This document shows, piece by piece, positions 1 through 64,000 of a stretch of DNA of 64,000 nucleotides. Numbering within the stretch: the first letter of the stretch is position 1; the number at the start of each line of letters is the position of its first letter. Made by a program: the position numbers and the translations under genes. This DNA is from Dehalococcoidia bacterium (lineage in GTDB: Bacteria > Chloroflexota > Dehalococcoidia > UBA6926). Under the pieces are notes generated by a model, which worked only from the letters and a program-made list of their open reading frames with translations, searched no databases and had not been told where the DNA came from. The stretch covers positions 786,913 through 850,912 of the forward strand of contig OY762213.1 in the NCBI GenBank assembly GCA_963665385.1. The letters are read 5' to 3'.

Positions 1-9
1 CTTGAGGGA

Positions 10-726
10 TCATGCTTCCTCAAGTTTGGATTCCAGGACATCGAGAATCAAGGCCACGACTTCTTCACCGGTGGATTTTGTTGACGTATTCTTCGATGCG
101 CTGGTGTCGATATCCGCAAAACGAGGGAATCCATCGGCGAATGATTCTCTAACCGTCTGATACGCCCCGTTCAACTGCGGAAGCAATTCTGGGTTCATGG
201 CTCTGCCTTCATCGGAGATGATCTTGTCTCTGTTCTCTCGATCCAATGAAGTGCCAGCGTCGGAAGTAAACAAGAACACGGCATCTATTTTGGCACGCCA
301 TTCATCGATCAATAGAAAGTTGTGAATCCGGTCTCGCGATTCTTCATCGATGTTGCCTCTTGTCGTCAGCAATTGGAACCAGGCGAGGGCATCGAATAGC
401 CCACGATCCAATATTGCAAGGTCGTATTTGTCTGAACCATAGGTGGCTTCGAGGATGTGCATGAGCGAGTAGGATGCCGACCATGTATTGAACGCGACCC
501 AATTGTCCTTGAGGTAGTACGGAGTTCGCCGTGATGCTCCTTCAACGGGCGCAAGGACCTTGAACTCCAACCGCCGAAAGAAATGAGTAACGATATCGAT
601 ACAAGTGCTCTTGCCACTCTTTGGGGTTCCCGCGAACTCAATGAATACGGGGCGCTCCGGATCATGGGTTCTCAGTTCGTCCCGTATGCGTTCCGCGCGC
701 TGCCGTAGGTCGTCAGGATTGCTCAT
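10..726 (-). CDS. Thymidylate-kinase-like P-loop NTPase
   Basis: Walker A EFAGTPKSGKST and NMP-kinase-type ILDRG motif. Start set at MSNPDD (GGAGAG upstream). Its stop overlaps an ATG (ATGA, 10-13) of a gene leaving the window. Confidence 0.7.
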   Translation of the reverse strand: MSNPDDLRQRAERIRDELRTHDPERPVFIEFAGTPKSGKSTCIDIVTHFFRRLEFKVLAPVEGASRRTPYYLKDNWVAFNTWSASYSLMHILEATYGSDKYDLAILDRGLFDALAWFQLLTTRGNIDEESRDRIHNFLLIDEWRAKIDAVFLFTSDAGTSLDRENRDKIISDEGRAMNPELLPQLNGAYQTVRESFADGFPRFADIDTSASKNTSTKSTGEEVVALILDVLESKLEEA

Positions 727-913
727 ACACATTTCTCTCCGGGGCATCTCGCATCGAGTAAATGTCTGCGAACATTTGCTCGCATCTTCGCACAGAAAGA
801 GACGAGGGCGCAAGTACCGCGCCGGGCAATTTACATTCCAATTGTGTGGTGGCGGCACACCGCTATCTTTACGCTTCGCAGCCGGAGTAAGAGGGTGGGG
901 TGTGGCCAGGAAT

Positions 914-1058
914 GGATTCCGGCTTTCGTCGGAATGAGGGGAGTGGCGTTACGGGGTTTGATTGGCGCAATGGGATTCTGGATTCCCGCTTTCGCGGGAA
1001 TGACGATGCTATGATTGATGGGTGGGGTGTGGCACTTCGGCGGGCTCAGGGTGAGCGG
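914..1058. repeat. Cluster of REP-like palindromes
   Basis: GGATTCCGGC-TTTC-GTCGGAATGA (914-937), GGATTCCCGC-TTTC-GCGGGAATGAC (980-1004) and CTTCGGCGGGCTCAGGGTGAGCGG (1035-1058); related copies occur elsewhere in the window. Confidence 0.7.
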
Positions 1059-1147
1059 AGACGGTTTGTTGGTTGCACCCACGTAGGTATCACCCGATTC
1101 ACGTGTTTCAAGTCACATAATCTCGACGCGGAAATCAGACGCTTACG

Positions 1148-2971
1148 ATGTTGAAGTCACATAGTTGTGGGGAGCTTTCGCCTGCGGAGGCGGGACAGGT
1201 TGTGCGTTTGGCGGGGTGGGTTCATCGCCGTCGGGATCATGGCGGGCTGATATTCCTCGATATGCGGGATCGCACCGGGCTGGTGCAGGTTGTCGTCGAT
1301 CCGTCGGCGGCGGAGTCCGCGTACCAATCCGCGGACGCTCTGCGGAATGAGTGGGTGGTGGCCATCACGGGCGAGGTGCAGGTTCGGCCAGCGGGCACGG
1401 AGAATCCACGCATCGCGACTGGCGGCATCGAGATCCACGCGAGCGAGGTGACGGTGCTTAATCCGTCCAAGACGCCGCCTTTCTACATTAATGAGGAATC
1501 GGACGTCGATGAGTCGCTCCGGCTGCGATATCGATACCTGGACCTGCGGCGGGAGCGGATGGCGGCGAACCTCAGGCTGCGGCATCGCGTCGTGAAGTAC
1601 ATCCGCGATTTCCTGGACGGGCGCGGCTTTTTGGAAGTCGAGACGCCGATGTTGATGAAGAGTACGCCGGAGGGGGCGCGGGACTATCTTGTGCCGTCAC
1701 GGGTTCACCCGGGCCATTTCTATGCGCTGCCACAGTCGCCACAGCAGTTGAAGCAGCTGCTCATGGTGGCGGGTGTGGAGCGATATTTCCAGATTGCGCG
1801 GTGTTTCCGTGATGAGGATCAGCGGGCAGACCGGCAGCCGGAGTTCACGCAGCTTGATTTGGAGATGAGCTTCGTGGACGAGACGGACGTGCTGGACCTG
1901 ATGGAGGAGTTATACACGGGGCTGGCGCAGGCCACCGCGCCGCATATGGGCGTGACGTCGCCGTTTCCACGGATGACGTATGAGGAGGCGATGCGGCGAT
2001 TCGGTTCGGACAAGCCGGACCTGCGTTTCGGGATGGAGATCACGGATATATCGAGCATCGTTGCCGAGAGCGGCGTGGGGGTATTCACGTCGGCGCTTGG
2101 CGAGTCGGGCAGCACGGTGCGGGGAATCGTTGCGCCGGGGTGCGCGGGGTACAGTCGTCGTGAACTTGAGAATCTGACGGAGATTGTTCGCGGGCAGGGC
2201 GCGCGCGGGCTGGCGACCATCGGTCTGGACGCGGAGGCGGGGACGGCGGTCTCCGATCTGCAGTCGGAAAACGTGCGGTCGGCGTTGGCACGTCATCTTG
2301 ATATTGAAACGGTGAGGTCGATTGCGGAGGCGATGGGGGCCGGAGCGGGTGATCTGCTGCTGATTGTGGCGGCGCACGAGGATGTGGTAAGCGCGTCGCT
2401 GAGCGCGCTGCGGACGGAGTTGGGGGAGCGGCTGGAGCTGGCAGATCCGAATGAGTTGGCGTTCGCGTTCGTGACGGAATTCCCTCTATTTGAGGCGGCG
2501 GGTGATGAGGGCGGGCTAAGTTCCGTGCATCATCCGTTCACCGCGCCGGTGCCGGGGGATGCGGGGCTGCTGGAGGAATCGCCGACGGCTGTGCGGTCGC
2601 GGGCGTATGACCTGGTGGTGAACGGGCTGGAGCTGGGGTCGGGTTCGATCAGGATCCATGACCGCGAGCTGCAGGACAGGATTTTCGCGCTGCTGGGGCA
2701 TTCACCGGAGGAAATTGAGGATCGATTCGGACACATGCTGGAGGCGTTCGAGTACGGGGTGCCTCCGCATGGCGGGTTCGCGCCGGGGATCGACCGAACT
2801 GTAATGGTGCTGGCGGGGGAGCCGAATATCCGCGAGGTGATCCCGTTCCCGAAGACGCAGTCGGCACAGGACCTGATGATGAGCGCGCCGTCCACGGTGG
2901 ACGAGCAGCAGCTGGTTGATCTGAATCTGCGGCTGCGAGAAGCCGCGCAAGTGATCGCGGCGTCTGACTGA
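1148..2971 (+). CDS. aspS: Aspartate--tRNA(Asp/Asn) ligase
   Basis: OB-fold GWVHRRRDHGG, LRYRYLDLR, STPEGARD, LPQSPQ, FRDED..ADRQPEFTQLD, GAD insert, PPHGG..GIDR. Confidence 0.97.
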   Translation: MLKSHSCGELSPAEAGQVVRLAGWVHRRRDHGGLIFLDMRDRTGLVQVVVDPSAAESAYQSADALRNEWVVAITGEVQVRPAGTENPRIATGGIEIHASEVTVLNPSKTPPFYINEESDVDESLRLRYRYLDLRRERMAANLRLRHRVVKYIRDFLDGRGFLEVETPMLMKSTPEGARDYLVPSRVHPGHFYALPQSPQQLKQLLMVAGVERYFQIARCFRDEDQRADRQPEFTQLDLEMSFVDETDVLDLMEELYTGLAQATAPHMGVTSPFPRMTYEEAMRRFGSDKPDLRFGMEITDISSIVAESGVGVFTSALGESGSTVRGIVAPGCAGYSRRELENLTEIVRGQGARGLATIGLDAEAGTAVSDLQSENVRSALARHLDIETVRSIAEAMGAGAGDLLLIVAAHEDVVSASLSALRTELGERLELADPNELAFAFVTEFPLFEAAGDEGGLSSVHHPFTAPVPGDAGLLEESPTAVRSRAYDLVVNGLELGSGSIRIHDRELQDRIFALLGHSPEEIEDRFGHMLEAFEYGVPPHGGFAPGIDRTVMVLAGEPNIREVIPFPKTQSAQDLMMSAPSTVDEQQLVDLNLRLREAAQVIAASD

Positions 2972-3039
2972 GTGTTGGGCGCCCCGATGTATAATGTTGT
3001 TCCTGCCTCGTAGCCAATCCGAATACGGAGTTTCCACGC

Positions 3040-4563
3040 GTGAAGATTACAACTGAAGATATGCCTGACCGACAGGTTGGGCTGCTTATTGAGTTGGAAG
3101 AGGCGGAGATTGAGGATCACAAGCAGCGGGCATACCGTCGGCTTGTGCAGCGGTACGTCATTCCGGGCTTTCGGAGAGGCAAGGCTCCGCGCATGATCCT
3201 CGAACGTCATATCGGGGCGGAAACGCTCATCCAGGATGATATCGAGGGGCTGCTGGAGCGGTCGGTGGCGGATGCGGTTGAGCAGCAAGAGCTTGAGCCC
3301 ATCGCGCGGCCGCAGGTAACGGACCTGGAATCGCTTGATCCCATCACGTTCCGCGCCACCGTGGCGCTGCGACCGGAGGTGGAACTCGGTGACTACGAGT
3401 CGATTCGCGTCGACTGGGAGGACCCGGAGGTCCCTGAGGAGCAGGTCGAAGAGGTGCTCAATAACCTCCGCCGGCAGGGCTCGCCGTGGGAGCCAGTGGA
3501 GAGGGCTGTTGAGCTCGGTGATCTGCTGACCGTCGATATGAGCGGTTATGTGGACGAGGACCCCGAGGACGCAGCGGATTCTGAGGACGGCGGTGATGAG
3601 GATTCTGATGGGGAGTCGGAGCCGGCCGCTGAGGCAGACACTGACCCTGATGCGGACGATGCCGATGGAGATGAGTCCAAGGACGAGCCGGAAGTACCCG
3701 GTCGAAGGACGTTCGTCGAGGAGACCGGCATCAGCTATATGGTGCAAGAAGGCGTGACGTATCCCGCGCCGGGTGTGCCGGAGCAGCTCGTCGGCATGAA
3801 CGCGGAGGAGACCAAGGAGTTCACGATCTCCGTGCCGGATGATTTCACGATTCGCGATCTGAATGGCAAAGAGGCGCATTTCACCGTGACGGTCCGCGAG
3901 GTCAAGGAGCAGAATCTGCCGGACCTCGATGACGAATGGGCGCAGGGCGTCGAGGGATTCGGCGACGATGTCTTTGAGACGGTGGAGGCACTGCGAGACC
4001 GGATTCGGGCTGATCTAACGGAGCGGACAGAGGCGCAGACACGCGCCGAATTTGAGGAGAATATCCTCGAGAAGTTCGCAGAGGCCGCGACTGTCACGTA
4101 TCCGCCAATCGTTGTGGACATGGAAGTTGATCGTATCCTGCAGGACCAGGACGAGCAGATGCGGGGAATGGGCATGTCGCTCGCCGCATACGCGCAGTCG
4201 ACGGGCCAGGGCGTAGAGCAGCTGCGCGACACTGTGCGGCCGCAGGCGGAGCAGCGCGTGCTGCGCGGACTGCTGATCACGAACCTGGCTGAATCGACGG
4301 GCATTGAGGCCTCGGACGAGGAAATCGACGATGACATCGCTGAGGTCGTCGGCGCTCAGCAGGATGAGGCGGCGCAGGAGCAGGCGCGACAGGTATTTGA
4401 AAGTGAAGCTGCCCGCGAGAGTGTGGAGCGCAGAATTGTCGCGCGTAAGACAATGGATATGCTGGTAGATATCGCGCGACGGGAGCGCGACGGTTCGGAA
4501 GAGGCCGCCGAGACAGAGGCGGAGACCGAGGCCGACGAGGATTCGGATAACGGGGACGACTAG
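3040..4563 (+). CDS. tig: Trigger factor with acidic insertion
   Basis: Ribosome-binding signature [13 protein letters not shown]-like middle domain, PDLDDEWA; tig-clpP-clpX synteny. Confidence 0.93.
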
Positions 4564-4613
4564 CACCAGCGGGCGCATGGGCCCGACGGACACGTCAGAG
4601 GAGACTTAGCGAA

Positions 4614-5288
4614 ATGACAACGTGGACAGGCGGAACGGGCGAAGGACTGCCGGGTGGAATCGTGCCGGCGGGGCCGCAAGGCATCGTGCCGATGGTCATT
4701 GAGACTGGAGCGCGGGGCGAGCGGGCCTTTGACATCTATTCCCTCCTGCTCAAGGAGCGGATTATCTTTCTTGGCACGCCCATCAATGACCAGATTGCAA
4801 ATCTTGTCGTTGCGCAGCTGCTGTACCTGGACCGGGAAGATCCCGACAAGGACATTTCGCTGTATATCAGCAGCCCGGGCGGCGTCATCACATCCGGTCT
4901 GGCCATCTATGACACGATTCAGTTGATTCGCGCGGACGTTTCCACGATCTGCGTGGGGATGGCGGCAAGCATGGCAACGGTCCTGTTGACTGCTGGAGCG
5001 GCAGGCAAGAGGTACGCCCTGCCGAACTCGACGATTCACATGCACCAGGCCATGGGTGGCGCGCAGGGACAGGCTGCGGATATTGAGATTGCGGCGCGTG
5101 AGATTCTGCGTCTGCAGGAGATCATCCGTGGTATTCTGTCGCGACATTCCGGGCAGCCGGTGGAGAAGGTGGCGCGTGACATGGATCGCGACTACTATCT
5201 CACTGCAGACCAGGCCAGGGAGTACGGCATCGTTGATGAGGTGCTTTCGGGGCCGGAGGACGAGAGCAAAGACGCCAGCGCCGCATAG
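4614..5288 (+). CDS. clpP: ATP-dependent Clp protease proteolytic subunit
   Basis: [18 protein letters not shown], catalytic Ser (GMAASM), His (MHQ), Asp (DRD). Confidence 0.97.
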
Positions 5289-5368
5289 CTGCCAGGAATA
5301 GAGGCCCGTGCGGGACGGGCTTTGGGGTTGCCTTAGACTCGGTGACGGGGAGGAGTAAAGGCAAGGGC

Positions 5369-6706
5369 ATGGTTGACGAGACTAACGGTCGACGAAACGG
5401 CGGCCAGGGAGAAGGGCCGCATCGGTGCTCCTTCTGCGGCAAGCCCGAGGGAACGGTCAGGCTTCTGGCAGGACCGGACCATAAAGCCTATATCTGCGAC
5501 GAGTGTGTTCGCGTCTGCCTGCGCATCCTTGAGGGACGGCCTCGCGGAAAAGGCCGCGATGAGCCGGTGGAAGAAGGACAGGAACAGGAAGAAGAGCCGC
5601 AACCGATTCCCGCCCCTAAAGAGATCTATAACCTGCTGAGCGAGTTCGTTATCGGGCAAGAGCGCGCAAAGCGCGTGCTCAGCGTTGGCGTTTACAACCA
5701 CTACAAGCGCACGAGCGTCAAGAGCGAAGAAAGCCCGGACGTCGAGTTGGACAAGACGAATATCCTGCTCGTCGGACCAACGGGGAGTGGCAAGACACTT
5801 CTCGCGCAGACCCTGGCACGCATCCTGAACGTGCCGTTTGCCATCGCGGATGCAACGTCGCTGACGGAGGCCGGATACGTGGGCGAGGATGTTGAGAACA
5901 TCCTGCTCCGCCTGATACAGGCGGCGGACTATGACGTATCCAAGGCGCAGCGGGGCATCATCTACATCGATGAGATTGACAAGACGGCGCGCAAGAACGC
6001 CAACCCGTCCGTGACGCGTGACGTGTCCGGGGAGGGCGTGCAGCAGGCGTTGCTGAAGATTGTGGAAGGATGCATTGCGAATGTGCCGCCGCAAGGGGGA
6101 CGCAAGCATCCGCAGCAGGAATTCATCCAGATCGACACCAGCGGCATTTTGTTCATCTGCGGCGGGGCGTTCGAGGGGATGGATGAGTTAATTGCCGCCC
6201 GGGTGAACAAGGACAAGCGCAGCATCGGGTTCGGATCAGAGCGAATGGCGGATGATCCGGCAGAACGCAGCCGCGTGATGGCGCAGCTGAGCCACGACGA
6301 TATTCTTTCGTACGGCATGATTCCGGAATTCGTTGGACGGATGCCCCTGGCAGTTGCCCTAGACCCGTTGCAGAAACCTGATCTGCTGGAGGTGCTCACG
6401 AAGCCCAGGAACGCTCTTGTGAAGCAGTATGCAAGCCTTCTGGGGCAGGATGGTGTGAACCTGGAGTTCACGGATGAAGCGCTGGAGGCGGTGGCGGACA
6501 GGGCGCTGTCACAGAAGACGGGCGCGCGCGGACTGCGGACAGTTGTGGAGGAAATCCTGCTCGACGTCATGTACGAGCTGCCGAGCATGGAGGGCATCAC
6601 GCGCTGCCTGATCACCGCTGACACAATTCACAACAAGCTTCCGCCGTTGCTGTTCAACGCCAAGGGCGCGACCGTGGCGCTCAGGCCGGAAGAAGAGAGC
6701 GCCTAA
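5369..6706 (+). CDS. clpX: Clp protease ATP-binding subunit
   Basis: C4 zinc domain [25 protein letters not shown] loop, IGF loop. Alternative GTG start at 5342. Confidence 0.97.
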
Positions 6707-6712
6707 CTGCGA

Positions 6713-7642
6713 TCAGGCATCGGCCTGTTCGGCGAGCAGATCTTCGATCTGTTGCGTGATATCCAGGCCAGTTTCAAGCGGATCGCCGTTTGCGTCCCGC
6801 ACCACGCCGTCTTTAATCTGAACGCTGCCCCCAGCAAGTTGACGCAGTGCCTCAACGAGTGTCAGTGCCTCTCTCTTGAGGCCCTCACCGCGAATTCTAG
6901 CGAAGAGAGGGTCTTCTTCTAGCTTGGATGACGTTGCGAAATGGGAATGAACGTACATATTTCTATAAAGTTGGGCCAACTGTACCTCAGCACCTAGGCC
7001 GGCAGGAATCTCGTTGCTTTCTACGTTAGGAAAGTGATTTCGCCACATTTCGAGGGACTTTGTCATCAGTCCCGCATAGCCTGGACCGCGTATGGGAAAT
7101 TGACTGAATGCAACGACCGGACCTTTGTCTAGCTGTTCGGTAGCCAATTGTATTGATATCCCTGTCCTGTCAGCATTTTGGGCAAGGAGGCTTGCAATTA
7201 CTTCCTTCCAAGTTCCGACAGGTCCATTTGGAGCTGCCGGATGTAGGTTTAACGCCTTGAATCTGTTGACTACATTCTCCCCCACGACGAGCAAGAGTCC
7301 AGCAAACACTAGCGCGTCGACGTTGTGCCTTTCTATTGACCAAGTCAACCTGTCGTTGTATTGATCTCGCCAATGGGGGGTATTCGAATGTTGCTCACGA
7401 TATCTTCGGAAAGACAAAGGAACCGTCTTCAAGTCGAGATTCTGCGCAAGAGCGAGAAACTCATCACTTCCCTGTGCTTCTCCGGGCTCACGCGTGCAGA
7501 GAACGAATTCGATGCTTGCGTTTAGGGAGCCTTCGGAGATGGCACTTTGCGCAGAACGCAACAAAGCCTGGGATCCAGGCCCGCGCCCTGTAGAAAGCCA
7601 ACCAAGGCGCAGTTGTTTTCTTGCTGTGTTTGACTGAGCCAT
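6713..7642 (-). CDS. purN: Phosphoribosylglycinamide formyltransferase-like protein
   Basis: LGWLSTGRG N-terminus, NLHP and LDKG retain the Asn-His-Asp triad of formyltransferases. Confidence 0.7.
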   Translation of the reverse strand: MAQSNTARKQLRLGWLSTGRGPGSQALLRSAQSAISEGSLNASIEFVLCTREPGEAQGSDEFLALAQNLDLKTVPLSFRRYREQHSNTPHWRDQYNDRLTWSIERHNVDALVFAGLLLVVGENVVNRFKALNLHPAAPNGPVGTWKEVIASLLAQNADRTGISIQLATEQLDKGPVVAFSQFPIRGPGYAGLMTKSLEMWRNHFPNVESNEIPAGLGAEVQLAQLYRNMYVHSHFATSSKLEEDPLFARIRGEGLKREALTLVEALRQLAGGSVQIKDGVVRDANGDPLETGLDITQQIEDLLAEQADA

Positions 7643-7795
7643 TAGAGATCGCTAGTTATAGCATCCATAGCCATTTTATGCATTGAGCATAACAGAACTA
7701 AACATCCAATAGAGCGTCTGAAACACTAGATATTGGTGCCGCAATGCACGATGCTAGCGAGAGAGCCTCGATTAAGATCCTAGGAGGATCATCCA

Positions 7796-8956
7796 GTGGA
7801 TGTTGCACAACTTCGATCCCAGATACCGGCGTTAGGGCATCAGGTGTGGATGAACACCGGGTGGTCCGGCCCGTCGCCTTTGTCGGTGGTGGAGGCCATA
7901 AAGAACCGCATTGATATGGAGGCGATGGAGCCGCCGGCCAGTATGCGGGTGATCGAGACGGCAAGAGAGATTCGCAGCCAGGCCCTGCAGGCCGTCGGCA
8001 GGCTGATGAATGCCTCCGAAGAAGAGCTCGTCATGACGCGCAATACAACCGAAGGGCTCAATATCGTCATGAGCGGGTTGGACTGGCAGCCGGGCGACGA
8101 GATCGTTACGTGCAGCCTGGAGCATCCGTCCGTTCTTGCGCCCGCGTGGATGATTGGCCTGCGTTACGGGGTGGGCGTTCGCATCGTCGCTCTGGACCCT
8201 CATGATCCCGCCGATGTCATCCTGGAGAAATTCCAGGCGGCCATGACACCGAGGACGCGCCTGATCTTTATCAGCCACATCCAGTATTCAACCGGGATGC
8301 GGATGCCCGCTCCCGAGCTTGCGCGGATGGCGCATGAGAACGGCGCGGAAATCCTTCTGGACGGGGCACAGACGGCGGGACACATTGCACTGGACATGGT
8401 GGCCGACGACTATGACTACTACTCGATTCCCGGCCAGAAGTGGATGCTGGGGTTTGAGGGTGTGGGGGCGCTGTACATCCGGAGACAACTACTCACCGCG
8501 GTTCATCCTGCGCATACGGGCGGGCGGCACATGGAATCGCCAGTCACGCCGAACCATATCGTTCCGAACCCCGCCACCATGGACAAGTTCCTTGGAGGAT
8601 CAGGGAGCATACCGCTGCAGGCGGCGTTTCTTGAGGCGACCCGCTTTATTGAGCCGATAGGGGTCGGCAATATCGAGGCGCGGAATCTCCAGTTAGCCTC
8701 TCGCCTCAAGGCCCAACTGAGGGAATCACCCCATGTGACCGTGCTGTCGCCGGAGGATGGGCCGTTGGCGTCCGGTCTCGTTTCATTCGCCGTTGAAGGT
8801 TGGGAACCAGATGCGCTTGACGATCAACTCTGGGAAAACAACCGCATTGTTGTGCGCCACATCGAACACCCGGAGAGCGTGCGCGCCTCATTACACTTCT
8901 TCAATACCGAAGAGGAAGTGGATCAACTGGCTGCGGCAGTGCGGAACCTGGCGTAG
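7796..8956 (+). CDS. Class V PLP aminotransferase (cysteine/cystine C-S lyase-like)
   Basis: NTTEG, EHPS, SHIQYSTG, DGAQ, PGQKW (PLP Lys), RASLHFFNT; AGGAGG RBS before GTG. Confidence 0.85.
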   Translation: MDVAQLRSQIPALGHQVWMNTGWSGPSPLSVVEAIKNRIDMEAMEPPASMRVIETAREIRSQALQAVGRLMNASEEELVMTRNTTEGLNIVMSGLDWQPGDEIVTCSLEHPSVLAPAWMIGLRYGVGVRIVALDPHDPADVILEKFQAAMTPRTRLIFISHIQYSTGMRMPAPELARMAHENGAEILLDGAQTAGHIALDMVADDYDYYSIPGQKWMLGFEGVGALYIRRQLLTAVHPAHTGGRHMESPVTPNHIVPNPATMDKFLGGSGSIPLQAAFLEATRFIEPIGVGNIEARNLQLASRLKAQLRESPHVTVLSPEDGPLASGLVSFAVEGWEPDALDDQLWENNRIVVRHIEHPESVRASLHFFNTEEEVDQLAAAVRNLA

Positions 8957-8969
8957 GGAAAGGGGGAGC

Positions 8970-9323
8970 CTACAGCGTCGGTTCTAGATCGATGAGCTCT
9001 CCCTTAACGGGATCGACTCCAAGGCCCAACTCCTCAAGTGTTACCACTCCGACCAGAGGCCGAGCATCGTCGGGACCAAAGCAGACAGCTACCACTTCGG
9101 CATAGCCGTTGACACGCACAATTCCGCGGCCGACCGGATATTCTGCCGTCCTCCCGTCTGCAAGACGGAAAGTCATAGTCCGGTGTGGGACAATACCCAA
9201 CTCTCGTAGCATCGATGCAGGCATGAAGGAGTAGGTGGCTCCAGTGTCCACCATCGCCTCTACCTCTCTCGCCTGCGTGTTTTCGAGATTGGAGATCTGC
9301 ACAGTAACGTCAACTCGTCCCAT
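8970..9323 (-). CDS. Small clan-AA (retropepsin-like) aspartyl protease
   Basis: VDTGAT motif, LADG flap, LVGVVTLEELGL. Confidence 0.85.
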   Translation of the reverse strand: MGRVDVTVQISNLENTQAREVEAMVDTGATYSFMPASMLRELGIVPHRTMTFRLADGRTAEYPVGRGIVRVNGYAEVVAVCFGPDDARPLVGVVTLEELGLGVDPVKGELIDLEPTL

Positions 9324-9344
9324 GCCAACACTATAGCGCGGTTC

Positions 9345-10022
9345 TCAAGAATGGGATTGGCGGGCCAGGCCGATCTTTCGGCTGAACACAGTCCAGCGCG
9401 TGGCGAGGTGGATGAGGGGTGTCGTGCGCTTGCCGTGGATGGAGGCGTGGCGGAGGGCGTCCATGAAATCTTCTCTGCCCTCGAATGCCGGGATGTCCGT
9501 GTAGGCATTCCCGATTTCGCGGGCAGTGTGGGCGTCCGTGACGCCGACGGGCCTAATGTCGTGTTTCTCCCCATGCTCACGGATGAATTCCACACCGCGC
9601 ATGATGTCTCCCCTAAGGGTTGTGCGGGCGTTGAACGCTTCAATAATGTCGACGTCCGGAAGTATGTCCATCAACGCGGGCAGAGTAATGTGCTTGCGGC
9701 GGAATCTGTCGAATGGATGAGGAACCTGGACGATGCCGCCCTGGTCCTTGATGCGCTTGACGGACTCCTTGGCGGAGAGGTCGCGCGGGATGTCTTCTTC
9801 AAGGAACAGTCCGATAATCTCTCCATCCGCCGTCCTCAGTTCCGCACCGATGATGACGGGGAACGGGGCGATCTCCCTCACGGCAAGCGCGCCGCGAATG
9901 GTGTGGTGATCCGTGACGGCGATGATGTCTATGCCCCTGCGCTGGCAAGCGCGAATGAGGGATTCGGGGGTCAGTTGGGAATCGGGGGAGACGCGGGTGT
10001 GGATGTGGAAGTCGGCTCTCAT
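9345..10022 (-). CDS. PHP-domain metal-dependent phosphoesterase
   Basis: DFHIHT..SPDS, VTDH, PHPFD, TDAH motifs. Confidence 0.9.
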   Translation of the reverse strand: MRADFHIHTRVSPDSQLTPESLIRACQRRGIDIIAVTDHHTIRGALAVREIAPFPVIIGAELRTADGEIIGLFLEEDIPRDLSAKESVKRIKDQGGIVQVPHPFDRFRRKHITLPALMDILPDVDIIEAFNARTTLRGDIMRGVEFIREHGEKHDIRPVGVTDAHTAREIGNAYTDIPAFEGREDFMDALRHASIHGKRTTPLIHLATRWTVFSRKIGLARQSHS

Positions 10023-10067
10023 GGCCCCCCGCCCCGGTCCTCCCCCACAAGTGGAGAGGGAGACAAA

Positions 10068-10625
10068 TTAGGCGCGCTCCACGTAGTCGCCAGAGCGGGT
10101 GTCGACGACGACGGCGATGCCGTTCTCGACGAACATGGGAACGGTGATGACGAGGCCGGTCTCGAGCGTGGCGGGCTTGGTACCGGCGTTGGCGGTGTCG
10201 CCTTTGAACGCGGGAGGCGTCTCGACGATTTTCAACGTGACAGTCGTGGGCAGTTCGACGCCGATGGGCGCGTCCTGGTAGAAGACCATGTCGAGGTTCA
10301 TGTTCTCCGTCAGGTAGGGCAGTGAGTCCTCGATCTGATCCCTGTCGACGGGAAACTGTTCAAAGGATTCGGTGTCCATGAAGTGGTAGAGGCCGTCCTC
10401 GCTGTAGAGGAATTGGACGGAGCGGGTCTCAAGCGTGGCACGGGTGAAGCGCTCGCCGGCCTGGACGGTGCGCTCAATGGTATGGCCGCCCTTGATGTCG
10501 CGCAGCTTCATGCGGACCTGCGCGGAGCCGCGTCCAATCTTGAGGTGGTGAAAGTCGAGCAGCTGGTACAGTGTGCCGCCAATCTCAATGGTCACGCCTC
10601 GGCGAAGGTCCCCCGTTTCAATCAT
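10068..10625 (-). CDS. efp: Elongation factor P
   Basis: KIGRGSAQVR loop, QFLY..YHFMD, KGDTA..KPATLETG, VDTRSGDYVERA. Confidence 0.95.
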   Translation of the reverse strand: MIETGDLRRGVTIEIGGTLYQLLDFHHLKIGRGSAQVRMKLRDIKGGHTIERTVQAGERFTRATLETRSVQFLYSEDGLYHFMDTESFEQFPVDRDQIEDSLPYLTENMNLDMVFYQDAPIGVELPTTVTLKIVETPPAFKGDTANAGTKPATLETGLVITVPMFVENGIAVVVDTRSGDYVERA

Positions 10626-10631
10626 TCCGCG

Positions 10632-11720
10632 CTAACTCCCGTTCTCCAGGTTAATCTTGGGGGCATTGCTCAAGACCCTGCAGCGCCCGTCCTTGAATTC
10701 CACGATGTCCTCAATACGGACACCACCCCAACCGGTGATGTAGATGCCGGGCTCGACGGTGAAAATCATGCCCTGCGTCAGGACGTCCGGCGCGCGCTGC
10801 CCAAGGCGGGGATATTCATGGATAGCAAGGCCGACACCATGGCCGAGCGAATGTCCGAACTCCGGGCCGTGCCCTGCCTTTTCGATGATGTTCCGCGCGA
10901 GGGCGTCTGCCTGATCGCCCGTCATGCCCTCTTCGATAGTAGCGATAGCCGTTTCCTGGGCGGTTAGGACAATGTCATATATGCGCCGGAACTGGTCGTC
11001 GTGGTCGCCGATGCAGATGGTGCGTGTCATGTCCGCGTGATAGCCGTCCACGCGCGCGCCGATGTCGATGACGATTGGGGCGCCGACGGCGATCGGCTCG
11101 GCGGTAGGGCGGTGGTGCGCCATCGCGCCGTTTGGGCCGGACGCGACGATCAGTTCAAAGGCGATGCTCTCAGCGCCGCGGTTGCGCATGGCCATCTCAA
11201 TGCGCCACGCGACGTCCTGCTCGGACGCGCCCGGTTCCAGCCCGTCGCGCACTTCGACAAATGCCTCGTCCGTGATTCGGATGGCTGAGATGAGGGCGTC
11301 GCGCTCGGCGTCGTCCTTGATGGCGCGAATGGTCTCGATGGTGTCGTTGATGGGGACGAGTTCCTTACCGGCCTCGCCGCAGAGATCGGCGAGCCGTTTG
11401 TGTGTGGCGACGGTGACGTGGGACTCCTCGAAGCCGACGCGCTTTGCGTCACCCATGGATGCCAGCATCTCCTTGAACCATTCGCTGCCCGGACCGGCCA
11501 TGTGGACGACCTGGTACTCCGGCGACTGATTGGCCGCCTGTTCCGTGTAGCGGGAGTCGGTGGCGAGCAAGGCGCTTTCAGGGGTGATAAAGAGGGAGCC
11601 GGCCGAGCCGCTGAATCCACTCATATAACGGCGGTTCTCGGGCTGGGAGACCCACACGGCGTCCACGCCGGCGGGCTCCATGGCCTCTCGCAACCTGGTA
11701 AGTCGGTCTGTGACGGTCAT
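10632..11720 (-). CDS. Xaa-Pro peptidase (M24B)
   Basis: TDSRY, DIGA..YHADMTRT, HSLGHGVGLAIHE, TVEPGIY, GVRIED; typical position before efp. Confidence 0.93.
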   Translation of the reverse strand: MTVTDRLTRLREAMEPAGVDAVWVSQPENRRYMSGFSGSAGSLFITPESALLATDSRYTEQAANQSPEYQVVHMAGPGSEWFKEMLASMGDAKRVGFEESHVTVATHKRLADLCGEAGKELVPINDTIETIRAIKDDAERDALISAIRITDEAFVEVRDGLEPGASEQDVAWRIEMAMRNRGAESIAFELIVASGPNGAMAHHRPTAEPIAVGAPIVIDIGARVDGYHADMTRTICIGDHDDQFRRIYDIVLTAQETAIATIEEGMTGDQADALARNIIEKAGHGPEFGHSLGHGVGLAIHEYPRLGQRAPDVLTQGMIFTVEPGIYITGWGGVRIEDIVEFKDGRCRVLSNAPKINLENGS

Positions 11721-11728
11721 TGGTCTTG

Positions 11729-12169
11729 TTAGCCCTGGCCGAGCTCATCTATGAGATAGTCTAATGCCCAGAGGTAGGCCCTCCAGCCGAAGCCCGTCAT
11801 CTGACCGCGGGCGATGGGGGCGATGACGCTGCGCCGCCGAAATTCCTCACGGGCGTGGATGTTAGAGAGATGGACTTCAACCGTGGGCGCGCCCACGTCT
11901 TGCAGGGCGTCCCGGAGACTGAGGCCGTAATGTGTGAGCGCGCCGGGGTTGATGACGATGCCGTCAATGCCATTGGGAATCTCCGACTGAAGAAAATCGA
12001 CAATAGCGCCCTCGTGGTTCGACTGGAAGCAGACGCACTCAGCGCCGCGTTCCTTGACGCGTGCAGTGAAAGTTTCCTCGATCTCGGCGAGGGTTGTCGT
12101 GCCGTAGACGGCGGGATCCCTTTGGCCAAGGCGATTCAGGTTCGGGCCGTTAATCAGCAGTATTCTCAT
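11729..12169 (-). CDS. aroQ: Type II 3-dehydroquinate dehydratase
   Basis: INGPNLNRLG.R.P.VYG, QSNHEG, INPGALTH, EVHLSNIHAREEFR. Start set at MRILL. Confidence 0.96.
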   Translation of the reverse strand: MRILLINGPNLNRLGQRDPAVYGTTTLAEIEETFTARVKERGAECVCFQSNHEGAIVDFLQSEIPNGIDGIVINPGALTHYGLSLRDALQDVGAPTVEVHLSNIHAREEFRRRSVIAPIARGQMTGFGWRAYLWALDYLIDELGQG

Positions 12170-12297
12170 GCTTTTGTCGTCTGCGTTCAGTGTCGATATG
12201 TCAGAGGAGTCTGTGTTCCGCGTTCCGGCATTGGTTGTCGGTACGCTTCCAACCCACTGTTGCCATTCTATCAGTCGGGAATGTCTTTTCGTTGAGA

Positions 12298-13320
12298 TTA
12301 CGTATCGTCGTCGCGGTTCATGCCGGGGTGGGCGCGGGCGTAGGCTTGCGCCATTTGCGCCTGCGAGACGTGGGTATAGATCTCCGTGGTGGCGACGGAG
12401 GCGTGTCCAAGCATCTCCTGCACCAGCCGCAGGTCCGCGCCGCCGTCCAGCATGTGCGTGGCAAAGGAGTGGCGGAGGGTGTGGGGATGGATGTCCTCCG
12501 GCAGATTCTCCACACGGGCCCACTTCTTGAGGGAGAGCTCGATGCCGCGCGTGGTCAGGCGTCCGCCACGACTATTCAGGAAGACCGCAGCGCGTGTCCT
12601 GATGCCTCGGGCAAGCAGCGGGCGAGCATCGTTGATATACGTCGCGAGGGCCTCTCGGCATGGTTCTCCGAAGAGTGTCTCGCGCTGTTTGGAGCGTTTG
12701 CCCCACACGCGAGCGACACGGTTGCGGAGATCAAGGCCTGCCAGGTCCAGCGAGGCGATCTCCGCCACACGCAGGCCCGCGCCATAAGCAAGTTCCAAGA
12801 CGGCATGGTCTCGCAGGGCGAGGGCGCGCTGCAAGGCCGCCTGCTTGTCCAATGTTGATGCATCAATGCTGGTTGCGAACCGGAGCGGCGCGTGAACGAG
12901 CCGCTCGGCGTCGCGTTCTGAGAGGAGGTCTGGCAGGCGGCGGCCGATCTTGGGTGAGGGCGTCTTCGTGATTACTTCGGGGTTCTCGATGACACCCTCG
13001 CGTGCCAGAAAACGCCAGAAAGAGCGGAGAGCGGAGAGGCGGCGGGCGATAGAGGAACGTGCCGAGCCGTCCATAGTGAGGTCATAGACCCATCGTTGCG
13101 CGTGGTCGCGGGTGGCGTTCGGCAGCTGCTTGACGCCCACCTCGGCCAGGAATTGCAGGAAGAGGCCGATGTCGCCCATGTAGTTGCGGAGCGTATAGCG
13201 GGATGCGCCGCGTTCGTATTCAAGGAACTCGGCGAAATCCTTGAGCCGGGCCGCCCAGTCCTGTGGGATTGGAGCGGCGTCCGTCGGCTCGCCTATGGTC
13301 TGCGCGCGTGCTTGTGCCAT
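12298..13320 (-). CDS. xerC: Tyrosine recombinase XerC/XerD family
   Basis: [33 protein letters not shown]; dprA-topA-xer synteny. Confidence 0.88.
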
Positions 13321-13415
13321 GCACACATTTTAGACCAGGTTTGAAAATAGGGTGAGGGCAAGGAGGATCACCCCCTCCCTCGCCCCCCCCTCAAGGGGAG
13401 GGGATTCAGCGCCGA

Positions 13416-15731
13416 TTAGACTTCGACGAGTTGAGGTTCCGGTTGCGGCTGTTCGGTGGTGAGTTCCTCGCGGGAGCCCTGCCAGCCACATTCCTTGTCA
13501 TTGCACGTGGCATCGGTTCGACTCGAAGCAACAACAAGACCACTGCAATCAGGGCAGGGTTGAGGCAACGGCTCCTGGTTGGTCAGGAAGTTGCAGTTGG
13601 GGTAGTTGGAGCAGCCGTAGAAGGGCCGGCGGGACTTGCGGGACGATCGCTGTACGAGTTCGCCGCCGCAGTCCGGGCAATGTGCCCCTGTGCCCTTCTG
13701 AATGCGCTTCATGCCGCGACACTCAGGGAATCGCGAGCACGAAAGGAACGGGCCGTAGCGGCCGCGTTTGATGACCATATTCGCGCCGCAGTCCGGGCAA
13801 ATCTCGTCCGTTTCCTCGTCGATGTTGCTGACGCGCTCGATGTTCGCCTGCGCCGTGTCGATCTTCTCATTGAAGGGGCCGTAGAAGTCTCTCAGCACGG
13901 GCACCCACTCACGCTCGCCCCGCGCAACATCGTCAAGCTCCTCTTCAATGCGGGACGTGAAATCGAAGCTGACAATCTCGGGGAAATGCTGTGAGAGGAG
14001 ACCGGACACCGCGGTGCCGAGCTTGAGGGGACGGAAGCGGTTGTCCGCCTTGTCCACGTAGCCGCGATCCTGGATGGTGCTGAGGATGGCGGCGTAGGTG
14101 CTTGGGCGTCCGATGCCGCGCTCCTCCAGCGCCCTGATCAGGGTGGCCTCAGTGAAGCGGGGCGGGGGCTGCGTGAAGCGCTGTGTTCCCGCGACATTAC
14201 GCAGGTCGAGCGGCTGTCCTTCCCGCATATCCGGGAGCACTCGCCCCTCGTCGGATTCCGCGTCCGGCTCATCAAGGCCCTCGCGATAGACGGCCAGGTA
14301 GCCGGAGAACGTCATGATGGATCCGCTGACGCGGAGGGTATGGCTGACGCCGGAGGGCGCGCCGGAAGCTGTAATGTCTACCGTCGTCTGGTCGAACTTT
14401 GCGTCGGCCATCTGTGATGCCAACGCCCGCTGCCAGATGAGCTGGTACAGGTTGAATTGCTCGCGGTTCAAAGAGTTTCGCAGAGAATCCGGGTCGCGCA
14501 TGAAGGACGTCGGGCGGATCGCCTCATGGGCTTCTTGCGCTCCCTTGACGCGGCGCGAGAATGACCGGGGTGAGGCAGGGACGTGATCCTTGCTATAGCG
14601 GTTGCCGATGACGGCTCTCGCCTCTTGCACGGCCTCGCTCGCCATGTTGGTTGAATCCGTCCGCATGTAGGTGATTAGGCCAATGGGGCCCTCATTGCCG
14701 ATGGACAGTCCTTCATAGAGCTGCTGTGCAACGGTCATGGTCCGGCGGGCGGTGAACCGCAGCTTGCGGAACGCCTCCTGCTGGAGTGTGGACGTGATGA
14801 ACGGCGGGCCGGGACGGCGCGTGGTCTCGCGGCGGCGGACGGACGCGATCTGGTAGGAGCTCGCGCGCAGGTCGTCGAGAATCCTGTCGGCGTTCTCCTG
14901 ATTTGGGATAACGACGGCGCGGCTTCCGCCCAGCTCTGACCTATAACGCGCAGCGACATCTTCCGGCGTGGCTGCTTGTGTTGCGAGGTCTGCGTCGATT
15001 TCCCAATACTCCTGGGGCACGAATGCGTCGATCTCGGCTTCGCGTTCAACGACGAGGCGGAGCGCGGCAGATTGCACGCGACCGGCGGACAGGCCCTTGC
15101 GGACCTTGCTCCAGAGAACGGGGCTAAGGCGGTATCCGACGAGGCGGTCAAGGACGCGGCGCGCCTGATAGGCGTTTACAAGATCAACATCGATGCCGCC
15201 GACTCTGTTCGAGGCCTTGTCATTGGCCATGCCGTCGGATTCTTCAAAGGCGCGGCGGACGGCGTTCTCCGTCACCTCATGGAAGACGACACGGCGGATC
15301 CGCTCCTGTGGAATGGCGGCTGCATGCATCAGATGCCATGCGATGGCCTCGCCCTCACGGTCAGGGTCTGTTGCGAGGTAAACGGTGCCCGCGGCGCTCG
15401 CTGCGGCTTTGATTTCCTTGACGACGGCAGACTTGTCACGTGGCACCACGTAGTCGGGCGCGAAATCCGCATCCACGTCGATGGCCAACTTGCTCTTGGG
15501 CAGGTCGCGGACGTGGCCAACGGAGGCGAGGACGTTGTAGCCGTTACCCAGGATGCGGGAAAGCGTGCGAGCCTTGGCGGGCGACTCGACGATGACGACA
15601 TCGCCGCCGGGGACAATATTGCTGCGGGTCGCCGCGCTCGACCGACGGGCAGTCGATGAGCGGCCCTTGGCTGATGCAGGCGTCTTCTTTGTCTTACGTG
15701 TGGTTGTCGACTTCTTTCGACCGGTTGTCAT
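13416..15731 (-). CDS. topA: DNA topoisomerase I (type IA)
   Basis: IVESPAK, ATDPDREGE, SAGRVQS, ITYMRTDS, AQEAHEAIRPT, C-terminal C4 zinc ribbons. Confidence 0.97.
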   Translation of the reverse strand: MTTGRKKSTTTRKTKKTPASAKGRSSTARRSSAATRSNIVPGGDVVIVESPAKARTLSRILGNGYNVLASVGHVRDLPKSKLAIDVDADFAPDYVVPRDKSAVVKEIKAAASAAGTVYLATDPDREGEAIAWHLMHAAAIPQERIRRVVFHEVTENAVRRAFEESDGMANDKASNRVGGIDVDLVNAYQARRVLDRLVGYRLSPVLWSKVRKGLSAGRVQSAALRLVVEREAEIDAFVPQEYWEIDADLATQAATPEDVAARYRSELGGSRAVVIPNQENADRILDDLRASSYQIASVRRRETTRRPGPPFITSTLQQEAFRKLRFTARRTMTVAQQLYEGLSIGNEGPIGLITYMRTDSTNMASEAVQEARAVIGNRYSKDHVPASPRSFSRRVKGAQEAHEAIRPTSFMRDPDSLRNSLNREQFNLYQLIWQRALASQMADAKFDQTTVDITASGAPSGVSHTLRVSGSIMTFSGYLAVYREGLDEPDAESDEGRVLPDMREGQPLDLRNVAGTQRFTQPPPRFTEATLIRALEERGIGRPSTYAAILSTIQDRGYVDKADNRFRPLKLGTAVSGLLSQHFPEIVSFDFTSRIEEELDDVARGEREWVPVLRDFYGPFNEKIDTAQANIERVSNIDEETDEICPDCGANMVIKRGRYGPFLSCSRFPECRGMKRIQKGTGAHCPDCGGELVQRSSRKSRRPFYGCSNYPNCNFLTNQEPLPQPCPDCSGLVVASSRTDATCNDKECGWQGSREELTTEQPQPEPQLVEV

Positions 15732-15746
15732 TCGATTCTTGCCTCT

Positions 15747-16925
15747 TTAGGTGAGCTGATTTTCAGCGCTTCTGGTCTCGGTCTGTTCCCCGCCGTCGCT
15801 GTTTCCTCTTTTTGATTCGTAAATCGCATGGGCCTCTCGTGTCAAGACGTAGTGCATACCGCCTACCTGTCTTACGAGATCGTTCAGTTCCAACATAGTA
15901 AGGGTACTGGACACTTCAGGCATCGACATTCCGGAGGCGCGATAGATCTCATCGATGTGCACGGGAGACCGGCTGAGAACCTTGAGGACGGCGGCCTGCT
16001 CTTCGTCAACAGGTTCTGTCGTGGACGGGAGATTTAGCTGCCGATCTTCCTGTGACAGGTTCAGTTCCTGCAGGATGTCCTCGGCGGTCAGCACAAGCTT
16101 GGCCTCGCCGTTCTGAATGAGCAGGTTGGGGCCGCGGCTCCGCTCGCTGAGGGCGCTTCCGGGGACCGCAAAGACCTCCCGGTTCTGTTCAAGTGCCTGG
16201 CGCGCCGTGATCAGCGCGCCGCTCTTCTCACTTCCCTCAATCACGAGGCAGCCGACACTGATTCCGCTCATGATGCGGTTGCGGCGCGGGAAGTTCTCTT
16301 TCATCGGGGGCGTGCCGATTGGGTAGTCGCTGATGAGGGCGCCGTGTTCTACAATCTCTGCCGCCATCTTGCGATTCTGCGCGGGATAGATGATATCCAC
16401 GCCACTGCCGAGTACTGCGATTGTCCTGCCCCGATTCTGCAAGGTGGCATAGTGAGCGGTTGAGTCTATGCCGGCTGCGAGCCCGCTGGATATCGTGAGT
16501 CCTGCATGTACCAGGTCTCTGACGAATTCACGAGTGACCTCGCGGCCATATGGCGTGGCCTTGCGGGTTCCGACGACAGCCAGCGAAAGATCGTCCTCCG
16601 GCTCGAATTCTCCCTTGACGTACAAGACAGGGGGCATGTCATAGATCTGCCGTAGGCGGGCAGGGTATTGCTCATCGTGCCAGGTGTAGGCGCTGACCCG
16701 GTGACGGTGCAGCCTCTCAAGCTCATCCTCGGGTTCGATGTCGACACGCGTCCTGAGGATTTCGTCTACCGTTCGCCCGTCAAGACGGGTGGCGCGGAGT
16801 TCCGACTCTGATGCGTGCCAAGCGTCTTTCAGAGTAGGGAAATGCGACTCGAGATGTCCGAATCTGACCCGACCGAGCCTGCTGACGCGCTGAAACGCAA
16901 TCCAATACTGGAGATCGTCATTCAC
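15747..16925 (-). CDS. dprA: DNA-processing protein DprA
   Basis: AVVGTR, SGLAAGID, FPRRNRIMSG, SGALITA, REVFAVPG, C-terminal winged helix. Confidence 0.95.
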   Translation of the reverse strand: MNDDLQYWIAFQRVSRLGRVRFGHLESHFPTLKDAWHASESELRATRLDGRTVDEILRTRVDIEPEDELERLHRHRVSAYTWHDEQYPARLRQIYDMPPVLYVKGEFEPEDDLSLAVVGTRKATPYGREVTREFVRDLVHAGLTISSGLAAGIDSTAHYATLQNRGRTIAVLGSGVDIIYPAQNRKMAAEIVEHGALISDYPIGTPPMKENFPRRNRIMSGISVGCLVIEGSEKSGALITARQALEQNREVFAVPGSALSERSRGPNLLIQNGEAKLVLTAEDILQELNLSQEDRQLNLPSTTEPVDEEQAAVLKVLSRSPVHIDEIYRASGMSMPEVSSTLTMLELNDLVRQVGGMHYVLTREAHAIYESKRGNSDGGEQTETRSAENQLT

Positions 16926-16987
16926 GATTCAAAGCTATCGATTTCGGGGTGAGGGGTCAAGGATTTTTGGAGTTCGCGATCGTAGTC

Positions 16988-17163
16988 GATGGGCCTTTGG
17001 GGTTCGCGGTGCGCGTTCCATCTTGGGCGATGGAGGGGGGGAGCTGTGTTGATGGGCCTATGGGGTTCGCGATGCGCGTCCCATCCTGGGCGGTGGAGAG
17101 GAGAGCTGTGTTGATGGGCCTTGCGGCTTGGGGTGCGCGTTCCGGCGCGAGTGGCTGATGGGC
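16988..17163. repeat. Degenerate tandem repeat (about 62 bp, 2 full plus 1 shorter unit)
   Basis: Units begin GATGGGC at 16988, 17051, 17113 and 17157, sharing GGGGTTCGCG.TGCGCGT.CCATC and GAGCTGTGTT. Confidence 0.8.
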
Positions 17164-17175
17164 AATGAGAAAAAA

Positions 17176-17267
17176 TGGCGGAGAGAGCGGGATTCGAACC
17201 CGCGAGGGCCCGGTAAGACCCTACACGCTTTCCAGGCGTGCCTGTTCGGCCACTCCAGCACCTCTCC
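17176..17267 (-). tRNA. tRNA-Ser(GGA)
   Basis: GGAGAGG acceptor, anticodon arm CACGC-CTGGAAA-GCGTG, long variable arm, GGTTCGAATCC, encoded CCA. Confidence 0.96.
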
Positions 17268-17278
17268 GTCTTGTGTAA

Positions 17279-17368
<90 letters not shown>

Positions 17369-17495
17369 GTGGGGGCCTCTCCGATGGTCATTATACGCGT
17401 GGCAGGTGGAGGTTGTGTTGGATATTTGGGCTGGGAGGTCATGTGCACACAGGGCGATAATTCAGACGGAAGGGGCTTTTTGAGGACGGTTCTTC

Positions 17496-17525
17496 TTGAC
17501 AGTTCCCTACCTGCGCCAATATGAT
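17496..17525 (+). promoter_or_regulatory. Sigma70-type promoter
   Basis: TTGACA-18 nt-TATGAT upstream of the collagen-like lipoprotein gene. Confidence 0.6.
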
Positions 17526-17606
17526 TAAGTGTCTTTAAACCGTTTGACGCGCGTATTTCGGCCAATCTACACAGCGTCAGACGGGGTTAGCAGGAGGGAG
17601 CAGCGC

Positions 17607-18203
17607 GTGTTTAAAGGGAAAGCATTTTGGATGCCCCTTGTTCTGATTACTGCCTTTATTCTTGTCTTGGCGGCATGTACGGGTCCGGGAGGAGAGCAGG
17701 GTGAGCGAGGCCCCGCGGGCCCCGCAGGAGCGCCCGGCTCGGACGGAGTTGACGGTCAGCAGGGGCCGCCCGGCCAGCCAGGAGAGGCAGGAGCACCCGG
17801 AGAAGCAGGAGCGCCCGGCGCGCCCGGACCGGGAGCCATCAATCCGGAAGCCAATATCAATACGCTCGATCCGAACGTCATTCTCGTTCCGGGAACGACC
17901 CGAGTGACATTCAGGCTGTCCGGCTTCCCACGACGGGATGACGTGACGCTCTACATTCGTGAGGCGCTTGGCGCGGCAACTGATTATGAAATGGGGACCG
18001 CGCAGGTGAATTCATCCGGCGCTCTTGAGATGGTGGTTGGCACCGATCTGTTGCCCGCAATACCTGAGGCTCTGCCACCCGGCGTGTGGACGGTTATCGC
18101 AGTGGGTAGTCGCACTCCGGAGGGAGCGTCCGGACCGGCAGCTGCGAGCACAGCAATCCGCGTCTACGGCCCGGGTGAGGCTCCGACGTTGGGCGGCAAG
18201 TAG
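17607..18203 (+). CDS. Collagen-like (Gly-X-Y) lipoprotein
   Basis: AGGAGG RBS then GTG; hydrophobic signal peptide with lipobox LAAC; uninterrupted G-X-Y run; beta-rich C-terminal domain. Confidence 0.85.
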   Translation: MFKGKAFWMPLVLITAFILVLAACTGPGGEQGERGPAGPAGAPGSDGVDGQQGPPGQPGEAGAPGEAGAPGAPGPGAINPEANINTLDPNVILVPGTTRVTFRLSGFPRRDDVTLYIREALGAATDYEMGTAQVNSSGALEMVVGTDLLPAIPEALPPGVWTVIAVGSRTPEGASGPAAASTAIRVYGPGEAPTLGGK

Positions 18204-18234
18204 CCGACACCTGACAACTCTTTAGTCACGATTG

Positions 18235-18269
18235 ACGGGGGCGCCCAGGGGCGCCCTCGTATTCGTTTT
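18235..18269 (+). terminator. Intrinsic terminator-like hairpin
   Basis: ACGGGGGCGCC / GGCGCCCTCGT stem followed by ATTCGTTTT. Confidence 0.55.
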
Positions 18270-18284
18270 GGTTAGGGTCTATAC

Positions 18285-18470
18285 GCCCCCACCATGAGCC
18301 TTCCCCGCCTAACGGAAAGGGATTCTTGAATCGCGTTACAGGGTTGAGCAGCGCAATGGTGATTTCAGATTCTTCGCTGTGCTCAGAACGACAAGGGAAG
18401 CGCCCAGAATGACAGGGGGGTTGGGGCGGGGATGATAGGGAAGGCCCTTCGACTGGCTCACGGTGAGCGG
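18285..18470. repeat. Cluster of REP-like palindromes between convergent genes
   Basis: CCTTCCCC..GGAAAGGG unit, GATTCTTCGCTGTGCTCAGAACGACA (18368-18393), CTTCGACTGGCTCACGGTGAGCGG (18447-18470). Confidence 0.6.
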
Positions 18471-18483
18471 TCGTGGCGCGAGA

Positions 18484-19794
18484 TTATGCAGAGGCGGCGG
18501 TGGGGGTGTGGTCTTCAGTGTCGATGCCGGTGGGCGACTCGCCGTGAAGGAGTCGCACCTGGCGGACACGGCGGCCCGTGGTGGACAGGATGGTCATGGT
18601 CAAGCCGTTGTCGCTGACGGTCTCGCCCGGATGCGGGATGCGCCCGAGCGCGTAAAGGATGAGCCCGCCAACGGTGTCAACGCCCTCTGCGTGGAGTTCC
18701 ACGTTGAACATTTCGTTGATGTACTTGAGGGGGGCGCGGGCGTCGACGATGGCCTCCTGCTCGTTCACCCGGCGAACCAGCGGTTGGCTCGCGGTGAACT
18801 CGTCATCGATGTCTCCAACTATCTCTTCCAGCAAGTCTTCGTTTGTGACAAGGCCGACGAGGCTACCGTATTCGTCGACAACCAAGGCGATATGAACGCG
18901 GCGTGCCTGGAACTCGCGCAAGAGGTCGCCAACGCGCTTGGTTTCCGGAACGTGCAGCGGGGGACGGATGATGGACTCAAGAGTTGAATCTCCGTCCTTG
19001 TTCTGGAACGCGGCGAGTAGATCCTTGGCGTAGACAATGCCGATAGTGTCGTCGAGGCTGCCCCGGTAGAGTGGCAGGCGACTGTACCCCTCCTGCATGA
19101 CGATCTGGACTGCGTCTTCGAGTGACGAGCCGGCCTCAATGCCAACAACATCCGGTCGCGGAACCATGACCTCGCGGACGGCAAGCGACTCCAACCGGAC
19201 GAGGCCGCGCATGACGTTCCGCTCCCACTCCTCATCCAGATTGACGGCAGCGTCTGTGCCATTTGGATGATCGCTGTTGCCATTGCGTTGGTCGGAGCGT
19301 TCCACAGGCGCGTTATCTGATCGTTTCTGTCCCAGTGCGCGGGCCAGTGGACGGAAGAGGGCGCGGAGAGCTGAGGCCGGTATGGAAAGAACGGCGTTGA
19401 CGAATGCTGCCGGCGGCGCGGATACGACGGCGAGACGATCGGCGTCATGGCCGCCCCAGACTCGCCCGGCGGCCTGCGCCAGTATGACCCCCCCGATGGT
19501 GAGCACGATCCCGAGCAGAACTTCCAGAGAGGGCCAGGGGGTATACGTTGACACGAGGCCAAAGCTGATGATGGCAAATAGAACCGTCGCTGTGGAACGG
19601 ATCATGAGGGCGGCCATCGCCAGGGAATCGTGGGATTCCTGCAGTCGGGCGAGGCGGCGCGCGCCCGGTCGTCGACGTTGAACCAGCCGCTCCAGCCGCT
19701 CTCCCCGTGTTTGGAAGAAGGCGTCCTCAAGCGCCACAACCAGTGTCAACAGGATTAACGCCAGCGGGTACGCCGGCAGTAGAAGGGCGGACAT
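18484..19794 (-). CDS. Hemolysin/CNNM-family protein (TM, CBS pair, CorC_HlyC)
   Basis: N-terminal TM helices, VREVMVPR, YSRLPLY, VVDEYG..GLVT.EDLLEEIVGDIDDE, DTVGG. Confidence 0.92.
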   Translation of the reverse strand: MSALLLPAYPLALILLTLVVALEDAFFQTRGERLERLVQRRRPGARRLARLQESHDSLAMAALMIRSTATVLFAIISFGLVSTYTPWPSLEVLLGIVLTIGGVILAQAAGRVWGGHDADRLAVVSAPPAAFVNAVLSIPASALRALFRPLARALGQKRSDNAPVERSDQRNGNSDHPNGTDAAVNLDEEWERNVMRGLVRLESLAVREVMVPRPDVVGIEAGSSLEDAVQIVMQEGYSRLPLYRGSLDDTIGIVYAKDLLAAFQNKDGDSTLESIIRPPLHVPETKRVGDLLREFQARRVHIALVVDEYGSLVGLVTNEDLLEEIVGDIDDEFTASQPLVRRVNEQEAIVDARAPLKYINEMFNVELHAEGVDTVGGLILYALGRIPHPGETVSDNGLTMTILSTTGRRVRQVRLLHGESPTGIDTEDHTPTAASA

Positions 19795-19924
19795 TGGTGT
19801 CTATGCCCCGGCGACGTTAGTCATGCGTCGGCCCGGCGCAATTTGTGTGTGCCCCGTACTTGGGGGCTCTAAATCGGTTGCCATATCTGAACGACGCCAT
19901 GCTATGGGGCGAAGGGATATTCTG

Positions 19925-20515
19925 TCAAGATGCTTCCGCAACTTTCTCAACGTTGCGAAACGTGCGGCGGTGAATAGAGGTGGGGCCGATCTGCCGCAAG
20001 GCAGCCAGATGTTTGGGCGTCCCGTACCCCTTGTTGCCGGCCAGTCCGTAGCCGGGGTGTTGGTTGTCCAGCAGGCGCATGACCTCGTCGCGGGCGACCT
20101 TCGCAATGATGGATGCCGCCGAGACCGAGATGGAGACCTGGTCGCCCCGCGTGAGCGCCAACTGCGGAATATCGGCAGGGAGGGGCAGCGCAAAGCCGTC
20201 AACGAGGATGCCGTCCACGCGGCTGCCGAGCACGTTGAGGGCGGCGAGCATAGCTTCACGGGTTGCGACGGCGATGCCGGTGGAATCGATGCGGCTTGCG
20301 GGCGTCATGGCGAGGCCGACGGCGGCGTCCTGCAGGATGAGCTTTGCCAGGCGTTCTCTCTCGGGAGCGCTGAGTTTCTTGGAATCGTCAACATCATCGA
20401 ACCACGCCAACGGTTGGGCGGGCAGGATGACGGCGGCTGCGGCGACCGGGCCTGCGAGAGCGCCGCGTCCCGCTTCGTCTATGCCGGCGATTGTGCGGGC
20501 GCCCATTAAGAGCAA
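19925..20515 (-). CDS. rnhB: Ribonuclease HII (true start probably further upstream)
   Basis: GIDEAGRG, DSKKL, LVDG, AASIIAKVARD, NKGYGT, HRRTF. Confidence 0.95.
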   Translation of the reverse strand: MLLMGARTIAGIDEAGRGALAGPVAAAAVILPAQPLAWFDDVDDSKKLSAPERERLAKLILQDAAVGLAMTPASRIDSTGIAVATREAMLAALNVLGSRVDGILVDGFALPLPADIPQLALTRGDQVSISVSAASIIAKVARDEVMRLLDNQHPGYGLAGNKGYGTPKHLAALRQIGPTSIHRRTFRNVEKVAEAS

Positions 20516-20597
20516 CTCACGCTCGTAGGAGAGGCCGGGGCGAGTGACGGGAGGGACGATGGGGCGGCGTGACCGAGAGGCGATGCCGTCCGGAGGA

Positions 20598-21191
20598 TCA
20601 GTTTTCAGCGGGGACCTCTCTCGAGGCAGTGAGAACTTCCCTGATGTGGTTGATTGCGCCGGCGTGGAGGTTGGCGTGGGTTGTCAGGGTGATGAGGTAG
20701 CGGATGCGACGCATCCCGCTGTCCGTCTCAATGTCCAGGCCTTCCGGCCCGAGTTCCTCAATGGTGCGCAACACGGCCTGGAACGTTAGCGCCAGGTATT
20801 CCAGCAACGCCTTCTTGGGCGGCTCCTGGAAGTGGGCGCGCTGTGTTGCGGTGTATGCCTGCCCGGTGTCTTCAAGGGGCAGGCCGAATTCCCGCGCATA
20901 GCCATGTGTCTCATTGATTTCGGGTCGGTTGAGGATCTGCTTGTGGAGCAGGGCGTCCTGCACACGGGCGACGTGCCAGAGGTAGTAGCCGGCGGACGGC
21001 GTCTCAGGGAATGGCCGCCATGCCATGTCCTCCTCGGACATCGTTTCAACGGCCTGCGTCAGGGTGCGGTGACATGCCTCAAAAACGCCTGCAAGGGCGT
21101 CCCCGGACGGGTATCCGTTCTGGACATGACCGGCGGAATCCCCGCGATTTAGAAAGTCACGCAAACCATGCGACAAGGCGATGATGGACAT
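20598..21191 (-). CDS. DinB-family protein
   Basis: WRP..PSAGYYLWHVARVQD and C-terminal HANLHAGAI His motifs. Confidence 0.8.
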   Translation of the reverse strand: MSIIALSHGLRDFLNRGDSAGHVQNGYPSGDALAGVFEACHRTLTQAVETMSEEDMAWRPFPETPSAGYYLWHVARVQDALLHKQILNRPEINETHGYAREFGLPLEDTGQAYTATQRAHFQEPPKKALLEYLALTFQAVLRTIEELGPEGLDIETDSGMRRIRYLITLTTHANLHAGAINHIREVLTASREVPAEN

Positions 21192-21218
21192 TATTACCTC
21201 TTTACCCCGAGCACAATT

Positions 21219-22355
21219 TTACACCGCTTGGGCAGTAAAAGTAGAGGCTTGCGGCTCCTCGACGGCTACCGTTCGCTCGATTACGCCGCCGCCGAGCATC
21301 CGGCCGTCATTGTAGAGAACGACTGCCTGACCGGGCGTGACGGCCCGCTGCGGCTCGTCAAACTCAAGAGTGAAGCCGTCGCCGTCCGCGTCCGGGATGA
21401 GGAGGGCAGGCGCTTCGGGGGACTTGTACCGCACCTTGGCCAATACGCGCGTCGGGACGCTGCCGGGGGAGACCCCGTCGATATATGTTGCCTGCGCTGC
21501 GCGCAACGAGTCTGCGAGGAGGTGATCCTCCGGGCCGATCACAATGGTGTTCTCGGCGGTGTCGATGTCGATGACGTACATGCGGCGGCCTGCGGGGGAC
21601 GGCGGCAGGCCCTTGCGCTGACCCACTGTGTAGCCCGCAGTTCCCATGTGAGAGCCAACGTGCTTACCGTCGACATCCAGAATGGGACCGGGCGTGAGCG
21701 CCATGTGTTCAGAGAGAAAAGCCCTGTAATTTCCTGAGGGGACGAAGCAGATCTCCTGGCTGTCCGGCTTGTCCGCGACTGGCAGCTCAAGCTCATGGGC
21801 GATGTGCCGCACGTCCTGCTTGGGCAGTTCTCCGATGGGAAACAATGAGCGGCGCAGTTCCTCCTGTCCGAGCCCGTAGAGCACGTACGTCTGGTCCTTG
21901 GAGGCGTCGGCGGCCTTATGCAGCTCAATACGACCGTCCGCGTCGGCGCGGCGTCGAACGTAGTGTCCCGTGGCGATCCAATCTGCCTCGAGCGACAGCG
22001 CCCGCTGCAGAAAGAATGCGAACTTGATCTTGTCGTTGCAGGCGATGCAGGGGTGTGGAGTCCGGCCGTTCTTGTACTCACGAATAAAGTACTCGATGAC
22101 GTGCTTGCGGAACTCCTCCTCCATGTTGAGGACGTAGTGCGGCATATCAAGCTTCTGAGCCACTCGCTTTGCGTCAAACACGTCCTCCACGGAGCAACAG
22201 GCGCGGTTGTGGCGTGACGCGCCCTCCACGTCGTCGCTCCACAGGCGCATCGTCACGCCGATGACATCGTAGCCCTGCTCCTTGAGCAAGTAGGCGGCGA
22301 CGGAGGAATCCACCCCGCCGCTCATGGCGACAATGACTCTCTCTTTGGTATTCAT
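21219..22355 (-). CDS. mnmA: tRNA 2-thiouridylase
   Basis: AMSGGVDSS PP-loop, TPHPCIACNDKIKF, ATGHY, KDQTY, DSQEICF, YTVGQRKG, AVTPGQ. Confidence 0.97.
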   Translation of the reverse strand: MNTKERVIVAMSGGVDSSVAAYLLKEQGYDVIGVTMRLWSDDVEGASRHNRACCSVEDVFDAKRVAQKLDMPHYVLNMEEEFRKHVIEYFIREYKNGRTPHPCIACNDKIKFAFFLQRALSLEADWIATGHYVRRRADADGRIELHKAADASKDQTYVLYGLGQEELRRSLFPIGELPKQDVRHIAHELELPVADKPDSQEICFVPSGNYRAFLSEHMALTPGPILDVDGKHVGSHMGTAGYTVGQRKGLPPSPAGRRMYVIDIDTAENTIVIGPEDHLLADSLRAAQATYIDGVSPGSVPTRVLAKVRYKSPEAPALLIPDADGDGFTLEFDEPQRAVTPGQAVVLYNDGRMLGGGVIERTVAVEEPQASTFTAQAV

Positions 22356-22450
22356 TTCACCTTCTACGATACGGAGTTGGTGGTTGTGCTGCAAAGGCGC
22401 ATCACACTCGACGGTGGAAGAAACGTAAACCGGGCCTGGCCGTTGTGGGG

Positions 22451-23695
22451 TTAGCCCAGCGTTTCATTCACAAGGCGCAGGCCGTCCCGCAGCCGGTGGG
22501 ACCAGTCCTCCCGGGCTCGGCGGATGGTGTTTGTGCATAGCCGGAACAGACAGATAGCCTCGCGATAAGCGAGCTCCGGCTCGCTCCATCCGAAGCGTTC
22601 CAACGCGGCCTCCCTAAAGGACGTGTGGTACGCGGCGAATCTCCCGGCTCGACGTTCGCTGCCAAACGCGCCGGCCCAATTCAAGTGCGCCAGAAAGTTG
22701 CCGATGTCCAGGAGGGGGTCTCCAAGGCCGGCCTCTTCGAAGTCGACGACCGCAATGCGACCGTCATCAAACACCAGCATCTGGTCGTCGTAGAAGTCAT
22801 TGTGGGCTATGCCTGTAGGACGCCACGAATGGACGAAGGGATCCAAGAGCTGCCGGGCTCCATTGAGTTCTCGCAGAGAGGTCTCGTCGTCCTGAACATT
22901 CTGCCCGATGCTGCTCTTTGCTCTCTCATACGCCCCTGCCAGGTTGAAGGAAGGGTTGGTACCGGGATCGGGAGGGGTATCCCACAACGTCTGCAGTCCA
23001 TCCAGAAGCAGCGAAGGCTCCGGGGCCTTGTCCCGCCGAATCTGCTGCCGCAGATTCTTGCCGGGTATCTCCGAGAACCACACCACGCCGCCTTCGGCCC
23101 AATGGCCTGCGAGGCGAGGTGCGACGAATCCGGACTGCGCCATCAGATCATGAGCCCTCAACAGTGGTACGACGGCGTCCGGTCGCATAACTCGCGCATA
23201 GAACTTTGCTCTGCCCGCGCGATGACGCAGCACGGCACGGTTCATAGCCCTGTAACGGATCACATCCACTGCGGCGCGCCGTTCCCGGAACGGCAGTACG
23301 TGCCTGTTGAGCAGTGCAAGAGCCGTGTCCGGATGGGAGGCATCAGGCAGTCCGGGCAGACGCCGATCATGTGGAAACCGGGAGAGCTCGATAGGCCTGC
23401 TTCTCTCCAGGTAGGCGTAGAAATGCTGCAAGGGTAGATACGTGTCAGCATCCCATTCCATCTCGTAACTGACGAGGGCTGTCCTGCCTACGCGGTGAGC
23501 GAACTGACGAATACGAATGTCCTTGGGATCGACTTTCGGGCGTCCGAATTCGCGGCAGTAGGCGCGCCATATCCAGTCGGAATCGAAGAGGCCCGGAAGC
23601 TCACTCAATTGTGGGTCGATGGGGAAACTAACTTCAGGTCGGAGGGGAATAGCCGGTGACGTAGACCGGCTCGCTTCCTCAAGAACTGAGGTCAT
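22451..23695 (-). CDS. Aminoglycoside-phosphotransferase/choline-kinase-fold protein
   Basis: HNDFYDDQ catalytic loop, VVDFE, GDPLLDIGNFLAHL. Start set at MTSVLEE because the upstream in-frame part is the off-frame reading of the neighbouring repeat. Confidence 0.8.
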   Translation of the reverse strand: MTSVLEEASRSTSPAIPLRPEVSFPIDPQLSELPGLFDSDWIWRAYCREFGRPKVDPKDIRIRQFAHRVGRTALVSYEMEWDADTYLPLQHFYAYLERSRPIELSRFPHDRRLPGLPDASHPDTALALLNRHVLPFRERRAAVDVIRYRAMNRAVLRHRAGRAKFYARVMRPDAVVPLLRAHDLMAQSGFVAPRLAGHWAEGGVVWFSEIPGKNLRQQIRRDKAPEPSLLLDGLQTLWDTPPDPGTNPSFNLAGAYERAKSSIGQNVQDDETSLRELNGARQLLDPFVHSWRPTGIAHNDFYDDQMLVFDDGRIAVVDFEEAGLGDPLLDIGNFLAHLNWAGAFGSERRAGRFAAYHTSFREAALERFGWSEPELAYREAICLFRLCTNTIRRAREDWSHRLRDGLRLVNETLG

Positions 23696-24392
23696 TGCTG
23701 TCATCACTATCGTCGCTGTCGTCATTGTCGGTAGGCGTGGGCGTATCGATGCCATCAGAGTCGGTGCCGTCATTGTCGGTAGGCGTCGGGGTATCGATAC
23801 CGTCGGAGTCGGTGCCGTCATTGTCGGTAGGTGTTGGAGTATCGATGCCGTCTGAGTCGGTGTCGTCATTGTCGGTAGGCGTTGGCGTATCTATGCCGTC
23901 TGAGTCGGTACCGTCGTTGTCGGTAGGTGTAGGCGTATCGATGCCGTCTGAGTCGGTACCGTCATTGTCAGTGGGCGTTGGGGTATCGATGCCGTCGGAG
24001 TCGGTACCGTCATTGTCGGTAGGCGTTGGCGTATCTATGCCATCAGAGTCAGTGCCGTCGTGGTCGGTGTTGGCGGTGGTATCGAAGCCGTCGTGGTCGG
24101 TGTTGGCGGTGGTATCGAAGCCGTCGTGGTCGGTATTGGCGGTGGTATCGAAGCCGTCAGAGTCGGTGCCGTCGTTGTCGGTCAGTGGAGGGTCGTCACT
24201 GTCGAGGTCGGGATCGTCCTCGTCATCATCATCAGAACTGTCAGGGTCATTCTCGACTGCCTGTGTACGCGAAGCAGAAGCGGCATCGTCCGGAGAATCA
24301 TCGCTAATGGCGACAGCCACGGTCGCCCAAACCAAAGCCAAGCCCAGTGCCAGCGAGAAGAGGATTGCGCCGAATGCAGTAATTCTGTGCAT
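23679..24392 (-). CDS. Secreted acidic Asp/Thr tandem-repeat protein
   Basis: GAAGGGG RBS; Sec-type signal peptide ending AVA; 3x DGFDTTANTDH and 7x D(G/D)TDSDGIDTPTPTDN; differences between DNA repeats are almost all synonymous in this frame. Confidence 0.85.
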   Translation of the reverse strand: MHRITAFGAILFSLALGLALVWATVAVAISDDSPDDAASASRTQAVENDPDSSDDDDEDDPDLDSDDPPLTDNDGTDSDGFDTTANTDHDGFDTTANTDHDGFDTTANTDHDGTDSDGIDTPTPTDNDGTDSDGIDTPTPTDNDGTDSDGIDTPTPTDNDGTDSDGIDTPTPTDNDDTDSDGIDTPTPTDNDGTDSDGIDTPTPTDNDGTDSDGIDTPTPTDNDDSDDSDDSNDLSS

Positions 24393-24485
24393 TGCCTGAA
24401 CCCCTTCGTCCTTACCTTTCTCTTAGCGTCAACAAGCCGTTCAACGCGGACAGGATAGCACTGTCAAATCCTTCTTGCAGCGTCG

Positions 24486-25367
24486 TCAACCGGCTAAGCC
24501 GAGAACACCGACGGCAATGATGGCCAACACCAGGCCGCCGCCCTTGCTCCAGTTCATCTCCTCCTTGAGGAATATCACCGCCAGGATAGCGGTGATGACG
24601 AAGCTCATCTGCACGATGGGATAGCTGATGCTGGCGTCACCGATGCGGAGGGACTCGAACAAGAGGACCGCCCACGTGACCTGGATGACTGCAATGCCCG
24701 GGGCGAATTGGGCGACGGGGCGGGTAATGCTGAAGTTGCGCCTTCGCAGCAGTGTGATGATGGCGGCCTGCTGGAAACCGACGGTCTGTGTGAGAACCAT
24801 GGGAATCGCGCCAATGTCGCCGGTATCGAGGCCGGCCTTGGAGATCAGTCCGGCGACCCCAAAGAAGCCGGATGCTGCAACCGCCAGAAGGATTGACCGG
24901 AGGTCGGAGCGGATGGCGGAGATCTGGGTGATGTTCAAAAGGACGAGGACGGCCAGGACAGCCAGGAGGATGCCTCCAAGCTTTATCGGGTCGGCGGACT
25001 CACCGAGGATGACTATTGCGCCCAACGCCGTGACGACGAAGTTGAGCCTGAATATAGGCGCGTTGACACTCGCGTCCCCCGTGCGGAGACTCGCCACAAA
25101 GAGCGTCAATCCCACGTAGCCGAACACGCCTGCGGGCACCCCGTAGAGCCATGTGCTCCTGTGGATGAAGTCTACTGGGCCGTCATCTCCGAAAAGGACC
25201 CAACTCGAGACGGCCACACCCCAGATGATTGCCGTGAAGATGGTCGATTGCCAGAAGATAAAGTTGGGGGCGTCAATGCCGCGCTGTTGGGCGACACGAT
25301 AGAGCAGGTCGGCAACTGCGCCGAGGAGGAGGGCGGCGACGGCAAGTGTGACAGCCAGGGAATCCAT
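24486..25367 (-). CDS. EamA/DMT-family transporter
   Basis: Two repeated hydrophobic halves with GDAS..API/YPI and ILGE/FLKE motifs. Confidence 0.88.
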   Translation of the reverse strand: MDSLAVTLAVAALLLGAVADLLYRVAQQRGIDAPNFIFWQSTIFTAIIWGVAVSSWVLFGDDGPVDFIHRSTWLYGVPAGVFGYVGLTLFVASLRTGDASVNAPIFRLNFVVTALGAIVILGESADPIKLGGILLAVLAVLVLLNITQISAIRSDLRSILLAVAASGFFGVAGLISKAGLDTGDIGAIPMVLTQTVGFQQAAIITLLRRRNFSITRPVAQFAPGIAVIQVTWAVLLFESLRIGDASISYPIVQMSFVITAILAVIFLKEEMNWSKGGGLVLAIIAVGVLGLAG

Positions 25368-25411
25368 CAGTCAGCCTCGCGGGGTTGGGGTGCGTTGTGT
25401 AGTATGGCCTC

Positions 25412-25795
25412 ATGACGGAACAGGTTACTTCTACGGATACTGATTCGGCCGCCGCCGGCATTGAACTGGCGCGGAAGGCGGTTGAGATTGCGGAGGACCG
25501 GCAGGCCAGCGATATCCTCCTGCTTGATGTGCGAAATATCTGTGGCTACGCGGACGCCTTTGTGCTCATGACGGTGGAGTCCAAGCGACAGGGGCAGGCG
25601 ATCCAGGAGGCGATGCACAAGGGGTTGAAGGATTCCGGTCAGGCGGTCCTGCGAACGGAGGGCGACGCGGACTCCGGGTGGCTCCTGATGGACTTCAACG
25701 ACGTGATCGTCCACATCTTTGCCGGGGAGCAGCGGGAGCTCTATGGGCTGGAGCAGTTGTGGCGCAGCGCCGTGCCGCTGGTCAGGATTCAATGA
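25412..25795 (+). CDS. rsfS: Ribosome silencing factor
   Basis: DILLLDV, EG..SGWLLMDFNDVIVHIF, RELYGLEQLW. Confidence 0.93.
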   Translation: MTEQVTSTDTDSAAAGIELARKAVEIAEDRQASDILLLDVRNICGYADAFVLMTVESKRQGQAIQEAMHKGLKDSGQAVLRTEGDADSGWLLMDFNDVIVHIFAGEQRELYGLEQLWRSAVPLVRIQ

Positions 25796-26240
25796 GCCAC
25801 TGCTCCGTGGCCTGCTGATAGTCGATCAACTCGGAGTCGTCGAACCAGAGCGAAACCTCACGCGCGGCGGATTCCGGGCCGTCTGAACCGTGCACCAGGT
25901 TCAACCCAACTGACAGGCCAAGGTCTGCGCGGATGCTGCCCGGAGCGGCCTTTGCGGGATCGGTTGCGCCCATCGTCTGCCGGGCAAGCTCGATGGCCCG
26001 CTCGCCTTCCAGCACCATCGCCATCAGCGGCGATGACGTGATGAAGTCCAGGAGTCCCGGGAGGAAAGGCTTGCCAACGTGCTCGGCATAGTGCTCCTCT
26101 GCAAGAGACCGCTCAACACGCATGAATTTCCCGCCGATTACCTTTAGGCCGCGCTTCTCAAATCGTCCAAGAATCTCGCCTGTGAGGCCGCGCTGCACGG
26201 CGTCCGGCTTGATGAGGATGAGGGTACGTTCTGCTGCCAT
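25782..26240 (-). CDS. ndk: Nucleoside diphosphate kinase
   Basis: ERTLILIKPDAVQR, HYAEH, GATDP..APGSIR, NLVHGSD. 3' end overlaps rsfS. Confidence 0.97.
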   Translation of the reverse strand: MAAERTLILIKPDAVQRGLTGEILGRFEKRGLKVIGGKFMRVERSLAEEHYAEHVGKPFLPGLLDFITSSPLMAMVLEGERAIELARQTMGATDPAKAAPGSIRADLGLSVGLNLVHGSDGPESAAREVSLWFDDSELIDYQQATEQWLIES

Positions 26241-26308
26241 CGTGACTTTGTGTCTCCTGTGTGATGACGTTGGGGAAATGTCTTCAATAGGGTAGCAGAC
26301 GGAGATAG

Positions 26309-26354
26309 TTGACACGTGCGTCTGGGTCAAATACTTTGGGTGAGTGAAAGTGTT
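26309..26354 (+). promoter_or_regulatory. Promoter with overlapping inverted repeats (candidate MarR operators)
   Basis: TTGACA-17 nt-TACTTT; palindromes TTGAC-N12-GTCAA (26309-26330) and AATACTTT-N9-AAAGTGTT (26330-26354). Confidence 0.5.
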
Positions 26355-26907
26355 GGATACCAATGGACATTCGGCGGTGCGAGAACGAACCGGTGACGAC
26401 GTGACAACGCCGGATGAACCTTCTCGCCCTGCCAACCCGGCAACCCAGCGGTTGATTGAAGACCTGGAGGTCATCTTCCGCTTGCTCAGGCCGGCAATCG
26501 CAGACGACTGGTTCACCGTCGATCTGACGATGCCCCAGCTGCGCGCGCTCTTTGCCCTGCGCCGCCACGGCGACTGCCGCATGGGCATCGTCGCCGGCCA
26601 GCTTGGCACATCGTTGTCCACCGCGACGGGGGTCATTGACCGCCTTGTCGAGCGAGGACTCGTCGAACGTTGGCAGGATCCAGATGATCGCCGCTCCAAC
26701 GTCTGTCGCCTCACGTCTGACGGCGTTGATCTCGCGGAGCGTCTCCTTAACCTGCGTCGCCGGGCGTGGGAAGAGCGCCTGAATGAACTCAATGCGGATG
26801 AGGCAGACGGCGCGCAACAGGGCCTCGCCACCTTGCTTGAGGGTCTGAAACGATTACAGGAAGCCGACGCCGCAGAAGAAAACCGATCTGAGGTGTCCGC
26901 CTCATGA
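26344..26907 (+). CDS. MarR-family transcriptional regulator
   Basis: LTMPQLRAL, STATGVIDRLVERGLVER..DPDDRR..LT; ATGA overlap with the MFS gene. Start uncertain (26344 or 26401). Confidence 0.9.
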   Translation: MKVLDTNGHSAVRERTGDDVTTPDEPSRPANPATQRLIEDLEVIFRLLRPAIADDWFTVDLTMPQLRALFALRRHGDCRMGIVAGQLGTSLSTATGVIDRLVERGLVERWQDPDDRRSNVCRLTSDGVDLAERLLNLRRRAWEERLNELNADEADGAQQGLATLLEGLKRLQEADAAEENRSEVSAS

Positions 26908-28313
26908 TGGGCGGAGGACCGACGGGCGGCCCCGACGGAACGCGGGGTGGCCCCGGCGTTGGCGGACAGCCTCCGGGCCCCGTCACTGAAAGGCGGGGCG
27001 TCGGCTTCCGCGCGATTGCGTCCCTGACCGTACCGGCGTATCGCCTGTATTTCCTGTTTGTTCTCGGCCAGATGGGCGCGATGAACATGCAAATGATGGC
27101 GCGCTCCTGGTACGTCTACGAGTTATCCAAGACACCCGGCACGAACGACGGCAGCGTAACGATGCTTGGGGCAGTGGCGCTGGCAAACGGATTGCCGATG
27201 TTGACCCTCTCCTTGTTTGGCGGAGTGCTTGCCGACCGCGTGCCGAAGAAGCAAGTGCTCATCATCGGGCAAATCATGTCTACGATCATCACGGTAGGCG
27301 TGGCCATGTCCATCACGCTTGGCTCCATATCCGTCTGGCATTTGCTCATCGCGTCGTTCCTGCAGGGAATCGTGATGGCGCTGATGATGCCTGCGCGACA
27401 GGCGATCATCCCGGAGCTGGTGAGCGCGAACATGATCACGAACGCCGTAGCGTTGAACGGCGCGGCGATGAACCTGCTCCGCCTGATGGGACCGGCGCTA
27501 GCCGGATTCCTCATCGCCATGTGGGACATCGAGGGCGTGTACTACATCATGGCGGTGCTGTACGGCACAGGCGTCATCATGCTGATGGGTCTCCCTCTGT
27601 CGGGCGCCGTTGCTCTGCGTGGCTCCGGGATGCTGAAGCAGGTGGGCGAAGGGCTCACGTATGTCAGACGAAACAACGCCCTCCTCATGCTGTTGATCTT
27701 CTCGCTATTCTCATTCGTCCTGTCGATGCCGTACATGTTCCTGCTCCCCGCGTTCACGGATACCATTCTCACTGTCGATCCCTCCCGGCTCACCTTCTTC
27801 ACGTCGCTGCCACTGGTGGGGACGTTATTTGAAACGCTCGACCAATCATCGGCGCGTCAGGGCTTGCTGATCAGCATCTCCGGCATCGGCGCCCTGGTCG
27901 GGTCCGTATTCGTCGCGACTATGGAGGACAAGAAACGCGGACTCTGGCTGTTGATCAGCATGTTCGTGATGGCGGCGTCCCTGATTGTGTTCAGCTTTAC
28001 GAATTCGTACCTCATCGCCTTCATCATGTTCATCCCGCTGGGATTCGCTCAAGCGGGGCGCATGGCTCTCAGCAACACGCTCGCGCAGGTGTACTCAGAC
28101 GACGAGCACCGGGGCCGTGTGATGAGCATCTACATGCTCAATTGGGCCATGACGAACTTCGGTGTGTTCTTCGTTGGTGTGCTGGCGGATGTTGTCGGCA
28201 CGCAGGGCGGCTTTGCCGGGGCGCAGCTTGCCGTGGGCGGCTCTGCCATCATTCTCCTGTGCGTAACGACCTTCTTCACCTTCTTCACGAAGAGGGTCCG
28301 CCAAATGGACTAG
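26904..28313 (+). CDS. MFS transporter
   Basis: About 12 TM segments, motif A GVLADRVPKK, PARQAIIP, RGRVMS. Confidence 0.92.
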   Translation: MMGGGPTGGPDGTRGGPGVGGQPPGPVTERRGVGFRAIASLTVPAYRLYFLFVLGQMGAMNMQMMARSWYVYELSKTPGTNDGSVTMLGAVALANGLPMLTLSLFGGVLADRVPKKQVLIIGQIMSTIITVGVAMSITLGSISVWHLLIASFLQGIVMALMMPARQAIIPELVSANMITNAVALNGAAMNLLRLMGPALAGFLIAMWDIEGVYYIMAVLYGTGVIMLMGLPLSGAVALRGSGMLKQVGEGLTYVRRNNALLMLLIFSLFSFVLSMPYMFLLPAFTDTILTVDPSRLTFFTSLPLVGTLFETLDQSSARQGLLISISGIGALVGSVFVATMEDKKRGLWLLISMFVMAASLIVFSFTNSYLIAFIMFIPLGFAQAGRMALSNTLAQVYSDDEHRGRVMSIYMLNWAMTNFGVFFVGVLADVVGTQGGFAGAQLAVGGSAIILLCVTTFFTFFTKRVRQMD

Positions 28314-28328
28314 TCCGGACCGCGACAG

Positions 28329-29696
28329 GTGAGACCCCGCAACACGCCGAATGAGTCCGAGCAAGGGTCGACTACGCCCGACGAACCTTTAGAAGGGCAA
28401 CGCACCCCCAGAGGCCGCGCCTCGCTGAGAGAGGCCGTTTCTGCGTTCGCGATTCGCGACTACCGCATTCTGTGGGCGGGCGTCAGCATGCACGCGCTCA
28501 CCCTGTGGATGGAGATTGTCGCCCGCAGCTGGCTGGTGTGGGAGATCACGGAGGACCCCATCGCCGTCGGCTGGGTCAATTTCTGGCGCACGATACCGGT
28601 GCTGTTCCTTGCAATTCCTGCCGGAGTGCTCGCCGACCGTGTCAATCGCAAGACCATCCTTGTCGTCACGCAGATCGGCATCCTGGCCATCTACGTGGTG
28701 CTGCTTGGGCTGTTACTGCAGGATCGACTGGAGTTGTGGCACGCATACGCCCTGTTTGCGGGGCGAGGCGCAATGATTGCCTTCAATCAGCCTGGGCGGC
28801 AGGCGCTCATACCGGCGATTGTGGGCAGGGAGCGAATTGCGAACGCCGTGGCGCTGCAGCAGTTCTCTTTCAACGGCACGCGCATCGTAGCCCCGCTGCT
28901 CACCGGCGTGCTCATCGCCGTCTCGGGATTCGAGATGGTCTTTATCATCATCATCCTGCTGGAGTTCGGAATCATCGGAGCATGGCTCTGGATGAAGACG
29001 TATCCCCTGATGCAGCGCGGCGCGGAGAGTATGGGCGTGTCCGGCGCGTTCCGGGATACGTGGGAGGGCCTCAAGTACGTGCGGCGCCACACGACCATCC
29101 TGCTCCTGCTGCTGCTCGGCCTGCTGTCGCTTATGTTCCTCCAGCCGTTCATGGTGCTCTTGCCGGAGATTGCAGACGAGCGGTACGCATCCAATGCCGA
29201 ATGGCTACTGACGATTGCCGACGCATTTAACCTGAGCCAGAATACCGGAGCGACGCTGTTCGGCGGGATGCTGACGTTCATGGGGATAGGGTCGATTATC
29301 GGGCCGTCGATTCTTGCCTACCTCGGCAACGTGCGAAACAAGGGAATGCTGATCGTGGTGACGATGGCGCTGAGCGGCGTGGTGCTGTCCGCGCTTGGTG
29401 CGGCGCCGTGGTTGATTCTCGCGCTGGCGCTCATGGTTCTGCTTGGCCTGCTGGACTCAAGCCAACGGGTGCTGACAAACGGGATGCTGCTCACGCAAAC
29501 GGAGAGCGAGTTTCACGGTCGCGTCATCAGCCTGTATCTGTTGGACCGGGGATTTGTTCCTATCGGCAGCCTGGTGGCGGGATACATGGGTTCCGCGTAC
29601 GGAGCCGGCTGGGCGCTAGCCATTCTGGGCGCGGCGCTGGCGGTGTCCGTGGTGATAGTAGCGGCGATCAAACCAAAATTCCTGCGCGCAGGCTAG
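28329..29696 (+). CDS. MFS transporter
   Basis: GVLADRVNRK, PGRQALIP, HGRVIS; paralogous to the upstream MFS. Confidence 0.92.
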   Translation: MRPRNTPNESEQGSTTPDEPLEGQRTPRGRASLREAVSAFAIRDYRILWAGVSMHALTLWMEIVARSWLVWEITEDPIAVGWVNFWRTIPVLFLAIPAGVLADRVNRKTILVVTQIGILAIYVVLLGLLLQDRLELWHAYALFAGRGAMIAFNQPGRQALIPAIVGRERIANAVALQQFSFNGTRIVAPLLTGVLIAVSGFEMVFIIIILLEFGIIGAWLWMKTYPLMQRGAESMGVSGAFRDTWEGLKYVRRHTTILLLLLLGLLSLMFLQPFMVLLPEIADERYASNAEWLLTIADAFNLSQNTGATLFGGMLTFMGIGSIIGPSILAYLGNVRNKGMLIVVTMALSGVVLSALGAAPWLILALALMVLLGLLDSSQRVLTNGMLLTQTESEFHGRVISLYLLDRGFVPIGSLVAGYMGSAYGAGWALAILGAALAVSVVIVAAIKPKFLRAG

Positions 29697-29733
29697 CCCC
29701 CGCCGCGCCAACCTCATGCGCTAATCTGGTTCT

Positions 29734-30219
29734 ATGACGACACACGAATGGAGCGGTACTTCCCGCTCCGCGGATGAGACGAAAGACATCGGGCGGGCTA
29801 TTGGCAAGTCCGTCGAGGCCGGGACGCTGGTGCTGCTCATCGGGCAGCTTGGCGCGGGCAAAACGACGCTGACGCAGGGCCTTGCCGATGGGCTGGGAGT
29901 GACGGCGTATACCAAGAGCCCCTCGTTCGTGCTGGTCAATGAATACCAGGGCAGGCTGCCGCTATTTCACATGGATCTGTACCGCATCGACGATCCGGCG
30001 GAGGCGTGGGAGCTGGGGCTGGACGACTACCTAGGCAGGGACGGCGTGCTTGCCATTGAGTGGGCCGACCGCGCGACATCCATCTTCCCCGAGGACCGAC
30101 TTGAGATCCACATCGAGTACGTATCGGACACCGAGCGGCGGCTGTCAGTGACGGCCAGCGGGCCGGTGTCCGCCCAGGCTCTGAGCGCGCTGCCCGAAGG
30201 CGTTGGGGCGACTGAATGA
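29734..30219 (+). CDS. tsaE: t6A biosynthesis ATPase
   Basis: GQLGAGKTT, SPSF.LVNEY, HMDLYR, IEW. Confidence 0.95.
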   Translation: MTTHEWSGTSRSADETKDIGRAIGKSVEAGTLVLLIGQLGAGKTTLTQGLADGLGVTAYTKSPSFVLVNEYQGRLPLFHMDLYRIDDPAEAWELGLDDYLGRDGVLAIEWADRATSIFPEDRLEIHIEYVSDTERRLSVTASGPVSAQALSALPEGVGATE

Positions 30220-30929
30220 TTATTGCCATAGACACCGCTACTGAGACAGCGAGCGTTGCGATTGCCCATCCCGATGGGGCCATCGCAGCGGAACTGACAT
30301 GGCGGGCAGGCCGCAATCACACCATGCACGTGCATCCAACCCTTCGCCACGTGATGATGCTGGCGGGGGTCGCCACTAGCGATCTAACCGGCGTTGTCGC
30401 CACGCGGGGGCCGGGGAGCTTTACGGGTATCCGAATCGGCCTAGCCACGGCCAAAGGCCTCGCGCAGGGGCTTGATGTGCCGATTGTCGGTGTGGGAACC
30501 CTCGCCGTCGCGGCGTATGGGGCCGTTCATCTGGGACGCACGGTGTGGTCGGTTGTGGACGCGGGTAGGAAGCAGTACGCCGCCGCTGCCTACAGAGCAT
30601 CGACTGAGAACGGTGTCGAGCAACTCGTCGAGGAGGCCATCGTCTCGCCGGAAGAGCTAATCTCACGATTGGCCGAACGCGGCGAGGATTGTGTCCTGAC
30701 AGGAGAGTTCAACGAAGAATTGGCTGACACGGCGCTTAGCGGCCTCGGAAACGCGCTGACGATCGCGCCGGACGTTGTTCGCACGAGGACGGCGGCGAAT
30801 GCGGCGCGGCTGGGTCTACTGCGTCTGCATCGCGGCGACGTGGATGATGTTGCGACGCTGGAGCCGCTTTATCTAAGACCGCCGGCGGCCGTGGAACGCG
30901 CAGAGGCGCAGGCCGCGTCTACTCAGTAG
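30216..30929 (+). CDS. tsaB: t6A biosynthesis protein TsaB
   Basis: IAIDTAT, GPGSFTGIRIG, LEPLYLR. Confidence 0.95.
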   Translation: MIIAIDTATETASVAIAHPDGAIAAELTWRAGRNHTMHVHPTLRHVMMLAGVATSDLTGVVATRGPGSFTGIRIGLATAKGLAQGLDVPIVGVGTLAVAAYGAVHLGRTVWSVVDAGRKQYAAAAYRASTENGVEQLVEEAIVSPEELISRLAERGEDCVLTGEFNEELADTALSGLGNALTIAPDVVRTRTAANAARLGLLRLHRGDVDDVATLEPLYLRPPAAVERAEAQAASTQ

Positions 30930-31113
30930 GGCTGTGGCGATTTCGTTCCTCATCGCGAAGACGCTTGCGCCGGCCGAGACGCGACATCAACACCAGGATG
31001 GCAATAATGGCGATGATGAATCCGAAACTGATAATCTCGTCGGCCCACCCGCCCGCGCCTGTGAGGGCATGGGCGGGTAGAACCGGTGGGATAGAGGACA
31101 TGGAAACGGCCAT
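30919..31113 (-). CDS. Small single-pass membrane protein
   Basis: One TM helix followed by a basic tail; TATGCT -10 box 5 nt before the ATG. Confidence 0.5.
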   Translation of the reverse strand: MAVSMSSIPPVLPAHALTGAGGWADEIISFGFIIAIIAILVLMSRLGRRKRLRDEERNRHSPTE

Positions 31114-31149
31114 AGGCCAGCATACCGCGTGATCGGGAGGGGCTAGTAG

Positions 31150-31977
31150 ATGACTGCAGATGTGCCGCGGGATCGCTATACGCACGGGCACCATGAGTCC
31201 GTGGTGCAGAATCACGCGCGGCGTCGCGCGGAAGGAGAAGCGTGGTTCCTGCTCCCACACCTAAAGGCAGGAATGCGCCTGCTTGACGTGGGATGCGGGC
31301 CGGGAACGATTACGGCTGGGCTGGCACGGGCAGTCGCGCCGGGCGAGACCATCGGCATCGACCTCTCAGAGGAGATATTGGTTCAGGCGCGGGATCATGC
31401 TGCGTCCGAAGGCGTGGACAACGTGACGTTTACTGATGGAGACGTATATCAACTCAACTACGAAGACGAGACGTTCGATGTCGTGTATGCCAATCAGGTC
31501 CTACAGCACCTGACCGATCAGCCGTTAGCCCTGCGAGAGATGCGGCGGGTGCTCAAGCCGGGCGGTTTGCTCAGTGTGCGAGAAACGGACTACGCCACGA
31601 TGACGCCGTCACCCAAGTTCCCGGAATTCGAGGAATGGAGTCGGCTGTACCACGCCGTGGCGTATCGCAATGGAGCGGAGCCGGATGCGGGCCGCTATCT
31701 CGCCCGGTGGGTTCGAGAGGCGGGATTCCCGGACTATGAGATTCATCCCAATGTGGTGGTGATGGACGGCGACGACGCGCGTTTCTGGGGCGGCATGTGG
31801 TCGCAGCGGATCCTGCACTCCAACGTTGGGACTGACGCGCTGGCATACGGGTTGGCGGAACAGGCCGACCTGGACAGGATTTCTGCAGCGTGGACGCGAT
31901 TTGCAGAATCCGAGTGGCCGTTCTATATGTATGCGCAGATAGGCGTGTTGGCGCGACGCCAGGGAGTGCGTGAATGA
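31150..31977 (+). CDS. Class I SAM-dependent methyltransferase
   Basis: LLDVGCGPG, FDVVYANQVLQH, RVLKPGG. Confidence 0.92.
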   Translation: MTADVPRDRYTHGHHESVVQNHARRRAEGEAWFLLPHLKAGMRLLDVGCGPGTITAGLARAVAPGETIGIDLSEEILVQARDHAASEGVDNVTFTDGDVYQLNYEDETFDVVYANQVLQHLTDQPLALREMRRVLKPGGLLSVRETDYATMTPSPKFPEFEEWSRLYHAVAYRNGAEPDAGRYLARWVREAGFPDYEIHPNVVVMDGDDARFWGGMWSQRILHSNVGTDALAYGLAEQADLDRISAAWTRFAESEWPFYMYAQIGVLARRQGVRE

Positions 31978-33074
31978 AAGCTGCAATCCTCAACGACATC
32001 AATCAACCAATGACGGTGGAGGACCTGCCGACGCCGTCGCCCCGCGCAGGAGAAGTCCTGCTCAGGATCGCCGCAACGGGCGTGTGTCACACGGATCTCC
32101 ATGTGATGAAAGGGGAGGTCGCCTTTCCCACGCCATGTGTGCTCGGCCATGAGACGTCCGGCACGGTGGAGGCCATCGGGGACGGCGTAACGAATGTTGC
32201 CGTTGGAGATCGCGTCGTGTGCAGCTTCATCATGCCGTGCGGGTCGTGCGCGTACTGCCGCCGCGGCAGGGATGACATGTGTGAGACGTTCTTCGCTTAC
32301 AACCGCCTTAGCGGGCAGCTCTACGACGGCACGACGCGGTTGTCGCGTCCCGACGGCTCCCCAGTCTGGATGTACAGCATGGGGGCGCTCGCCGAGTACG
32401 CGGTCACGCCGGCTTCGTCTGTGTTTCGCCTGCCGGATAGTCTCTCGTTGCAAGAATCGGCCATCATCGGCTGCAGCGTGTTCACAGCTTTTGGAGCGAT
32501 TCGCAACCAGGCCGAATTACGTATGGGTGAGAGCGCCGCGGTGTTCGCCGTGGGAGGGGTTGGCACAAACGTCGTGCAGATTGCGGCGGCAGTGGGTGCG
32601 TCGCCACTCATCGCCGTTGATCTCGACGACGACAAGCTGGAACTTGCGCGGTCGTTCGGCGCGACACATACGGTGAACGCCGCTAAAGAAGACGCGGCGG
32701 AGCGTATTCGTGAGATCACCAACGGGCAGGGTGTCGATGCGGCGTTCGAGGCGCTGGGCAGACCGCAAACCGTGCAGCAGGCGTTTCAGTCCGTGGCGGA
32801 CGGCGGACGCGTCGTGATGATCGGCATCGCCTCAGCCGGAGAGACGGTGCCGCTTGAGATCACGCGGATCGTGCGGCGGGGCATCCGAATCATGGGGTCG
32901 TACGGCGCGCGGGCGGGGACGGACATGCCGCAGATCCTGAACCTGGTGGAGCGGGGCGTGGTGGACGTCAGCCCGAAGATCATTACGCGCCGCTACGGCA
33001 TTGAGCAAGTCAATGATGCCTACGACGCGCTTGGTCGCGGCGAGGTTGTGGGACGAGCGCTGATCGAGTTCTAG
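31974..33074 (+). CDS. Zinc-binding alcohol dehydrogenase (MDR)
   Basis: CHTDLH, GHE, structural Zn CGSCAYC..C, AVGGVG nucleotide-binding motif. Confidence 0.93.
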   Translation: MKAAILNDINQPMTVEDLPTPSPRAGEVLLRIAATGVCHTDLHVMKGEVAFPTPCVLGHETSGTVEAIGDGVTNVAVGDRVVCSFIMPCGSCAYCRRGRDDMCETFFAYNRLSGQLYDGTTRLSRPDGSPVWMYSMGALAEYAVTPASSVFRLPDSLSLQESAIIGCSVFTAFGAIRNQAELRMGESAAVFAVGGVGTNVVQIAAAVGASPLIAVDLDDDKLELARSFGATHTVNAAKEDAAERIREITNGQGVDAAFEALGRPQTVQQAFQSVADGGRVVMIGIASAGETVPLEITRIVRRGIRIMGSYGARAGTDMPQILNLVERGVVDVSPKIITRRYGIEQVNDAYDALGRGEVVGRALIEF

Positions 33075-33136
33075 CCAGCTTGACCACGAACGCGCGTTCT
33101 GATACCGTGCTCCCAAGGTTGTAGGGGGCATATGCA

Positions 33137-34939
33137 ATGCTGCGGCGGCTGACCATCGAGAACATCGGCGTCATCGACCGGTTGGATATCCCGTTTGACA
33201 ACGGTTTTACCGTGCTGACCGGTGAGACGGGCGCGGGAAAGTCGATCATCGTCAATTGCATCGCATTGATTCTTGGCGCAAAGGCGGACGGATCCATGGT
33301 TCGCTCCGGAGCGCAGCAGGCAAGGATCGAGGCGGTCTTTGAACAGGACGGGACCTACGGCGCCCTACCTAACGCGCTCCTGGAAAAGCTCGGCATCAAG
33401 GACGAGGAACATCCGCTGACGATTCACGTTGCCCGTGAGATTGACGGCATGGGCCGCGGCGACTGCCGGGTGAACGGGCGCAAGATTGCCCTCAAGACTC
33501 TCCAGGAGGCCGGGCGAATTCTCGCGGAGTCGCACGGGCAGCGTCAGACGCTGGCGCTGTTGGGACAGGTTGAACAGAGAGAAATGCTCGACCGCTATGG
33601 CGACCTGGAGGGCGAGCGCGAGTCCCTTGCGGAGTCGGTCGGGCATCTCAAGAAGGTCCGCTCCGGTATTGGACGGCTGCGGCGCGAAGACGCAAAGGTG
33701 GCGGCCCGGCGCGACGAACTGCAATTTGATTTGGCCGCGTACCGGGATGTCGCGCCCGTTCCCGGCGAAGACGCTGCGCTGGAACGGGAACGCTCCCGCC
33801 TGGCACACGCGGAGCAGCTGGGTACGCTGACGGGCACAGCGCGGTCGCTCCTGATTGAATCAGGTCGAGGCGAGAATGGCGTGTCGGATTCGCTGGCGGA
33901 GATCAGCCAGAACATGCGTGATGCCGCGACCCTGGACGCAGACCTGCGTGAAACATCGGAGACAGCGGCGGCTATTGCCGAGCAGGCGCAGGAACTTGCA
34001 CTCTCCCTGGCGCGGTATCTGGAAGGGCTTGAGGCGGATCCGAACCGTCTTGATGCCGTGGGAGAACGCATGGCGGCGTTGGATGACCTTAAACGGAGCC
34101 ATGGCGGCTCGCTTGAAGATGTACTCGAATGGGCTGACCGCACCGAGAACGAGCTGGCGGCTTTGAAAGGGACGTCAACCCGTCTGGAAGAGTTGCTCGC
34201 CGAAGAAAGCCGGCTGAACCAGCAAGTCATCAAAGAGGCACGGTCACTGTCCGCCGAACGCTCCCACGCAGCCGCGCGGCTTGGACGTGCGCTGGAAGCA
34301 GAGGTCGAGACGCTTGCGCTGGCGGGGACGCGAGTCGTTGTGGACGTGCGCTCCGCTCTCACAGCCCCGGAAGTTATAGATACGGGCGCCAGGTCCGGAC
34401 AATCGGTGGACGCGCTCAGTCTGTGTGACGAGTCGGGCGGCGATGAGGTGGAGCTTCTCATTGCGCCGAACGAGGGAGAGCCATTGAGGCCGCTGTCTGC
34501 AATTGCGTCCGGCGGGGAGATGGCGCGAATAATGCTGGCCGTAAAGACAGTGCTGGCGCGCGGTGATGCCCGGACGTTGGCATTCGATGAAATAGATGTC
34601 GGCGTGGGCGGTCATGTGGGCGGAACGATCGGGAGCAAGTTGGCCGACTTGGGAATAAGGCAGCAGGTGATCTGCGTGACGCACTTGCCGCAAGTGGCTG
34701 CTCATGCCGATCAGCACATTCGCGTTTTCAAGCGCACTCAGGACGGTCGGACAGTGACGCGAATCGAACAACTGCGGGATCACGAATCACGCGCCGACGA
34801 GCTGTCCAAGATGATTGGTTCCGGCACCGCGGCGGGACGGCAAAGTATGAGCGAACTGCTGGACGCGGCGCGAGGGCAAGACGGTGCAGAGGATAAGGAT
34901 TCCGGGATCGTCTTGCGTCTGCTGGAGGCCGTCGGTTAA
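33137..34939 (+). CDS. recN: DNA repair protein RecN
   Basis: TGETGAGKS, HGQ, coiled coil, ASGGEMAR, FDEIDVGVGG, VTHLPQVAA. Confidence 0.95.
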   Translation: MLRRLTIENIGVIDRLDIPFDNGFTVLTGETGAGKSIIVNCIALILGAKADGSMVRSGAQQARIEAVFEQDGTYGALPNALLEKLGIKDEEHPLTIHVAREIDGMGRGDCRVNGRKIALKTLQEAGRILAESHGQRQTLALLGQVEQREMLDRYGDLEGERESLAESVGHLKKVRSGIGRLRREDAKVAARRDELQFDLAAYRDVAPVPGEDAALERERSRLAHAEQLGTLTGTARSLLIESGRGENGVSDSLAEISQNMRDAATLDADLRETSETAAAIAEQAQELALSLARYLEGLEADPNRLDAVGERMAALDDLKRSHGGSLEDVLEWADRTENELAALKGTSTRLEELLAEESRLNQQVIKEARSLSAERSHAAARLGRALEAEVETLALAGTRVVVDVRSALTAPEVIDTGARSGQSVDALSLCDESGGDEVELLIAPNEGEPLRPLSAIASGGEMARIMLAVKTVLARGDARTLAFDEIDVGVGGHVGGTIGSKLADLGIRQQVICVTHLPQVAAHADQHIRVFKRTQDGRTVTRIEQLRDHESRADELSKMIGSGTAAGRQSMSELLDAARGQDGAEDKDSGIVLRLLEAVG

Positions 34940-35048
34940 ACCCCCGAATTGACATTGGCGGCGATGATGCCAATCATGGGTACGTTTGCGCAGAGTGGTG
35001 GAGGTCTGCGCTTGACCGGCTGGCAAGTAATCCGGAATCAGGGAAACG

Positions 35049-36389
35049 ATGTCATCTTATCCAACAAGAGTAGAGCGCAGCGTGTCTGCGCGTATTCCCA
35101 CCACGCACGGTGAATTCCGGCTCGATTATTTTTCCAACGATTCCGACGGCAAGGAGCACCTTGCGCTCGTCTACGGGGATGTCCAGGGGCGGGAGAATGT
35201 ACTCACCCGTGTTCATTCCGAGTGCCTGACGGGCGAGGTCTTTGGTTCCCAGCGCTGCGACTGCGCGTCTCAGTTGGATTCCGCGATTGAGGCGGTTGCG
35301 CGAGAAGGCGCGGGCGTAATCGTCTACCTGCGGCAGGAGGGACGCGGCATCGGCTTGCTGGAAAAGCTCCGCGCATACAACCTGCAGGACCAGGGGCTTG
35401 ATACCGTCGACGCCAATCTGCAGTTGGGACATCAAGCGGATGAGCGCAGTTACGACGTAGCGGCCCTAATCCTGCAAGAGCTGGGTGCGCGATCCATCAG
35501 GCTGATGACCAATAATCCCGCGAAGGTTGAGGAACTGCGCGGACTGGGCATTCGGGTTGCGGGGAGGGTGCCCGTGCCGGGCCCCGTCACCACGCAGAAC
35601 GTCGACTATCTCACCGCCAAGGTGAATCGCATGGGGCATATGCTGGACATCGCACCACCGGAATCGGACGAGGTCTCAAGCCCATTTGTGCCCGCAGTCG
35701 AGAAACACGCACTGGCGGATGCCAACCGTCGGCCATTCGTGACGCTGACGTACGCGCAGAGTCTGGACGGCTCGATTGCCGGCGCTGATTCCTTGCCGCT
35801 CCACCTCAGTGGCTCCAAGTCCTCCGAGATGACCCATCTGCTCCGCTCGTCCAACGACGCCATACTCGTCGGTATCGGAACGGTTATCGCGGATGATCCA
35901 CGTCTGACTGTTCGGCTGGCGGATGGCAAGGACCCGCAGCCAATCGTGCTGGATAGCAGACTCCGTTTTCCTCTGGACGCCAGCCTGCTGGAGGACTATC
36001 GAACGATGCCCTGGCTAGCGACGCTGGAGGACGCGCCGGTTGATCGACAGGTGGAACTTGAGGCGGCGGGTGCTCGCGTGCTCAGGCTTCCGGCAAGAGA
36101 GTCGGATGGCCTTGTGGATCTTCGAGCGCTGATGGCTACGCTCTACGAGGATGGTGTACGAAGCCTGATGGTTGAGGGCGGCGCGCGGGTTATCACGGAG
36201 CTGCTGGAAGCGCGATTTGTCGATCACGTGGTCATCACAATCGCGCCGACGCTCGTGGGAGGACTGCATGCGGTCTCAAGCGCAAACGGCGCAACGAGCG
36301 AGGCGTTCCCACGACTACAGGGTCTTGGCTACCGTCGGGAGGGCGACGACCTGATTGTGTGGGGCAGACCGGCATGGCCGCCGGACTAA
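35049..36389 (+). CDS. ribA: GTP cyclohydrolase II fused to RibD C-terminal (Rib7-like) reductase
   Basis: RVHSECLTG..RCDC, QEGRGIG, KLRAY.LQD, TNNPAK; then AQSLDGSIA, DAILVGIGT..DDP.L, MVEGGA. No deaminase domain. Confidence 0.93.
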   Translation: MSSYPTRVERSVSARIPTTHGEFRLDYFSNDSDGKEHLALVYGDVQGRENVLTRVHSECLTGEVFGSQRCDCASQLDSAIEAVAREGAGVIVYLRQEGRGIGLLEKLRAYNLQDQGLDTVDANLQLGHQADERSYDVAALILQELGARSIRLMTNNPAKVEELRGLGIRVAGRVPVPGPVTTQNVDYLTAKVNRMGHMLDIAPPESDEVSSPFVPAVEKHALADANRRPFVTLTYAQSLDGSIAGADSLPLHLSGSKSSEMTHLLRSSNDAILVGIGTVIADDPRLTVRLADGKDPQPIVLDSRLRFPLDASLLEDYRTMPWLATLEDAPVDRQVELEAAGARVLRLPARESDGLVDLRALMATLYEDGVRSLMVEGGARVITELLEARFVDHVVITIAPTLVGGLHAVSSANGATSEAFPRLQGLGYRREGDDLIVWGRPAWPPD

Positions 36390-37408
36390 CGAATAGCGCG
36401 GTAACGTTTGTCGGCCCGCGCCGTGTTGAGATTCAACACGACGACGTGCGTGGTCCGGGGCCAGGACGGGTGCTGGTTCGCACCCACTTATCTGCGATCA
36501 GCGCGGGGACTGAACTGCTTGTGTACCGGGGCGAGGCGCCGTCCGGGATGGCAGCGGACGAATCCATCGCCGCACTGCAGGGCAGCCTCTCGTTTCCCCT
36601 TCGCTATGGCTATGCAGCGGTTGGCGACGTGATTCAGGTCGGAGAGGGCGTTGATGCCAACCTGATCGGCCGGCCCGTATTTGCATTCAACCCGCACGAG
36701 TCGGTTTTCGAAGCTGAGCCGGAGTCGCTGATGGAGATTCCGGCAGGAGTTTCGTTTGAGGACGCAGTGATGTTGCCATCCATGGAAACGGCGGTGAACT
36801 TTGCCATGGACGGCGCGCCGCTCGTGGGAGAGAACGTCCTGGTAATCGGGCAGGGCGTCATCGGACTGCTGACGACGGCGCTGCTGGCGCAAATGCCCCT
36901 CGCCTCTCTCGTCACGCTGGACACCGTTGAGGCGCGGCGAGAGATGTCATTGGAACTCGGCGCGACAGCATCGTATGACCCTTCCGTGCCCGGCATGATG
37001 GACGAAATTGCCGAGGCGTTCGGCGGCCACGGGGCTGACCTTGTCTATGAGTTGTCCGGCAGGCCGGAAGCACTGGACACGGCTATTGCTGCGACCGGCT
37101 ACGGCGGCCGTATTGTCATCGGCTCCTGGTATGGGACCAAGCGCGCGCCGGTTGATCTGGGCGGTAGCTTTCATCGCAGCCGCATCAAGCTCATCAGCAG
37201 CCAGGTGACGACAATTGCGCCGGAACTGTCCGGTCGGTGGGATAAGCAGCGGCGATTTGCGACGGCGTGGCGAATGGTGGAGCTCCTTAAGCCGTCACAG
37301 CTTGTCACACATCGCTTTCCGGTTGAGGAAGCGGCAGATGCCTATCGGCTGCTGGATGAGTCTCCCGGCGATGCGCTCCAGGTTCTGCTGACGTACGATA
37401 GTTCCTAG
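36374..37408 (+). CDS. MDR-fold dehydrogenase lacking canonical Zn ligands
   Basis: SAISAGTE and YGYAAVG replace CxxD and GHE; GQGVIG Rossmann motif; GSWYG, SSQV. Confidence 0.85.
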   Translation: MAAGLTNSAVTFVGPRRVEIQHDDVRGPGPGRVLVRTHLSAISAGTELLVYRGEAPSGMAADESIAALQGSLSFPLRYGYAAVGDVIQVGEGVDANLIGRPVFAFNPHESVFEAEPESLMEIPAGVSFEDAVMLPSMETAVNFAMDGAPLVGENVLVIGQGVIGLLTTALLAQMPLASLVTLDTVEARREMSLELGATASYDPSVPGMMDEIAEAFGGHGADLVYELSGRPEALDTAIAATGYGGRIVIGSWYGTKRAPVDLGGSFHRSRIKLISSQVTTIAPELSGRWDKQRRFATAWRMVELLKPSQLVTHRFPVEEAADAYRLLDESPGDALQVLLTYDSS

Positions 37409-37443
37409 CTACTGAAGGCTGAACGCCATATTGGGAGAAGCGC

Positions 37444-37827
37444 ATGTACACCGTTTCCGTTTCCCATGAATTCACAGCTTGGCACTACCTCATCGGCGGT
37501 GATTGGGGCCCCGAAAACGAACTCAACGCCCACCCGTACAAGGTGGAGGCGCTGGTTGAAGGCCCGGGTCTGGACAGGCACGGCTACCTGGTAGACATCA
37601 TCGCGGTAGAACAAGCCATGGCCGCTATCGATACCCGGTATGCCGGCAAGACGCTCAACGAGCTTCCCGAATTCGAAGGACTGAATCCCAGCGTGGAGCA
37701 TTTTGCCCGCATCCTCTGGGATTTCATCGTAGAGCGCATTCCGACCGAGCCGCTTGCCTACATGACAATCCGCGTCTGGGAAGGGGATGATGCATGGGCG
37801 TCCTATCGGCGGGAGATTCGGCGTTGA
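37444..37827 (+). CDS. PTPS/QueD-fold (COG0720) protein, PTPS-IV-like
   Basis: FTAWHYL, WGPENELNAH, G.LVD, LNELPEF..NPSVE, RVWE; lacks the QueD CxxxHGH motif. Confidence 0.88.
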   Translation: MYTVSVSHEFTAWHYLIGGDWGPENELNAHPYKVEALVEGPGLDRHGYLVDIIAVEQAMAAIDTRYAGKTLNELPEFEGLNPSVEHFARILWDFIVERIPTEPLAYMTIRVWEGDDAWASYRREIRR

Positions 37828-38915
37828 GGGTTGGCCTCATCATCTATGGCAGCCTGGACACCTTGTCCGGCGGCTATCTGTATGACCGCAGATTGGTTGA
37901 GACACTGGAGCGCGCGGGCGATAGCGTCCGGATTATCGGGATTCCATGGCGCAATTACGGTCGTCACCTAATGGACGCCTGGTCGCGCAGACTGCGCCGG
38001 GATCTGAAGTCCGCAAACGTGGACGTGATGCTGCAGGATGAGCTGAATCATCCGTCGCTCTGGCGTGTTAATGGCGCGGTTCGCGGTCGGTGGCCAATCA
38101 TCTCCATCGTCCATCATCTGCGTATGAGCGAGAAGCGCGCGGCCTGGAAGAACCGCGCCTATGGCGTGATTGAGCGCAGCTATCTCCGCTCAGTTGACGG
38201 ATTCGTGTTCAACAGCGAGACAACGAAAAAGGCCGTCCACGATCAGATCAGGACGGAGAAACCGAACGTCTTGGCATTCCCCGCAGGCGACCGATTTGAT
38301 GTTTCTATGACGGAACAGGATGTCACGGAACGAGCCAACGCGGACGGCCCGCTGCGAATCCTGTTCTTGGGAAACGTGATTGAGCGCAAGCAGCTGCACG
38401 TGCTCATAGATGCTCTTGGCCTGACGGGAAACGTGGGTATCCGCGTAGATGTCGTGGGGGGTCTTGAAGTAGAGCCGGAGTACGCCAACAAGGTGCGTCA
38501 GCAGGTTGAGAACGACGGCCTTGAGGATCGAGTGACATTCCACGGCCCTCTGGCGGATGACGCTCTCCGCGCGCATTTTGAAGAGGCACACGTTCTCGTG
38601 GTTCCGTCCTCATATGAGGGATTTGGCATTGTCTACCTGGAGGGAATGGCATTTGGGATGCCGGCCATTGCCACGGACTCAGGGGCGGCGCATGAGATCA
38701 TCACGAATCGCCGTGACGGTTTCCTGGTACCCACAGGCTCGGCCCCTGAACTCTCTATGCGGCTACGCGATCTCGCAACTGATCGAAAGCGTCTGGCACG
38801 CATGGGCACGCAGGCGCTCAAGCGATTCGCCCGCCACCCCACGTGGGAACAGTCCATGACATCCGTCCGTGAGTTTCTATTGGAGATTGTTGAGAAAACC
38901 AATGCCGGGACCTGA
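37824..38915 (+). CDS. GT4 family glycosyltransferase
   Basis: SGGYLYD, FLGNVIERK, PSSYEGFGIVYLEGM; TTG start overlaps the upstream stop. Confidence 0.9.
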   Translation: MRVGLIIYGSLDTLSGGYLYDRRLVETLERAGDSVRIIGIPWRNYGRHLMDAWSRRLRRDLKSANVDVMLQDELNHPSLWRVNGAVRGRWPIISIVHHLRMSEKRAAWKNRAYGVIERSYLRSVDGFVFNSETTKKAVHDQIRTEKPNVLAFPAGDRFDVSMTEQDVTERANADGPLRILFLGNVIERKQLHVLIDALGLTGNVGIRVDVVGGLEVEPEYANKVRQQVENDGLEDRVTFHGPLADDALRAHFEEAHVLVVPSSYEGFGIVYLEGMAFGMPAIATDSGAAHEIITNRRDGFLVPTGSAPELSMRLRDLATDRKRLARMGTQALKRFARHPTWEQSMTSVREFLLEIVEKTNAGT

Positions 38916-39789
38916 ACACTACAACACTGTTCGCTATCTGAAGGCGAAGGCTGTCGTTGACGACGATGCGCTGAATGCGCGCGTGTACGACGCGCTCGCT
39001 CAGGGCATCTCCGACATGGGAGGCACACCTCTTCGTGTCATTGAACTTGGCGCGGGTGTCGGCGGCACGTTCAGGCGCCTGTTTGAGCGGGGCCTGCTTT
39101 CAAGCGGCGAGTACACAATGGTAGACCACGACTCCGAGAGTCTTGAAGAGGCGTCCCGGGCCGCCAACGCGATTCTCGATTCAAGCGCTGGAACGGCCTT
39201 GTCGGTGAATTCTGTTGTTGGGGATGCCGTCGCATATCTGCAGGGCGAGGCTGAGGCGGGTCGATTGGCCGACGTGATTATCGCGCAGGCTCTCGTCGAC
39301 CTCCTGAACGTGCCTGAGTTCCTTGGAGCTGCCGCCAATGCGCTCCGTCCGGGTGGCCTGCTCTATCTGCCAATCACGTTTGACGGGGAAACTGTATTTG
39401 AGCCGACCGCTAATGCCGTGCTCAACGCTCGTGTTATCGACAGCTACCACCGCGCGATGGATGACCGAAGGACGCCGAACGGCTTGCCAACCGGTGGGCG
39501 CAAGGCGGGCAGGGCACTGTTGACCGAAATTCCGCAAGCAGGCCTTGAGATAGCGGCGGCGGGTTCATCAGATTGGGTGGTGTTCCCGCAGGACGGCGGC
39601 TATCCGGAGGACGTGGCGTATTTCCTGCATCACATCATCAACTTCGTCTGGGAAACTCTCAGCGAAAACGCCATCGTGTTCAGCGCGGGACTTGAGGAGT
39701 GGGTCGCCGGACGCCACAGGCAGATTGAGCTCGGAGAACTGGTCTACATCGCTCACCAGCTTGACGTGGTGGCACGCAAACCCGGCTAA
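38902..39789 (+). CDS. Class I SAM-dependent methyltransferase-like protein
   Basis: VIELGAGVG, VDHD, ALVDL, LRPGG, SDW motif; overlaps the GT stop. Confidence 0.85.
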   Translation: MPGPEHYNTVRYLKAKAVVDDDALNARVYDALAQGISDMGGTPLRVIELGAGVGGTFRRLFERGLLSSGEYTMVDHDSESLEEASRAANAILDSSAGTALSVNSVVGDAVAYLQGEAEAGRLADVIIAQALVDLLNVPEFLGAAANALRPGGLLYLPITFDGETVFEPTANAVLNARVIDSYHRAMDDRRTPNGLPTGGRKAGRALLTEIPQAGLEIAAAGSSDWVVFPQDGGYPEDVAYFLHHIINFVWETLSENAIVFSAGLEEWVAGRHRQIELGELVYIAHQLDVVARKPG

Positions 39790-39798
39790 CGATAGCGC

Positions 39799-40767
39799 CT
39801 AGTCATCGTCCGGATTCGGCTCGTCATCCAGGATGATAAAGTCCCCTGCGCCCCGGGCGTAGAGCGAGTCCAGGAGCCGCTTGCCAATCTCTTCCGAATC
39901 TGTGGCTGCGTCCGTGGTGATGGACTCACGCAACACGACCGTTCCATCCGGCGTGGCGGCCATCGCCTCAACGGAAAGGCTGCCACCCTGCACTGTGGCG
40001 TAGCAGGCGAGAGGCGTGCGGCAGAAACCACCAACCGCTCGTAGAAATGAACGCTCGGCTTCGGCGGCGATTCTGTGGTCGCGTTCTTCGGTGAGCGCGG
40101 CGACGGCGCATGCCTGTTCGTTGCTCTCAAGACATTCGATACCGATCGCGCCCTGGCCGACGGCGGGGAGCATAACATCCGGCTCGAGAAATTCCGTGAT
40201 GACGTTGTCCATGCCGAGGCGTTGGAGACCAACGGCGGCCAGCACTGCAGCCTCCGCCTCGATTTCCCGACCCTCACCTGTCACCTTGCGCACGCGGGTG
40301 TCCACGTTGCCTCTCAGCAGCACAATCTCAAGATCAGGCCGGTGAGCGAGGACCTGCGCGGCGCGGCGGATGCTGCCGGTCCCGACCCGCGCGCCAGTGG
40401 GGAGTTCGTTGAGCCCCTGGCCGTCTCGCGAGACGAGAACGTCGCGAGGATCGTTTCGGGGCATGACCCCGGCCAACGTGTGGCCGGGCGGCAGGCGCGT
40501 GGGCAGGTCCTTGAGGCTGTGGACGGCAAAGTCGATCTCACCGTTCGCAAGCGCGATCTGGATCTCCTTGACGAACACGCCCTGCCCAAGGTCCGGAATC
40601 GGCGTTGTTGGTTGTCTCTCGGCTGTGGTTGTGATGCCAACAACCTCGAACTCAAGCGAGGGCTCTTTCGCCAGCACGGCCTGCATGAACAGTTCGGTCT
40701 GGATCATTGCGAGCGGGCTTCTCCGCGTGCCGACGCGCAGCACGCGACGGCTATCCCCGGAAGCCAT
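39799..40767 (-). CDS. hemC: Hydroxymethylbilane synthase
   Basis: GTRRSPLA, GVFVKE, VHSLKDLP, RGNVDTR, PAVGQGA, GFC cofactor Cys; TGATG overlap with the upstream gene. Confidence 0.95.
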   Translation of the reverse strand: MASGDSRRVLRVGTRRSPLAMIQTELFMQAVLAKEPSLEFEVVGITTTAERQPTTPIPDLGQGVFVKEIQIALANGEIDFAVHSLKDLPTRLPPGHTLAGVMPRNDPRDVLVSRDGQGLNELPTGARVGTGSIRRAAQVLAHRPDLEIVLLRGNVDTRVRKVTGEGREIEAEAAVLAAVGLQRLGMDNVITEFLEPDVMLPAVGQGAIGIECLESNEQACAVAALTEERDHRIAAEAERSFLRAVGGFCRTPLACYATVQGGSLSVEAMAATPDGTVVLRESITTDAATDSEEIGKRLLDSLYARGAGDFIILDDEPNPDDD

Positions 40768-42266
40768 CAGTCGCTCCGTGCCCATTCAAGGGCGGCGTCA
40801 ACAAGGCCATCGGCTGTGTGCTCGGTTGCCTCCTGCGCAACGCGCAAGCCAACATCTTCAGCTCCGCGAGACGTGGTAGGGCCGGCGGAGATGACAGGAA
40901 TACCGTCCAATAGTGAGCGATCATCGCCGAGCGCCTCAACAAGGTTGCGCGCCGTTGACGGACTTGTGAGCAGGACGGCGTCGATGCCCCGCTCAATGGC
41001 CGCCTTCGCCCGCTCTGCGAGGCTAGGCCCGGGCAGCGTTCTGTAGACGACGATGGGGGCTGGTTCAAGGCCATGCTCCCTAAGCGCGGCGGGCAGGGCA
41101 TCATCGGCAAGGTTGCCTCGCGGGAGCAGCACGGTGTCTGCCTGTCTGCACTCCATAGCGATCGCGTCCGCAAGCGCTATTGTCGTGAATCGCCCCGGGA
41201 CAAGATCGGCGTTTAGGCCATGGCGATTCAGGGCCGCCGCGGTAGCCGGGCCGATGGCCGCAATTCGCGCCGCCGCCAAAGACCGCGCGTCTCGCCCGCT
41301 ATCAAGCAGTCGGCTCATGAAGTAATCAACGCCGTTGACACTCGTAAAGGCAATCACGCGAAAGTCTGCCAGCCTCTCGATAGCTGAATCCAACTCAGCC
41401 CAATCCTCCGCGCCGTCGAATGCGACGGCGGGCACATGGACGACCTCCGCCCCCGCGTCATCCAGCAACATGATCAGCTCTGCTGCCCGCGTCTCTCCGC
41501 GCAACACCATCAGGCGGTGTCCGAAGAGCGGCTTCTTCTCCAGCCAACCGATGCTGTCCCGGAGCCCGACAACGTTGCCGCAGACGAAGATAGCCGGGGT
41601 GCGGATTCCAACCTCCGCCGACGCGCCAACAATCGTCTCAAGCGTGGCCGTCGTCGTCCGCTGGCGGGATGTTGTGGCCTGTTCAATGACTGCTGCGGGC
41701 GTGTCTTCGGGCCAGCCGGCCATCAGCATCGCCCTCACCGTATTGGCGAGGGTGCGGACTCCCATGAGGACGATTGATGTCTGGTTGGTCGGGTTCAACG
41801 GCTGAGCGTTGCGCGATTGCTGTCCCGTATAGATACGGACGGCAGAGGCAAGGTTGCGGTCTGTGGCGGGGATTCCCGCATACGCAGGACCGGCCAACGC
41901 GGACGTGACGCCGGGAACAACGTCAAAGCTGACGCCCGCCTCGGAAAGCGCCGCTGCCTCCTCTCCGCCGCGTCCAAAGAGGAACGGGTCGCCGCCCTTG
42001 AGTCGCACAACGCGCGCTCCCCCCCGCGCCCGTTCGATGAGCAGTTCGTTGATCTCCTCTTGCAAGTGCTCGCCGCCGCGTGACGGGTGCTTGCCGACAT
42101 CGACCATTTCCGCCTCGGGGCGCCCCTCGGCCAGTAGGGAGGGATTCACAAGCCTGTCATAGACGATGACATCAGCGCGACGGAGCAGTCTCGCGCCCCG
42201 CACCGTGATTAACCCGGGATCGCCGGGTCCCGCGCCCACAAGGTGGACGATGCCGCCGCTAGCCAC
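40767..42266 (-). CDS. cobA: Uroporphyrinogen-III C-methyltransferase / synthase fusion (CobA-HemD)
   Basis: VGAGPGDPGLIT, RLKGGDPFLFGRGGEE, PGVTS; C-terminal FTSVNGV, AIGPATA, TSPST. Confidence 0.93.
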   Translation of the reverse strand: MASGGIVHLVGAGPGDPGLITVRGARLLRRADVIVYDRLVNPSLLAEGRPEAEMVDVGKHPSRGGEHLQEEINELLIERARGGARVVRLKGGDPFLFGRGGEEAAALSEAGVSFDVVPGVTSALAGPAYAGIPATDRNLASAVRIYTGQQSRNAQPLNPTNQTSIVLMGVRTLANTVRAMLMAGWPEDTPAAVIEQATTSRQRTTTATLETIVGASAEVGIRTPAIFVCGNVVGLRDSIGWLEKKPLFGHRLMVLRGETRAAELIMLLDDAGAEVVHVPAVAFDGAEDWAELDSAIERLADFRVIAFTSVNGVDYFMSRLLDSGRDARSLAAARIAAIGPATAAALNRHGLNADLVPGRFTTIALADAIAMECRQADTVLLPRGNLADDALPAALREHGLEPAPIVVYRTLPGPSLAERAKAAIERGIDAVLLTSPSTARNLVEALGDDRSLLDGIPVISAGPTTSRGAEDVGLRVAQEATEHTADGLVDAALEWARSD

Positions 42267-42900
42267 CGTCCTCTTCCGTCAGAAGCGCGACGATGTGTTT
42301 TCGCAGGGCGGCTGCGTTGTCCGCGTCGATCATCGCCCTCGTCTCGCTATCGTTCAATGCGGTTTGCCAACGTCGTGACTTTGGCATCCTGTCATCGCGC
42401 CGCAACTCCTCCCGCACATCAGCTAGAACGTCGAGCAACATGCCGTAACCCTCTGGCAGTGCGGCATCAATCTCCCGGCGCAGGAACGACGCCATGGCGG
42501 GGCTGCGTCCATTAGTTGAAATGGCCACCGTCGCATCACCGCGCCGCACAAGGGCAGGGTAGATCCACGTGCAGAGATCGGTGATGTCTACGACGTTCAG
42601 CAGGCACTTTTCTCGCTCGGCCTCTTCGCGAATCTGCTCGCTGAGGGGGCGGTCATGCGTCGTTGCGGATATGGCCAGGAACGCGCCCGCAAGGTCGCCC
42701 GGCTGATAGCTGCGGGAGTGCAGGGTGATGTCTCCCCGCGCCGCCATCTCGGTGAAACGAGGGCGTTCTTCGGGGGAAATAACGGTCACGACCGCGCCCG
42801 CTTCGACAAGTGAGCCCGCCTTCATCTGCGCCTCATCGTCGTCGCCAATGACGACGCATCGGCGTCCGCGCAGGTCAAGATAGACGGGAAAGTAGCCCAT
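42259..42900 (-). CDS. Precorrin-2 dehydrogenase / sirohydrochlorin ferrochelatase (CysG N-terminal type)
   Basis: YFPVYLDL, NVVD..C, VAISTNGRSP. Confidence 0.9.
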   Translation of the reverse strand: MGYFPVYLDLRGRRCVVIGDDDEAQMKAGSLVEAGAVVTVISPEERPRFTEMAARGDITLHSRSYQPGDLAGAFLAISATTHDRPLSEQIREEAEREKCLLNVVDITDLCTWIYPALVRRGDATVAISTNGRSPAMASFLRREIDAALPEGYGMLLDVLADVREELRRDDRMPKSRRWQTALNDSETRAMIDADNAAALRKHIVALLTEEDGG

Positions 42901-42929
42901 GCACGTCTCGCTCGTTGGTGAAAGGCGGC

Positions 42930-43790
42930 CTATGTCCCCGCAGTGGCGGTTGCGTGCGACGGGACGGAGTCTTTTGCGTTCAGATAATCCGCCAGGGCGA
43001 GCACCAACGGCCCCATCTTGGGGTTGACGGGCTCGACGTGCGGTTCAACGCCGTGGTCGCGCAGCGCCCGTGTGCATACGGGTCCGACCGACGCCACGAC
43101 GATTCCAGAGGAAAGCGCTTCGCGAAGCTCGTCGGCAAGACCAACCTGCTCCGCGATACGGAAGAGATTGTGCGCCTGCGACTGCGTGGTCAGCATGAGG
43201 GCATCCACGTCTTGTGCGAGCATCAGTGCGATAGCATCGACGACGGGGCGCGTGTCTTCCGGGAGCTGCCACGAATAGAGGGATACTTCGAGAACGTCCG
43301 CCTCCAACGCCTCAAGCTCACCGCGCAGCCACGCGTTCACCTCGCCGTAGTGTTGAAGAACGACACGCTTGCCGCTCAGATCGATATCGGATGCCTTGAG
43401 CGCCGCCAGCAGGTCTTCGGATGTGTACGGAGACGGTGAGACGAGTGTGATGGGCACATTGAGCGGCTTGAGGACAGCCACCGGCTTTGGGCCGCGGCAG
43501 ATGACGGTTGTTTCGCGAAGGGCGTCAAGGAACTCATCCTTGCGGGCAAGTTCATCGGCCGCGTTGATCAGGGCGCGCGCGCCGACACCTGTGAGGAAGA
43601 CCGCCGCCTGAATTGTGTGGGCGCAGATGCCGTCGATAACGTCACGTACGTCCTGCCGCATTGGGAGCGCCGCCTCGCGCAAAGCTGGTGCGCTAATGGC
43701 CTCGCCGCCATGGCGAGCAACAAGATTGCCGAGTTCAGAGGGCATCCGCGCCTCAAGGACAACAATGCGCCGTCCTCCAAGGTCAGCCAT
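42930..43790 (-). CDS. hemD: Uroporphyrinogen-III synthase (stand-alone HemD-like)
   Basis: FLTGVG, RGPKP, VLQHYG, Y.W.LP, SVGPVC..AL, KMG.LV. Confidence 0.82.
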   Translation of the reverse strand: MADLGGRRIVVLEARMPSELGNLVARHGGEAISAPALREAALPMRQDVRDVIDGICAHTIQAAVFLTGVGARALINAADELARKDEFLDALRETTVICRGPKPVAVLKPLNVPITLVSPSPYTSEDLLAALKASDIDLSGKRVVLQHYGEVNAWLRGELEALEADVLEVSLYSWQLPEDTRPVVDAIALMLAQDVDALMLTTQSQAHNLFRIAEQVGLADELREALSSGIVVASVGPVCTRALRDHGVEPHVEPVNPKMGPLVLALADYLNAKDSVPSHATATAGT

Positions 43791-43845
43791 ATATGCCCCG
43801 CTTTCTCAGTCGATTCCGATCACTCAGCGGCTTGCGTGTTCGATT

Positions 43846-45648
43846 CTACGTCGCGCACTCGCCCTCGCCACGCTCCATGACGTATAGCACGGACTTGTCG
43901 TAGTCGATGTAGTGATCGAGGTTCGCCTTGTTGAGCGGCCCGACGTCCTGGTAATCCTTGATGATCTCCTCGAACGGCTCGCGACCCAGCCGGTGAGCGA
44001 AGTCCTTGAACAGCTCGCCGTCCTCGCGGTTGTCCCTGTAGTACCGGAGGAGGTGGAATACGGCCTCCGTCACCTTCTTGGCGGGAATCTTGCCGCGAGG
44101 CCGCACGCCAAAGCGCATGTCCGCGTTCTCATGGCTGCCGCCCAGGAAGACCTCATACGCCGGGATCTGTCCGCCGCCGGGGCCCTTGATGAACGCGCCG
44201 TGGAAGCCAATGTCCGATACGTGGTGGCGACCGCAGCCGTTTGGGCATCCACTCATCTTGATGTGCATCTGCTTGATGAGCGGGTCTTCCAGCAGATTCG
44301 TGTGGCCGTTGGGGCTGCGAACCGCATCCGCGACCGCCTTGTTCAGACCCATAGAGGACGTGATGCCGAGCTTGCAGCTGTCCGTGCCGGGGCAGGACGT
44401 CACGTCCGTGATCTGGTTCATGCCGCCTTCATGCAGGTCCAGCGCCACAAGCTCCTGGTACACGTCGTACAGATACGCATTCGGCACCCAGCGGAGCATC
44501 ATGTTCTGTTCCGGCGTGGTGCGGATACGGTAACTCGCGTACTTCCGGGAAATCTCGGACGTTCCGTAGTACTGCTCCGGCGAGAGGTCGCCGCGCGTCA
44601 CGGTGATGCCGACGAAGCTGTAGCCGTCCGCCTCTTGCGGGATGACGTTGGACTTTTTCCACGCCTGGAAAGCCGCGTCGTCCTCGCCGCGCGGCTCAAC
44701 GCCGGTTGGCAGGGCGGGGATGTCCGCCGCTTCGTCGTCGTGGAAGAGCAGGTAGTCCTTGTCCTCGTAGTCCTGTGCCCAGTCCTGCTGCAACTCTTCT
44801 TCGACCTGCTCGCGGAAGGAATCGATGCCCTCGGTGTGAATGAGAACCTTGATCCGTGCCTTCATCTTGTTGCGGCGCAGCCACGCCGTCCGGTTGAAGA
44901 CGCGCAGCATGGCTTCCGAGACGCGGAGGAACTCATCGACGGGCACGAACTCATAGATGGTCTCTGCAATCAGCGGCTGAATCGACGTGCCGCCGCCGAC
45001 CGTGATCTTGAAGCCCTTGACCTGCTCGCCGTCGATTTCCCTGACCCGGGCGACGAAGCCGATGTCATGCATTCCCACCGTCGCGCAGTCATGGTCGCCG
45101 CAGGAGAAGGCGGGCTTGACCTTGCGCGGCATGTGGAACGTGAAATCGCGTCGCACAAAGTTGCGGGCAAACGCGCCCATGTAGGGCAGGATGTCGAATG
45201 CCTGTTGGGGGTCGATGCCTGCCATCGGGCAGGCCGTGATATTGCGAACCGAGTTGCCGCAGGCCTCCTTCGTGCTCAGGCCGACGCTCTGGAGAAGGTG
45301 CATGGCCTTCGCCGCGTCCTCAAGCAGGAGGTGGTGGAGTTGGACGTTCTCACGCGTGGTTATGTGGCCCTTGCGGAGTGGCGCCCAATGCTCGGCAATC
45401 TGGCCGATGGCGTCCCACTGGTCTGCGTGTGCAAGGCCGCCGGGAATCTTGACGCGGAACATCTGCGCGTCAGGCTGCCTCTGGCCATAAACGCCGAGAC
45501 GCAGCCGGAAGGACATGAATTCGTCCTCCGGGATTTCTCCTGCGCGAAACTCCTTGACCTTGCCTTCGTAGTCGGCAATCTCCTCATCCAGGTACTGGAT
45601 GATCGAGGGTCGGGCGGAACGCTGTCCCGTTTCCGTTGTCGTAGCCAC
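43846..45648 (-). CDS. sir: Siroheme/[4Fe-4S] sulfite reductase
   Basis: GVYGQRQ, RVKIPGG, TTRENVQLH, CPGTDSCKLG and SGCPNGCG cluster ligands; within the cys operon. Confidence 0.9.
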   Translation of the reverse strand: MATTTETGQRSARPSIIQYLDEEIADYEGKVKEFRAGEIPEDEFMSFRLRLGVYGQRQPDAQMFRVKIPGGLAHADQWDAIGQIAEHWAPLRKGHITTRENVQLHHLLLEDAAKAMHLLQSVGLSTKEACGNSVRNITACPMAGIDPQQAFDILPYMGAFARNFVRRDFTFHMPRKVKPAFSCGDHDCATVGMHDIGFVARVREIDGEQVKGFKITVGGGTSIQPLIAETIYEFVPVDEFLRVSEAMLRVFNRTAWLRRNKMKARIKVLIHTEGIDSFREQVEEELQQDWAQDYEDKDYLLFHDDEAADIPALPTGVEPRGEDDAAFQAWKKSNVIPQEADGYSFVGITVTRGDLSPEQYYGTSEISRKYASYRIRTTPEQNMMLRWVPNAYLYDVYQELVALDLHEGGMNQITDVTSCPGTDSCKLGITSSMGLNKAVADAVRSPNGHTNLLEDPLIKQMHIKMSGCPNGCGRHHVSDIGFHGAFIKGPGGGQIPAYEVFLGGSHENADMRFGVRPRGKIPAKKVTEAVFHLLRYYRDNREDGELFKDFAHRLGREPFEEIIKDYQDVGPLNKANLDHYIDYDKSVLYVMERGEGECAT

Positions 45649-45799
45649 GTTATCCTCCCTCCGGATAGCTCCCTACAGGGTACGCCCGCCGGCGCTCCAA
45701 CTCAAATTATTTTCTCGGTTCGCCATAAAGTCTGGTTTGCCTATTCGCTCAGCGTTCCGTGTTCCGTCTTGAGTGGCCGCGTGAATGATGGCGGTGAGG

Positions 45800-47008
45800 C
45801 TATCCCTTCGCCGCCTCAATCAGAATCTGCGCCACCTCAGGCCGCGTGAACTCCATGGGCGGCACCTCGCCGCGCGACAGCATGTCGCGCACCTGCGTGC
45901 CGCTCAGGAACACACGCTGTTCCGGACCGTGCGGGCACGTCTTCATTGACGCCATGCCTTCGCACCGATTGCAGTAGAAGGAGTGGTCGAAGTACAGGGG
46001 CGTGATGCCGAGGTCTTCGGCCGGGATGCTGCGGAGCAGGTCCTGTGCGTCGTATGTGCCGTAGTAGTTGCCGACACCCGCGTGGTCGCGTCCGACGATG
46101 AAGTGCGTGCAGCCATAGTTCTTGCGAACAAGGGCATGGAACACGGCCTCGCGCGGGCCTGCGTAGCGCATCGCCGCTGGCAGCACCGACAAGTGGACGC
46201 GATCCTCGGGGTAGTACCCCTCGATCAACGCCTCGTAGCAGCGCATGCGCACGTCCGCGGGGATATCGTCCGGCTTAGTCTCGCCCACCAACGGGTGGAG
46301 GAGCAGGCCGTCGACTATCTCAAGCGCAGCCTTCTGGATGTACTCATGCGCGCGGTGCACGGGGTTGCGGGTCTGGAACCCGACAATGGTGCGCCAATGC
46401 CGTTCCGCAAAGGCGGCGCGTGTCTGCGCCGGGTCCTCGCGGTATGGCCGCAGCTCCGGCTCCAGGTTCTCACGCTCGATGACCGTGACGGAGCCGCCGA
46501 TGAGCATCTCATGTTGGCTGTACACGGAAGCGACGCCGGGATGCGCCTCCTCTGTCGTTGCGAAGACGTGTTGCGCCTCTACTTCCTTGTCGTAGTCGTA
46601 CACCTCGTCGACAGAAAGGATGGCGAGGTGGCGGCCGACGGTGTCCACGAGCACGACGTCCTGCCCACTCTTCAGGCCGCGCGCAGTGTCTGCGGGGGCC
46701 GAAAGGGTAATGGGCAGGCTCCAGAGCGTGCCGTCCGCCAAACGCATTTCACGAACCGTGCGCGAGTAGTCCGCCTGGTTCATGAATCCTGTTAGTGGGC
46801 TCATTGCGCCGACGGCGATGAGGTCAAGGTCGGCAGTCTCACGCATGCTCAGAGTAATGTGGGTCAGCTCCGGCGCGCGCTCCCGGATCTCCGTGGCCTG
46901 GTCAGGCGACGCGAATCGGTCGACCAGTGTGCCGCCGTGTGGGGCGATCGTTTCTTCCACGTCCGCGTGGGGAGAGGTGGTGTGAGTGTTAAGCGTGGTC
47001 GTTGTCAT
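45800..47008 (-). CDS. sat: Sulfate adenylyltransferase
   Basis: PHGG, SPLTGFM, FQTRNPVHRAHE, MRYAGPREA, IVGRDHAG, SGTQVR. Confidence 0.97.
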   Translation of the reverse strand: MTTTTLNTHTTSPHADVEETIAPHGGTLVDRFASPDQATEIRERAPELTHITLSMRETADLDLIAVGAMSPLTGFMNQADYSRTVREMRLADGTLWSLPITLSAPADTARGLKSGQDVVLVDTVGRHLAILSVDEVYDYDKEVEAQHVFATTEEAHPGVASVYSQHEMLIGGSVTVIERENLEPELRPYREDPAQTRAAFAERHWRTIVGFQTRNPVHRAHEYIQKAALEIVDGLLLHPLVGETKPDDIPADVRMRCYEALIEGYYPEDRVHLSVLPAAMRYAGPREAVFHALVRKNYGCTHFIVGRDHAGVGNYYGTYDAQDLLRSIPAEDLGITPLYFDHSFYCNRCEGMASMKTCPHGPEQRVFLSGTQVRDMLSRGEVPPMEFTRPEVAQILIEAAKG

Positions 47009-47011
47009 GAT

Positions 47012-47584
47012 CTAGGTCGCTGCCCCCGCCAACTCTCTGCTCGCGCCGGACGGGATGATGCCCCGCTCCTCAAGCGCGCCCAGCACCTTGCCGAGGCTCT
47101 CCTCGATCTCTTCCTGCTCGGTGTCGACAAGAACCTCGGGGGTCAACGGCTCCTCGTAAGGATCGGAAACCCCGGTGAAATTCTGAATCTCGCCCTTGAG
47201 CGCCTTCTCATACAGTCCCTTGACGTCGCGCTTGACGAGTTCATCAAGCGAGGCGTGTACGTGGACTTCAATGAAATCGCCGATCTGCTCCCGCACTTCG
47301 TCCCGAACCTCGCGGTAGGGAGAGATGGCGGACACGATGCTCACAACGCCGTTGCGCGTCAGCAGGTCGCTGACAAAGCCGATGCGGCGGATGTTGGTGT
47401 CACGGTCTTCCTTGCTGAATCCAAGTCCCTTGCTGAGGTTCGTGCGAACAACGTCGCCATCCAGCAGCTCGGACTTGATGCCCTGGTCTCGCAGAACCGC
47501 CAGCAGTCGCTCTGCAATGGTGCTCTTGCCGGCGCCCGAAAGCCCGGTGAACCAAACGGTCACTCCATTGTGGTTGGTGGTCAC
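47012..47584 (-). CDS. cysC: Adenylyl-sulfate kinase
   Basis: [32 protein letters not shown]; AGGAGG RBS. Confidence 0.97.
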
Positions 47585-47659
47585 TCTCAAATTCCTCCTG
47601 TGAGTTTTCCTTGCCGTTATCGGCGTTCTCGCGTGTTGTGTGATGTTGAGACAGCTACG

Positions 47660-48478
47660 TCAGTTCGCCGCAGTCGTTGATACGACCTTGCCCGTCTCAG
47701 GGTCGATGTGGATGCCGCATTCGACCTTGTCCTCGAAATCGGACCAGCGGCCTGCGCGCGGATCCTCGCCGGGCTCCACCGGGCGCGTGCAATTTGTGCA
47801 GCCGATGCTCGGGTAGCCCTGCTCGTGCAGCGCGTTGTAGGGGACGTTGTTCTCGCGGATGTAGTCCCAAACGTCATCCTCAGACCAGTTGGCCAGGGGA
47901 TTGATCTTGATGAGGTCGAACTTGGTGTCCCACGCGACAATCGCAACATCCTTGCGGGTGTCGCCCTGATCGCGACGCAGACCGGCGATCCATGCCTTCT
48001 GTCCGACAAGCGCCTGCTCATTCGGCGCAACCTTGCGAATCTCGCAGCAGAGGTCGGGATCAACCTTCCACAGCTCCGGCCCATGCAGGGCGGCCTGCTG
48101 CGCGACGGTCACGTCCGTCTTGAATCCGATGGGCTGGATGCCGTAACGACGCCCCACCTTGTCCTTGAGATTATGCGTATCCGGGAACAGGAAATCTGTG
48201 TCCACGTAGAAGACGGAGACCTCAGGGTTGATCTTCATGGCCATATCAAGCAGGACCATGCCGGACACGCCGCCGAAGCTGCACGCAAGAGTGATGTCCG
48301 GGAAGAAGTTCTCAACAGCCCAGCGGACAATCTCGCCCGGGTGCGCGTCTTCAAGCTGAGCGCTCACCTCCGCCAGCCGCTCCTCCGTCCATTCCGTCCG
48401 AAGTGCTTCCAGTGTTGCCATTTGCTCCGGTTCCCCCTCGATTCCTTCTGCGTTCGTGTACGGTGTTCGCTCTGTCAT
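47660..48478 (-). CDS. cysH: APS/PAPS reductase
   Basis: SFG, DT, CCEIRK, GLRRDQ, GYPSIGCTNCT, RAGRW, ECGIH. Alternative start at 48421 has a better RBS. Confidence 0.95.
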   Translation of the reverse strand: MTERTPYTNAEGIEGEPEQMATLEALRTEWTEERLAEVSAQLEDAHPGEIVRWAVENFFPDITLACSFGGVSGMVLLDMAMKINPEVSVFYVDTDFLFPDTHNLKDKVGRRYGIQPIGFKTDVTVAQQAALHGPELWKVDPDLCCEIRKVAPNEQALVGQKAWIAGLRRDQGDTRKDVAIVAWDTKFDLIKINPLANWSEDDVWDYIRENNVPYNALHEQGYPSIGCTNCTRPVEPGEDPRAGRWSDFEDKVECGIHIDPETGKVVSTTAAN

Positions 48479-48484
48479 TCAGAG

Positions 48485-48518
48485 AAAAGAAAACCGCCCC
48501 TTCTGTTGTGGGGCGGTT
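48485..48518 (-). terminator. Intrinsic terminator in the cys operon leader
   Basis: mRNA AACCGCCCC-ACAACAGAA-GGGGCGGTT followed by TTCTTTT, upstream of the first structural gene. Confidence 0.85.
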
Positions 48519-48579
48519 GATGCGCTGTTTCTGTGTTGCCAGAGATTCAGCGCTGCTCTGTCCTTGAGGCCTGCTATTG

Positions 48580-48690
48580 CTAGCGCGCGGCCTCCCGCCC
48601 CGGGACGGGCATGTAACACGAGCAGGTCACCGCGGCGCGGCGCGCCAGGGCGGCAACTGATGGACTATGTGTATTTGCGAAGGTGTTCAT
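48580..48690 (-). CDS. Putative Cys-containing leader peptide, 36 aa (MNTFANTHSPSVAALARRAAVTCSCYMPVPGREAAR)
   Basis: Translated by hand; lies between a near-consensus promoter and the leader terminator; Cys-Ser-Cys-Tyr-Met codons precede an antiterminator-capable GGGGCGG. Confidence 0.7.
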   Translation of the reverse strand: MNTFANTHSPSVAALARRAAVTCSCYMPVPGREAAR

Positions 48691-48714
48691 CGTTCTTGCG
48701 ATTTACTTATGGGC

Positions 48715-48743
48715 ACTATAAGCGCACTCCTATCTGATGTCAA
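48715..48743 (-). promoter_or_regulatory. Sigma70-type promoter of the cys operon
   Basis: TTGACA-17 nt-TATAGT on the minus strand. Confidence 0.8.
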
Positions 48744-48837
48744 TACGCTTGTGACGGATGTCACGCTCTAGCGATATGGTATAGTAATCTTACTTAATCG
48801 TAGCCTAGGGTTACAGGTAGATCTAAATCTTAAGTTA

Positions 48838-48879
48838 GGACACAAAGATGGCGGGCGTCAGCCCGCCATCTTTGTGTCC
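48838..48879. terminator. Perfect 19-bp hairpin
   Basis: GGACACAAAGATGGCGGGC-GTCA-GCCCGCCATCTTTGTGTCC, immediately after the stop of the 48889-49257 gene. Confidence 0.75.
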
Positions 48880-48888
48880 CCGGCCCCT

Positions 48889-49257
48889 TTATTCCTCCAG
48901 CTCGCTCACGTTGGCGCGCATGGCCTCCGCCTCTTCAAGCAGGCGGGCGAATAGCGGCCAGATATCCTCGTCGGTCGGGTCCATGGTGGAGATCGACATG
49001 ACGCGATGCAGCACACCGCTGCTGACGCCGACCGTCTCAGATTCCCCAACCTCCGGCAGTGCGACGCCCAGCGCCCGCGCCACAAGCTGCGCCTGCGTGC
49101 GTCCCAAGTCGTCGTTGGGGCAGATCACCATTGGGTTGCCGTCATGGAGTAGTCGTGTTTCGGCCTCGCTGCGCGACAGTGTCACTTCGATGCGGCGCTG
49201 GGGTCGGGCGAGTAGTTCTTCGGCGTAATCCCAGGCCTCGTCTTGCGGGGTGGTCAT
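48889..49257 (-). CDS. Hypothetical protein
   Basis: Typical codon usage, ATG 4 nt after the upstream stop, hairpin downstream; no recognisable motif. Confidence 0.7.
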   Translation of the reverse strand: MTTPQDEAWDYAEELLARPQRRIEVTLSRSEAETRLLHDGNPMVICPNDDLGRTQAQLVARALGVALPEVGESETVGVSSGVLHRVMSISTMDPTDEDIWPLFARLLEEAEAMRANVSELEE

Positions 49258-49261
49258 TGTG

Positions 49262-49627
49262 TTATTCAGCGGGGACGTAGGGAGTTGTCTTATCGAGCAG
49301 GAGGCACGGCTCGCCGGTCTGGGCAGAGTCGTCCAGGCTCCATGGGTTGTCGGAATCAAGCGGACGCGTGCGGATGCCGTCGTCGCCTCCAAAGATCAGC
49401 AGGGCGTGGCCCTCGCCGGAATCCTCGACGATCGCCGCGTAGGCGGGGCAGGGGCCGTCCTCGCCCCAGCCAATAACCTCCACCATCGCCAGTTCGCCGC
49501 GGATGCCGGGCGCTTCCACGCGAACGATCTCTTTCGGCTCTTCAACAACGCTGAAGATGCGGTGTAGGGAGAAGTCGCAGTTATTGCCCGCTTCTACTTC
49601 AACCTCAATGAACCTGGCTTTGGTCAC
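49262..49627 (-). CDS. Hypothetical acidic protein
   Basis: AAGGAGG RBS before GTG (49627), TACAAT -10 upstream; no recognisable motif. Confidence 0.72.
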   Translation of the reverse strand: MTKARFIEVEVEAGNNCDFSLHRIFSVVEEPKEIVRVEAPGIRGELAMVEVIGWGEDGPCPAYAAIVEDSGEGHALLIFGGDDGIRTRPLDSDNPWSLDDSAQTGEPCLLLDKTTPYVPAE

Positions 49628-49672
49628 GTGTGCCTCCTTTGGGTGTGGACACATTGTAACTGTGGTCAGGAC

Positions 49673-49808
49673 GCCGCCAACGCCGGAACGCGGAAGCCGA
49701 ACTTCTTCAGCCAACCAACGATGATCACGAATAGAGAATAAAGATTAGTGGCCGCCAACGCCGGAACGCGGCTGCGAAACTCCCCGGCCAACCAACAATG
49801 ATCGCGAA
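49673..49808. repeat. Two-copy direct repeat downstream of ssrA
   Basis: GCCGCCAACGCCGGAACGCGG..GCCAACCAAC..ATGATC(A/G)CGAA beginning near 49673 and 49750. Confidence 0.8.
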
Positions 49809-49817
49809 CTTTAAAAA

Positions 49818-50179
49818 TGGTGGAGGCGGGGGGGAGTTGAACCCCCCGTCCAAAGGCGGCTCCAGGTGCGGCGCTACAGGCTTAGTCGGTCATTAGGTTC
49901 TCGTCGCTCACGGCCCCGGCCGACAGGAATCACGAGCAACCAGCCGGCGATGATCTTTCGCCGCGCGTCACCGGCTGACGTGCGGCGGCACCCCGCTAAA
50001 ATGTCGCTCCGAACCGTCCGCAGGGGTAACGATCCGGAACGTCGCTACCTAAATCTTAGGCTGCGAGTGCGAGTTGCTTGTTGTTGCCAGCTACTCTTTG
50101 TGCCGCGGGATTAACGAGGTCACGGCGCCTCGGCCTGCTCACACACCCTCGCAGACCCCTGTCGAATCCGCGCGCCCCC
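49818..50179 (-). ncRNA. ssrA: tmRNA, tag (A)GNNKQLALAA
   Basis: 5' GGGGGCG..GGATTCGAC, 3' GGTTCAACTCC..CGCCTCCACCA with G3-U wobble; tag reading frame 50088-50056; adjacent to smpB. Confidence 0.95.
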
Positions 50180-50290
50180 ACGTGGTGGCTTGTGTGTCGC
50201 GGCCACTCCCTGCGAGTTGTGACCGCTCCTACAAGTATACGCGCGTACACATGAGGGCGCTCTTCGACAAGCTCCGGGTGAACGGAGCGG

Positions 50291-50803
50291 TCAGTGGCGG
50301 GGCGCCAGCGCCCGCGCCATCTCAAGGTCGGCGTCGCGTTTGGCCAGGACCTGCCGCTTATCAAAGGACTTGCGCCCGCGCGCGAGGCCAAGTTGGAGCT
50401 TGGCCTTGTGGCGCGTGATGTAGAGCCTGAGCGGGATGAGGGTATAGCCGCTGGATGTGACACGCCTCGTGATGTCCATGATCTGCCGCCGGTGGAGGAG
50501 CAACTTGCGGGGGCGTGTCGGCTCATGGTTGTAAATGTTGCCCTGCGCGTACGGCGGGATGTGCATGCCGTGGATCCACACCTCGCCGTTGGCGACGCGG
50601 GCAAACGACTGCGCCAGTGAGACACGTCCTGAGCGGATGGACTTGATCTCCGTGCCGGTCAGGGCGATGCCCACTTCAAGGCTTTCCAGGATGTCGTAAT
50701 CGAAACGGGCGCGGCGATTGTCGGAGACGAGACGATCTCCGCCTGCCGCCTTTTCAGACGCTGCGGCCTTCGCCCCGTTCCGTCGAGCCTTTGACTTCGC
50801 CAT
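50291..50803 (-). CDS. smpB: SsrA-binding protein
   Basis: NRRARFDY, GIALTGTEIKSIR, HIPPY, RKLLLH, RGRKSFDKR. Confidence 0.97.
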   Translation of the reverse strand: MAKSKARRNGAKAAASEKAAGGDRLVSDNRRARFDYDILESLEVGIALTGTEIKSIRSGRVSLAQSFARVANGEVWIHGMHIPPYAQGNIYNHEPTRPRKLLLHRRQIMDITRRVTSSGYTLIPLRLYITRHKAKLQLGLARGRKSFDKRQVLAKRDADLEMARALAPRH

Positions 50804-50951
50804 AATCAAACCATTATAGGAATCTCATTTTCCGAAAGTTGGGGCGTAAAGGTGGGGGGACGCGAGGTTTCCGCGTCACGACGCGAAGAAATCTTTTTCA
50901 GGTTCCTCAGATTCTCTCGCGGATCCTATCTGAGAGGGGCCTCCGCGGCGC

Positions 50952-51007
50952 TTGACATCCCACACTATCAATTGAATATTATCTACTTTGTCTCCCATAT
51001 GTAGGTT
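50952..51007 (+). promoter_or_regulatory. Promoter and candidate NrdR box(es)
   Basis: TTGACA at 50952; CTCCCATATGTAGGTT (50992-51007) fits the NrdR-box core C.ATAT.T.G; weaker ACACTATCAATTGAAT at 50962. Confidence 0.5.
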
Positions 51008-51104
51008 TATTGCAGGACTAATGCAAACATACGTCGGGAGACACGGAAGGACGGGGAGTGAGGAGAGATCGCGAGCAGGCGCCTCACATGGAGGCGGGGC
51101 AGAG

Positions 51105-51638
51105 ATGCGGTGTCAGCACTGCGGGAACGACGATACAAAGGTCCTGGATACCCGCCACAACGATCAAGGTGTGCGCCGGAGGCGTCAATGCAAGGGGTGT
51201 GGAGCACGGTTCAGCACAGTGGAGAGACTGCTCACCACATCGCTGTCTGTCGTCAAGCGGGATGGACGTACGGAGGAGTTCAGTCGTGAGAAGCTCATGG
51301 CAGCCATCCGAACGGCCTGCGCCAAGCGTCCGATCGTCGCGGGGGCCATCGAAAAGATGGTCGATGATATCGAGGATGAACTACAAAAACGCGGACGGGC
51401 TGAAGTGAGCACAAACCTTATCGGCGAGCTGGCGATGGATCGACTCAGCAAGGCTGATCGTGTTGCCTATATCCGTTTCGCCAGTGTCTACCGGGATTTC
51501 GCCGATGAGGACGATTTCCAGCGGGCGGTCGACGGCCTGCGGGATGGCCCCGGCTCCTCATCAGCAGGCCAGATGGCCCTCCTGCCGCCGGAGCGATCAG
51601 GCGGTCGTCCCAGGGGTCGACCCCGTAAGAGAGCATGA
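51105..51638 (+). CDS. nrdR: Transcriptional repressor NrdR
   Basis: MRCQHC..VLDTR, RRRRQC..C..RFSTVE, ATP cone VVKRDG, VAYIRFASVYR. Confidence 0.96.
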   Translation: MRCQHCGNDDTKVLDTRHNDQGVRRRRQCKGCGARFSTVERLLTTSLSVVKRDGRTEEFSREKLMAAIRTACAKRPIVAGAIEKMVDDIEDELQKRGRAEVSTNLIGELAMDRLSKADRVAYIRFASVYRDFADEDDFQRAVDGLRDGPGSSSAGQMALLPPERSGGRPRGRPRKRA

Positions 51639-51737
51639 AGGGCGGTGAATGTGACGAAATACGCCGCCCGCATGTGAAACCTATTTGAGAATACGTAGCG
51701 AGACAGAAAGACCAACAAGTACCAAGGTGATTTGCGA

Positions 51738-54416
51738 ATGTCTTCTTCAGCCAATGAATTCGATGGAGCGGTTGTTGCCGCCAATCGAAACGCATTAAGG
51801 GATGCAGTCTCCGCACAGTTCACGGGTGAGAGTCCGGAACGCATTGAGGAGATCATCGACCTCATCGTCCGCATGACGGACGCGCCGCCGCTTGGCCCGG
51901 ACGGCGCGCTCCATCGGCTGAACGGAGCAGGAAATGGCGATGGCACGGATGCTATCGCCAGGGTTATCGAGGCAGCGCAGCGCAACGCGACAAACGGCCA
52001 TCATGTGAACGGCGCGAACGGAGCGACCGCGTCGTCGGAGTCCGGCTCACGGTGGGACGCGAGCGGGGAGGCGGAGCCGATCATGTCTCCCAACTCCCGC
52101 GCCATCCTGGAGAATCGCTATCTGGCGCGCAACGCGGACAATGAGGTCATTGAGGATCCGCGCGGGCTGTTTGAGCGAGTATCCCGGGCCGTCTCTCAGG
52201 GCGAGGTGTCAGCGGGCGGGACTGAAGCGGAGTCGGTCGAGTGGGCGGGCAAGTTCTACCGCGTGATGTCCACGCTCAAGTTCCTGCCCAACTCCCCGAC
52301 GCTGGTCAACGCCGGCAAGGACGGCCGTGGATCACTGAGCGCATGCTTTGTTGTCTCTCCGAGGGACGACATGAGCTCAATCATGAAGGTCGCCTCCGAC
52401 GCGGCGATGATTGAGAAGTGGGGCGGCGGCATCGGCTTTGGATTCTCTAAACTGCGTCCAAAGGGTGACCCCATCGCCACCACGCACGGTATGGCGTGCG
52501 GGCCGGTGGCCGTGATGAAACTGTATTCCGCCGTGGGCGCGACGCTGACGCAGGGCGCATTCAGGCTCGGCGCGCACATGGGACAACTGAGCGTTCGGCA
52601 CCCGGACGTGCTGGAATTCATCCACGCCAAGGATGATGACGTTTCGCTCCAGAACTTCAATATCTCGGTGCAGGTAACGGATGACTTCATGCGGGCCGTG
52701 GAGGCGGACGCGGATTGGGACCTAATCAGTCCCAAGGACGACCGCGTGACAGACACGGTCAAGGCCCGCGACCTCTGGAGCGATATCTGCAATTCCGCGT
52801 GGAAGACGGGCGATCCTGGGCTGGTGTTCATGGATCGCGTGTGGGAGACGCAGCCGAATCCGCAGCTCGGCCTTATCGAAACGTCCAACCCGTGCGGCGA
52901 GGAGTTCCTGGAGAACTACGGCAACTGCTGCCTCGGCTCCATCGACCTCGCCAAGCATCTGACCCCGGACAAGACGGGGTTTGACTGGACGGCGCTTGAG
53001 GACACCGTGCGGACTGCCGTGCGATTCCTTGACGATGTGATTGAAATCAACACGTTCCCGCTGGCAGAACTGCGGGAAATGAATCTGAAGACGCGACGCA
53101 TCGGCCTCGGCATAATGGGCTGGGCGGACGCGTTGGTAGACCTGACAACTCCGTATGACTCGGAGCAGGCGCTTGATCTCGCGCGGAAAGTCGGCCGCTT
53201 CATCCGCGAGACGGCGTGGTCGGAATCGGAGAAATTGGCAGCGCAGCGCGGGCCGTTCCCGGAGTATGAGAATTCCCGGCTCAAGGAGCAGGGGATGCCG
53301 CCGGTGCGGCACTCGAGCGTGACGACAATCGCGCCAACGGGAACAATTTCACGATTGGCAGATTGCTCATCCGGCATTGAGCCGCATTTCGCCCTGGCGT
53401 GGTGGTCGAACATCCTGTGGGAGGACCACGACGGCACGAGCACGCGATTCCTCGATGCCCCGCTGCCCGTTCGTCGCGCGCTCACCAATGATGTGGGAGA
53501 AGGCACTGCGGAGGAGACGCTGGCGCAGTTGGCCAATGATCCGGCGTGGCGCGATGAGGCCGTTACTGACCTGATCAGCAATCACGGCGTACGCACGGCG
53601 ATGGCCATTGATCCTGACTGGCACGTGCAGATGCAGGCGGCATGGCAGGACAACACCACCAACTCCGTGTCCAAGACCATCAACCTTGCGAATGACGCCA
53701 CGGTGACGGACATCGCCAAGGCGTTCTGGGATGCGTGGACAACGCAGTGCAAGGCCATCACCGTCTATCGTGACGGCTCCAAGAGCATGCAGGTGCTGGA
53801 GACAGGCGTATCGGGCGGCGAGGAAGAGGCGGAGCGGGGCGAGGTGCACCGCATACCGCAGCAGCGCCCCCGGAGTCTCGAAAGCATCACCGATCGCATC
53901 CGAACGGGTCACGGCAATCTATACGTCACCATCACATTCGAGAACGGTCGACCCTTTGAGGTCTTCACAAACCTCGGCAAGGCTGGTTCCAGCGATGCGG
54001 CATACCTGGAGGCAGTAAGCCGTCTCGCATCGCTGGCGCTGCGCTCAGGCGTTGGCGTCGAGCAGGTGATTGATCAGCTGCGCGGCATCACGGACGCCCC
54101 GACGTGGGACGAAGGCCAGCAGGTCCTCAGCGCGCCGGACGCGGTGGCGTTGGCGCTGTTGCGGCACGCCCGCCCCGTCGATGAGGAACGCGACGAGATG
54201 GCAAAGCGAGCGCGGGAAGCCTTCGGTGAGAAGTTTGACCTAAGTGAGTTGGGAGAGATTCACCCGGAAGCTGTGGTGCAGAGCCAACTGTTCCCGGGAG
54301 CGCAGACGTCAACTCCGCGCGCCGGGACACAACCGCAATGCCCCGACTGCTACGGGATATTGATCTTCACTGAGGGCTGCATGATGTGCCTCGCGTGCGG
54401 CTACTCCAAGTGCTAG
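51738..54416 (+). CDS. nrdJ: Class II adenosylcobalamin-dependent ribonucleotide reductase
   Basis: FLPNSPTL, LSACF, TSNPCGE, CCLGSI, RRIGLGIMG, TIAPTGT, SKTIN, C-terminal TSCPD-like domain and Cys-rich zinc ribbon; no beta-subunit gene adjacent. Confidence 0.93.
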   Translation: MSSSANEFDGAVVAANRNALRDAVSAQFTGESPERIEEIIDLIVRMTDAPPLGPDGALHRLNGAGNGDGTDAIARVIEAAQRNATNGHHVNGANGATASSESGSRWDASGEAEPIMSPNSRAILENRYLARNADNEVIEDPRGLFERVSRAVSQGEVSAGGTEAESVEWAGKFYRVMSTLKFLPNSPTLVNAGKDGRGSLSACFVVSPRDDMSSIMKVASDAAMIEKWGGGIGFGFSKLRPKGDPIATTHGMACGPVAVMKLYSAVGATLTQGAFRLGAHMGQLSVRHPDVLEFIHAKDDDVSLQNFNISVQVTDDFMRAVEADADWDLISPKDDRVTDTVKARDLWSDICNSAWKTGDPGLVFMDRVWETQPNPQLGLIETSNPCGEEFLENYGNCCLGSIDLAKHLTPDKTGFDWTALEDTVRTAVRFLDDVIEINTFPLAELREMNLKTRRIGLGIMGWADALVDLTTPYDSEQALDLARKVGRFIRETAWSESEKLAAQRGPFPEYENSRLKEQGMPPVRHSSVTTIAPTGTISRLADCSSGIEPHFALAWWSNILWEDHDGTSTRFLDAPLPVRRALTNDVGEGTAEETLAQLANDPAWRDEAVTDLISNHGVRTAMAIDPDWHVQMQAAWQDNTTNSVSKTINLANDATVTDIAKAFWDAWTTQCKAITVYRDGSKSMQVLETGVSGGEEEAERGEVHRIPQQRPRSLESITDRIRTGHGNLYVTITFENGRPFEVFTNLGKAGSSDAAYLEAVSRLASLALRSGVGVEQVIDQLRGITDAPTWDEGQQVLSAPDAVALALLRHARPVDEERDEMAKRAREAFGEKFDLSELGEIHPEAVVQSQLFPGAQTSTPRAGTQPQCPDCYGILIFTEGCMMCLACGYSKC

Positions 54417-54486
54417 GAGCAGGAATTCCACTACACGCAATCCACACGAAATCAAGACAACCCTCTCATCCTCCTTTATCCCTGGT

Positions 54487-54525
54487 CATCGGGCCGGGGT
54501 GGGGGCCGGCCCGATGGCTTTTTTT
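54487..54525 (+). terminator. Intrinsic terminator
   Basis: CATCGGGCCGG / CCGGCCCGATG stem followed by a T run. Confidence 0.8.
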
Positions 54526-54576
54526 GCGGCTGAGCGGGTCACTGGTCCCCACCGAACCCGCCGAAAGAGTGTATCA

Positions 54577-55524
54577 CTACCGCTCTTCAGCCTTGGCCCT
54601 CTTCAGGACGCCGATGAGCCACAGCCGAAAGTCGCGTTGCTTGACGTCAAAGAGCCAACTGTAGATATTCATCGGAGGATGGCCTGACTCGCTGCGACCA
54701 CCAATTTCTTCGCGCGCGAGTTGCTGTGCCAGCGGCATGTTCTGCTCCCGCAGCGCTGTCTGGCGTCGGGGAACAATCTCATCCACCGGCAAGTACCGGA
54801 CGTTGGTCCTGACTCCAAGATATTCCTGGAAGAGCGCCCAGTATTCCGCGCGCGTCAGGTTGCCGGGTCCGCCAAGCTCATAGATGTTGTTGTAGGCGCG
54901 GCGTTCCAGGTGCGCATGGATGAGGTAATCGGCGAGCTCGTCGAGGAAAATGAAGACCATCGGCTGATCTGGCGTGCCGTAGATGGTCATTGCTCCTCCG
55001 GTCGTCACGGTATAGATCTGCCTGTTCAAGAACTCACCGGAAGCGTCGATCATCCCACCGGGCCGAAACACAGTTCCGGCCACCCGGGCATCGATGAGTC
55101 GCTGATCCGCGCGCGCCTTGGCGGTGTAGACAGGGTAGAATTCCCAGCGCGTGTTGGCCCCGCGGACGGAGATGAGGGCCATGTGTTTGGCGCTGTTCTC
55201 TCCCGCGGCCTCCGTTAGATTGACGGTGCCCTGGTACTCCACCGGTTCTATCAGATGGGCGCCACGCGCAGCGGACTGAGCGCCGACACAGGCAATGACC
55301 CAATCAATACCCTGCGTTGCGGCGATGAGCGAGCCCTTGTCCTGGTAGTCACCCTCCACGTACTCAACGCCATCGACGGGTTGTTCAGGGATGGTCGAGT
55401 GGATAAGAGCACGGACATTCGCGCCGGCGTCACGGAGCTTCTGCACGACAATGCTGCCTGTGCGTCCGGATGCGCCGGTGACAAGGTAGTTGCCCTGCGC
55501 GATGTCCTGTTGGGTGAATGGCAT
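54577..55524 (-). CDS. Atypical SDR / NmrA-like NAD(P)-binding protein
   Basis: VTGASGRTG, Y..AK, FRPGG, YELGGP. Confidence 0.85.
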   Translation of the reverse strand: MPFTQQDIAQGNYLVTGASGRTGSIVVQKLRDAGANVRALIHSTIPEQPVDGVEYVEGDYQDKGSLIAATQGIDWVIACVGAQSAARGAHLIEPVEYQGTVNLTEAAGENSAKHMALISVRGANTRWEFYPVYTAKARADQRLIDARVAGTVFRPGGMIDASGEFLNRQIYTVTTGGAMTIYGTPDQPMVFIFLDELADYLIHAHLERRAYNNIYELGGPGNLTRAEYWALFQEYLGVRTNVRYLPVDEIVPRRQTALREQNMPLAQQLAREEIGGRSESGHPPMNIYSWLFDVKQRDFRLWLIGVLKRAKAEER

Positions 55525-55617
55525 CGTTCCTCCTGTAACTGAGTTCGTAATTCCTGCGAAGGCGAGAATCTGGCGTCGGGATTCCCGCGTCAGGCACGGG
55601 AACGCCGGTGGATGGTG

Positions 55618-57132
55618 TTAGCTCTCGTTCAACATGTCTTCGACGAGGCGGACGAGCGTGCGGACCGGTTGGCCTGTTGCGCCGCGTGTCTGCCAGCCCC
55701 TCTCGCGATCCGTCGCGGAAACAGATGCGATATCCAGGTGCGCCCAGGGTGTGTCTTCGGCGAATTCCTGCAGGAACTTGGCAGCGGTGATGGAACCGGC
55801 AGGCTGCCCGCCGGTGTTCTTGACCGTGGCGACGCTGCTCTTGATCTGCTCCTTGTAGTCGTCCCACAAAGGCATCCGCCACATCTTCTCACCGGTCGCC
55901 TCGGACGCATCCTGCAGCCGGCTCGCAACCTCATCATCGTTGGCAAAAAGTCCCATAGCCACGTTGCCAAGGGCGACGCGGATCGCGCCGGTGAGCGTGG
56001 CCACGTCAATGAGCGGCGTCATGCCCTTGTTGTTCGCATAAGAGAGGGCATCGGCCAGGATGAGACGGCCCTCAGCATCCGTGTTCTCAACCTCCATCGT
56101 CTTGCCGTTCATGGCCGTGAGGACATCGCCAGGTTTCGTCGCGCCGCCGCCGGGGAGATTCTCCGTGGCAGGAACGAGGCCCGTGACGTTGATAGGGAGG
56201 CCGAGGCGTCCGATGGCCTGTACTGCGCCAATGACCGCCGCGCCGCCTGCCATATCGCCCTTCATAGCGCTCATGTTTGCAGACGGCTTGATGGAGATGC
56301 CGCCGGAATCAAAAGTGACGCCCTTGCCAATGAGAGCGACGGTGGGGCGCGTGTTGTCAGGGTCGCCCTTGTGCTCGAGGATGATGAATGCGGGTGGTTC
56401 ATGGGAACCGGCAGTGACACCGAGCAGGCCGCCCATGCCCATCTCCGTGATCTCACCAACGCTGAGGTTGGTGAACGTGACACCTGCGGCATCCGCGGCA
56501 TCTTGTGCCCGCTGTGCGAGTATGGTCGGCGTCATGCGGTTGGCGGGCTCATTGGCAAGATCGCGAGCAAGCGCAACTGCCTCTGCGATGATCGCCCCTC
56601 GATCCAGCCCGCGTTCCAGTTCAGTCAGGTCGACATCGTCTTCAGTGAGGAAAGTGACGGACTCCAGTTCGCGGCCCTTGTCGTCATCCTGAGCATCGGC
56701 ATTTGCGGTGATGCGATACGAGCCAAGCAGCGCGCCTTCCGCCGCCGCCTGCGCCGCGTCCACCGCGTTGAGATAGTGAGCGGCGGGACGGAAGGCGGTC
56801 ATTTGCTTGTAGCCGTTCGAGCGAGCACGGCGAACCACATCCGCGGCCAGACGGCGCAGTAGACTGGCGTCCGCCTTATCCACCGGGCCCCCGCCGACGA
56901 CCATCACCCGACGCGGGCTTATTCGCCCCTGGGTATGGATGATCGTCATTTCTCCCGGCTTGCCGCGGATCTCGCCGTCTTCAATCAGCGCCGAAATCTG
57001 GCCGTCCAACGCCTCATCCACCTGACCGGCCGCCCCCGGCAGGGGGGACTCCAGCATTCCCTGATAGACCCCGACTACGGCGCAATCGGCCTCCACGTCA
57101 GTCAGGCTTCCTTTGGCGACTTTCAGTTCCAT
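55618..57132 (-). CDS. pepA: Leucyl aminopeptidase (M17)
   Basis: GKGVTFDSGG, MKGDMAG, NTDAEGRL.LAD, ATLTGA, WAHLDIA. Confidence 0.96.
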   Translation of the reverse strand: MELKVAKGSLTDVEADCAVVGVYQGMLESPLPGAAGQVDEALDGQISALIEDGEIRGKPGEMTIIHTQGRISPRRVMVVGGGPVDKADASLLRRLAADVVRRARSNGYKQMTAFRPAAHYLNAVDAAQAAAEGALLGSYRITANADAQDDDKGRELESVTFLTEDDVDLTELERGLDRGAIIAEAVALARDLANEPANRMTPTILAQRAQDAADAAGVTFTNLSVGEITEMGMGGLLGVTAGSHEPPAFIILEHKGDPDNTRPTVALIGKGVTFDSGGISIKPSANMSAMKGDMAGGAAVIGAVQAIGRLGLPINVTGLVPATENLPGGGATKPGDVLTAMNGKTMEVENTDAEGRLILADALSYANNKGMTPLIDVATLTGAIRVALGNVAMGLFANDDEVASRLQDASEATGEKMWRMPLWDDYKEQIKSSVATVKNTGGQPAGSITAAKFLQEFAEDTPWAHLDIASVSATDRERGWQTRGATGQPVRTLVRLVEDMLNES

Positions 57133-57231
57133 TTGGTGTTCTCCTTGAGATCGCGCACTCTCTTACGTGGAGAGGGGTCTGTGGATTCCCGCGAGAACGG
57201 GAATGACGAATGCATGTGGCTTGTTTGGCGA

Positions 57232-57894
57232 TTATAGCGGTTTGAGGGCGGCGGGCTTGGGGTCATGCTGGAGCTCGGCGGCGATTCGCTCCAGGGCGGG
57301 TGTGATGTCCTGCGACGTGTCAACGGTGATATGGTCGCGGCGGATTGGCTGAGCGCTTTGCTGCATTCGGGTGTAGACAGCTATGTCAGCCGTTGACTTG
57401 TCATCAGTCTCGTGACCTGAATTCAGGTTGGCCACGCGCTGGGCAAGCCGATCACGGATCACGTTTTCCGGCGCAGTAGTCTCAATGATCAACAGCGGAG
57501 CGCCAACCCGATCCGCTACGTCGTACAGCATCCTTCGATTCCGCCTTCTCAGATTGGTGGCATCCACGACAACTTGATGCCCGTACCGGAGGAGCCGTTC
57601 AAGGAGACGGTGGAGGGCGGGGAATAGTCGCGCGTTCTCTGCGCCTCCGTGGTTTGGGTCGGTAAACAGGATTGCTCGCAGTGCGTCGCTTTCCAGCACT
57701 AACAGTGAAGGTGCCAACTGGAGCAGCCTCTGGCAGAAGTACGATTTCCCGCTCCCGGGTAGTCCGGAGAGCAGGATGAGGGCAGGGTGTCCCGCTGTAA
57801 TTGGGAGGCTACCCAAGCCCCGGTATAGGGATTCGGCGTCCTGATCGCGGCGTGAGATTGGGAGAATCTGACTGGAGCCGCGGGCCTCATTCAT
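57232..57894 (-). CDS. P-loop kinase-like protein (AAA_33 type)
   Basis: SGLPGSGKS, SDALR, VVDATN; ATGA overlap with the upstream gene. Confidence 0.85.
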   Translation of the reverse strand: MNEARGSSQILPISRRDQDAESLYRGLGSLPITAGHPALILLSGLPGSGKSYFCQRLLQLAPSLLVLESDALRAILFTDPNHGGAENARLFPALHRLLERLLRYGHQVVVDATNLRRRNRRMLYDVADRVGAPLLIIETTAPENVIRDRLAQRVANLNSGHETDDKSTADIAVYTRMQQSAQPIRRDHITVDTSQDITPALERIAAELQHDPKPAALKPL

Positions 57895-58568
57895 TGGTCG
57901 GAGCTGGGCCGATCAAGGAACAGGATAGCGAACAGGGAACGATCCGGAGCCTCGCCAGTCTCAGGATCCGGGGGCCAGGGAGCGGTCGCTCTGCGGAGGA
58001 ACGTCAATCCAAGAATGATAGCGCCGGAGATCGCCGTCACATACTCACCCATGGCGAGTCCCACAATGGTGTACGCGCCCATCCCGCCAATAACCGCAAT
58101 TGGAATCATGCGGCTCGGCGGCGCTGACGCGACCTTCGGCAACACGTTTCGAATGATCTTCCGTGCACCGAATAGCAGGAAGATGCCGAAGCCAAATACA
58201 AACGCCAACGGGTCGATTGCGACCAGTGCGCCGGCGGCTGTGCCATTGCCGCGCCCACCCTGGAAGCGGAGGGTCACGGGCCACATCTGGCCAACGACTG
58301 CTCCAATGCCCCCTGCCGCGAGGAGCCATTGCGTGTCATCGCCCGGGAAAATAGCCATGGCGAGCAGGGCAGCCACTGTTCCCTTGCCGACCTCAATAAG
58401 GACGGACAGCATGCCAATGGCCATGCCGGAGTGCCGCCAGAGGTTGCCCGCGCCGATGTTGCCTGTGCCAACGGAATGCAGATCAATGCCGCGCGCTCGC
58501 CCCACAAAGTAGATGATCGGGGCTGCGCCGATGATGTATCCGAGAATGAATGCTGCGATGTATGTCAC
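57891..58568 (-). CDS. PlsY-like acyltransferase, divergent
   Basis: GYIIGA.P, GIDL..GTGNIGAGN, EVGKG, WPV..RFQGGRG; C-terminal HxxN motif absent. Confidence 0.8.
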   Translation of the reverse strand: MTYIAAFILGYIIGAAPIIYFVGRARGIDLHSVGTGNIGAGNLWRHSGMAIGMLSVLIEVGKGTVAALLAMAIFPGDDTQWLLAAGGIGAVVGQMWPVTLRFQGGRGNGTAAGALVAIDPLAFVFGFGIFLLFGARKIIRNVLPKVASAPPSRMIPIAVIGGMGAYTIVGLAMGEYVTAISGAIILGLTFLRRATAPWPPDPETGEAPDRSLFAILFLDRPSSDQ

Positions 58569-58610
58569 GGGTTGGTCGACCAGGGGAATCCCATCAGCGC
58601 TGCTGCCGAT

Positions 58611-59576
58611 CTATCGCGGCCACGCGTTTTGCTCAAGCCACTCGTTCGTGTCCGGTTCGCGAATGGTTACGACATATGGGGCGATGATGAGAAACAGGGT
58701 GGGCAATGACAGGGCCGCAGTCACGATTACACGGAAAGCGATGTCGATACCGCCGGAGATCAAGAGGAAACCGAGGGGAAGAGAGGCGGCCAACAGCCCA
58801 ACCTTGAACAGGCGGTCCGTCATCCTGACGGCAGCTGCGACAACGATGGCAAACGCGCCAAAGAGCACCGCATTCTGTGCCTCGGCCTGCTCGATGGTCG
58901 CATAGACGCCACGCTCAAAGGCGAGGATGGCGACGGCCAACAGGGTCATCGGCAGTACGACAAGGATTGCGTGAATCCAGTCCTTGCGGCTCAGCCACGC
59001 CATCAACGCGCCGATCACGCCAAGGCCGGCAACACCAAGCCCGATTCCGAGAACCCAGCTCAACGGATCACGCGCTTCGTAACCGCCGCCCAACACGCTC
59101 CAGGCGGCATAGGCAGTCGTCCCCAGGCTGACCATGCTGATGAGCAGGACGGGGAAGAGGGCGTATCCAAGCCACGAGAATACCCAGGCGCGGCGGCCAA
59201 ATCGGTAGACGCCAAGCGCGCTTATTACAATCGCGACTGCGGCCGCGCCAACGATCCATTCCAGATCCAGCCATCGGTTTGTTGCGAAAAGGAAGGCGAC
59301 GAACAGGCTCGGAAATGCGGACAACGCCACGTCCGGCCACGTTCCCTGGTTTCGGATGCGCTCCAATTGCGCTGTGACGGTACGCGTATCCCCGAAGGCG
59401 CGGACAGCCTGCGCTCTGGCCTCAACGGGATTGAGACCACTCTCACGCAAGGTGTTGCTGTGATCCTCGATGTGATCAGCCAGCTCCCGGAGTACACTCC
59501 GACGCGACCGGATTCTCGTGAGAACCTGGCTCGTCAGGGCCTGGATGGGAGTGGAGATGCTGCTCGGTGACGGCAT
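58611..59576 (-). CDS. Membrane protein with N-terminal permease-prefix-like domain
   Basis: ELADHIED..EA..QAVRAFGD followed by multiple TM helices; follows PadR. Confidence 0.78.
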   Translation of the reverse strand: MPSPSSISTPIQALTSQVLTRIRSRRSVLRELADHIEDHSNTLRESGLNPVEARAQAVRAFGDTRTVTAQLERIRNQGTWPDVALSAFPSLFVAFLFATNRWLDLEWIVGAAAVAIVISALGVYRFGRRAWVFSWLGYALFPVLLISMVSLGTTAYAAWSVLGGGYEARDPLSWVLGIGLGVAGLGVIGALMAWLSRKDWIHAILVVLPMTLLAVAILAFERGVYATIEQAEAQNAVLFGAFAIVVAAAVRMTDRLFKVGLLAASLPLGFLLISGGIDIAFRVIVTAALSLPTLFLIIAPYVVTIREPDTNEWLEQNAWPR

Positions 59577-59590
59577 GTCCGTATGGGTCG

Positions 59591-59923
59591 CTACGGCGTG
59601 GAGCCGGTTATAACCATGTTGACGGCGCGCGAGAACTTGCGCCATTCCACTCGCCGTTGCTCCAGACGCTGGAGACCGGGATTGGAAATGGCGTAGTAGC
59701 GTCTGTATTGTCCGCCCGGGGAGGTGCGCCACAGCCCCTCAATGAGGCCGTCGCGCTCCAGGCGGTGGAGAGCGGGATACAGCGTGCCCTCCTTCATGGA
59801 GAAATATCCCCCGGAGCGGTGTTCCACCTCCCTGAGGATTTCATAGCCATACATCGGTCGTTCGCTCAGCAGCGCCAGGAACAGGGAATCCGTGCTTCCC
59901 TTCAGGAGCTCGCGCTCGCTCAT
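59591..59923 (-). CDS. PadR-family transcriptional regulator
   Basis: LLKGS, MYGYEI, EGTLYPALHRLE, RRYY. Confidence 0.93.
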   Translation of the reverse strand: MSERELLKGSTDSLFLALLSERPMYGYEILREVEHRSGGYFSMKEGTLYPALHRLERDGLIEGLWRTSPGGQYRRYYAISNPGLQRLEQRRVEWRKFSRAVNMVITGSTP

Positions 59924-60052
59924 ACCACACCCCCCGGCATCATCTACCCCGCATTTGATGCCATTCGGTTGACCTGCGGCGATAGGCATCGCCGTTCTTC
60001 GCAACTACCGTCAATTCTACCACCTGCGACAGAAAGTGGCGGTGACGGGCGG

Positions 60053-61372
60053 TTACTTCGAACCGCCACTCGGGGCAGGTACGGGAGTGGGAGCTTGCAG
60101 GCTCGCCGCGAATCCTGCGGTCATCACACGGCGGAGCTTGGTGACAACGGTCAATGCAATGAATAGAACAACAAAGAATGCCAATCCGGAAACGATGAGA
60201 ACGGGAACCGATCCCACGATGTCCGCAATGAATCCAAACACGGCATTCAGGATCGCCATCAGGCTGAGCGCGGACATGGCGAAGAGGCTCGAAACGCGGC
60301 CACGAATGGCGTCCGGCACAACGGTCTGTATGTACGTGATGGCCAGCGACATGAATGGCGCCTGGGTCAGTCCCATGATGAATGCGCCAAAGAGGCCCGA
60401 TGACTGTGACGGTGCAAAGCCCAGGATGAGAACACCGACTGCGCTGCCCGCCGAGGCGATAAGCAGCGCAATGCCCTTGCCCCGGTCGCTGCGGATTCCG
60501 GCGATGGTCATCACACCGATGATTGCCCCCGCCCCGAACGCCGCCAGGAAGTACGGGAGAGCAGTGTCTGCCGCCGCCCACTTCACCTTTCCGTGCAGAG
60601 GAAGAATCGATTCAAATCCCATCGTCAGGCCGCAGTGGAAGGCGACGAAGATGAGCATGAGGCCGACGGTCGGTGTTTTCCATGCGTACACCACGCCTGC
60701 CGTGAAGACGGTCCAGATCGAGTCTCCCTGCTGGATCGCTCCTGAAGACGCCGTGCGGATGGTCAGCACCATGATTGTTGCAACGGTGTAGCCGCCTGCC
60801 GCGAGCGCAAAGGCGATTCCTATGCTTGCGTCGCTGAACACGGCAAGGAGTCCCACGGCGGTGCCGCCAATGAGCCGCGCGCCCTGCAATGAGATGTTAT
60901 TCAAGGCGATTGCGTTTAGCAGGTCGTCCTTGCTCACCAGATTTGGCACCAGCGCGTTCTGCGTCGGCATCTGCACGCCGCGCGCGATACCGCTCAGTAA
61001 TGACACGACCGGCAGGTGCCAGAGCGCGATCGTATCCGTGAAATACAACTGCACAAGCAGAAGCGCCAGCAGCACATTCACCGCGTGTGCGATGGCGATG
61101 AGGTACCGTCTGTCAAACTTGTCCGCCAGTACGCCGCTGAACGGAGGAACGACAACGAACGGAATCAGGGCAGCGAATGTGGTGATCCCGACCCAGAGCG
61201 AAGACTCATCTGAGATATCGAAAGCAAGGACGCCGCGGGCGGCGATTAGACCCCAAACGCCTGCGCCGGCGAAAGTTGCAGATATCCAGAATCGACGGTA
61301 ATCGCTGTATTTGAGCGCCGCGCCGTAGCGACGGAAAAGTCCTATTTCCTGCGCCGTGGCGCTCTCAGTCAT
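60053..61372 (-). CDS. MFS transporter
   Basis: GVLADKFDRR, PTQNALVP, RGRVSS; about 12 TM segments. Confidence 0.92.
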   Translation of the reverse strand: MTESATAQEIGLFRRYGAALKYSDYRRFWISATFAGAGVWGLIAARGVLAFDISDESSLWVGITTFAALIPFVVVPPFSGVLADKFDRRYLIAIAHAVNVLLALLLVQLYFTDTIALWHLPVVSLLSGIARGVQMPTQNALVPNLVSKDDLLNAIALNNISLQGARLIGGTAVGLLAVFSDASIGIAFALAAGGYTVATIMVLTIRTASSGAIQQGDSIWTVFTAGVVYAWKTPTVGLMLIFVAFHCGLTMGFESILPLHGKVKWAAADTALPYFLAAFGAGAIIGVMTIAGIRSDRGKGIALLIASAGSAVGVLILGFAPSQSSGLFGAFIMGLTQAPFMSLAITYIQTVVPDAIRGRVSSLFAMSALSLMAILNAVFGFIADIVGSVPVLIVSGLAFFVVLFIALTVVTKLRRVMTAGFAASLQAPTPVPAPSGGSK

Positions 61373-61464
61373 TAGCTCTCCGATTCCTCCAGATACCGTT
61401 CTATAGTTGCCGCATCATAGCAACTTACGCCTATCTGTGCCAAACGATATCGCGTTCCTGACGG

Positions 61465-61716
61465 CTATATGGACGCAAAGATGCTGCGGATGACGAAGAG
61501 GATGATAATCGCCACCATTGGCGAAATGTCCATCATGCCCACCATCGGGATCACGGAGCGCAGGGGGGCGAGAATCGGCTCTGTCACATGGTAGACCATC
61601 GCAACCAGCGGATTCTCATTGCTGACGTTCGGAAACCACGACAGGATCGCCCGTGCAAATATGGCGATGGTCAATACAAGCGCGAGCGTCTCAATGAAGT
61701 TTGCAAGTAGTTCCAT
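61465..61716 (-). CDS. yggT: YggT-family membrane protein
   Basis: RAILSWF, TEPILAPLR..IP, DISP; follows proC. Confidence 0.92.
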   Translation of the reverse strand: MELLANFIETLALVLTIAIFARAILSWFPNVSNENPLVAMVYHVTEPILAPLRSVIPMVGMMDISPMVAIIILFVIRSIFASI

Positions 61717-61749
61717 CAGTCAAGAATAGCGGACGGTTGTGAGAGGCAG

Positions 61750-62553
61750 CTAGGACAGCTGCCGCGACTTTTGATAGGCGGCGATGACTGCCTGCGTGAC
61801 GGCCGCGCGGAGTCCCCCGTCCTCAAGCGCGGCGATGCCCTCCGCAGTTGTGCCGCCCGGAGACGTGACCATATTGCGGAGCGTTGCGGGATGGATGTTT
61901 GATTGGTCGGCCAACGCCGCGGAGCCAAGCAGGGTCTGCCGCGCTAGAAGTTCCGCCTGATCGCGCGGGAGGCCGATGTGGACGCCGGCATCTATGAGGG
62001 CCTCAAGGAACAGAAATACGTAACCCGGCCCGCTGCCGCTCAGCGCCGTCGCCATGTCGATGTAGTGCTCATCGTGGACTTCCAGTTCACGTCCCATCGC
62101 GCCAAGGATTCGGCGCGCCATGTCGCGTTGAGGGTGGGTCACGTCCGGCGTCGCAGTCCACACGCTCATGCCATGGCCGATCTGCGCGGGAGTGTTGGGC
62201 ATGACGCGAACAATCTGCTCGCAGCCCGTCAGTTCCCGCAGCTTGTCGATGCGCACGCCGGCGGCGATGGAAAGGTAAGGCCCCGGGACCACATTCCCCC
62301 TCTTGAGAGTGGAGAGAACGTCGATGTGCTGGGGCTTGAGCGCGATTACGGCAAACCCGTTGGAGACTATCTTGGCCGCGTCATAGTTGTCGGCGACCAC
62401 GTGGACGCCATGTTTCTGCGCCAGGTAATCGCGGCGCTCGCCGTCGATCTCGCCGACAGTGATGTCCGTGGGCGCGGCAACGTCGTTCCGGATGATGGCC
62501 GTTATCATGGCTTCCGCCATGACGCCGCCTCCGATGAATGCAATCTGGGGCAC
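61750..62553 (-). CDS. proC: Pyrroline-5-carboxylate reductase
   Basis: FIGGGVMA, KPQ, SIAAG, RVMPNTP, SGSGPGY, VTSPGGTT; GGAGG before GTG at 62553. Confidence 0.96.
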   Translation of the reverse strand: MPQIAFIGGGVMAEAMITAIIRNDVAAPTDITVGEIDGERRDYLAQKHGVHVVADNYDAAKIVSNGFAVIALKPQHIDVLSTLKRGNVVPGPYLSIAAGVRIDKLRELTGCEQIVRVMPNTPAQIGHGMSVWTATPDVTHPQRDMARRILGAMGRELEVHDEHYIDMATALSGSGPGYVFLFLEALIDAGVHIGLPRDQAELLARQTLLGSAALADQSNIHPATLRNMVTSPGGTTAEGIAALEDGGLRAAVTQAVIAAYQKSRQLS

Positions 62554-62717
62554 TGTGCGCTTGACCTCCGTCACTAGAGTATATCCGCATGTCCAATCCA
62601 ATCCGATTGGTACTGTGCCGGGAATGACGAAGGGTGGGTAGCGTCACGTATACTGAATGAGCGTCCGTCAACCATCGCGGTCACATATCCCGCGTGCCCG
62701 GGCGCAATCCATAGCGC

Positions 62718-62793
62718 TCCGCGGTAGCTCAGTCGGTAGAGCGGTCGGCTGTTAACCGATTGGTCGTAGGTTCGAGTCCTACCCGCGGAGCCA
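62718..62793 (+). tRNA. tRNA-Asn(GTT)
   Basis: 76-nt cloverleaf, anticodon arm GTCGG-CTGTTAA-CCGAT, GGTTCGAGTCC, encoded CCA. Confidence 0.97.
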
Positions 62794-62815
62794 TTTCATC
62801 AAGGAGAAATTCAGG

Positions 62816-64000
62816 ATGACAACTGCTTATCGTGAACTCGGCAGGTCGACTGCGCGCAAGGACGGACCGGAAAAGGTGACCGGCGGCGCAGAGTACACGG
62901 TGGACGTAACTCTACCGGGGATGCTGTGGGGCAGGGCGCTCCGCAGCCCGTACCCACACGCCCGTATCGTCAGCATTGACACCGCGCAGGCGGAGGCCCT
63001 CCCCGGTGTTCACGCCGTCCTGACCGGAGACCATGACCTGATCAAGGGAGTGCGGATCGGCCGACGACTCTATGACGTGCCTGTCCTCGCACAGGGAACA
63101 GCGCTCTTCATCGGCGACAAGGTGGCGGCTGTCGCGGCCGAAACCAAAGACCTGGCGGACGCTGCTCTCGATCTGATCGAGGTCGAATACGAGGAGCTGC
63201 CGGTGGTGGCGGACGTGCGCACGGCGCGGGCCGATGACGCCCCCGTCCTGCATCCGGATCTGAATTCCTACGAAGGCCTGCCCGCACAGGTTGAGGGACG
63301 GCATCTGAATCTCTTTTCCCACCAGTCGTGGGACAAGGGCGACATCGAGGCCGGCTTCGCGGAGGCGGACGTCATCGTTGAGGCGGACTATTCGCTCTCC
63401 AAGGGACACCAGGCCTATCTTGAATCGCACAACTGCGTCGTCAAAGCCGAGCCGGATGGTCGCGCGGAGATCTGGGCCAGCAACAAGGCGCCGTTCAACA
63501 TGCGAGCGCAGATGTCGCAGGCATACGGCATCCCCGCCGACTCCATGAAGGTCAATCCGACCTACATCGGCGGTGACTTTGGCGGCAAGGGCAGCTCCAT
63601 GGACGTTCCGCTGGCCTACGCGCTTTCCAGGGCCGCGGGCGGGCGTCCGGTCAAGATCGTGATGGACTACACGGAAGAACTGCAGGCGGCCAATCCGCGT
63701 CATGGCGGCGAAGTCAGGATTCGCGCAGGCGTCAAGCGTGACGGCACGCTGGTTGCGTGGCACGCGGAGGCGTTCTGGAACAGCGGGGCATACGGCGGAT
63801 TCAAGCCGGTGCCCACTGCGAACCTCGTCGGCGCGCAGCACCTGGCGGGCGGGCCGTACCGCATCCCCCACGTCCGCATCGATTCCTGGCAGGTCTACAC
63901 AAATTCTGTGCCCGGCGGCCACTACCGCGCGCCGGGCGAACCGCAATCCATCTTCGCCGCAGAATCGCACATGGACTCACTCGCCCGCGCCATCGGCATG
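62816..64000 (+). CDS. Xanthine dehydrogenase-family molybdopterin-binding subunit (partial, runs off the window)
   Basis: AAGGAG RBS; hand translation gives KVTG.AEY, LRSPYPHARI, HQAYLE, IGGDFGGKG, SGAYG, GHYRAPGEPQ. Absent from the ORF track because there is no stop in the window. Confidence 0.92.
   Translation, partial: MTTAYRELGRSTARKDGPEKVTGGAEYTVDVTLPGMLWGRALRSPYPHARIVSIDTAQAEALPGVHAVLTGDHDLIKGVRIGRRLYDVPVLAQGTALFIGDKVAAVAAETKDLADAALDLIEVEYEELPVVADVRTARADDAPVLHPDLNSYEGLPAQVEGRHLNLFSHQSWDKGDIEAGFAEADVIVEADYSLSKGHQAYLESHNCVVKAEPDGRAEIWASNKAPFNMRAQMSQAYGIPADSMKVNPTYIGGDFGGKGSSMDVPLAYALSRAAGGRPVKIVMDYTEELQAANPRHGGEVRIRAGVKRDGTLVAWHAEAFWNSGAYGGFKPVPTANLVGAQHLAGGPYRIPHVRIDSWQVYTNSVPGGHYRAPGEPQSIFAAESHMDSLARAIGM

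Follow-up and report, generated by a model that had tools for sequence, protein, structure and literature searches.

Secreted proteins that gain negative charge through a dedicated kinase are known from the SIBLING proteins, phosphophoryn and casein, which are disordered and rich in Asp and Ser, have their anionic character enhanced by Fam20C, bind Ca2+ and steer mineral formation. Staphylococcal SDR proteins are repeat-containing surface proteins modified by dedicated neighbouring enzymes, SdgA and SdgB. In the CotH/CotB/CotG system, a dedicated kinase gene is clustered with genes for Ser-rich repeat proteins, which become poly-phosphorylated and pattern a surface layer. Here, we describe a kinase gene paired with an acidic repeat protein gene, found in a 64,000-nucleotide stretch of contig OY762213.1 from a Dehalococcoidia bacterium (the window). 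It resembles the CotH system in its clustering, but its kinase has an APH/choline-kinase fold and no match to Pfam CotH, its repeats are acidic, Thr-rich and devoid of Lys rather than SKR-type, its partner carries a Sec-type signal and its hosts are presumably not spore formers. Fam20C is an unrelated kinase that works inside the secretory pathway, and the likeness to it is one of analogy only.

Closer in enzyme fold are the LanK proteins. According to the available text of PMC9486802, the APH-like kinase CaoK acts iteratively in phosphorylating Ser/Thr of a ribosomal peptide. Like CaoK and LxmK (PMC9486802, in the part available; PDB 9dk1), which are stand-alone, iterative APH-like Ser/Thr kinases with a leader-recognised product, the kinase described here is encoded separately from its partner, and it has the HxDxxxDQ and D[FW]EE pattern in common with LxmK (loop HCDLRFDQ). 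However, there is no LanY/HopA1 lyase, Cys or cyclase, the score against the LxmK equivalog is 27.3 bits versus a cut-off of 315, a Tyr occupies the position of Arg in the catalytic loop, an extra N-terminal part is present, and the proposed substrate is a protein of 100-800 aa with an export signal. Serine-rich repeat glycoproteins with GtfA/B and the accessory Sec system (PMC5578698, in the part available) provide a further parallel, in that a dedicated neighbouring enzyme acts in the cytoplasm on a repeat-bearing surface protein prior to export, as we propose here. In contrast to that system, the enzyme here is a kinase and not a glycosyltransferase and only two genes are involved; no glycosyltransferase or secA2/secY2 gene was conserved in the flanks of 80 loci, inspected over up to 8 kb. 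Finally, APH-family kinases encoded in GT28-GT4-GT4-ABC(-alginate export) clusters of Proteobacteria and Nitrospirota share the N-lobe motif Y[KR]PxxR and an HxDxxxxQ loop with our kinase, but fall outside the partner-linked clades in a tree whose long branches leave their placement unsure, and are often present in tandem or double; no repeat ORF was seen at three of three such outgroup loci.

Table 1. Features of the kinase and repeat protein locus, in window positions
Feature	Position	Strand	Remarks
Two-gene cassette, approximate limits	22397..24478	.	Inserted between EamA transporter gene and mnmA
Acidic Asp/Thr/Ser/Pro repeat protein gene, 237 aa	23679..24392	-	Predicted exported, proposed substrate; homologues upstream of kinase at 79/80 loci
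Shine-Dalgarno-like AAGGGG	24401..24406	-	8 nt 5' of repeat gene ATG; from sequence
Predicted Sec signal peptide, residues 1-28	24309..24392	-	From sequence; hydropathy 2.3; presumed AVA cleavage site
Arg42, single Arg of mature chain	24267..24269	-	Family-conserved motif preceding acidic tract; proposed kinase docking or cleavage site
Poly-Asp tract, residues 49-67	24192..24248	-	Follows Arg motif in family; from sequence and alignment A3
3 x 11-residue repeat (33 bp)	24060..24158	-	Residues 79-111
7 x 16-residue repeat (48 bp)	23724..24059	-	Residues 112-223; synonymous divergence among copies
Asp/Ser tail	23682..23723	-	Overlaps kinase start; from sequence; similar tails family-wide
APH/choline-kinase-fold kinase gene, 414 aa	22451..23695	-	PF01636; no signal peptide; ~100 extra N-terminal residues
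Arg168 at ATP-binding beta-3 Lys position	23192..23194	-	Aligned to LFVKV of APH(3')-VIII
Catalytic loop HNDFYDDQ, residues 298-305	22781..22804	-	Asp300; Gln305 replaces usual Asn
Metal-binding DFE motif, residues 318-320	22736..22744	-	Asp318

The N-terminus of the repeat protein is hydrophobic (17-residue hydropathy of 2.3, with AVA at its end), and from residue 30 onward the chain contains 71 Asp, 40 Thr, 20 Ser, one Arg and no Lys, resulting in a net charge of -72; Cys is absent from all 237 residues. Translation bore out the signal-type N-terminus, the three 11-mers and seven 16-mers, the Asp/Ser tail and the Lys-free, single-Arg composition described in the first-pass annotation, as well as the position of the kinase ATG 17 nt within the 3' end of the repeat gene, taking the predicted start as the exact one. 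TRF recovered the repeats as 48 bp x 7.4 and 33 bp x 3.2, and the 11-mer copy number is 2 to 4 in the close relatives L002 and L003. Short-read contigs from two runs, one of which may be the source sample, cover positions 22400-23763 including the gene overlap and show no difference; such Logan contigs end inside the repeats, and variation in repeat number is therefore seen between genomes only. Third codon positions account for 12 of the 13 columns that vary between the seven 48-bp units (binomial 1.7e-5, assuming independent columns), with 114 synonymous versus 6 non-synonymous pairwise codon differences. The earlier claim that the repeated peptide is under selection thus holds for the synonymous excess but is blind to strand, since the antisense frame (ORF 23695-24399, + strand) shares the same third positions and scores alike (111 versus 12), so that synonymy alone gives no choice between them. 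The - strand was chosen based on the signal peptide, the ribosome-site-like AAGGGG and the homologues, and the antisense Ser/Val/Gly ORF was rejected as a shadow of the repeat gene. No sigma-70 promoter or intrinsic terminator was found in 22300-24600. Among the sequencing runs listed for the locus, ones with small shares bore sponge or viral-metagenome labels, and none was of RNA. The resemblance of the repeats to TSP3-type Ca2+ sites, also noted earlier, does not amount to membership: TSP3_bac (PF18884) matched neither the window protein nor the L013 partner, whereas the true TSP3 repeats of the control L149 reached 129 bits, and the ORF contains one exact DxDxDG, the repeated form being T-D-x-D-G without Asp at position 1.

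The kinase matches PF01636 with an E value of 7e-13 (49.3 bits versus a Pfam cut-off of 23.2), and a Pfam scan to E 0.1 returned only APH and Choline_kinase, and no CotH. Its structure model (pLDDT 91.8) is predicted to adopt the bilobed ELK fold with an HxD catalytic Asp and a metal-binding Asp. The best fold matches, which have identities of 9-20% and cover residues 106-414, are small-molecule kinases, with methylthioribose kinase (2olc; Z 21.2, rmsd 4.1, 290 aligned) joined by maltose and glucosamine kinases; LxmK gives Z 18.7, rmsd 3.7 and 277 aligned residues. The modelled fold is not discriminating, as small-molecule kinases match equally well. The extra ~100 N-terminal residues form a weak repeat of the first part of the N-lobe (hhalign 41%, E 3e-4), and this part gave a pLDDT of 52 when modelled alone from a single sequence. 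The hydropathy maximum is 0.9 and no signal peptide is present. Asp300, Gln305 and Asp318 are found in 80/80 near-clade kinases, as is Tyr302, at a position taken by Lys/Arg in protein kinases and by Arg in LxmK; a basic catalytic-loop residue is argued in the available part of PMC4702295 to be necessary for amino-acid hydroxyls. The beta-3 position is occupied by Arg in 80/80 near-clade and 9/9 second-clade kinases and by Lys in 24/24 far-clade ones. Near-clade kinases have a median pI of 9.4, versus 5.2 for 725 long ORFs of the source genome, and 24 conserved Arg/Lys positions, but the window's own kinase has a pI of 6.9 and is not basic. An identity as an APH(3') aminoglycoside resistance enzyme was rejected (NCBIfam equivalog 16.6 bits versus a cut-off of 205). 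PDB sequence searches gave 0 matches with the alignment A1 profile and weak generic APH matches with P0001 and A5, and in the ESM Atlas all clusters matching the kinase bore APH names, while the partner yielded a 0.76 lead. A complex prediction with kinase residues 12-414 and partner residues 1-62 (score 0.01, mark 0.32) counts neither way on binding.

The two genes form a fixed, mobile unit. At 79 of the closest 80 of 256 GTDB loci, an Asp/Thr repeat gene is found directly upstream of the kinase gene, the sole exception having just 50 nt of upstream DNA, and the stop-to-start gap is 30 nt or less in 59/68 pairs. Conversely, the repeat was found in 15 of 401 Dehalococcoidia genomes, 14 of which are exactly the 14 with a near-clade kinase, while the 15th carries a broken remnant. 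A fixed composition filter is passed by a single ORF in the 1.99 Mb genome, the partner itself, and by 66/79 partners. The co-occurrence check proposed in the first-pass annotation thus turned out positive in both directions (79/80 and 14/15), and the unlinked kinase homologues that it had named as contrary evidence were not what was seen, given also the fusions and co-varying distant partners described below. These locus counts are not independent, as they come from related genomes and from a cassette that moves as a block. No third conserved gene was found beside the 80 loci in searches of up to 8 kb, and no lyase, protease, transporter, glycosyltransferase or regulator is conserved beside these near-clade loci. 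The hosts are uncultured bacteria of the Chloroflexota, Actinomycetota and Deinococcota, and the window's 16-mer also occurs in other phyla and in the fusion L207. Within the same genus, the complete cassette is present at the EamA/mnmA site in 3/22 genomes, and at the empty sites of G003, G004, G007 and G011, the four retrieved, EamA and mnmA are adjacent. A scan of viral contigs for relatives gave 12 pattern matches, 0 of which were confirmed.

Signal, repeats and kinase are joined in one frame in two independent sequences, P0123 and L207, the latter a 659-codon open frame 56% identical to P0123 and containing a polybasic linker; P0170 is a third, garbled fusion sequence. P0123 was absent from two Acidimicrobiia searches (301 and 29 genomes), and a first metagenome scan with P0123 alone gave no match. 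Long kinase open frames such as L106, L094 and L200 were rejected as fusions, being other-frame shadows of repeats. Partners range from 112 to 816 aa with freely varying repeat number, and some have their repeats fused to LysM, SLH or fn3-like domains. Of 68 upstream ORFs to which a start was assigned, 67 have a hydrophobic N-terminus (above 1.8), which in some includes a lipobox-like Cys, and Tat export is disfavoured, as a twin Arg was seen by eye in few N-termini. The Arg of a hydrophobic-Arg motif is found in 94% of 67 aligned partner N-termini and, in 67/75 scorable partners, is no more than 16 residues away from the first acidic tract, versus an Arg background of 0.9%. This motif, which precedes an Asp tract, accompanies the repeat block even behind LysM or SLH domains and recurs in the second clade. 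Kinase and partner remain linked where kinases are only 21-27% identical, gene order and strand are rearranged and the repeats are rewritten: S-P/D-S partners adjoin 20/21 far-clade Acidimicrobiia and 4/4 far-clade Dehalococcoidia kinases. Because the repeats of distant clades switch to Ser-Pro, Ser/Thr and not Asp is the constant feature. Low-Asp partners occur at L141, L156, L160 and L237, and a mostly Thr-Ala partner at L230; partners are divergent at L146, L244 and L248, none was found at L145, and none is clear at L249.

Judged on sequence, the strict pairing, the fusions and the co-varying distant partners make a substrate-enzyme pair likely, and this part of the first-pass interpretation survives (79/80, 14/15, fusions), unlike TSP3 membership and the multi-core peptide. 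We consider it rather probable that the kinase poly-phosphorylates the repeat partner, which is then exported. On this view, enzyme and substrate would form a self-contained, mobile cassette, with the partner phosphorylated at many Thr/Ser positions, a reading that builds on the observed pairing, fusions, intact kinase motifs, signal-type N-termini and, in some partners, LysM/SLH anchors. Following co-translation of the overlapping genes, the basic kinase would dock, probably via its extra N-terminal part, on the hydrophobic-Arg motif and Asp tract, and would phosphorylate Thr in D-T, T-P and T-D contexts, or Ser in the S-P partners of other clades. We propose that this takes place in the cytoplasm, where ATP is available, on the still unfolded pre-protein. 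The chain would subsequently be exported by Sec and held by a lipid anchor, LysM or SLH domain, or released. As an extreme polyanion, it would bind cations such as Ca2+ at the cell surface. Its 208 residues already have a charge of -72, and phosphorylation at up to 60 acceptor sites would make it a polymer like phosphophoryn or osteopontin. Several observations count against Thr/Ser phosphorylation: the missing basic catalytic-loop residue, the Arg replacing the beta-3 Lys, and the outgroup kinases encoded in glycosyltransferase clusters. The pI of 6.9 of the window kinase also speaks against this reading. The topologies also do not match, as the kinase lacks a signal and the partner has one, and a purely cytoplasmic enzyme fits poorly with fusions that place the kinase behind a signal peptide. 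With slightly less than even weight, we further suggest that the cassette is an independently evolved bacterial counterpart of animal secreted-phosphoprotein biomineralisation, in which a portable APH-fold kinase reads an internal Arg/poly-Asp tag and adds dozens of phosphates to any Thr/Ser-repeat block behind it. The resulting Ca2+/mineral-binding coat would be of tunable length, fastened through lipid, LysM, SLH or fibronectin anchors and swapped among Chloroflexota, Actinomycetota and Deinococcota, and the fusions would mean that the kinase is even able to act at or beyond the membrane. No relevant report on this gene pair was found in openly accessible main texts.

An unlikely alternative is that a sugar serves as the kinase's phosphate acceptor, whether an O-glycan carried by the Thr/Ser repeats or else a sugar donor or small metabolite with which the partner is decorated. 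The methylthioribose, maltose and glucosamine kinases among the top fold matches, the glycosyltransferase, ABC exporter and alginate-export clusters of the nearest outgroup kinases and the lack of a basic catalytic-loop residue all fit this, as do the two PMT_2-family genes of the genome, Thr-Pro repeats being typical O-mannosylation sites. However, PMT-type glycosylation takes place outside the membrane, away from a signal-less kinase, no glycosyltransferase is conserved at any of the 80 loci, and the one-to-one pairing, the fusions and the Arg motif are better suited to protein recognition. Equally improbable in our view is a signalling or gating module, in which a kinase or weak pseudo-kinase binds or phosphorylates the partner and so controls export or sensor action, with the acidic chain as a cation sensor. 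The Arg in place of the beta-3 Lys is in line with such a role, as are the histidine kinase and response regulator genes adjoining 4/4 far-clade Dehalococcoidia pairs and, at L120, an ECF-sigma-like gene and a putative anti-sigma-like protein ending in Ser-Pro-Val repeats, encoded directly before the kinase. Yet Asp300, Gln305 and Asp318 are invariant, no regulator is conserved at the 80 near-clade loci, and the free variation in repeat number and the LysM, SLH and fn3-like fusions suit a bulk surface polymer.

The suggestion of the first-pass annotation that the product is a multi-core modified peptide, whose phosphorylated Thr/Ser would be eliminated or which would be cut to small peptides as in class V lanthipeptides, has become very unlikely. 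A weak similarity to LxmK (NCBIfam E 1.8e-6, PDB E 0.025), the leader-like Arg motif and the identical repeated units are in its favour. Against it stand the sub-cut-off equivalog score, the failure to find a HopA1-type lyase (PF17914) in the source genome (92% complete; control positive in 1/14), the lack of Cys in the protein and of any conserved lyase, protease or transporter gene at the 80 loci, and the Sec or lipoprotein signals and cell-wall anchors of the partners. It is hardly credible that the genes are neighbours through shared history only and that the enzyme is a common kinase of small molecules or antibiotics: block movement does inflate the co-occurrence counts, and there is a relationship to APH(3') and further small-molecule kinases, but the link outlasts the sequence divergence, rearrangement and repeat rewriting described above, fusions exist, and resistance-type profiles remain far under their cut-off.

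If phosphorylation of the partner is confirmed, the cassette would provide an undescribed bacterial route to a phosphate-studded and possibly mineral-binding surface protein, following the logic of CotH in spores and of glycosylated repeat adhesins with a different chemistry, and candidate roles of the product include ion or phosphate capture, mineral control, shielding and adhesion. It would raise the question of how a kinase in the cytoplasm gains access to a protein destined for Sec, and a two-gene system of kinase and tag, if working in E. coli, would offer an easy way of producing phosphorylated polyanions. The pairing also speaks against a resistance-gene annotation for this kinase branch, and a large group of so-called aminoglycoside phosphotransferases thereby gains a concrete candidate substrate; the wider branch comprises 1,327 cluster representatives at E values up to 1e-10.

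The host genome of the window (1.99 Mb, 92% complete) carries a minus-strand two-gene cassette, flanked by an EamA transporter gene and mnmA, in which the ATG of an APH-fold kinase gene lies 17 nt within the gene for an exported-type, acidic Asp/Thr repeat protein. The composition, repeats and tail described for this protein in the first-pass annotation are borne out by the sequence and by tandem-repeat analysis. Its seven 48-bp units vary at 13 columns, 12 of which are third codon positions, and pairwise comparison gives 114 synonymous versus 6 non-synonymous differences. The synonymous divergence that had been remarked on stands, but it does not give the strand, because the antisense frame has the same third positions and looks conserved too (111 versus 12). 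The strand of the repeat gene is settled instead by its signal peptide, ribosome site and homologues, and the antisense ORF was rejected as a gene, being a shadow whose apparent conservation comes via the common third positions. Independent short-read contigs cross the gene overlap without differences and end inside the repeats. The repeat DNA (23711-24193) and the catalytic-loop DNA (22775-22812) are also matched by short contigs whose depth far exceeds that of the genome itself, which suggests related cassettes in other members of these communities. Elsewhere in the window, a 63-bp tandem repeat of 2.5 copies (16988-17143) adjoins a tRNA-gene-like sequence, and a 224-aa ORF (17529-18203, plus strand) combines a lipoprotein-like signal with a collagen-like Gly-X-Y stretch.

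Reading frames of the cassette in window coordinates
Feature	Position	Strand	Product
Repeat gene	23679-24392	-	237 aa
Kinase gene	22451-23695	-	414 aa
Antisense shadow ORF	23695-24399	+	234 aa, Ser/Val/Gly

The kinase sits within the broad APH family (Pfam APH, 49.3 bits against a cut-off of 23.2), and it falls far below the cut-offs of all specific NCBIfam models, including GntI (27.8/357 bits), LxmK (27.3/315) and APH(3') (16.6/205). Its family, which has no name, is close-knit, with members of ~406 aa (417 hits, of which the top 120 are at 53-66% identity, self excepted). The confident AlphaFold model (pLDDT 91.8) is matched about equally by ELK kinases, namely methylthioribose kinase (Z 21.2, rmsd 4.1, 290 aligned), APHs, choline kinases and the peptide kinase LxmK (Z 18.7, rmsd 3.7, 277 aligned). 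The N-terminus has about 100 further residues, in which the start of the N-lobe is weakly repeated (hhalign 41%, E 3e-4); neither a signal nor a membrane segment was found in the kinase sequence. In the near clade, which comprises the window kinase and its close relatives, Asp300, Gln305 and Asp318 are kept in 80/80 kinases, and the beta-3 Lys position is Arg in 80/80, as against Lys in all 24 kinases of a more distant far clade. Where protein kinases have a basic residue in the catalytic loop, these kinases have Tyr. The median pI of the near-clade kinases is 9.4, compared with 5.2 for 725 long ORFs of the window's genome; the window's own kinase, unlike that median, is neutral (pI 6.9).

The first-pass annotation had proposed that the kinase phosphorylates the repeats and had named co-occurrence of this kinase subfamily with acidic repeat ORFs as one check, and such co-occurrence is what was found. 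A GTDB scan with the kinase returned 256 relatives, of which the best 80 (51-95% identity) were examined; they come from Dehalococcoidia/SAR202, Caldilineaceae, Anaerolineae, Acidimicrobiia and Trueperaceae, the nearest among them being Dehalococcoidia or Chloroflexota. An Asp/Thr repeat ORF lies immediately upstream on the same strand in 79 of these 80 loci, several partners being cut at contig ends or broken, and at the single miss (L075) no more than 50 nt of DNA lie upstream. The distance from repeat-gene stop to kinase start is at most 30 nt in 59/68 scorable loci. A single fixed composition filter, used as a control, passes 66/79 partners, the 13 misses mostly having extra domains or fewer acidic residues, and yields from the whole of the window's own genome one ORF, the partner itself. 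Conversely, the repeat protein was matched in 15/401 sampled Dehalococcoidia genomes, and 14 of the 15 are the very 14 with a near-clade kinase (among 21 kinase-positive genomes). The fifteenth (G355, locus L176) has an interrupted orphan repeat gene with no adjoining kinase, beside a tRNA-gene-like sequence. Related genomes are non-independent, and these pairing counts are not usable as statistics. The two-gene system itself is real. An all-against-all comparison of 1,195 flanking ORFs found no third conserved gene, the next cluster covering 9 loci.

The best-conserved residue of the partner family is the mature chain's only Arg (present in 94% of 67 aligned N-termini; invariant in 42 hand-picked sequences). 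No more than 16 residues separate it from the first acidic tract in 67/75 scorable partners, Arg making up 0.9% elsewhere; the 8 misses comprise five truncated partners, one lost to the filter and two true exceptions. Where the partner has LysM or SLH domains (Pfam), the Arg motif often stands right before the repeat block, 150-250 residues past the signal, and because it stays with the repeats it is part of the repeat module and not of the export signal. Its function may be either docking or cleavage. Partners of a second kinase clade share the signal, the Arg/Lys motif and the Asp tract but have Ser-Pro repeats. They are directly upstream at L112, L232, L234-L238, L243, L245 and L246; at L244 and L248 they are divergent, and L249 is ambiguous. 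Among the 21 metagenome loci (L231-L251), 8 have too little upstream DNA. Around far-clade kinases (21-27% identity), the kinase is followed by a secreted Asp-Ser/Ser-Pro repeat ORF in 4/4 Dehalococcoidia loci, with a two-component pair, and such an ORF was seen nearby, by eye, in 20/21 Acidimicrobiia loci, where one is divergent, one has few repeats and L145 has none. Since Asp is scarce in some partners and Thr-Ala dominates one of them, the hydroxy residues are the constant of the partner. In one far-clade partner (L149, 462-1325), true TSP3_bac repeats are joined to Asp-Ser-Pro repeats, which in at least this instance connects the family with an established Ca2+-binding motif.

In two fusions, the 632-aa protein P0123 and the 659-codon open frame of DNA locus L207 (3782-5758; 56% identical to P0123), a single frame encodes a signal peptide, the Arg motif, an Asp tract, repeats, a polybasic linker immediately ahead of the kinase, and the kinase. 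The Arg-plus-acidic-tract motif occurs twice in each, and L207 contains the window's 16-mer, the peptide of the 48-bp unit. A third case, P0170, is garbled. A quick tree has P0123 as the basal branch of the near clade. The kinase alone may be made from an internal start in such fusions.

The simplest account of the pair is an enzyme and its substrate, and we consider direct poly-phosphorylation of the partner by the kinase probable. Pairing, fusions, motifs and anchor domains are observed, and we infer each catalytic step: the kinase, co-translated with its partner, would dock on the Arg/Asp tag and phosphorylate the Thr (or Ser) repeats while the pre-protein is unfolded, and the resulting polyanion would then leave through Sec and be retained by a lipid anchor, LysM or SLH. 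There are precedents: in a ribosomal peptide, Ser/Thr residues are phosphorylated iteratively by the APH-like CaoK (PMC9486802), coat proteins with Ser repeats are poly-phosphorylated by CotH, whose gene lies beside theirs (PMC7821199), and serine-rich repeat adhesins are modified intracellularly, ahead of export (PMC5578698). Several observations stand against this reading. The fold favours peptides no more than sugars, and the basic catalytic-loop residue that amino-acid hydroxyls are argued to require (PMC4702295) is missing. The outgroup kinases belong to glycosyltransferase-ABC clusters, where 3/3 loci read lack a repeat ORF, and the fusions place the kinase behind a signal peptide, which does not suit a purely cytoplasmic enzyme.

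A sugar or glycan as the target, with which the fold and the outgroup clusters agree and the strict pairing agrees less well, is unlikely. Equally unlikely is a signalling or gating role, for which one may point to the two-component pairs and to L120 (G305, 1766-4328), where an ECF-sigma-like gene and an anti-sigma-like protein with terminal Ser-Pro-Val repeats precede, in that order, a second-clade kinase, possibly recruited for sigma-factor control; no third gene is conserved around the near-clade pair. That the repeat protein is a lanthipeptide-like precursor, a multi-core peptide having been floated earlier, seems very doubtful. LanK resembles the proposed kinase action in chemistry, but the pair is not a LanK/LanY system, nor does it belong with APH(3'), CotH, TSP3_bac or accessory Sec. 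Mere linkage of the two genes, conceivable for neighbours in related genomes, is hardly credible given the fusions and a link that holds out to far-clade kinases. In logic, the proposed system resembles CotH with CotB/CotG.

The literature searched, which left most subscription papers and supplements outside and could miss a mention in a genome-mining table, holds no description of the pair or of the outgroup cluster; within it the two-gene system is undescribed. One study of sponge-symbiont fibronectin and cadherin adhesins does not contain the word kinase (PMC8163846). The outgroup loci (L129, L130, L131) share an uncharacterised cluster of GT28-GT4-GT4-ABC-APH layout; L130 and L131 add a porin of the alginate-export family, and L131 also has a nucleotide-sugar dehydrogenase. 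Plasmids of Paracoccus and Ca. Manganitrophus carry the cluster, as do large plasmids of E. coli (matches in 10 Escherichia records, one of them read).

The cassette is at the window's site in 3/22 same-genus genomes and elsewhere in a fourth, and EamA directly adjoins mnmA in all four empty sites fetched. The EamA-mnmA gap (window 22397-24478; L197, L193, L003) is an insertion hotspot. In G019 and G010 (L003), an extra ORF of ~100 aa, which we take to be putatively HicB-like, sits between cassette and mnmA, bracketed in G019 by a ~20-bp direct repeat; G015 has this ORF and lacks the cassette. Acidimicrobiia and Trueperaceae kinases are nested among Chloroflexota within the near clade (support 99), which suggests transfer, as read from an unrooted quick tree without a clade test. 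One Trueperaceae genome (G404) has three distant copies (L071, L073, L076), 94-98% identical over 1.3-1.6 kb, with the partners variously whole, N-terminally broken or reduced to a 41-aa remnant; this is a recent duplication. At L045, the kinase is in two pieces and the partner is split, the locus being either a decaying copy or an assembly error.

What the first reader, a model, noticed from the sequence alone, without database searches (positions are those of the whole stretch)
48485..48743. Candidate cysteine-sensing leader-peptide attenuator in front of the sulfate-assimilation/siroheme operon
Seen (minus strand): promoter TTGACA-17-TATAGT (48743-48715), then an ORF too short for the track (48690-48580, MNTFANTHSPSVAALARRAAVT-C-S-C-Y-M-PVPGREAAR*), then a terminator AACCGCCCC/GGGGCGGTT plus U-tract (48518-48485) directly before cysH. 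About 15 nt after the second Cys codon the leader holds GGGGCGG (48601-48595), an exact complement of the terminator 5' arm. That segment can alternatively be sequestered by CCCGTC (48609-48604, local hairpin) or CCGCCCTGG (48653-48645). Established: this is the geometry of trp/his/leu-type attenuators, and Cys-codon leader ORFs are known from Actinobacteria. Inference: a ribosome stalled on the Cys codons masks the protector arms and frees the antiterminator, so low Cys-tRNA allows read-through into cysH-cysC-sat-sir. I do not know of such a terminator-based Cys attenuator described in Chloroflexota.
Basis: partly seen in the sequence, partly recalled or inferred. Interest (0 to 1): 0.85.

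Follow-up and report, generated by a model that had tools for sequence, protein, structure and literature searches.

The report
Cysteine leader-peptide attenuator before cysH operon
A short upstream reading frame with clustered cysteine codons, followed by a transcription terminator, sits before the sulfate-assimilation genes of a small group of Dehalococcoidia and most likely turns these genes on when cysteine runs short; it is a new example of a well-known kind of switch.

Summary
On the minus strand there is a promoter (48743-48715), a 36-codon sORF (48690-48580) with Cys codons 23 and 25, an intrinsic terminator (48518-48485), and cysH-cysC-sat-sir.

The whole leader is kept in 22 of 22 genomes of the genus. 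It is also kept in a sister genus, where it sits before a TauE gene that precedes cysH, and in one record titled Latescibacterota.

The sORF evolves as coding sequence. pN/pS is 0.36 in frame and 1.1-1.5 out of frame, and all indels are multiples of three. It carries 2-4 clustered Cys codons, whereas Cys is 0.68% of the genome's codons.

GGGGCGG lies 14 or 17 nt after the last Cys codon in 24 of 24 leaders. It is complementary to the terminator's 5' arm. It pairs with that arm in every fold in which a ribosome covers a Cys codon.

In the genus the Cys codons also pair with a downstream linker (a 1:2-type helix). That helix excludes the antiterminator.

Weak points:
- The antiterminator pairs never vary, so covariation is silent.
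- The sORF has no clear Shine-Dalgarno sequence.
- There are no 3'-end or cysteine-response data.

Cys-codon uORFs with terminators have already been predicted before cysS elsewhere. Verdict: a probable Cys-tRNA-sensing transcription attenuator (about 0.7), and a new member of a known kind.

The parts
48750..48765 (-). Palindrome CGTGA-N6-TCACA, 7 nt upstream of the -35 hexamer. It is a candidate transcription-factor site and a possible second layer of control.
   Evidence: Read. A GTGA-N6-TCAC-like palindrome stands at the same place in about 20 of 23 leaders and in the sister genus. The likeness to CRP/FNR-type sites is recalled, not tested.
48715..48743 (-). Sigma-70-type promoter TTGACA-17-TATAGT
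   Evidence: scores 11 of 12 matches. TTGACA is kept in 23 of 23 leaders with a -10-like hexamer. The 4383-nt RNA-library contig of a relative in X18 ends about 73 nt beyond 48638, near 48711; the 1324-nt contig in X19 ends about 51 nt beyond it, near 48689. This is only a weak hint.
48580..48690 (-). Leader sORF, 36 codons plus TAG: MNTFANTHSPSVAALARRAAVTCSCYMPVPGREAAR
   Evidence: The frame is open in 24 of 24 leaders, with an invariant ATG 53-57 nt after the start of the -35 hexamer in the 22 genus leaders. All indels are multiples of 3. pN/pS is 0.36 in frame against 1.12 and 1.51 in the other frames for codons 2-15.
48616..48625 (-). Region 1: CUGCUCGUGU, holding Cys codons TGC (48624-48622) and TGT (48618-48616)
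   Evidence: There are 2 Cys codons in 17 leaders, 3 in 4 and 4 in 3, out of 24. Cys is 0.68% of codons genome-wide. The segment pairs with the linker 48561-48553.
48634..48646 (-). Small GC hairpin GGCGC-GCC-GCGCC inside the sORF, upstream of the Cys codons. It may be a pause hairpin, which is inference only.
   Evidence: Pairs 63-67 with 71-75 are kept in 22 of 22 leaders; 4 leaders have G-U at one pair. Synonymous sites are invariant here.
48597..48610 (-).
   Evidence: The 4 pairs are kept in 20-22 of 22 leaders, and also in L100 and the sister genus. L022 lacks it.
48595..48601 (-). GGGGCGG, the 5' strand of the antiterminator (region 2)
   Evidence: It is complementary to 48516-48510. 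It lies 14 or 17 nt after the first base of the last Cys codon in 24 of 24 leaders. The minor codons GGG (18.7% of Gly) and CGG (22% of Arg) are fixed here.
48566..48594 (-). Hairpin A, GAGGCC...GGCCUC, with the sORF stop codon (48582-48580) in its loop
   Evidence: It is kept in all 23 leaders, with some two-sided changes such as C-G to U-A. In the sister genus GGUUCG/CGAACC may pair at this place; that is read by eye, and the folds draw a different stem.
48553..48561 (-). Linker ACAGAGCAG, the partner of the Cys-codon region (helix X, the 1:2-type anti-antiterminator)
   Evidence: Duplex energies are -9.9 to -16.2 kcal/mol in 23 of 23 leaders. The helix is in the minimum-energy fold of the nascent RNA in 22 of 23. 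It is not in the fold of the sister genus.
48522..48553 (-). Hairpin B, GCGCUG...CAGCGC, with an inner stem UCUG/CAGA
   Evidence: The inner stem changes on both sides between clades: UCUG/CAGA, CCUG/CAGG, GACU/AGUC, GUCUCUG/CAGAGAC.
48485..48518 (-). Intrinsic terminator: AACCGCCCC, a 9-nt loop, GGGGCGGUU and a U-tract. Its 5' arm (48516-48510) is also the 3' strand of the antiterminator.
   Evidence: Read. It is kept in 24 of 24 leaders and is in the minimum-energy fold of the full leader in 23 of 23.
47660..48421 (-). cysH (phosphoadenylyl-sulfate reductase), the first gene of the operon; SD GAGGGGGA at 48439-48432
   Evidence: Pfam PF01507, E 6.8e-50. NCBIfam NF002537, 258 bits against a cut-off of 154.
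40767..47590 (-). Rest of the operon: cysC 47012-47590, sat 45800-47008, sulfite/nitrite reductase 43846-45648, HemD-like 42930-43790, sirC-like 42259-42900, cobA-hemD fusion 40767-42266
   Evidence: Pfam matches.

Best explanation
This is a ribosome-mediated, Cys-tRNA-sensing transcription attenuator of the trp/his/leu type. It controls the assimilatory sulfate reduction and siroheme operon.

Transcription starts about 17 nt before the sORF. A ribosome translates the sORF while RNA polymerase moves on.

When charged tRNA-Cys is scarce, the ribosome stalls on the Cys codons (48624-48616):
- It covers region 1 and the GCCC arm of the local hairpin.
- GGGGCGG (48601-48595), just past its leading edge, stays free.
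- GGGGCGG pairs with CCGCCCC (48516-48510) as soon as that strand is made. The pairing closes a junction around hairpins A and B.
- The terminator cannot form, and polymerase reads into cysH-cysC-sat-sir.

When Cys-tRNA is plentiful, the ribosome runs to the stop codon in the loop of hairpin A:
- There it covers or blocks GGGGCGG.
- After release, the Cys-codon region pairs with the linker 48561-48553 (helix X) and GCCC pairs with GGGC.
- Both pairings exclude the antiterminator, so the terminator forms and transcription ends near 48485.

Shown here: conservation, coding constraint, geometry, and alternative folds in silico. Inferred: stalling, timing, and the response to cysteine.
For: Conservation:
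- The leader is present in 22 of 22 loci of the genus.
- It is present in a sister genus, upstream of a TauE/SafE gene that precedes cysH.
- It is present in one record titled Latescibacterota.
- The antiterminator-terminator pattern was found in 19 of 401 genomes of the class. All 19 are in one family; 0 of 377 genomes elsewhere have it, and the reversed control gave 0.

The sORF is coding:
- Variable columns by codon position are 17, 18 and 27 of 39, and all indels are multiples of 3.
- For codons 2-15, pN/pS is 0.36 in frame against 1.12 and 1.51 out of frame. The other two frames hold stops in 23 and 20 of 23 leaders.

Regulatory codons:
- There are 2-4 Cys within 3-5 codons in 24 of 24 leaders. 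The insertions at that spot add more Cys codons.
- Cys is 0.68% of codons in the genome.

Geometry:
- The last Cys codon lies 14 or 17 nt before GGGGCGG in 24 of 24 leaders.
- GGGGCGG lies 12-18 nt before the stop codon.

RNA constraint:
- Synonymous divergence drops from 0.61 (codons 2-15) to 0.18 (codons 16-36).
- The minor codons GGG and CGG are fixed.
- In L022 and L019 the terminator's 3' arm has lost partners, while CCGCCCC stays intact.

Folds:
- When only the RNA 3' of a ribosome on any Cys codon is folded, and the 3' arm is not yet made, the antiterminator forms in 23 of 23 leaders (p >= 0.90). The same holds in the sister genus.
- Helix X is in the fold of the nascent RNA in 22 of 23 leaders. 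Helix X together with the terminator is in the full-length fold in 21 of 23.

Context:
- No Rfam family matches the leader.
- The same genome has a T-box-like leader with a terminator before an ilvB-like gene: 83.8 bits, under the gathering score of 93, E 9e-19.
- RNA-library contigs of a relative join the leader, the terminator and cysH.
Against: - Six of the 7 antiterminator pairs never vary, so covariation says nothing. RNAalifold found 1 compensatory pair among 40.
- With the terminator's 3' arm present, equilibrium folds keep the terminator even under a ribosome mask. The antiterminator wins at some Cys position in only 5 of 23 leaders, so the switch must be kinetic.
- Without any ribosome, the nascent RNA already forms the antiterminator in 17 of 23 leaders. 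The protectors are weak, with energy gaps of 0-10.6 kcal/mol. The off state therefore depends on a ribosome reaching the stop codon, which is not shown.
- Helix X beats shuffled linkers at 0.05 in only 8 of 23 leaders. It is not in the fold of the sister genus.
- The sORF has no clear Shine-Dalgarno sequence.
- Most leaders (17 of 24) hold only two, non-adjacent Cys codons.
- The peptide is longer and more conserved than classical leader peptides.
- No 3'-end, ribosome or cysteine-response data exist. The RNA data are contigs and cannot show ends or levels.
Confidence: 0.7

Rival explanations
1. The leader is a ligand- or protein-binding RNA switch. It would be a three-way junction: a closing helix GGGGCGG:CCGCCCC with hairpins A and B. 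It would sense a sulfur metabolite or a regulator. The sORF would be incidental, or would only help unfold the RNA.
For: The closing helix shares a strand with the terminator, which is the usual layout of transcriptional riboswitches. Hairpins A and B are conserved, with some two-sided changes. The linker GACAC between them is kept in 22 of 23 leaders. Synonymous sites are constrained in the 3' half of the sORF.
Against: The frame, the ATG, the 3n indels and the in-frame pN/pS of 0.36 show selection on translation. The Cys cluster expands by whole Cys codons. The conserved linker is explained by its pairing with the Cys codons. The junction region is not alignable in the sister genus, while the sORF, GGGGCGG and the terminator are kept. 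No Rfam family matches.
Confidence: 0.1
2. The sORF encodes a small protein or an arrest peptide with a function of its own, for example a Cys-x-Cys thiol or metal peptide. The hairpin simply ends that small gene. cysH expression would be set mainly by a transcription factor at the palindrome 48765-48750.
For: The peptide is 34-39 aa long and conserved (13 invariant columns of 39 in 19 sequences). Codons 2-15 show purifying selection where RNA constraint is weakest, and S-P-S is kept through synonymous changes. A conserved palindrome lies next to the -35 hexamer.
Against: No promoter-like site lies in the 64 nt between the terminator and cysH. RNA-library contigs run from the leader into cysH. 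The leader always sits at the head of the sulfate-assimilation operon, even when another gene comes first. Related peptides were found only in this lineage: 2 real hits among 1.84 billion representatives. Part of the peptide conservation can come from RNA pairing (ACACAUAG with the Cys region).
Confidence: 0.1
3. The sORF senses Cys-tRNA but acts on translation or mRNA stability, or through Rho, as the mycobacterial polycysteine sORFs do. In that case the hairpin with its U-tract is not the regulated step.
For: The only experimentally tested Cys sORF system works through ribosome-binding-site sequestration (abstract of 10.1101/834739). Actinobacterial Cys leaders lack terminators (passages of PMC1262725).
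Against: A canonical GC-rich stem with a U-tract is kept in 24 of 24 leaders, with an exact upstream competitor. The cysH SD lies 46 nt past the U-tract and is not in a stable structure (z = -1.38, centroid mostly open).
Confidence: 0.05

Closest known systems
E. coli trp operon attenuator (trpL), the classical 1:2 / 2:3 / 3:4 leader-peptide attenuator (established knowledge, recalled; summarised in a passage of PMC4007540)
   Same: A translated leader ORF carries codons for the pathway's end product inside region 1. There are mutually exclusive pairings for anti-antiterminator, antiterminator and terminator. The antiterminator strand starts just past the edge of a ribosome stalled on the regulatory codons. 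An intrinsic terminator precedes the first gene.
   Different: The amino acid sensed is Cys. The peptide has 34-39 aa rather than 14. The Cys codons are interspersed (C-S-C), not tandem, in most members. Region 2 is split: GGGGCGG and the linker are separated by hairpin A, which holds the stop codon. The antiterminator closes a junction with two conserved hairpins. There is no sequence relationship.
uORFC-8-2 motif upstream of cysS in Rhodobacterales (PMC8632094, passage read)
   Same: It is a predicted ribosome-mediated attenuator with a conserved AUG, conserved Cys codons inside a stem, and a terminal stem with a U run read as an intrinsic terminator.
   Different: It controls cysS, not sulfate assimilation; cysS of this genome has no leader. 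Its two Cys codons are tandem, at positions 14-15. It occurs in Alphaproteobacteria. The structure is different. Homology was not tested because no model was on hand; Rfam gave no hit.
Polycysteine leaderless sORFs of mycobacteria (10.1101/834739, abstract and outline read) and the Cys leader peptides predicted in Actinobacteria (PMC1262725, passages read)
   Same: Cys-codon sORFs stand at the head of cysteine and sulfur metabolism operons, and ribosome stalling acts as the cysteine sensor. This is the only such system with experimental support.
   Different: Those sORFs are leaderless and act by freeing a sequestered ribosome-binding site (translational control), with no conserved terminators. 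Here the ATG lies 24 nt after the -10 hexamer, a conserved intrinsic terminator is present, and the cysH SD is not sequestered.
Deinococcus deserti cysS leader peptide (PMC4007540, passages read)
   Same: It is a predicted transcription attenuation leader peptide with two Cys residues.
   Different: It has 10 aa, is leaderless, stands upstream of cysS, and is a prediction only.

Membership tests
Leader-peptide (ribosome-mediated) transcription attenuators, trp/his/leu type | A short ORF in the 5' leader that is translated | tested here: met
   The frame is open in 24 of 24 leaders, with an invariant ATG and 3n indels only. pN/pS is 0.36 in frame against 1.12 and 1.51 out of frame. Translation itself was not observed, and there is no clear SD.
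Leader-peptide (ribosome-mediated) transcription attenuators, trp/his/leu type | Clustered codons for the amino acid made by the controlled pathway | tested here: met
   There are 2-4 Cys codons within 3-5 codons in 24 of 24 leaders, against 0.68% Cys genome-wide. The operon makes sulfide for cysteine synthesis.
Leader-peptide (ribosome-mediated) transcription attenuators, trp/his/leu type | An intrinsic terminator between the sORF and the first structural gene | tested here: met
   A 9-bp stem (7 G-C pairs) with a U-tract at 48518-48485. It is kept in 24 of 24 leaders.
Leader-peptide (ribosome-mediated) transcription attenuators, trp/his/leu type | An antiterminator that shares a strand with the terminator and is left free by a ribosome stalled on the regulatory codons | tested here: inconclusive
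   The sequence, the spacing (14 or 17 nt) and the folds fit in 23 of 23 leaders plus the sister genus. However, 6 of 7 pairs never vary, so there is no covariation test. At equilibrium with the 3' arm present, the terminator wins.
Leader-peptide (ribosome-mediated) transcription attenuators, trp/his/leu type | An anti-antiterminator (1:2) pairing that involves the regulatory codons | tested here: inconclusive
   Helix X is in the nascent fold in 22 of 23 leaders. It beats shuffles at 0.05 in only 8 of 23 and is absent from the sister genus fold. The local GCCC/GGGC hairpin is kept.
Leader-peptide (ribosome-mediated) transcription attenuators, trp/his/leu type | Read-through rises when the charged tRNA is scarce | not testable with these tools
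   This needs Term-seq, reporters or coupled in vitro assays.
Mycobacterial polycysteine leaderless sORF attenuators | A leaderless sORF (the transcript starts at AUG/GUG) | tested here: not met
   The ATG lies 24 nt after the -10 hexamer in the window, and at a similar distance in relatives.
Mycobacterial polycysteine leaderless sORF attenuators | Control by sequestration of the downstream ribosome-binding site | tested here: not met
   The cysH SD is 46 nt past the U-tract and is not held in a stable structure.
uORFC-8-2 motif (cysS, Rhodobacterales) | Location upstream of cysS, with tandem Cys codons at positions 14-15 | tested here: not met
   The leader heads the cysH operon, with Cys at codons 23 and 25. 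cysS of this genome overlaps the preceding gene and has no leader.
Known riboswitches and T-box leaders (Rfam 15) | A match to a curated covariance model | tested here: not met
   There is no match in 48485-48743 at E <= 10. The 8 weak matches all lie at 48835-49000. No match in the leader reaches a gathering score.

The most novel reading that the evidence does not exclude
The leader peptide may be more than a spacer. It is long (34-39 aa) and under purifying selection even where the RNA is least constrained. S-P-S sits 12-16 residues before the Cys codons, and M-P-x-x-G-R follows them. The nascent chain could therefore act in the exit tunnel as an arrest peptide that tunes stalling or senses a small thiol such as free cysteine, in the manner of TnaC. 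Alternatively, the released Cys-x-Cys peptide could act in trans. The switch would then integrate Cys-tRNA charging with a second signal.
Probability: 0.1. Interest if true: 0.7.

Novelty: new member of a known kind. Interest (0 to 1): 0.45.

Why it matters
If confirmed, this would be a clear case of classical leader-peptide transcription attenuation in Chloroflexota (Dehalococcoidia). It would also be the first one tied to the sulfate-assimilation operon rather than to cysS. I found no paper describing such a case in the searches.

It would show that uncultured Dehalococcoidia set sulfur assimilation by Cys-tRNA charging. The laid RNA runs that hold a relative are labelled sponge metagenome. 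It would also add a well-defined family of 24 leaders in two genera, plus one outlier, for annotation pipelines that miss such sORFs.

The layout is compact and easy to mutate: Cys codons inside region 1, a split region 2, and the stop codon in a hairpin loop. That makes it a useful test case for kinetic attenuation models. It does not change the concept, because Cys-codon attenuators are already known in other forms.

Tried and rejected
Known RNA families. Rfam at E <= 10 on 48300-49000, and at gathering level on the whole window, gave nothing in the leader.

Other copies in the genome. nhmmer with the leader alignment found only the leader itself (E 1e-65; next best 0.63).

A crude scan for perfect-stem terminators in 5' regions gave 10 rows for 8 genes. 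None had a Cys sORF, and one turned out to be T-box-like. The gene calls in that scan were made by longest ORF only.

cysS has no leader.

Wider homologues:
- BLAST of the leader against 301 genomes of the class gave real hits only in the genus (16 of 16 plus own). The other 34 genomes gave GC-rich matches of 19-45 nt with E >= 8e-5.
- Of the 39 pattern hits in genome contigs, 22 were real leaders by nhmmer (E <= 3e-24) and 17 were not.
- The metagenome scan gave 1 hit, the same sequence as L002.
- The upstream regions of cysH in 7 more distant genomes (L024-L030) showed no such leader. There cysH is not at an operon head, or the contig is cut.

Peptide search. The profile search of 1.84 billion representatives gave 4 hits:
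- P0002 and P0003 are the same family.
- P0001 (5820 aa, no matched stretch) and P0004 (a repeat protein) I take as unrelated.

CCGCCCTGG (48653-48645) as a protector is rejected, because it is present in only 3 of the 22 genus leaders (L001, L003, L004).

Column-wise pair counts for helix X were not made. The MAFFT register of the linker differs between clades, and a hand-fitted alignment would bias the count. Per-sequence duplexes are given instead.

Translational control through the cysH SD: no stable sequestering structure was found.

RNA runs. Only Logan contigs were on hand. The parts without cover (48392-48477, and 48640 onward) say nothing about transcript ends, and no attenuated 3' end can be read from them. 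X17 and X20 cover cysH only.

Supplements of the cited papers were not seen. They may list further Cys leader candidates.
Full report
**What is in the sequence.**
Read on the minus strand, the region holds these elements in order:
- a near-consensus promoter, TTGACA 48743-48738, 17 nt, TATAGT 48720-48715 (11 of 12 matches);
- an ATG at 48690, 24 nt after the -10 hexamer;
- a 36-codon frame ending at TAG 48582-48580, with TGC at 48624-48622 and TGT at 48618-48616;
- GGGGCGG at 48601-48595;
- two hairpins;
- a terminator: AACCGCCCC 48518-48510, a 9-nt loop, GGGGCGGUU 48500-48492, and a U-tract to 48485.

The scanner missed the terminator only because its loop limit is 8.

The longest cysH frame starts at 48478. 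The start that is kept in relatives, and that has a strong SD (GAGGGGGA, 48439-48432), is ATG 48421.

Downstream genes are cysH, cysC, sat, a sulfite/nitrite reductase and siroheme genes (Pfam; NCBIfam NF002537 for cysH). No Rfam family matches the leader. The leader folds better than 199 of 200 shuffles.

**Who has it.**
- cysH was found in 21 of 21 other genomes of the genus. All 22 loci, the own genome included, carry the same leader at the same place.
- Records with the leader are titled Dehalococcoidia or Chloroflexota MAGs.
- BLAST of the leader over 301 genomes of the class gave real hits only in the genus.
- A pattern for the antiterminator plus terminator hit 19 of 401 class genomes. 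All 19 are in one family (genus g1 17 of 21 plus own; genus g2 1 of 1). It hit 0 of 377 genomes elsewhere, and the reversed control gave 0. The order has only 30 genomes.
- In the sister genus (G022) the leader is not next to cysH. It sits upstream of a TauE/SafE gene that precedes cysH. The leader therefore follows the head of the operon.
- One more copy lies in a 5.5-Mb record titled Latescibacterota (L078/L100). There it is followed by cysH-cysC-sat at 75-85% protein identity.
- The leader is single-copy in the own genome, and cysS has no leader.

**Is the sORF translated?**
- The frame is open and the ATG invariant in 24 of 24 leaders.
- Every indel inside the frame is a multiple of 3: 6 nt near the N-terminus and 3 nt at the Cys cluster. 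Downstream of the stop codon, indels of 1, 2 and 4 nt are common.
- Variable columns by codon position are 17, 18 and 27 of 39.
- For codons 2-15, pN/pS is 0.36 in frame, against 1.12 and 1.51 in the other frames. Those frames hold stops in 23 and 20 of 23 leaders.
- From codon 16 on, synonymous divergence falls from 0.61 to 0.18. The 3' half of the frame is therefore also under RNA-level constraint.
- The weak point is initiation. There is no clear Shine-Dalgarno sequence before the ATG.

**The Cys cluster.**
- 17 leaders have C-S-C, 4 have three Cys and 3 have four (CSCCC, CLCCC).
- The length changes at this spot are whole Cys codons.
- Cys is 0.68% of codons in the genome, and TGT is the rarer Cys codon at 24%.

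**Geometry.**
- The first base of the last Cys codon lies 14 or 17 nt before GGGGCGG in 24 of 24 leaders.
- From established footprint sizes (recalled, not measured here), a ribosome covers about 12-13 nt past the first A-site base. A ribosome with that codon in the A site would therefore cover the GCCC arm of the local hairpin and leave GGGGCGG just free.
- GGGGCGG ends 12 nt (18 leaders), 15 nt (2) or 18 nt (4) before the stop codon. The stop codon always lies in the loop of hairpin A. A terminating ribosome would cover or abut GGGGCGG.

**Alternative folds.**
The terminator's 5' arm CCGCCCC can pair either with its 3' arm or with GGGGCGG, 81-88 nt upstream.
- When only the RNA 3' of a ribosome on any Cys codon is folded, and the 3' arm is not yet made, the antiterminator is in the minimum-energy fold in 23 of 23 leaders (p >= 0.90). 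The same holds in the sister genus.
- In the genus, the Cys-codon stretch CUGCUCGUGU is complementary to the linker between hairpins A and B: ACAGAGCAG in the window, ACACGAGC or ACACAGCAG in other clades. The duplex energies are -9.9 to -16.2 kcal/mol.
- This helix X crosses the antiterminator, so the two exclude each other.
- Helix X is in the fold of the nascent RNA, before CCGCCCC is made, in 22 of 23 leaders. Helix X together with the terminator is in the full-length fold in 21 of 23.
- This gives the classical 1:2 / 2:3 / 3:4 logic, with the regulatory codons inside region 1.
CCGCCCTGG is not.

**What does not fit, or is not shown.**
- Six of the 7 antiterminator pairs never vary, so covariation is silent. 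Only 1 of 40 consensus pairs shows a two-sided change in the MAFFT alignment. The inner stem of hairpin B clearly changes on both sides between clades.
- With the 3' arm present, the terminator wins at equilibrium even under a ribosome mask. The antiterminator appears in only 5 of 23 leaders. The switch must therefore be kinetic, as it is for trp.
- Naked nascent RNA forms the antiterminator in 17 of 23 leaders. The gap to the best fold without it is 0-10.6 kcal/mol. Termination in cysteine-replete cells would therefore need the ribosome at the stop codon.
- Helix X beats shuffled linkers at 0.05 in only 8 of 23 leaders. It is not in the sister genus fold, where the Cys region pairs upstream instead.

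**Context that helps.**
- The same genome has a T-box-like leader with a terminator before an ilvB-like gene. It scores 83.8 bits, below Rfam's gathering score of 93, with E 9e-19. Terminator-based attenuation is thus plausibly in use in this organism.
- RNA-library contigs of a relative (under 90% alike), in two runs of one study, join cysH and the leader. The X18 contig ends about 73 nt beyond 48638, near 48711 and the predicted transcription start. The X19 contig ends about 51 nt beyond it, near 48689. Contigs cannot prove ends or transcription, so this is only a weak hint that read-through transcripts start at this promoter.

**Known relatives in kind.**
- Cys leader peptides without terminators were predicted in Actinobacteria (PMC1262725, passages read).
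- Polycysteine leaderless sORFs act as cysteine-responsive translational attenuators in mycobacteria (10.1101/834739, abstract and outline read).
- A 10-aa, two-Cys leader was predicted before cysS of Deinococcus deserti (PMC4007540, passages read).
- The uORFC-8-2 motif before cysS of Rhodobacterales has tandem Cys codons in a stem, plus a terminator stem (PMC8632094, passage read).
- My searches found no paper on a Cys attenuator in Chloroflexota or before a cysH operon with an intrinsic terminator. The library does not hold most subscription journals, and supplements were closed.

**Verdict.**
I put about 0.7 on a Cys-tRNA-sensing, ribosome-mediated transcription attenuator. It is a new, lineage-restricted member of a known kind. 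It is of moderate interest and lends itself to direct tests.

Noticed in passing
window 48750-48765 (-): Palindrome CGTGA-N6-TCACA, 7 nt upstream of the -35 hexamer. It is kept in about 20 of 23 leaders and in the sister genus. It looks like a CRP/FNR-type operator (likeness recalled, not tested) and suggests that a transcription factor acts on the same promoter.
   Followed up: partly
window 48770-48885 (-), hairpin 48838-48879: About 110 nt between the upstream gene and the palindrome are present in this genome but not in its closest relatives (L002-L004). The stretch includes a long perfect hairpin (ACAAAGAUGGCGGGC / GCCCGCCAUCUUUGU) without a U-tract. All 8 weak Rfam matches fall here. It may be an insertion or a terminator of the upstream gene.
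   Followed up: no
window 49818-50179 (-): tmRNA gene (Rfam RF00023, 166 bits), two genes upstream of the leader.
   Followed up: no
L123 157-399 (-) = genome C1 about 752156-752398, outside the window: T-box-like leader (RF00230, 83.8 bits, below the gathering score of 93; full model length) with an intrinsic terminator, before an acetolactate-synthase-like gene.
   Followed up: partly
L078 / L100 (G310): A 5.5-Mb record titled Latescibacterota carries the same leader (peptide with CSCCC and a further Cys at codon 10). It also carries cysH-cysC-sat at 75-85% identity to the window, in a locus of 68.6% G+C. This points to horizontal transfer of the regulated operon, or to a label or assembly problem.
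   Followed up: partly
L023 2304-3089 (-) (G022, sister genus): A TauE/SafE sulfite-exporter-family gene is inserted between the leader and cysH. The homologue of the window's upstream gene (48889-49392) still precedes the leader, so synteny is kept.
   Followed up: partly
window 48421-48478 (-): The longest cysH frame starts at ATG 48478, just after the terminator's U-tract. The conserved start with an SD is 48421, so automatic annotation may extend cysH by 19 codons.
   Followed up: partly
window 40767-43790 (-): The operon holds two HemD-like domains: a stand-alone gene at 42930-43790 and a cobA-hemD fusion at 40767-42266, next to a sirC-like gene.
   Followed up: no
window 48889-49392 (-): The 167-aa upstream gene has no Pfam or NCBIfam match. 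It is nevertheless conserved next to the leader in both genera.
   Followed up: no
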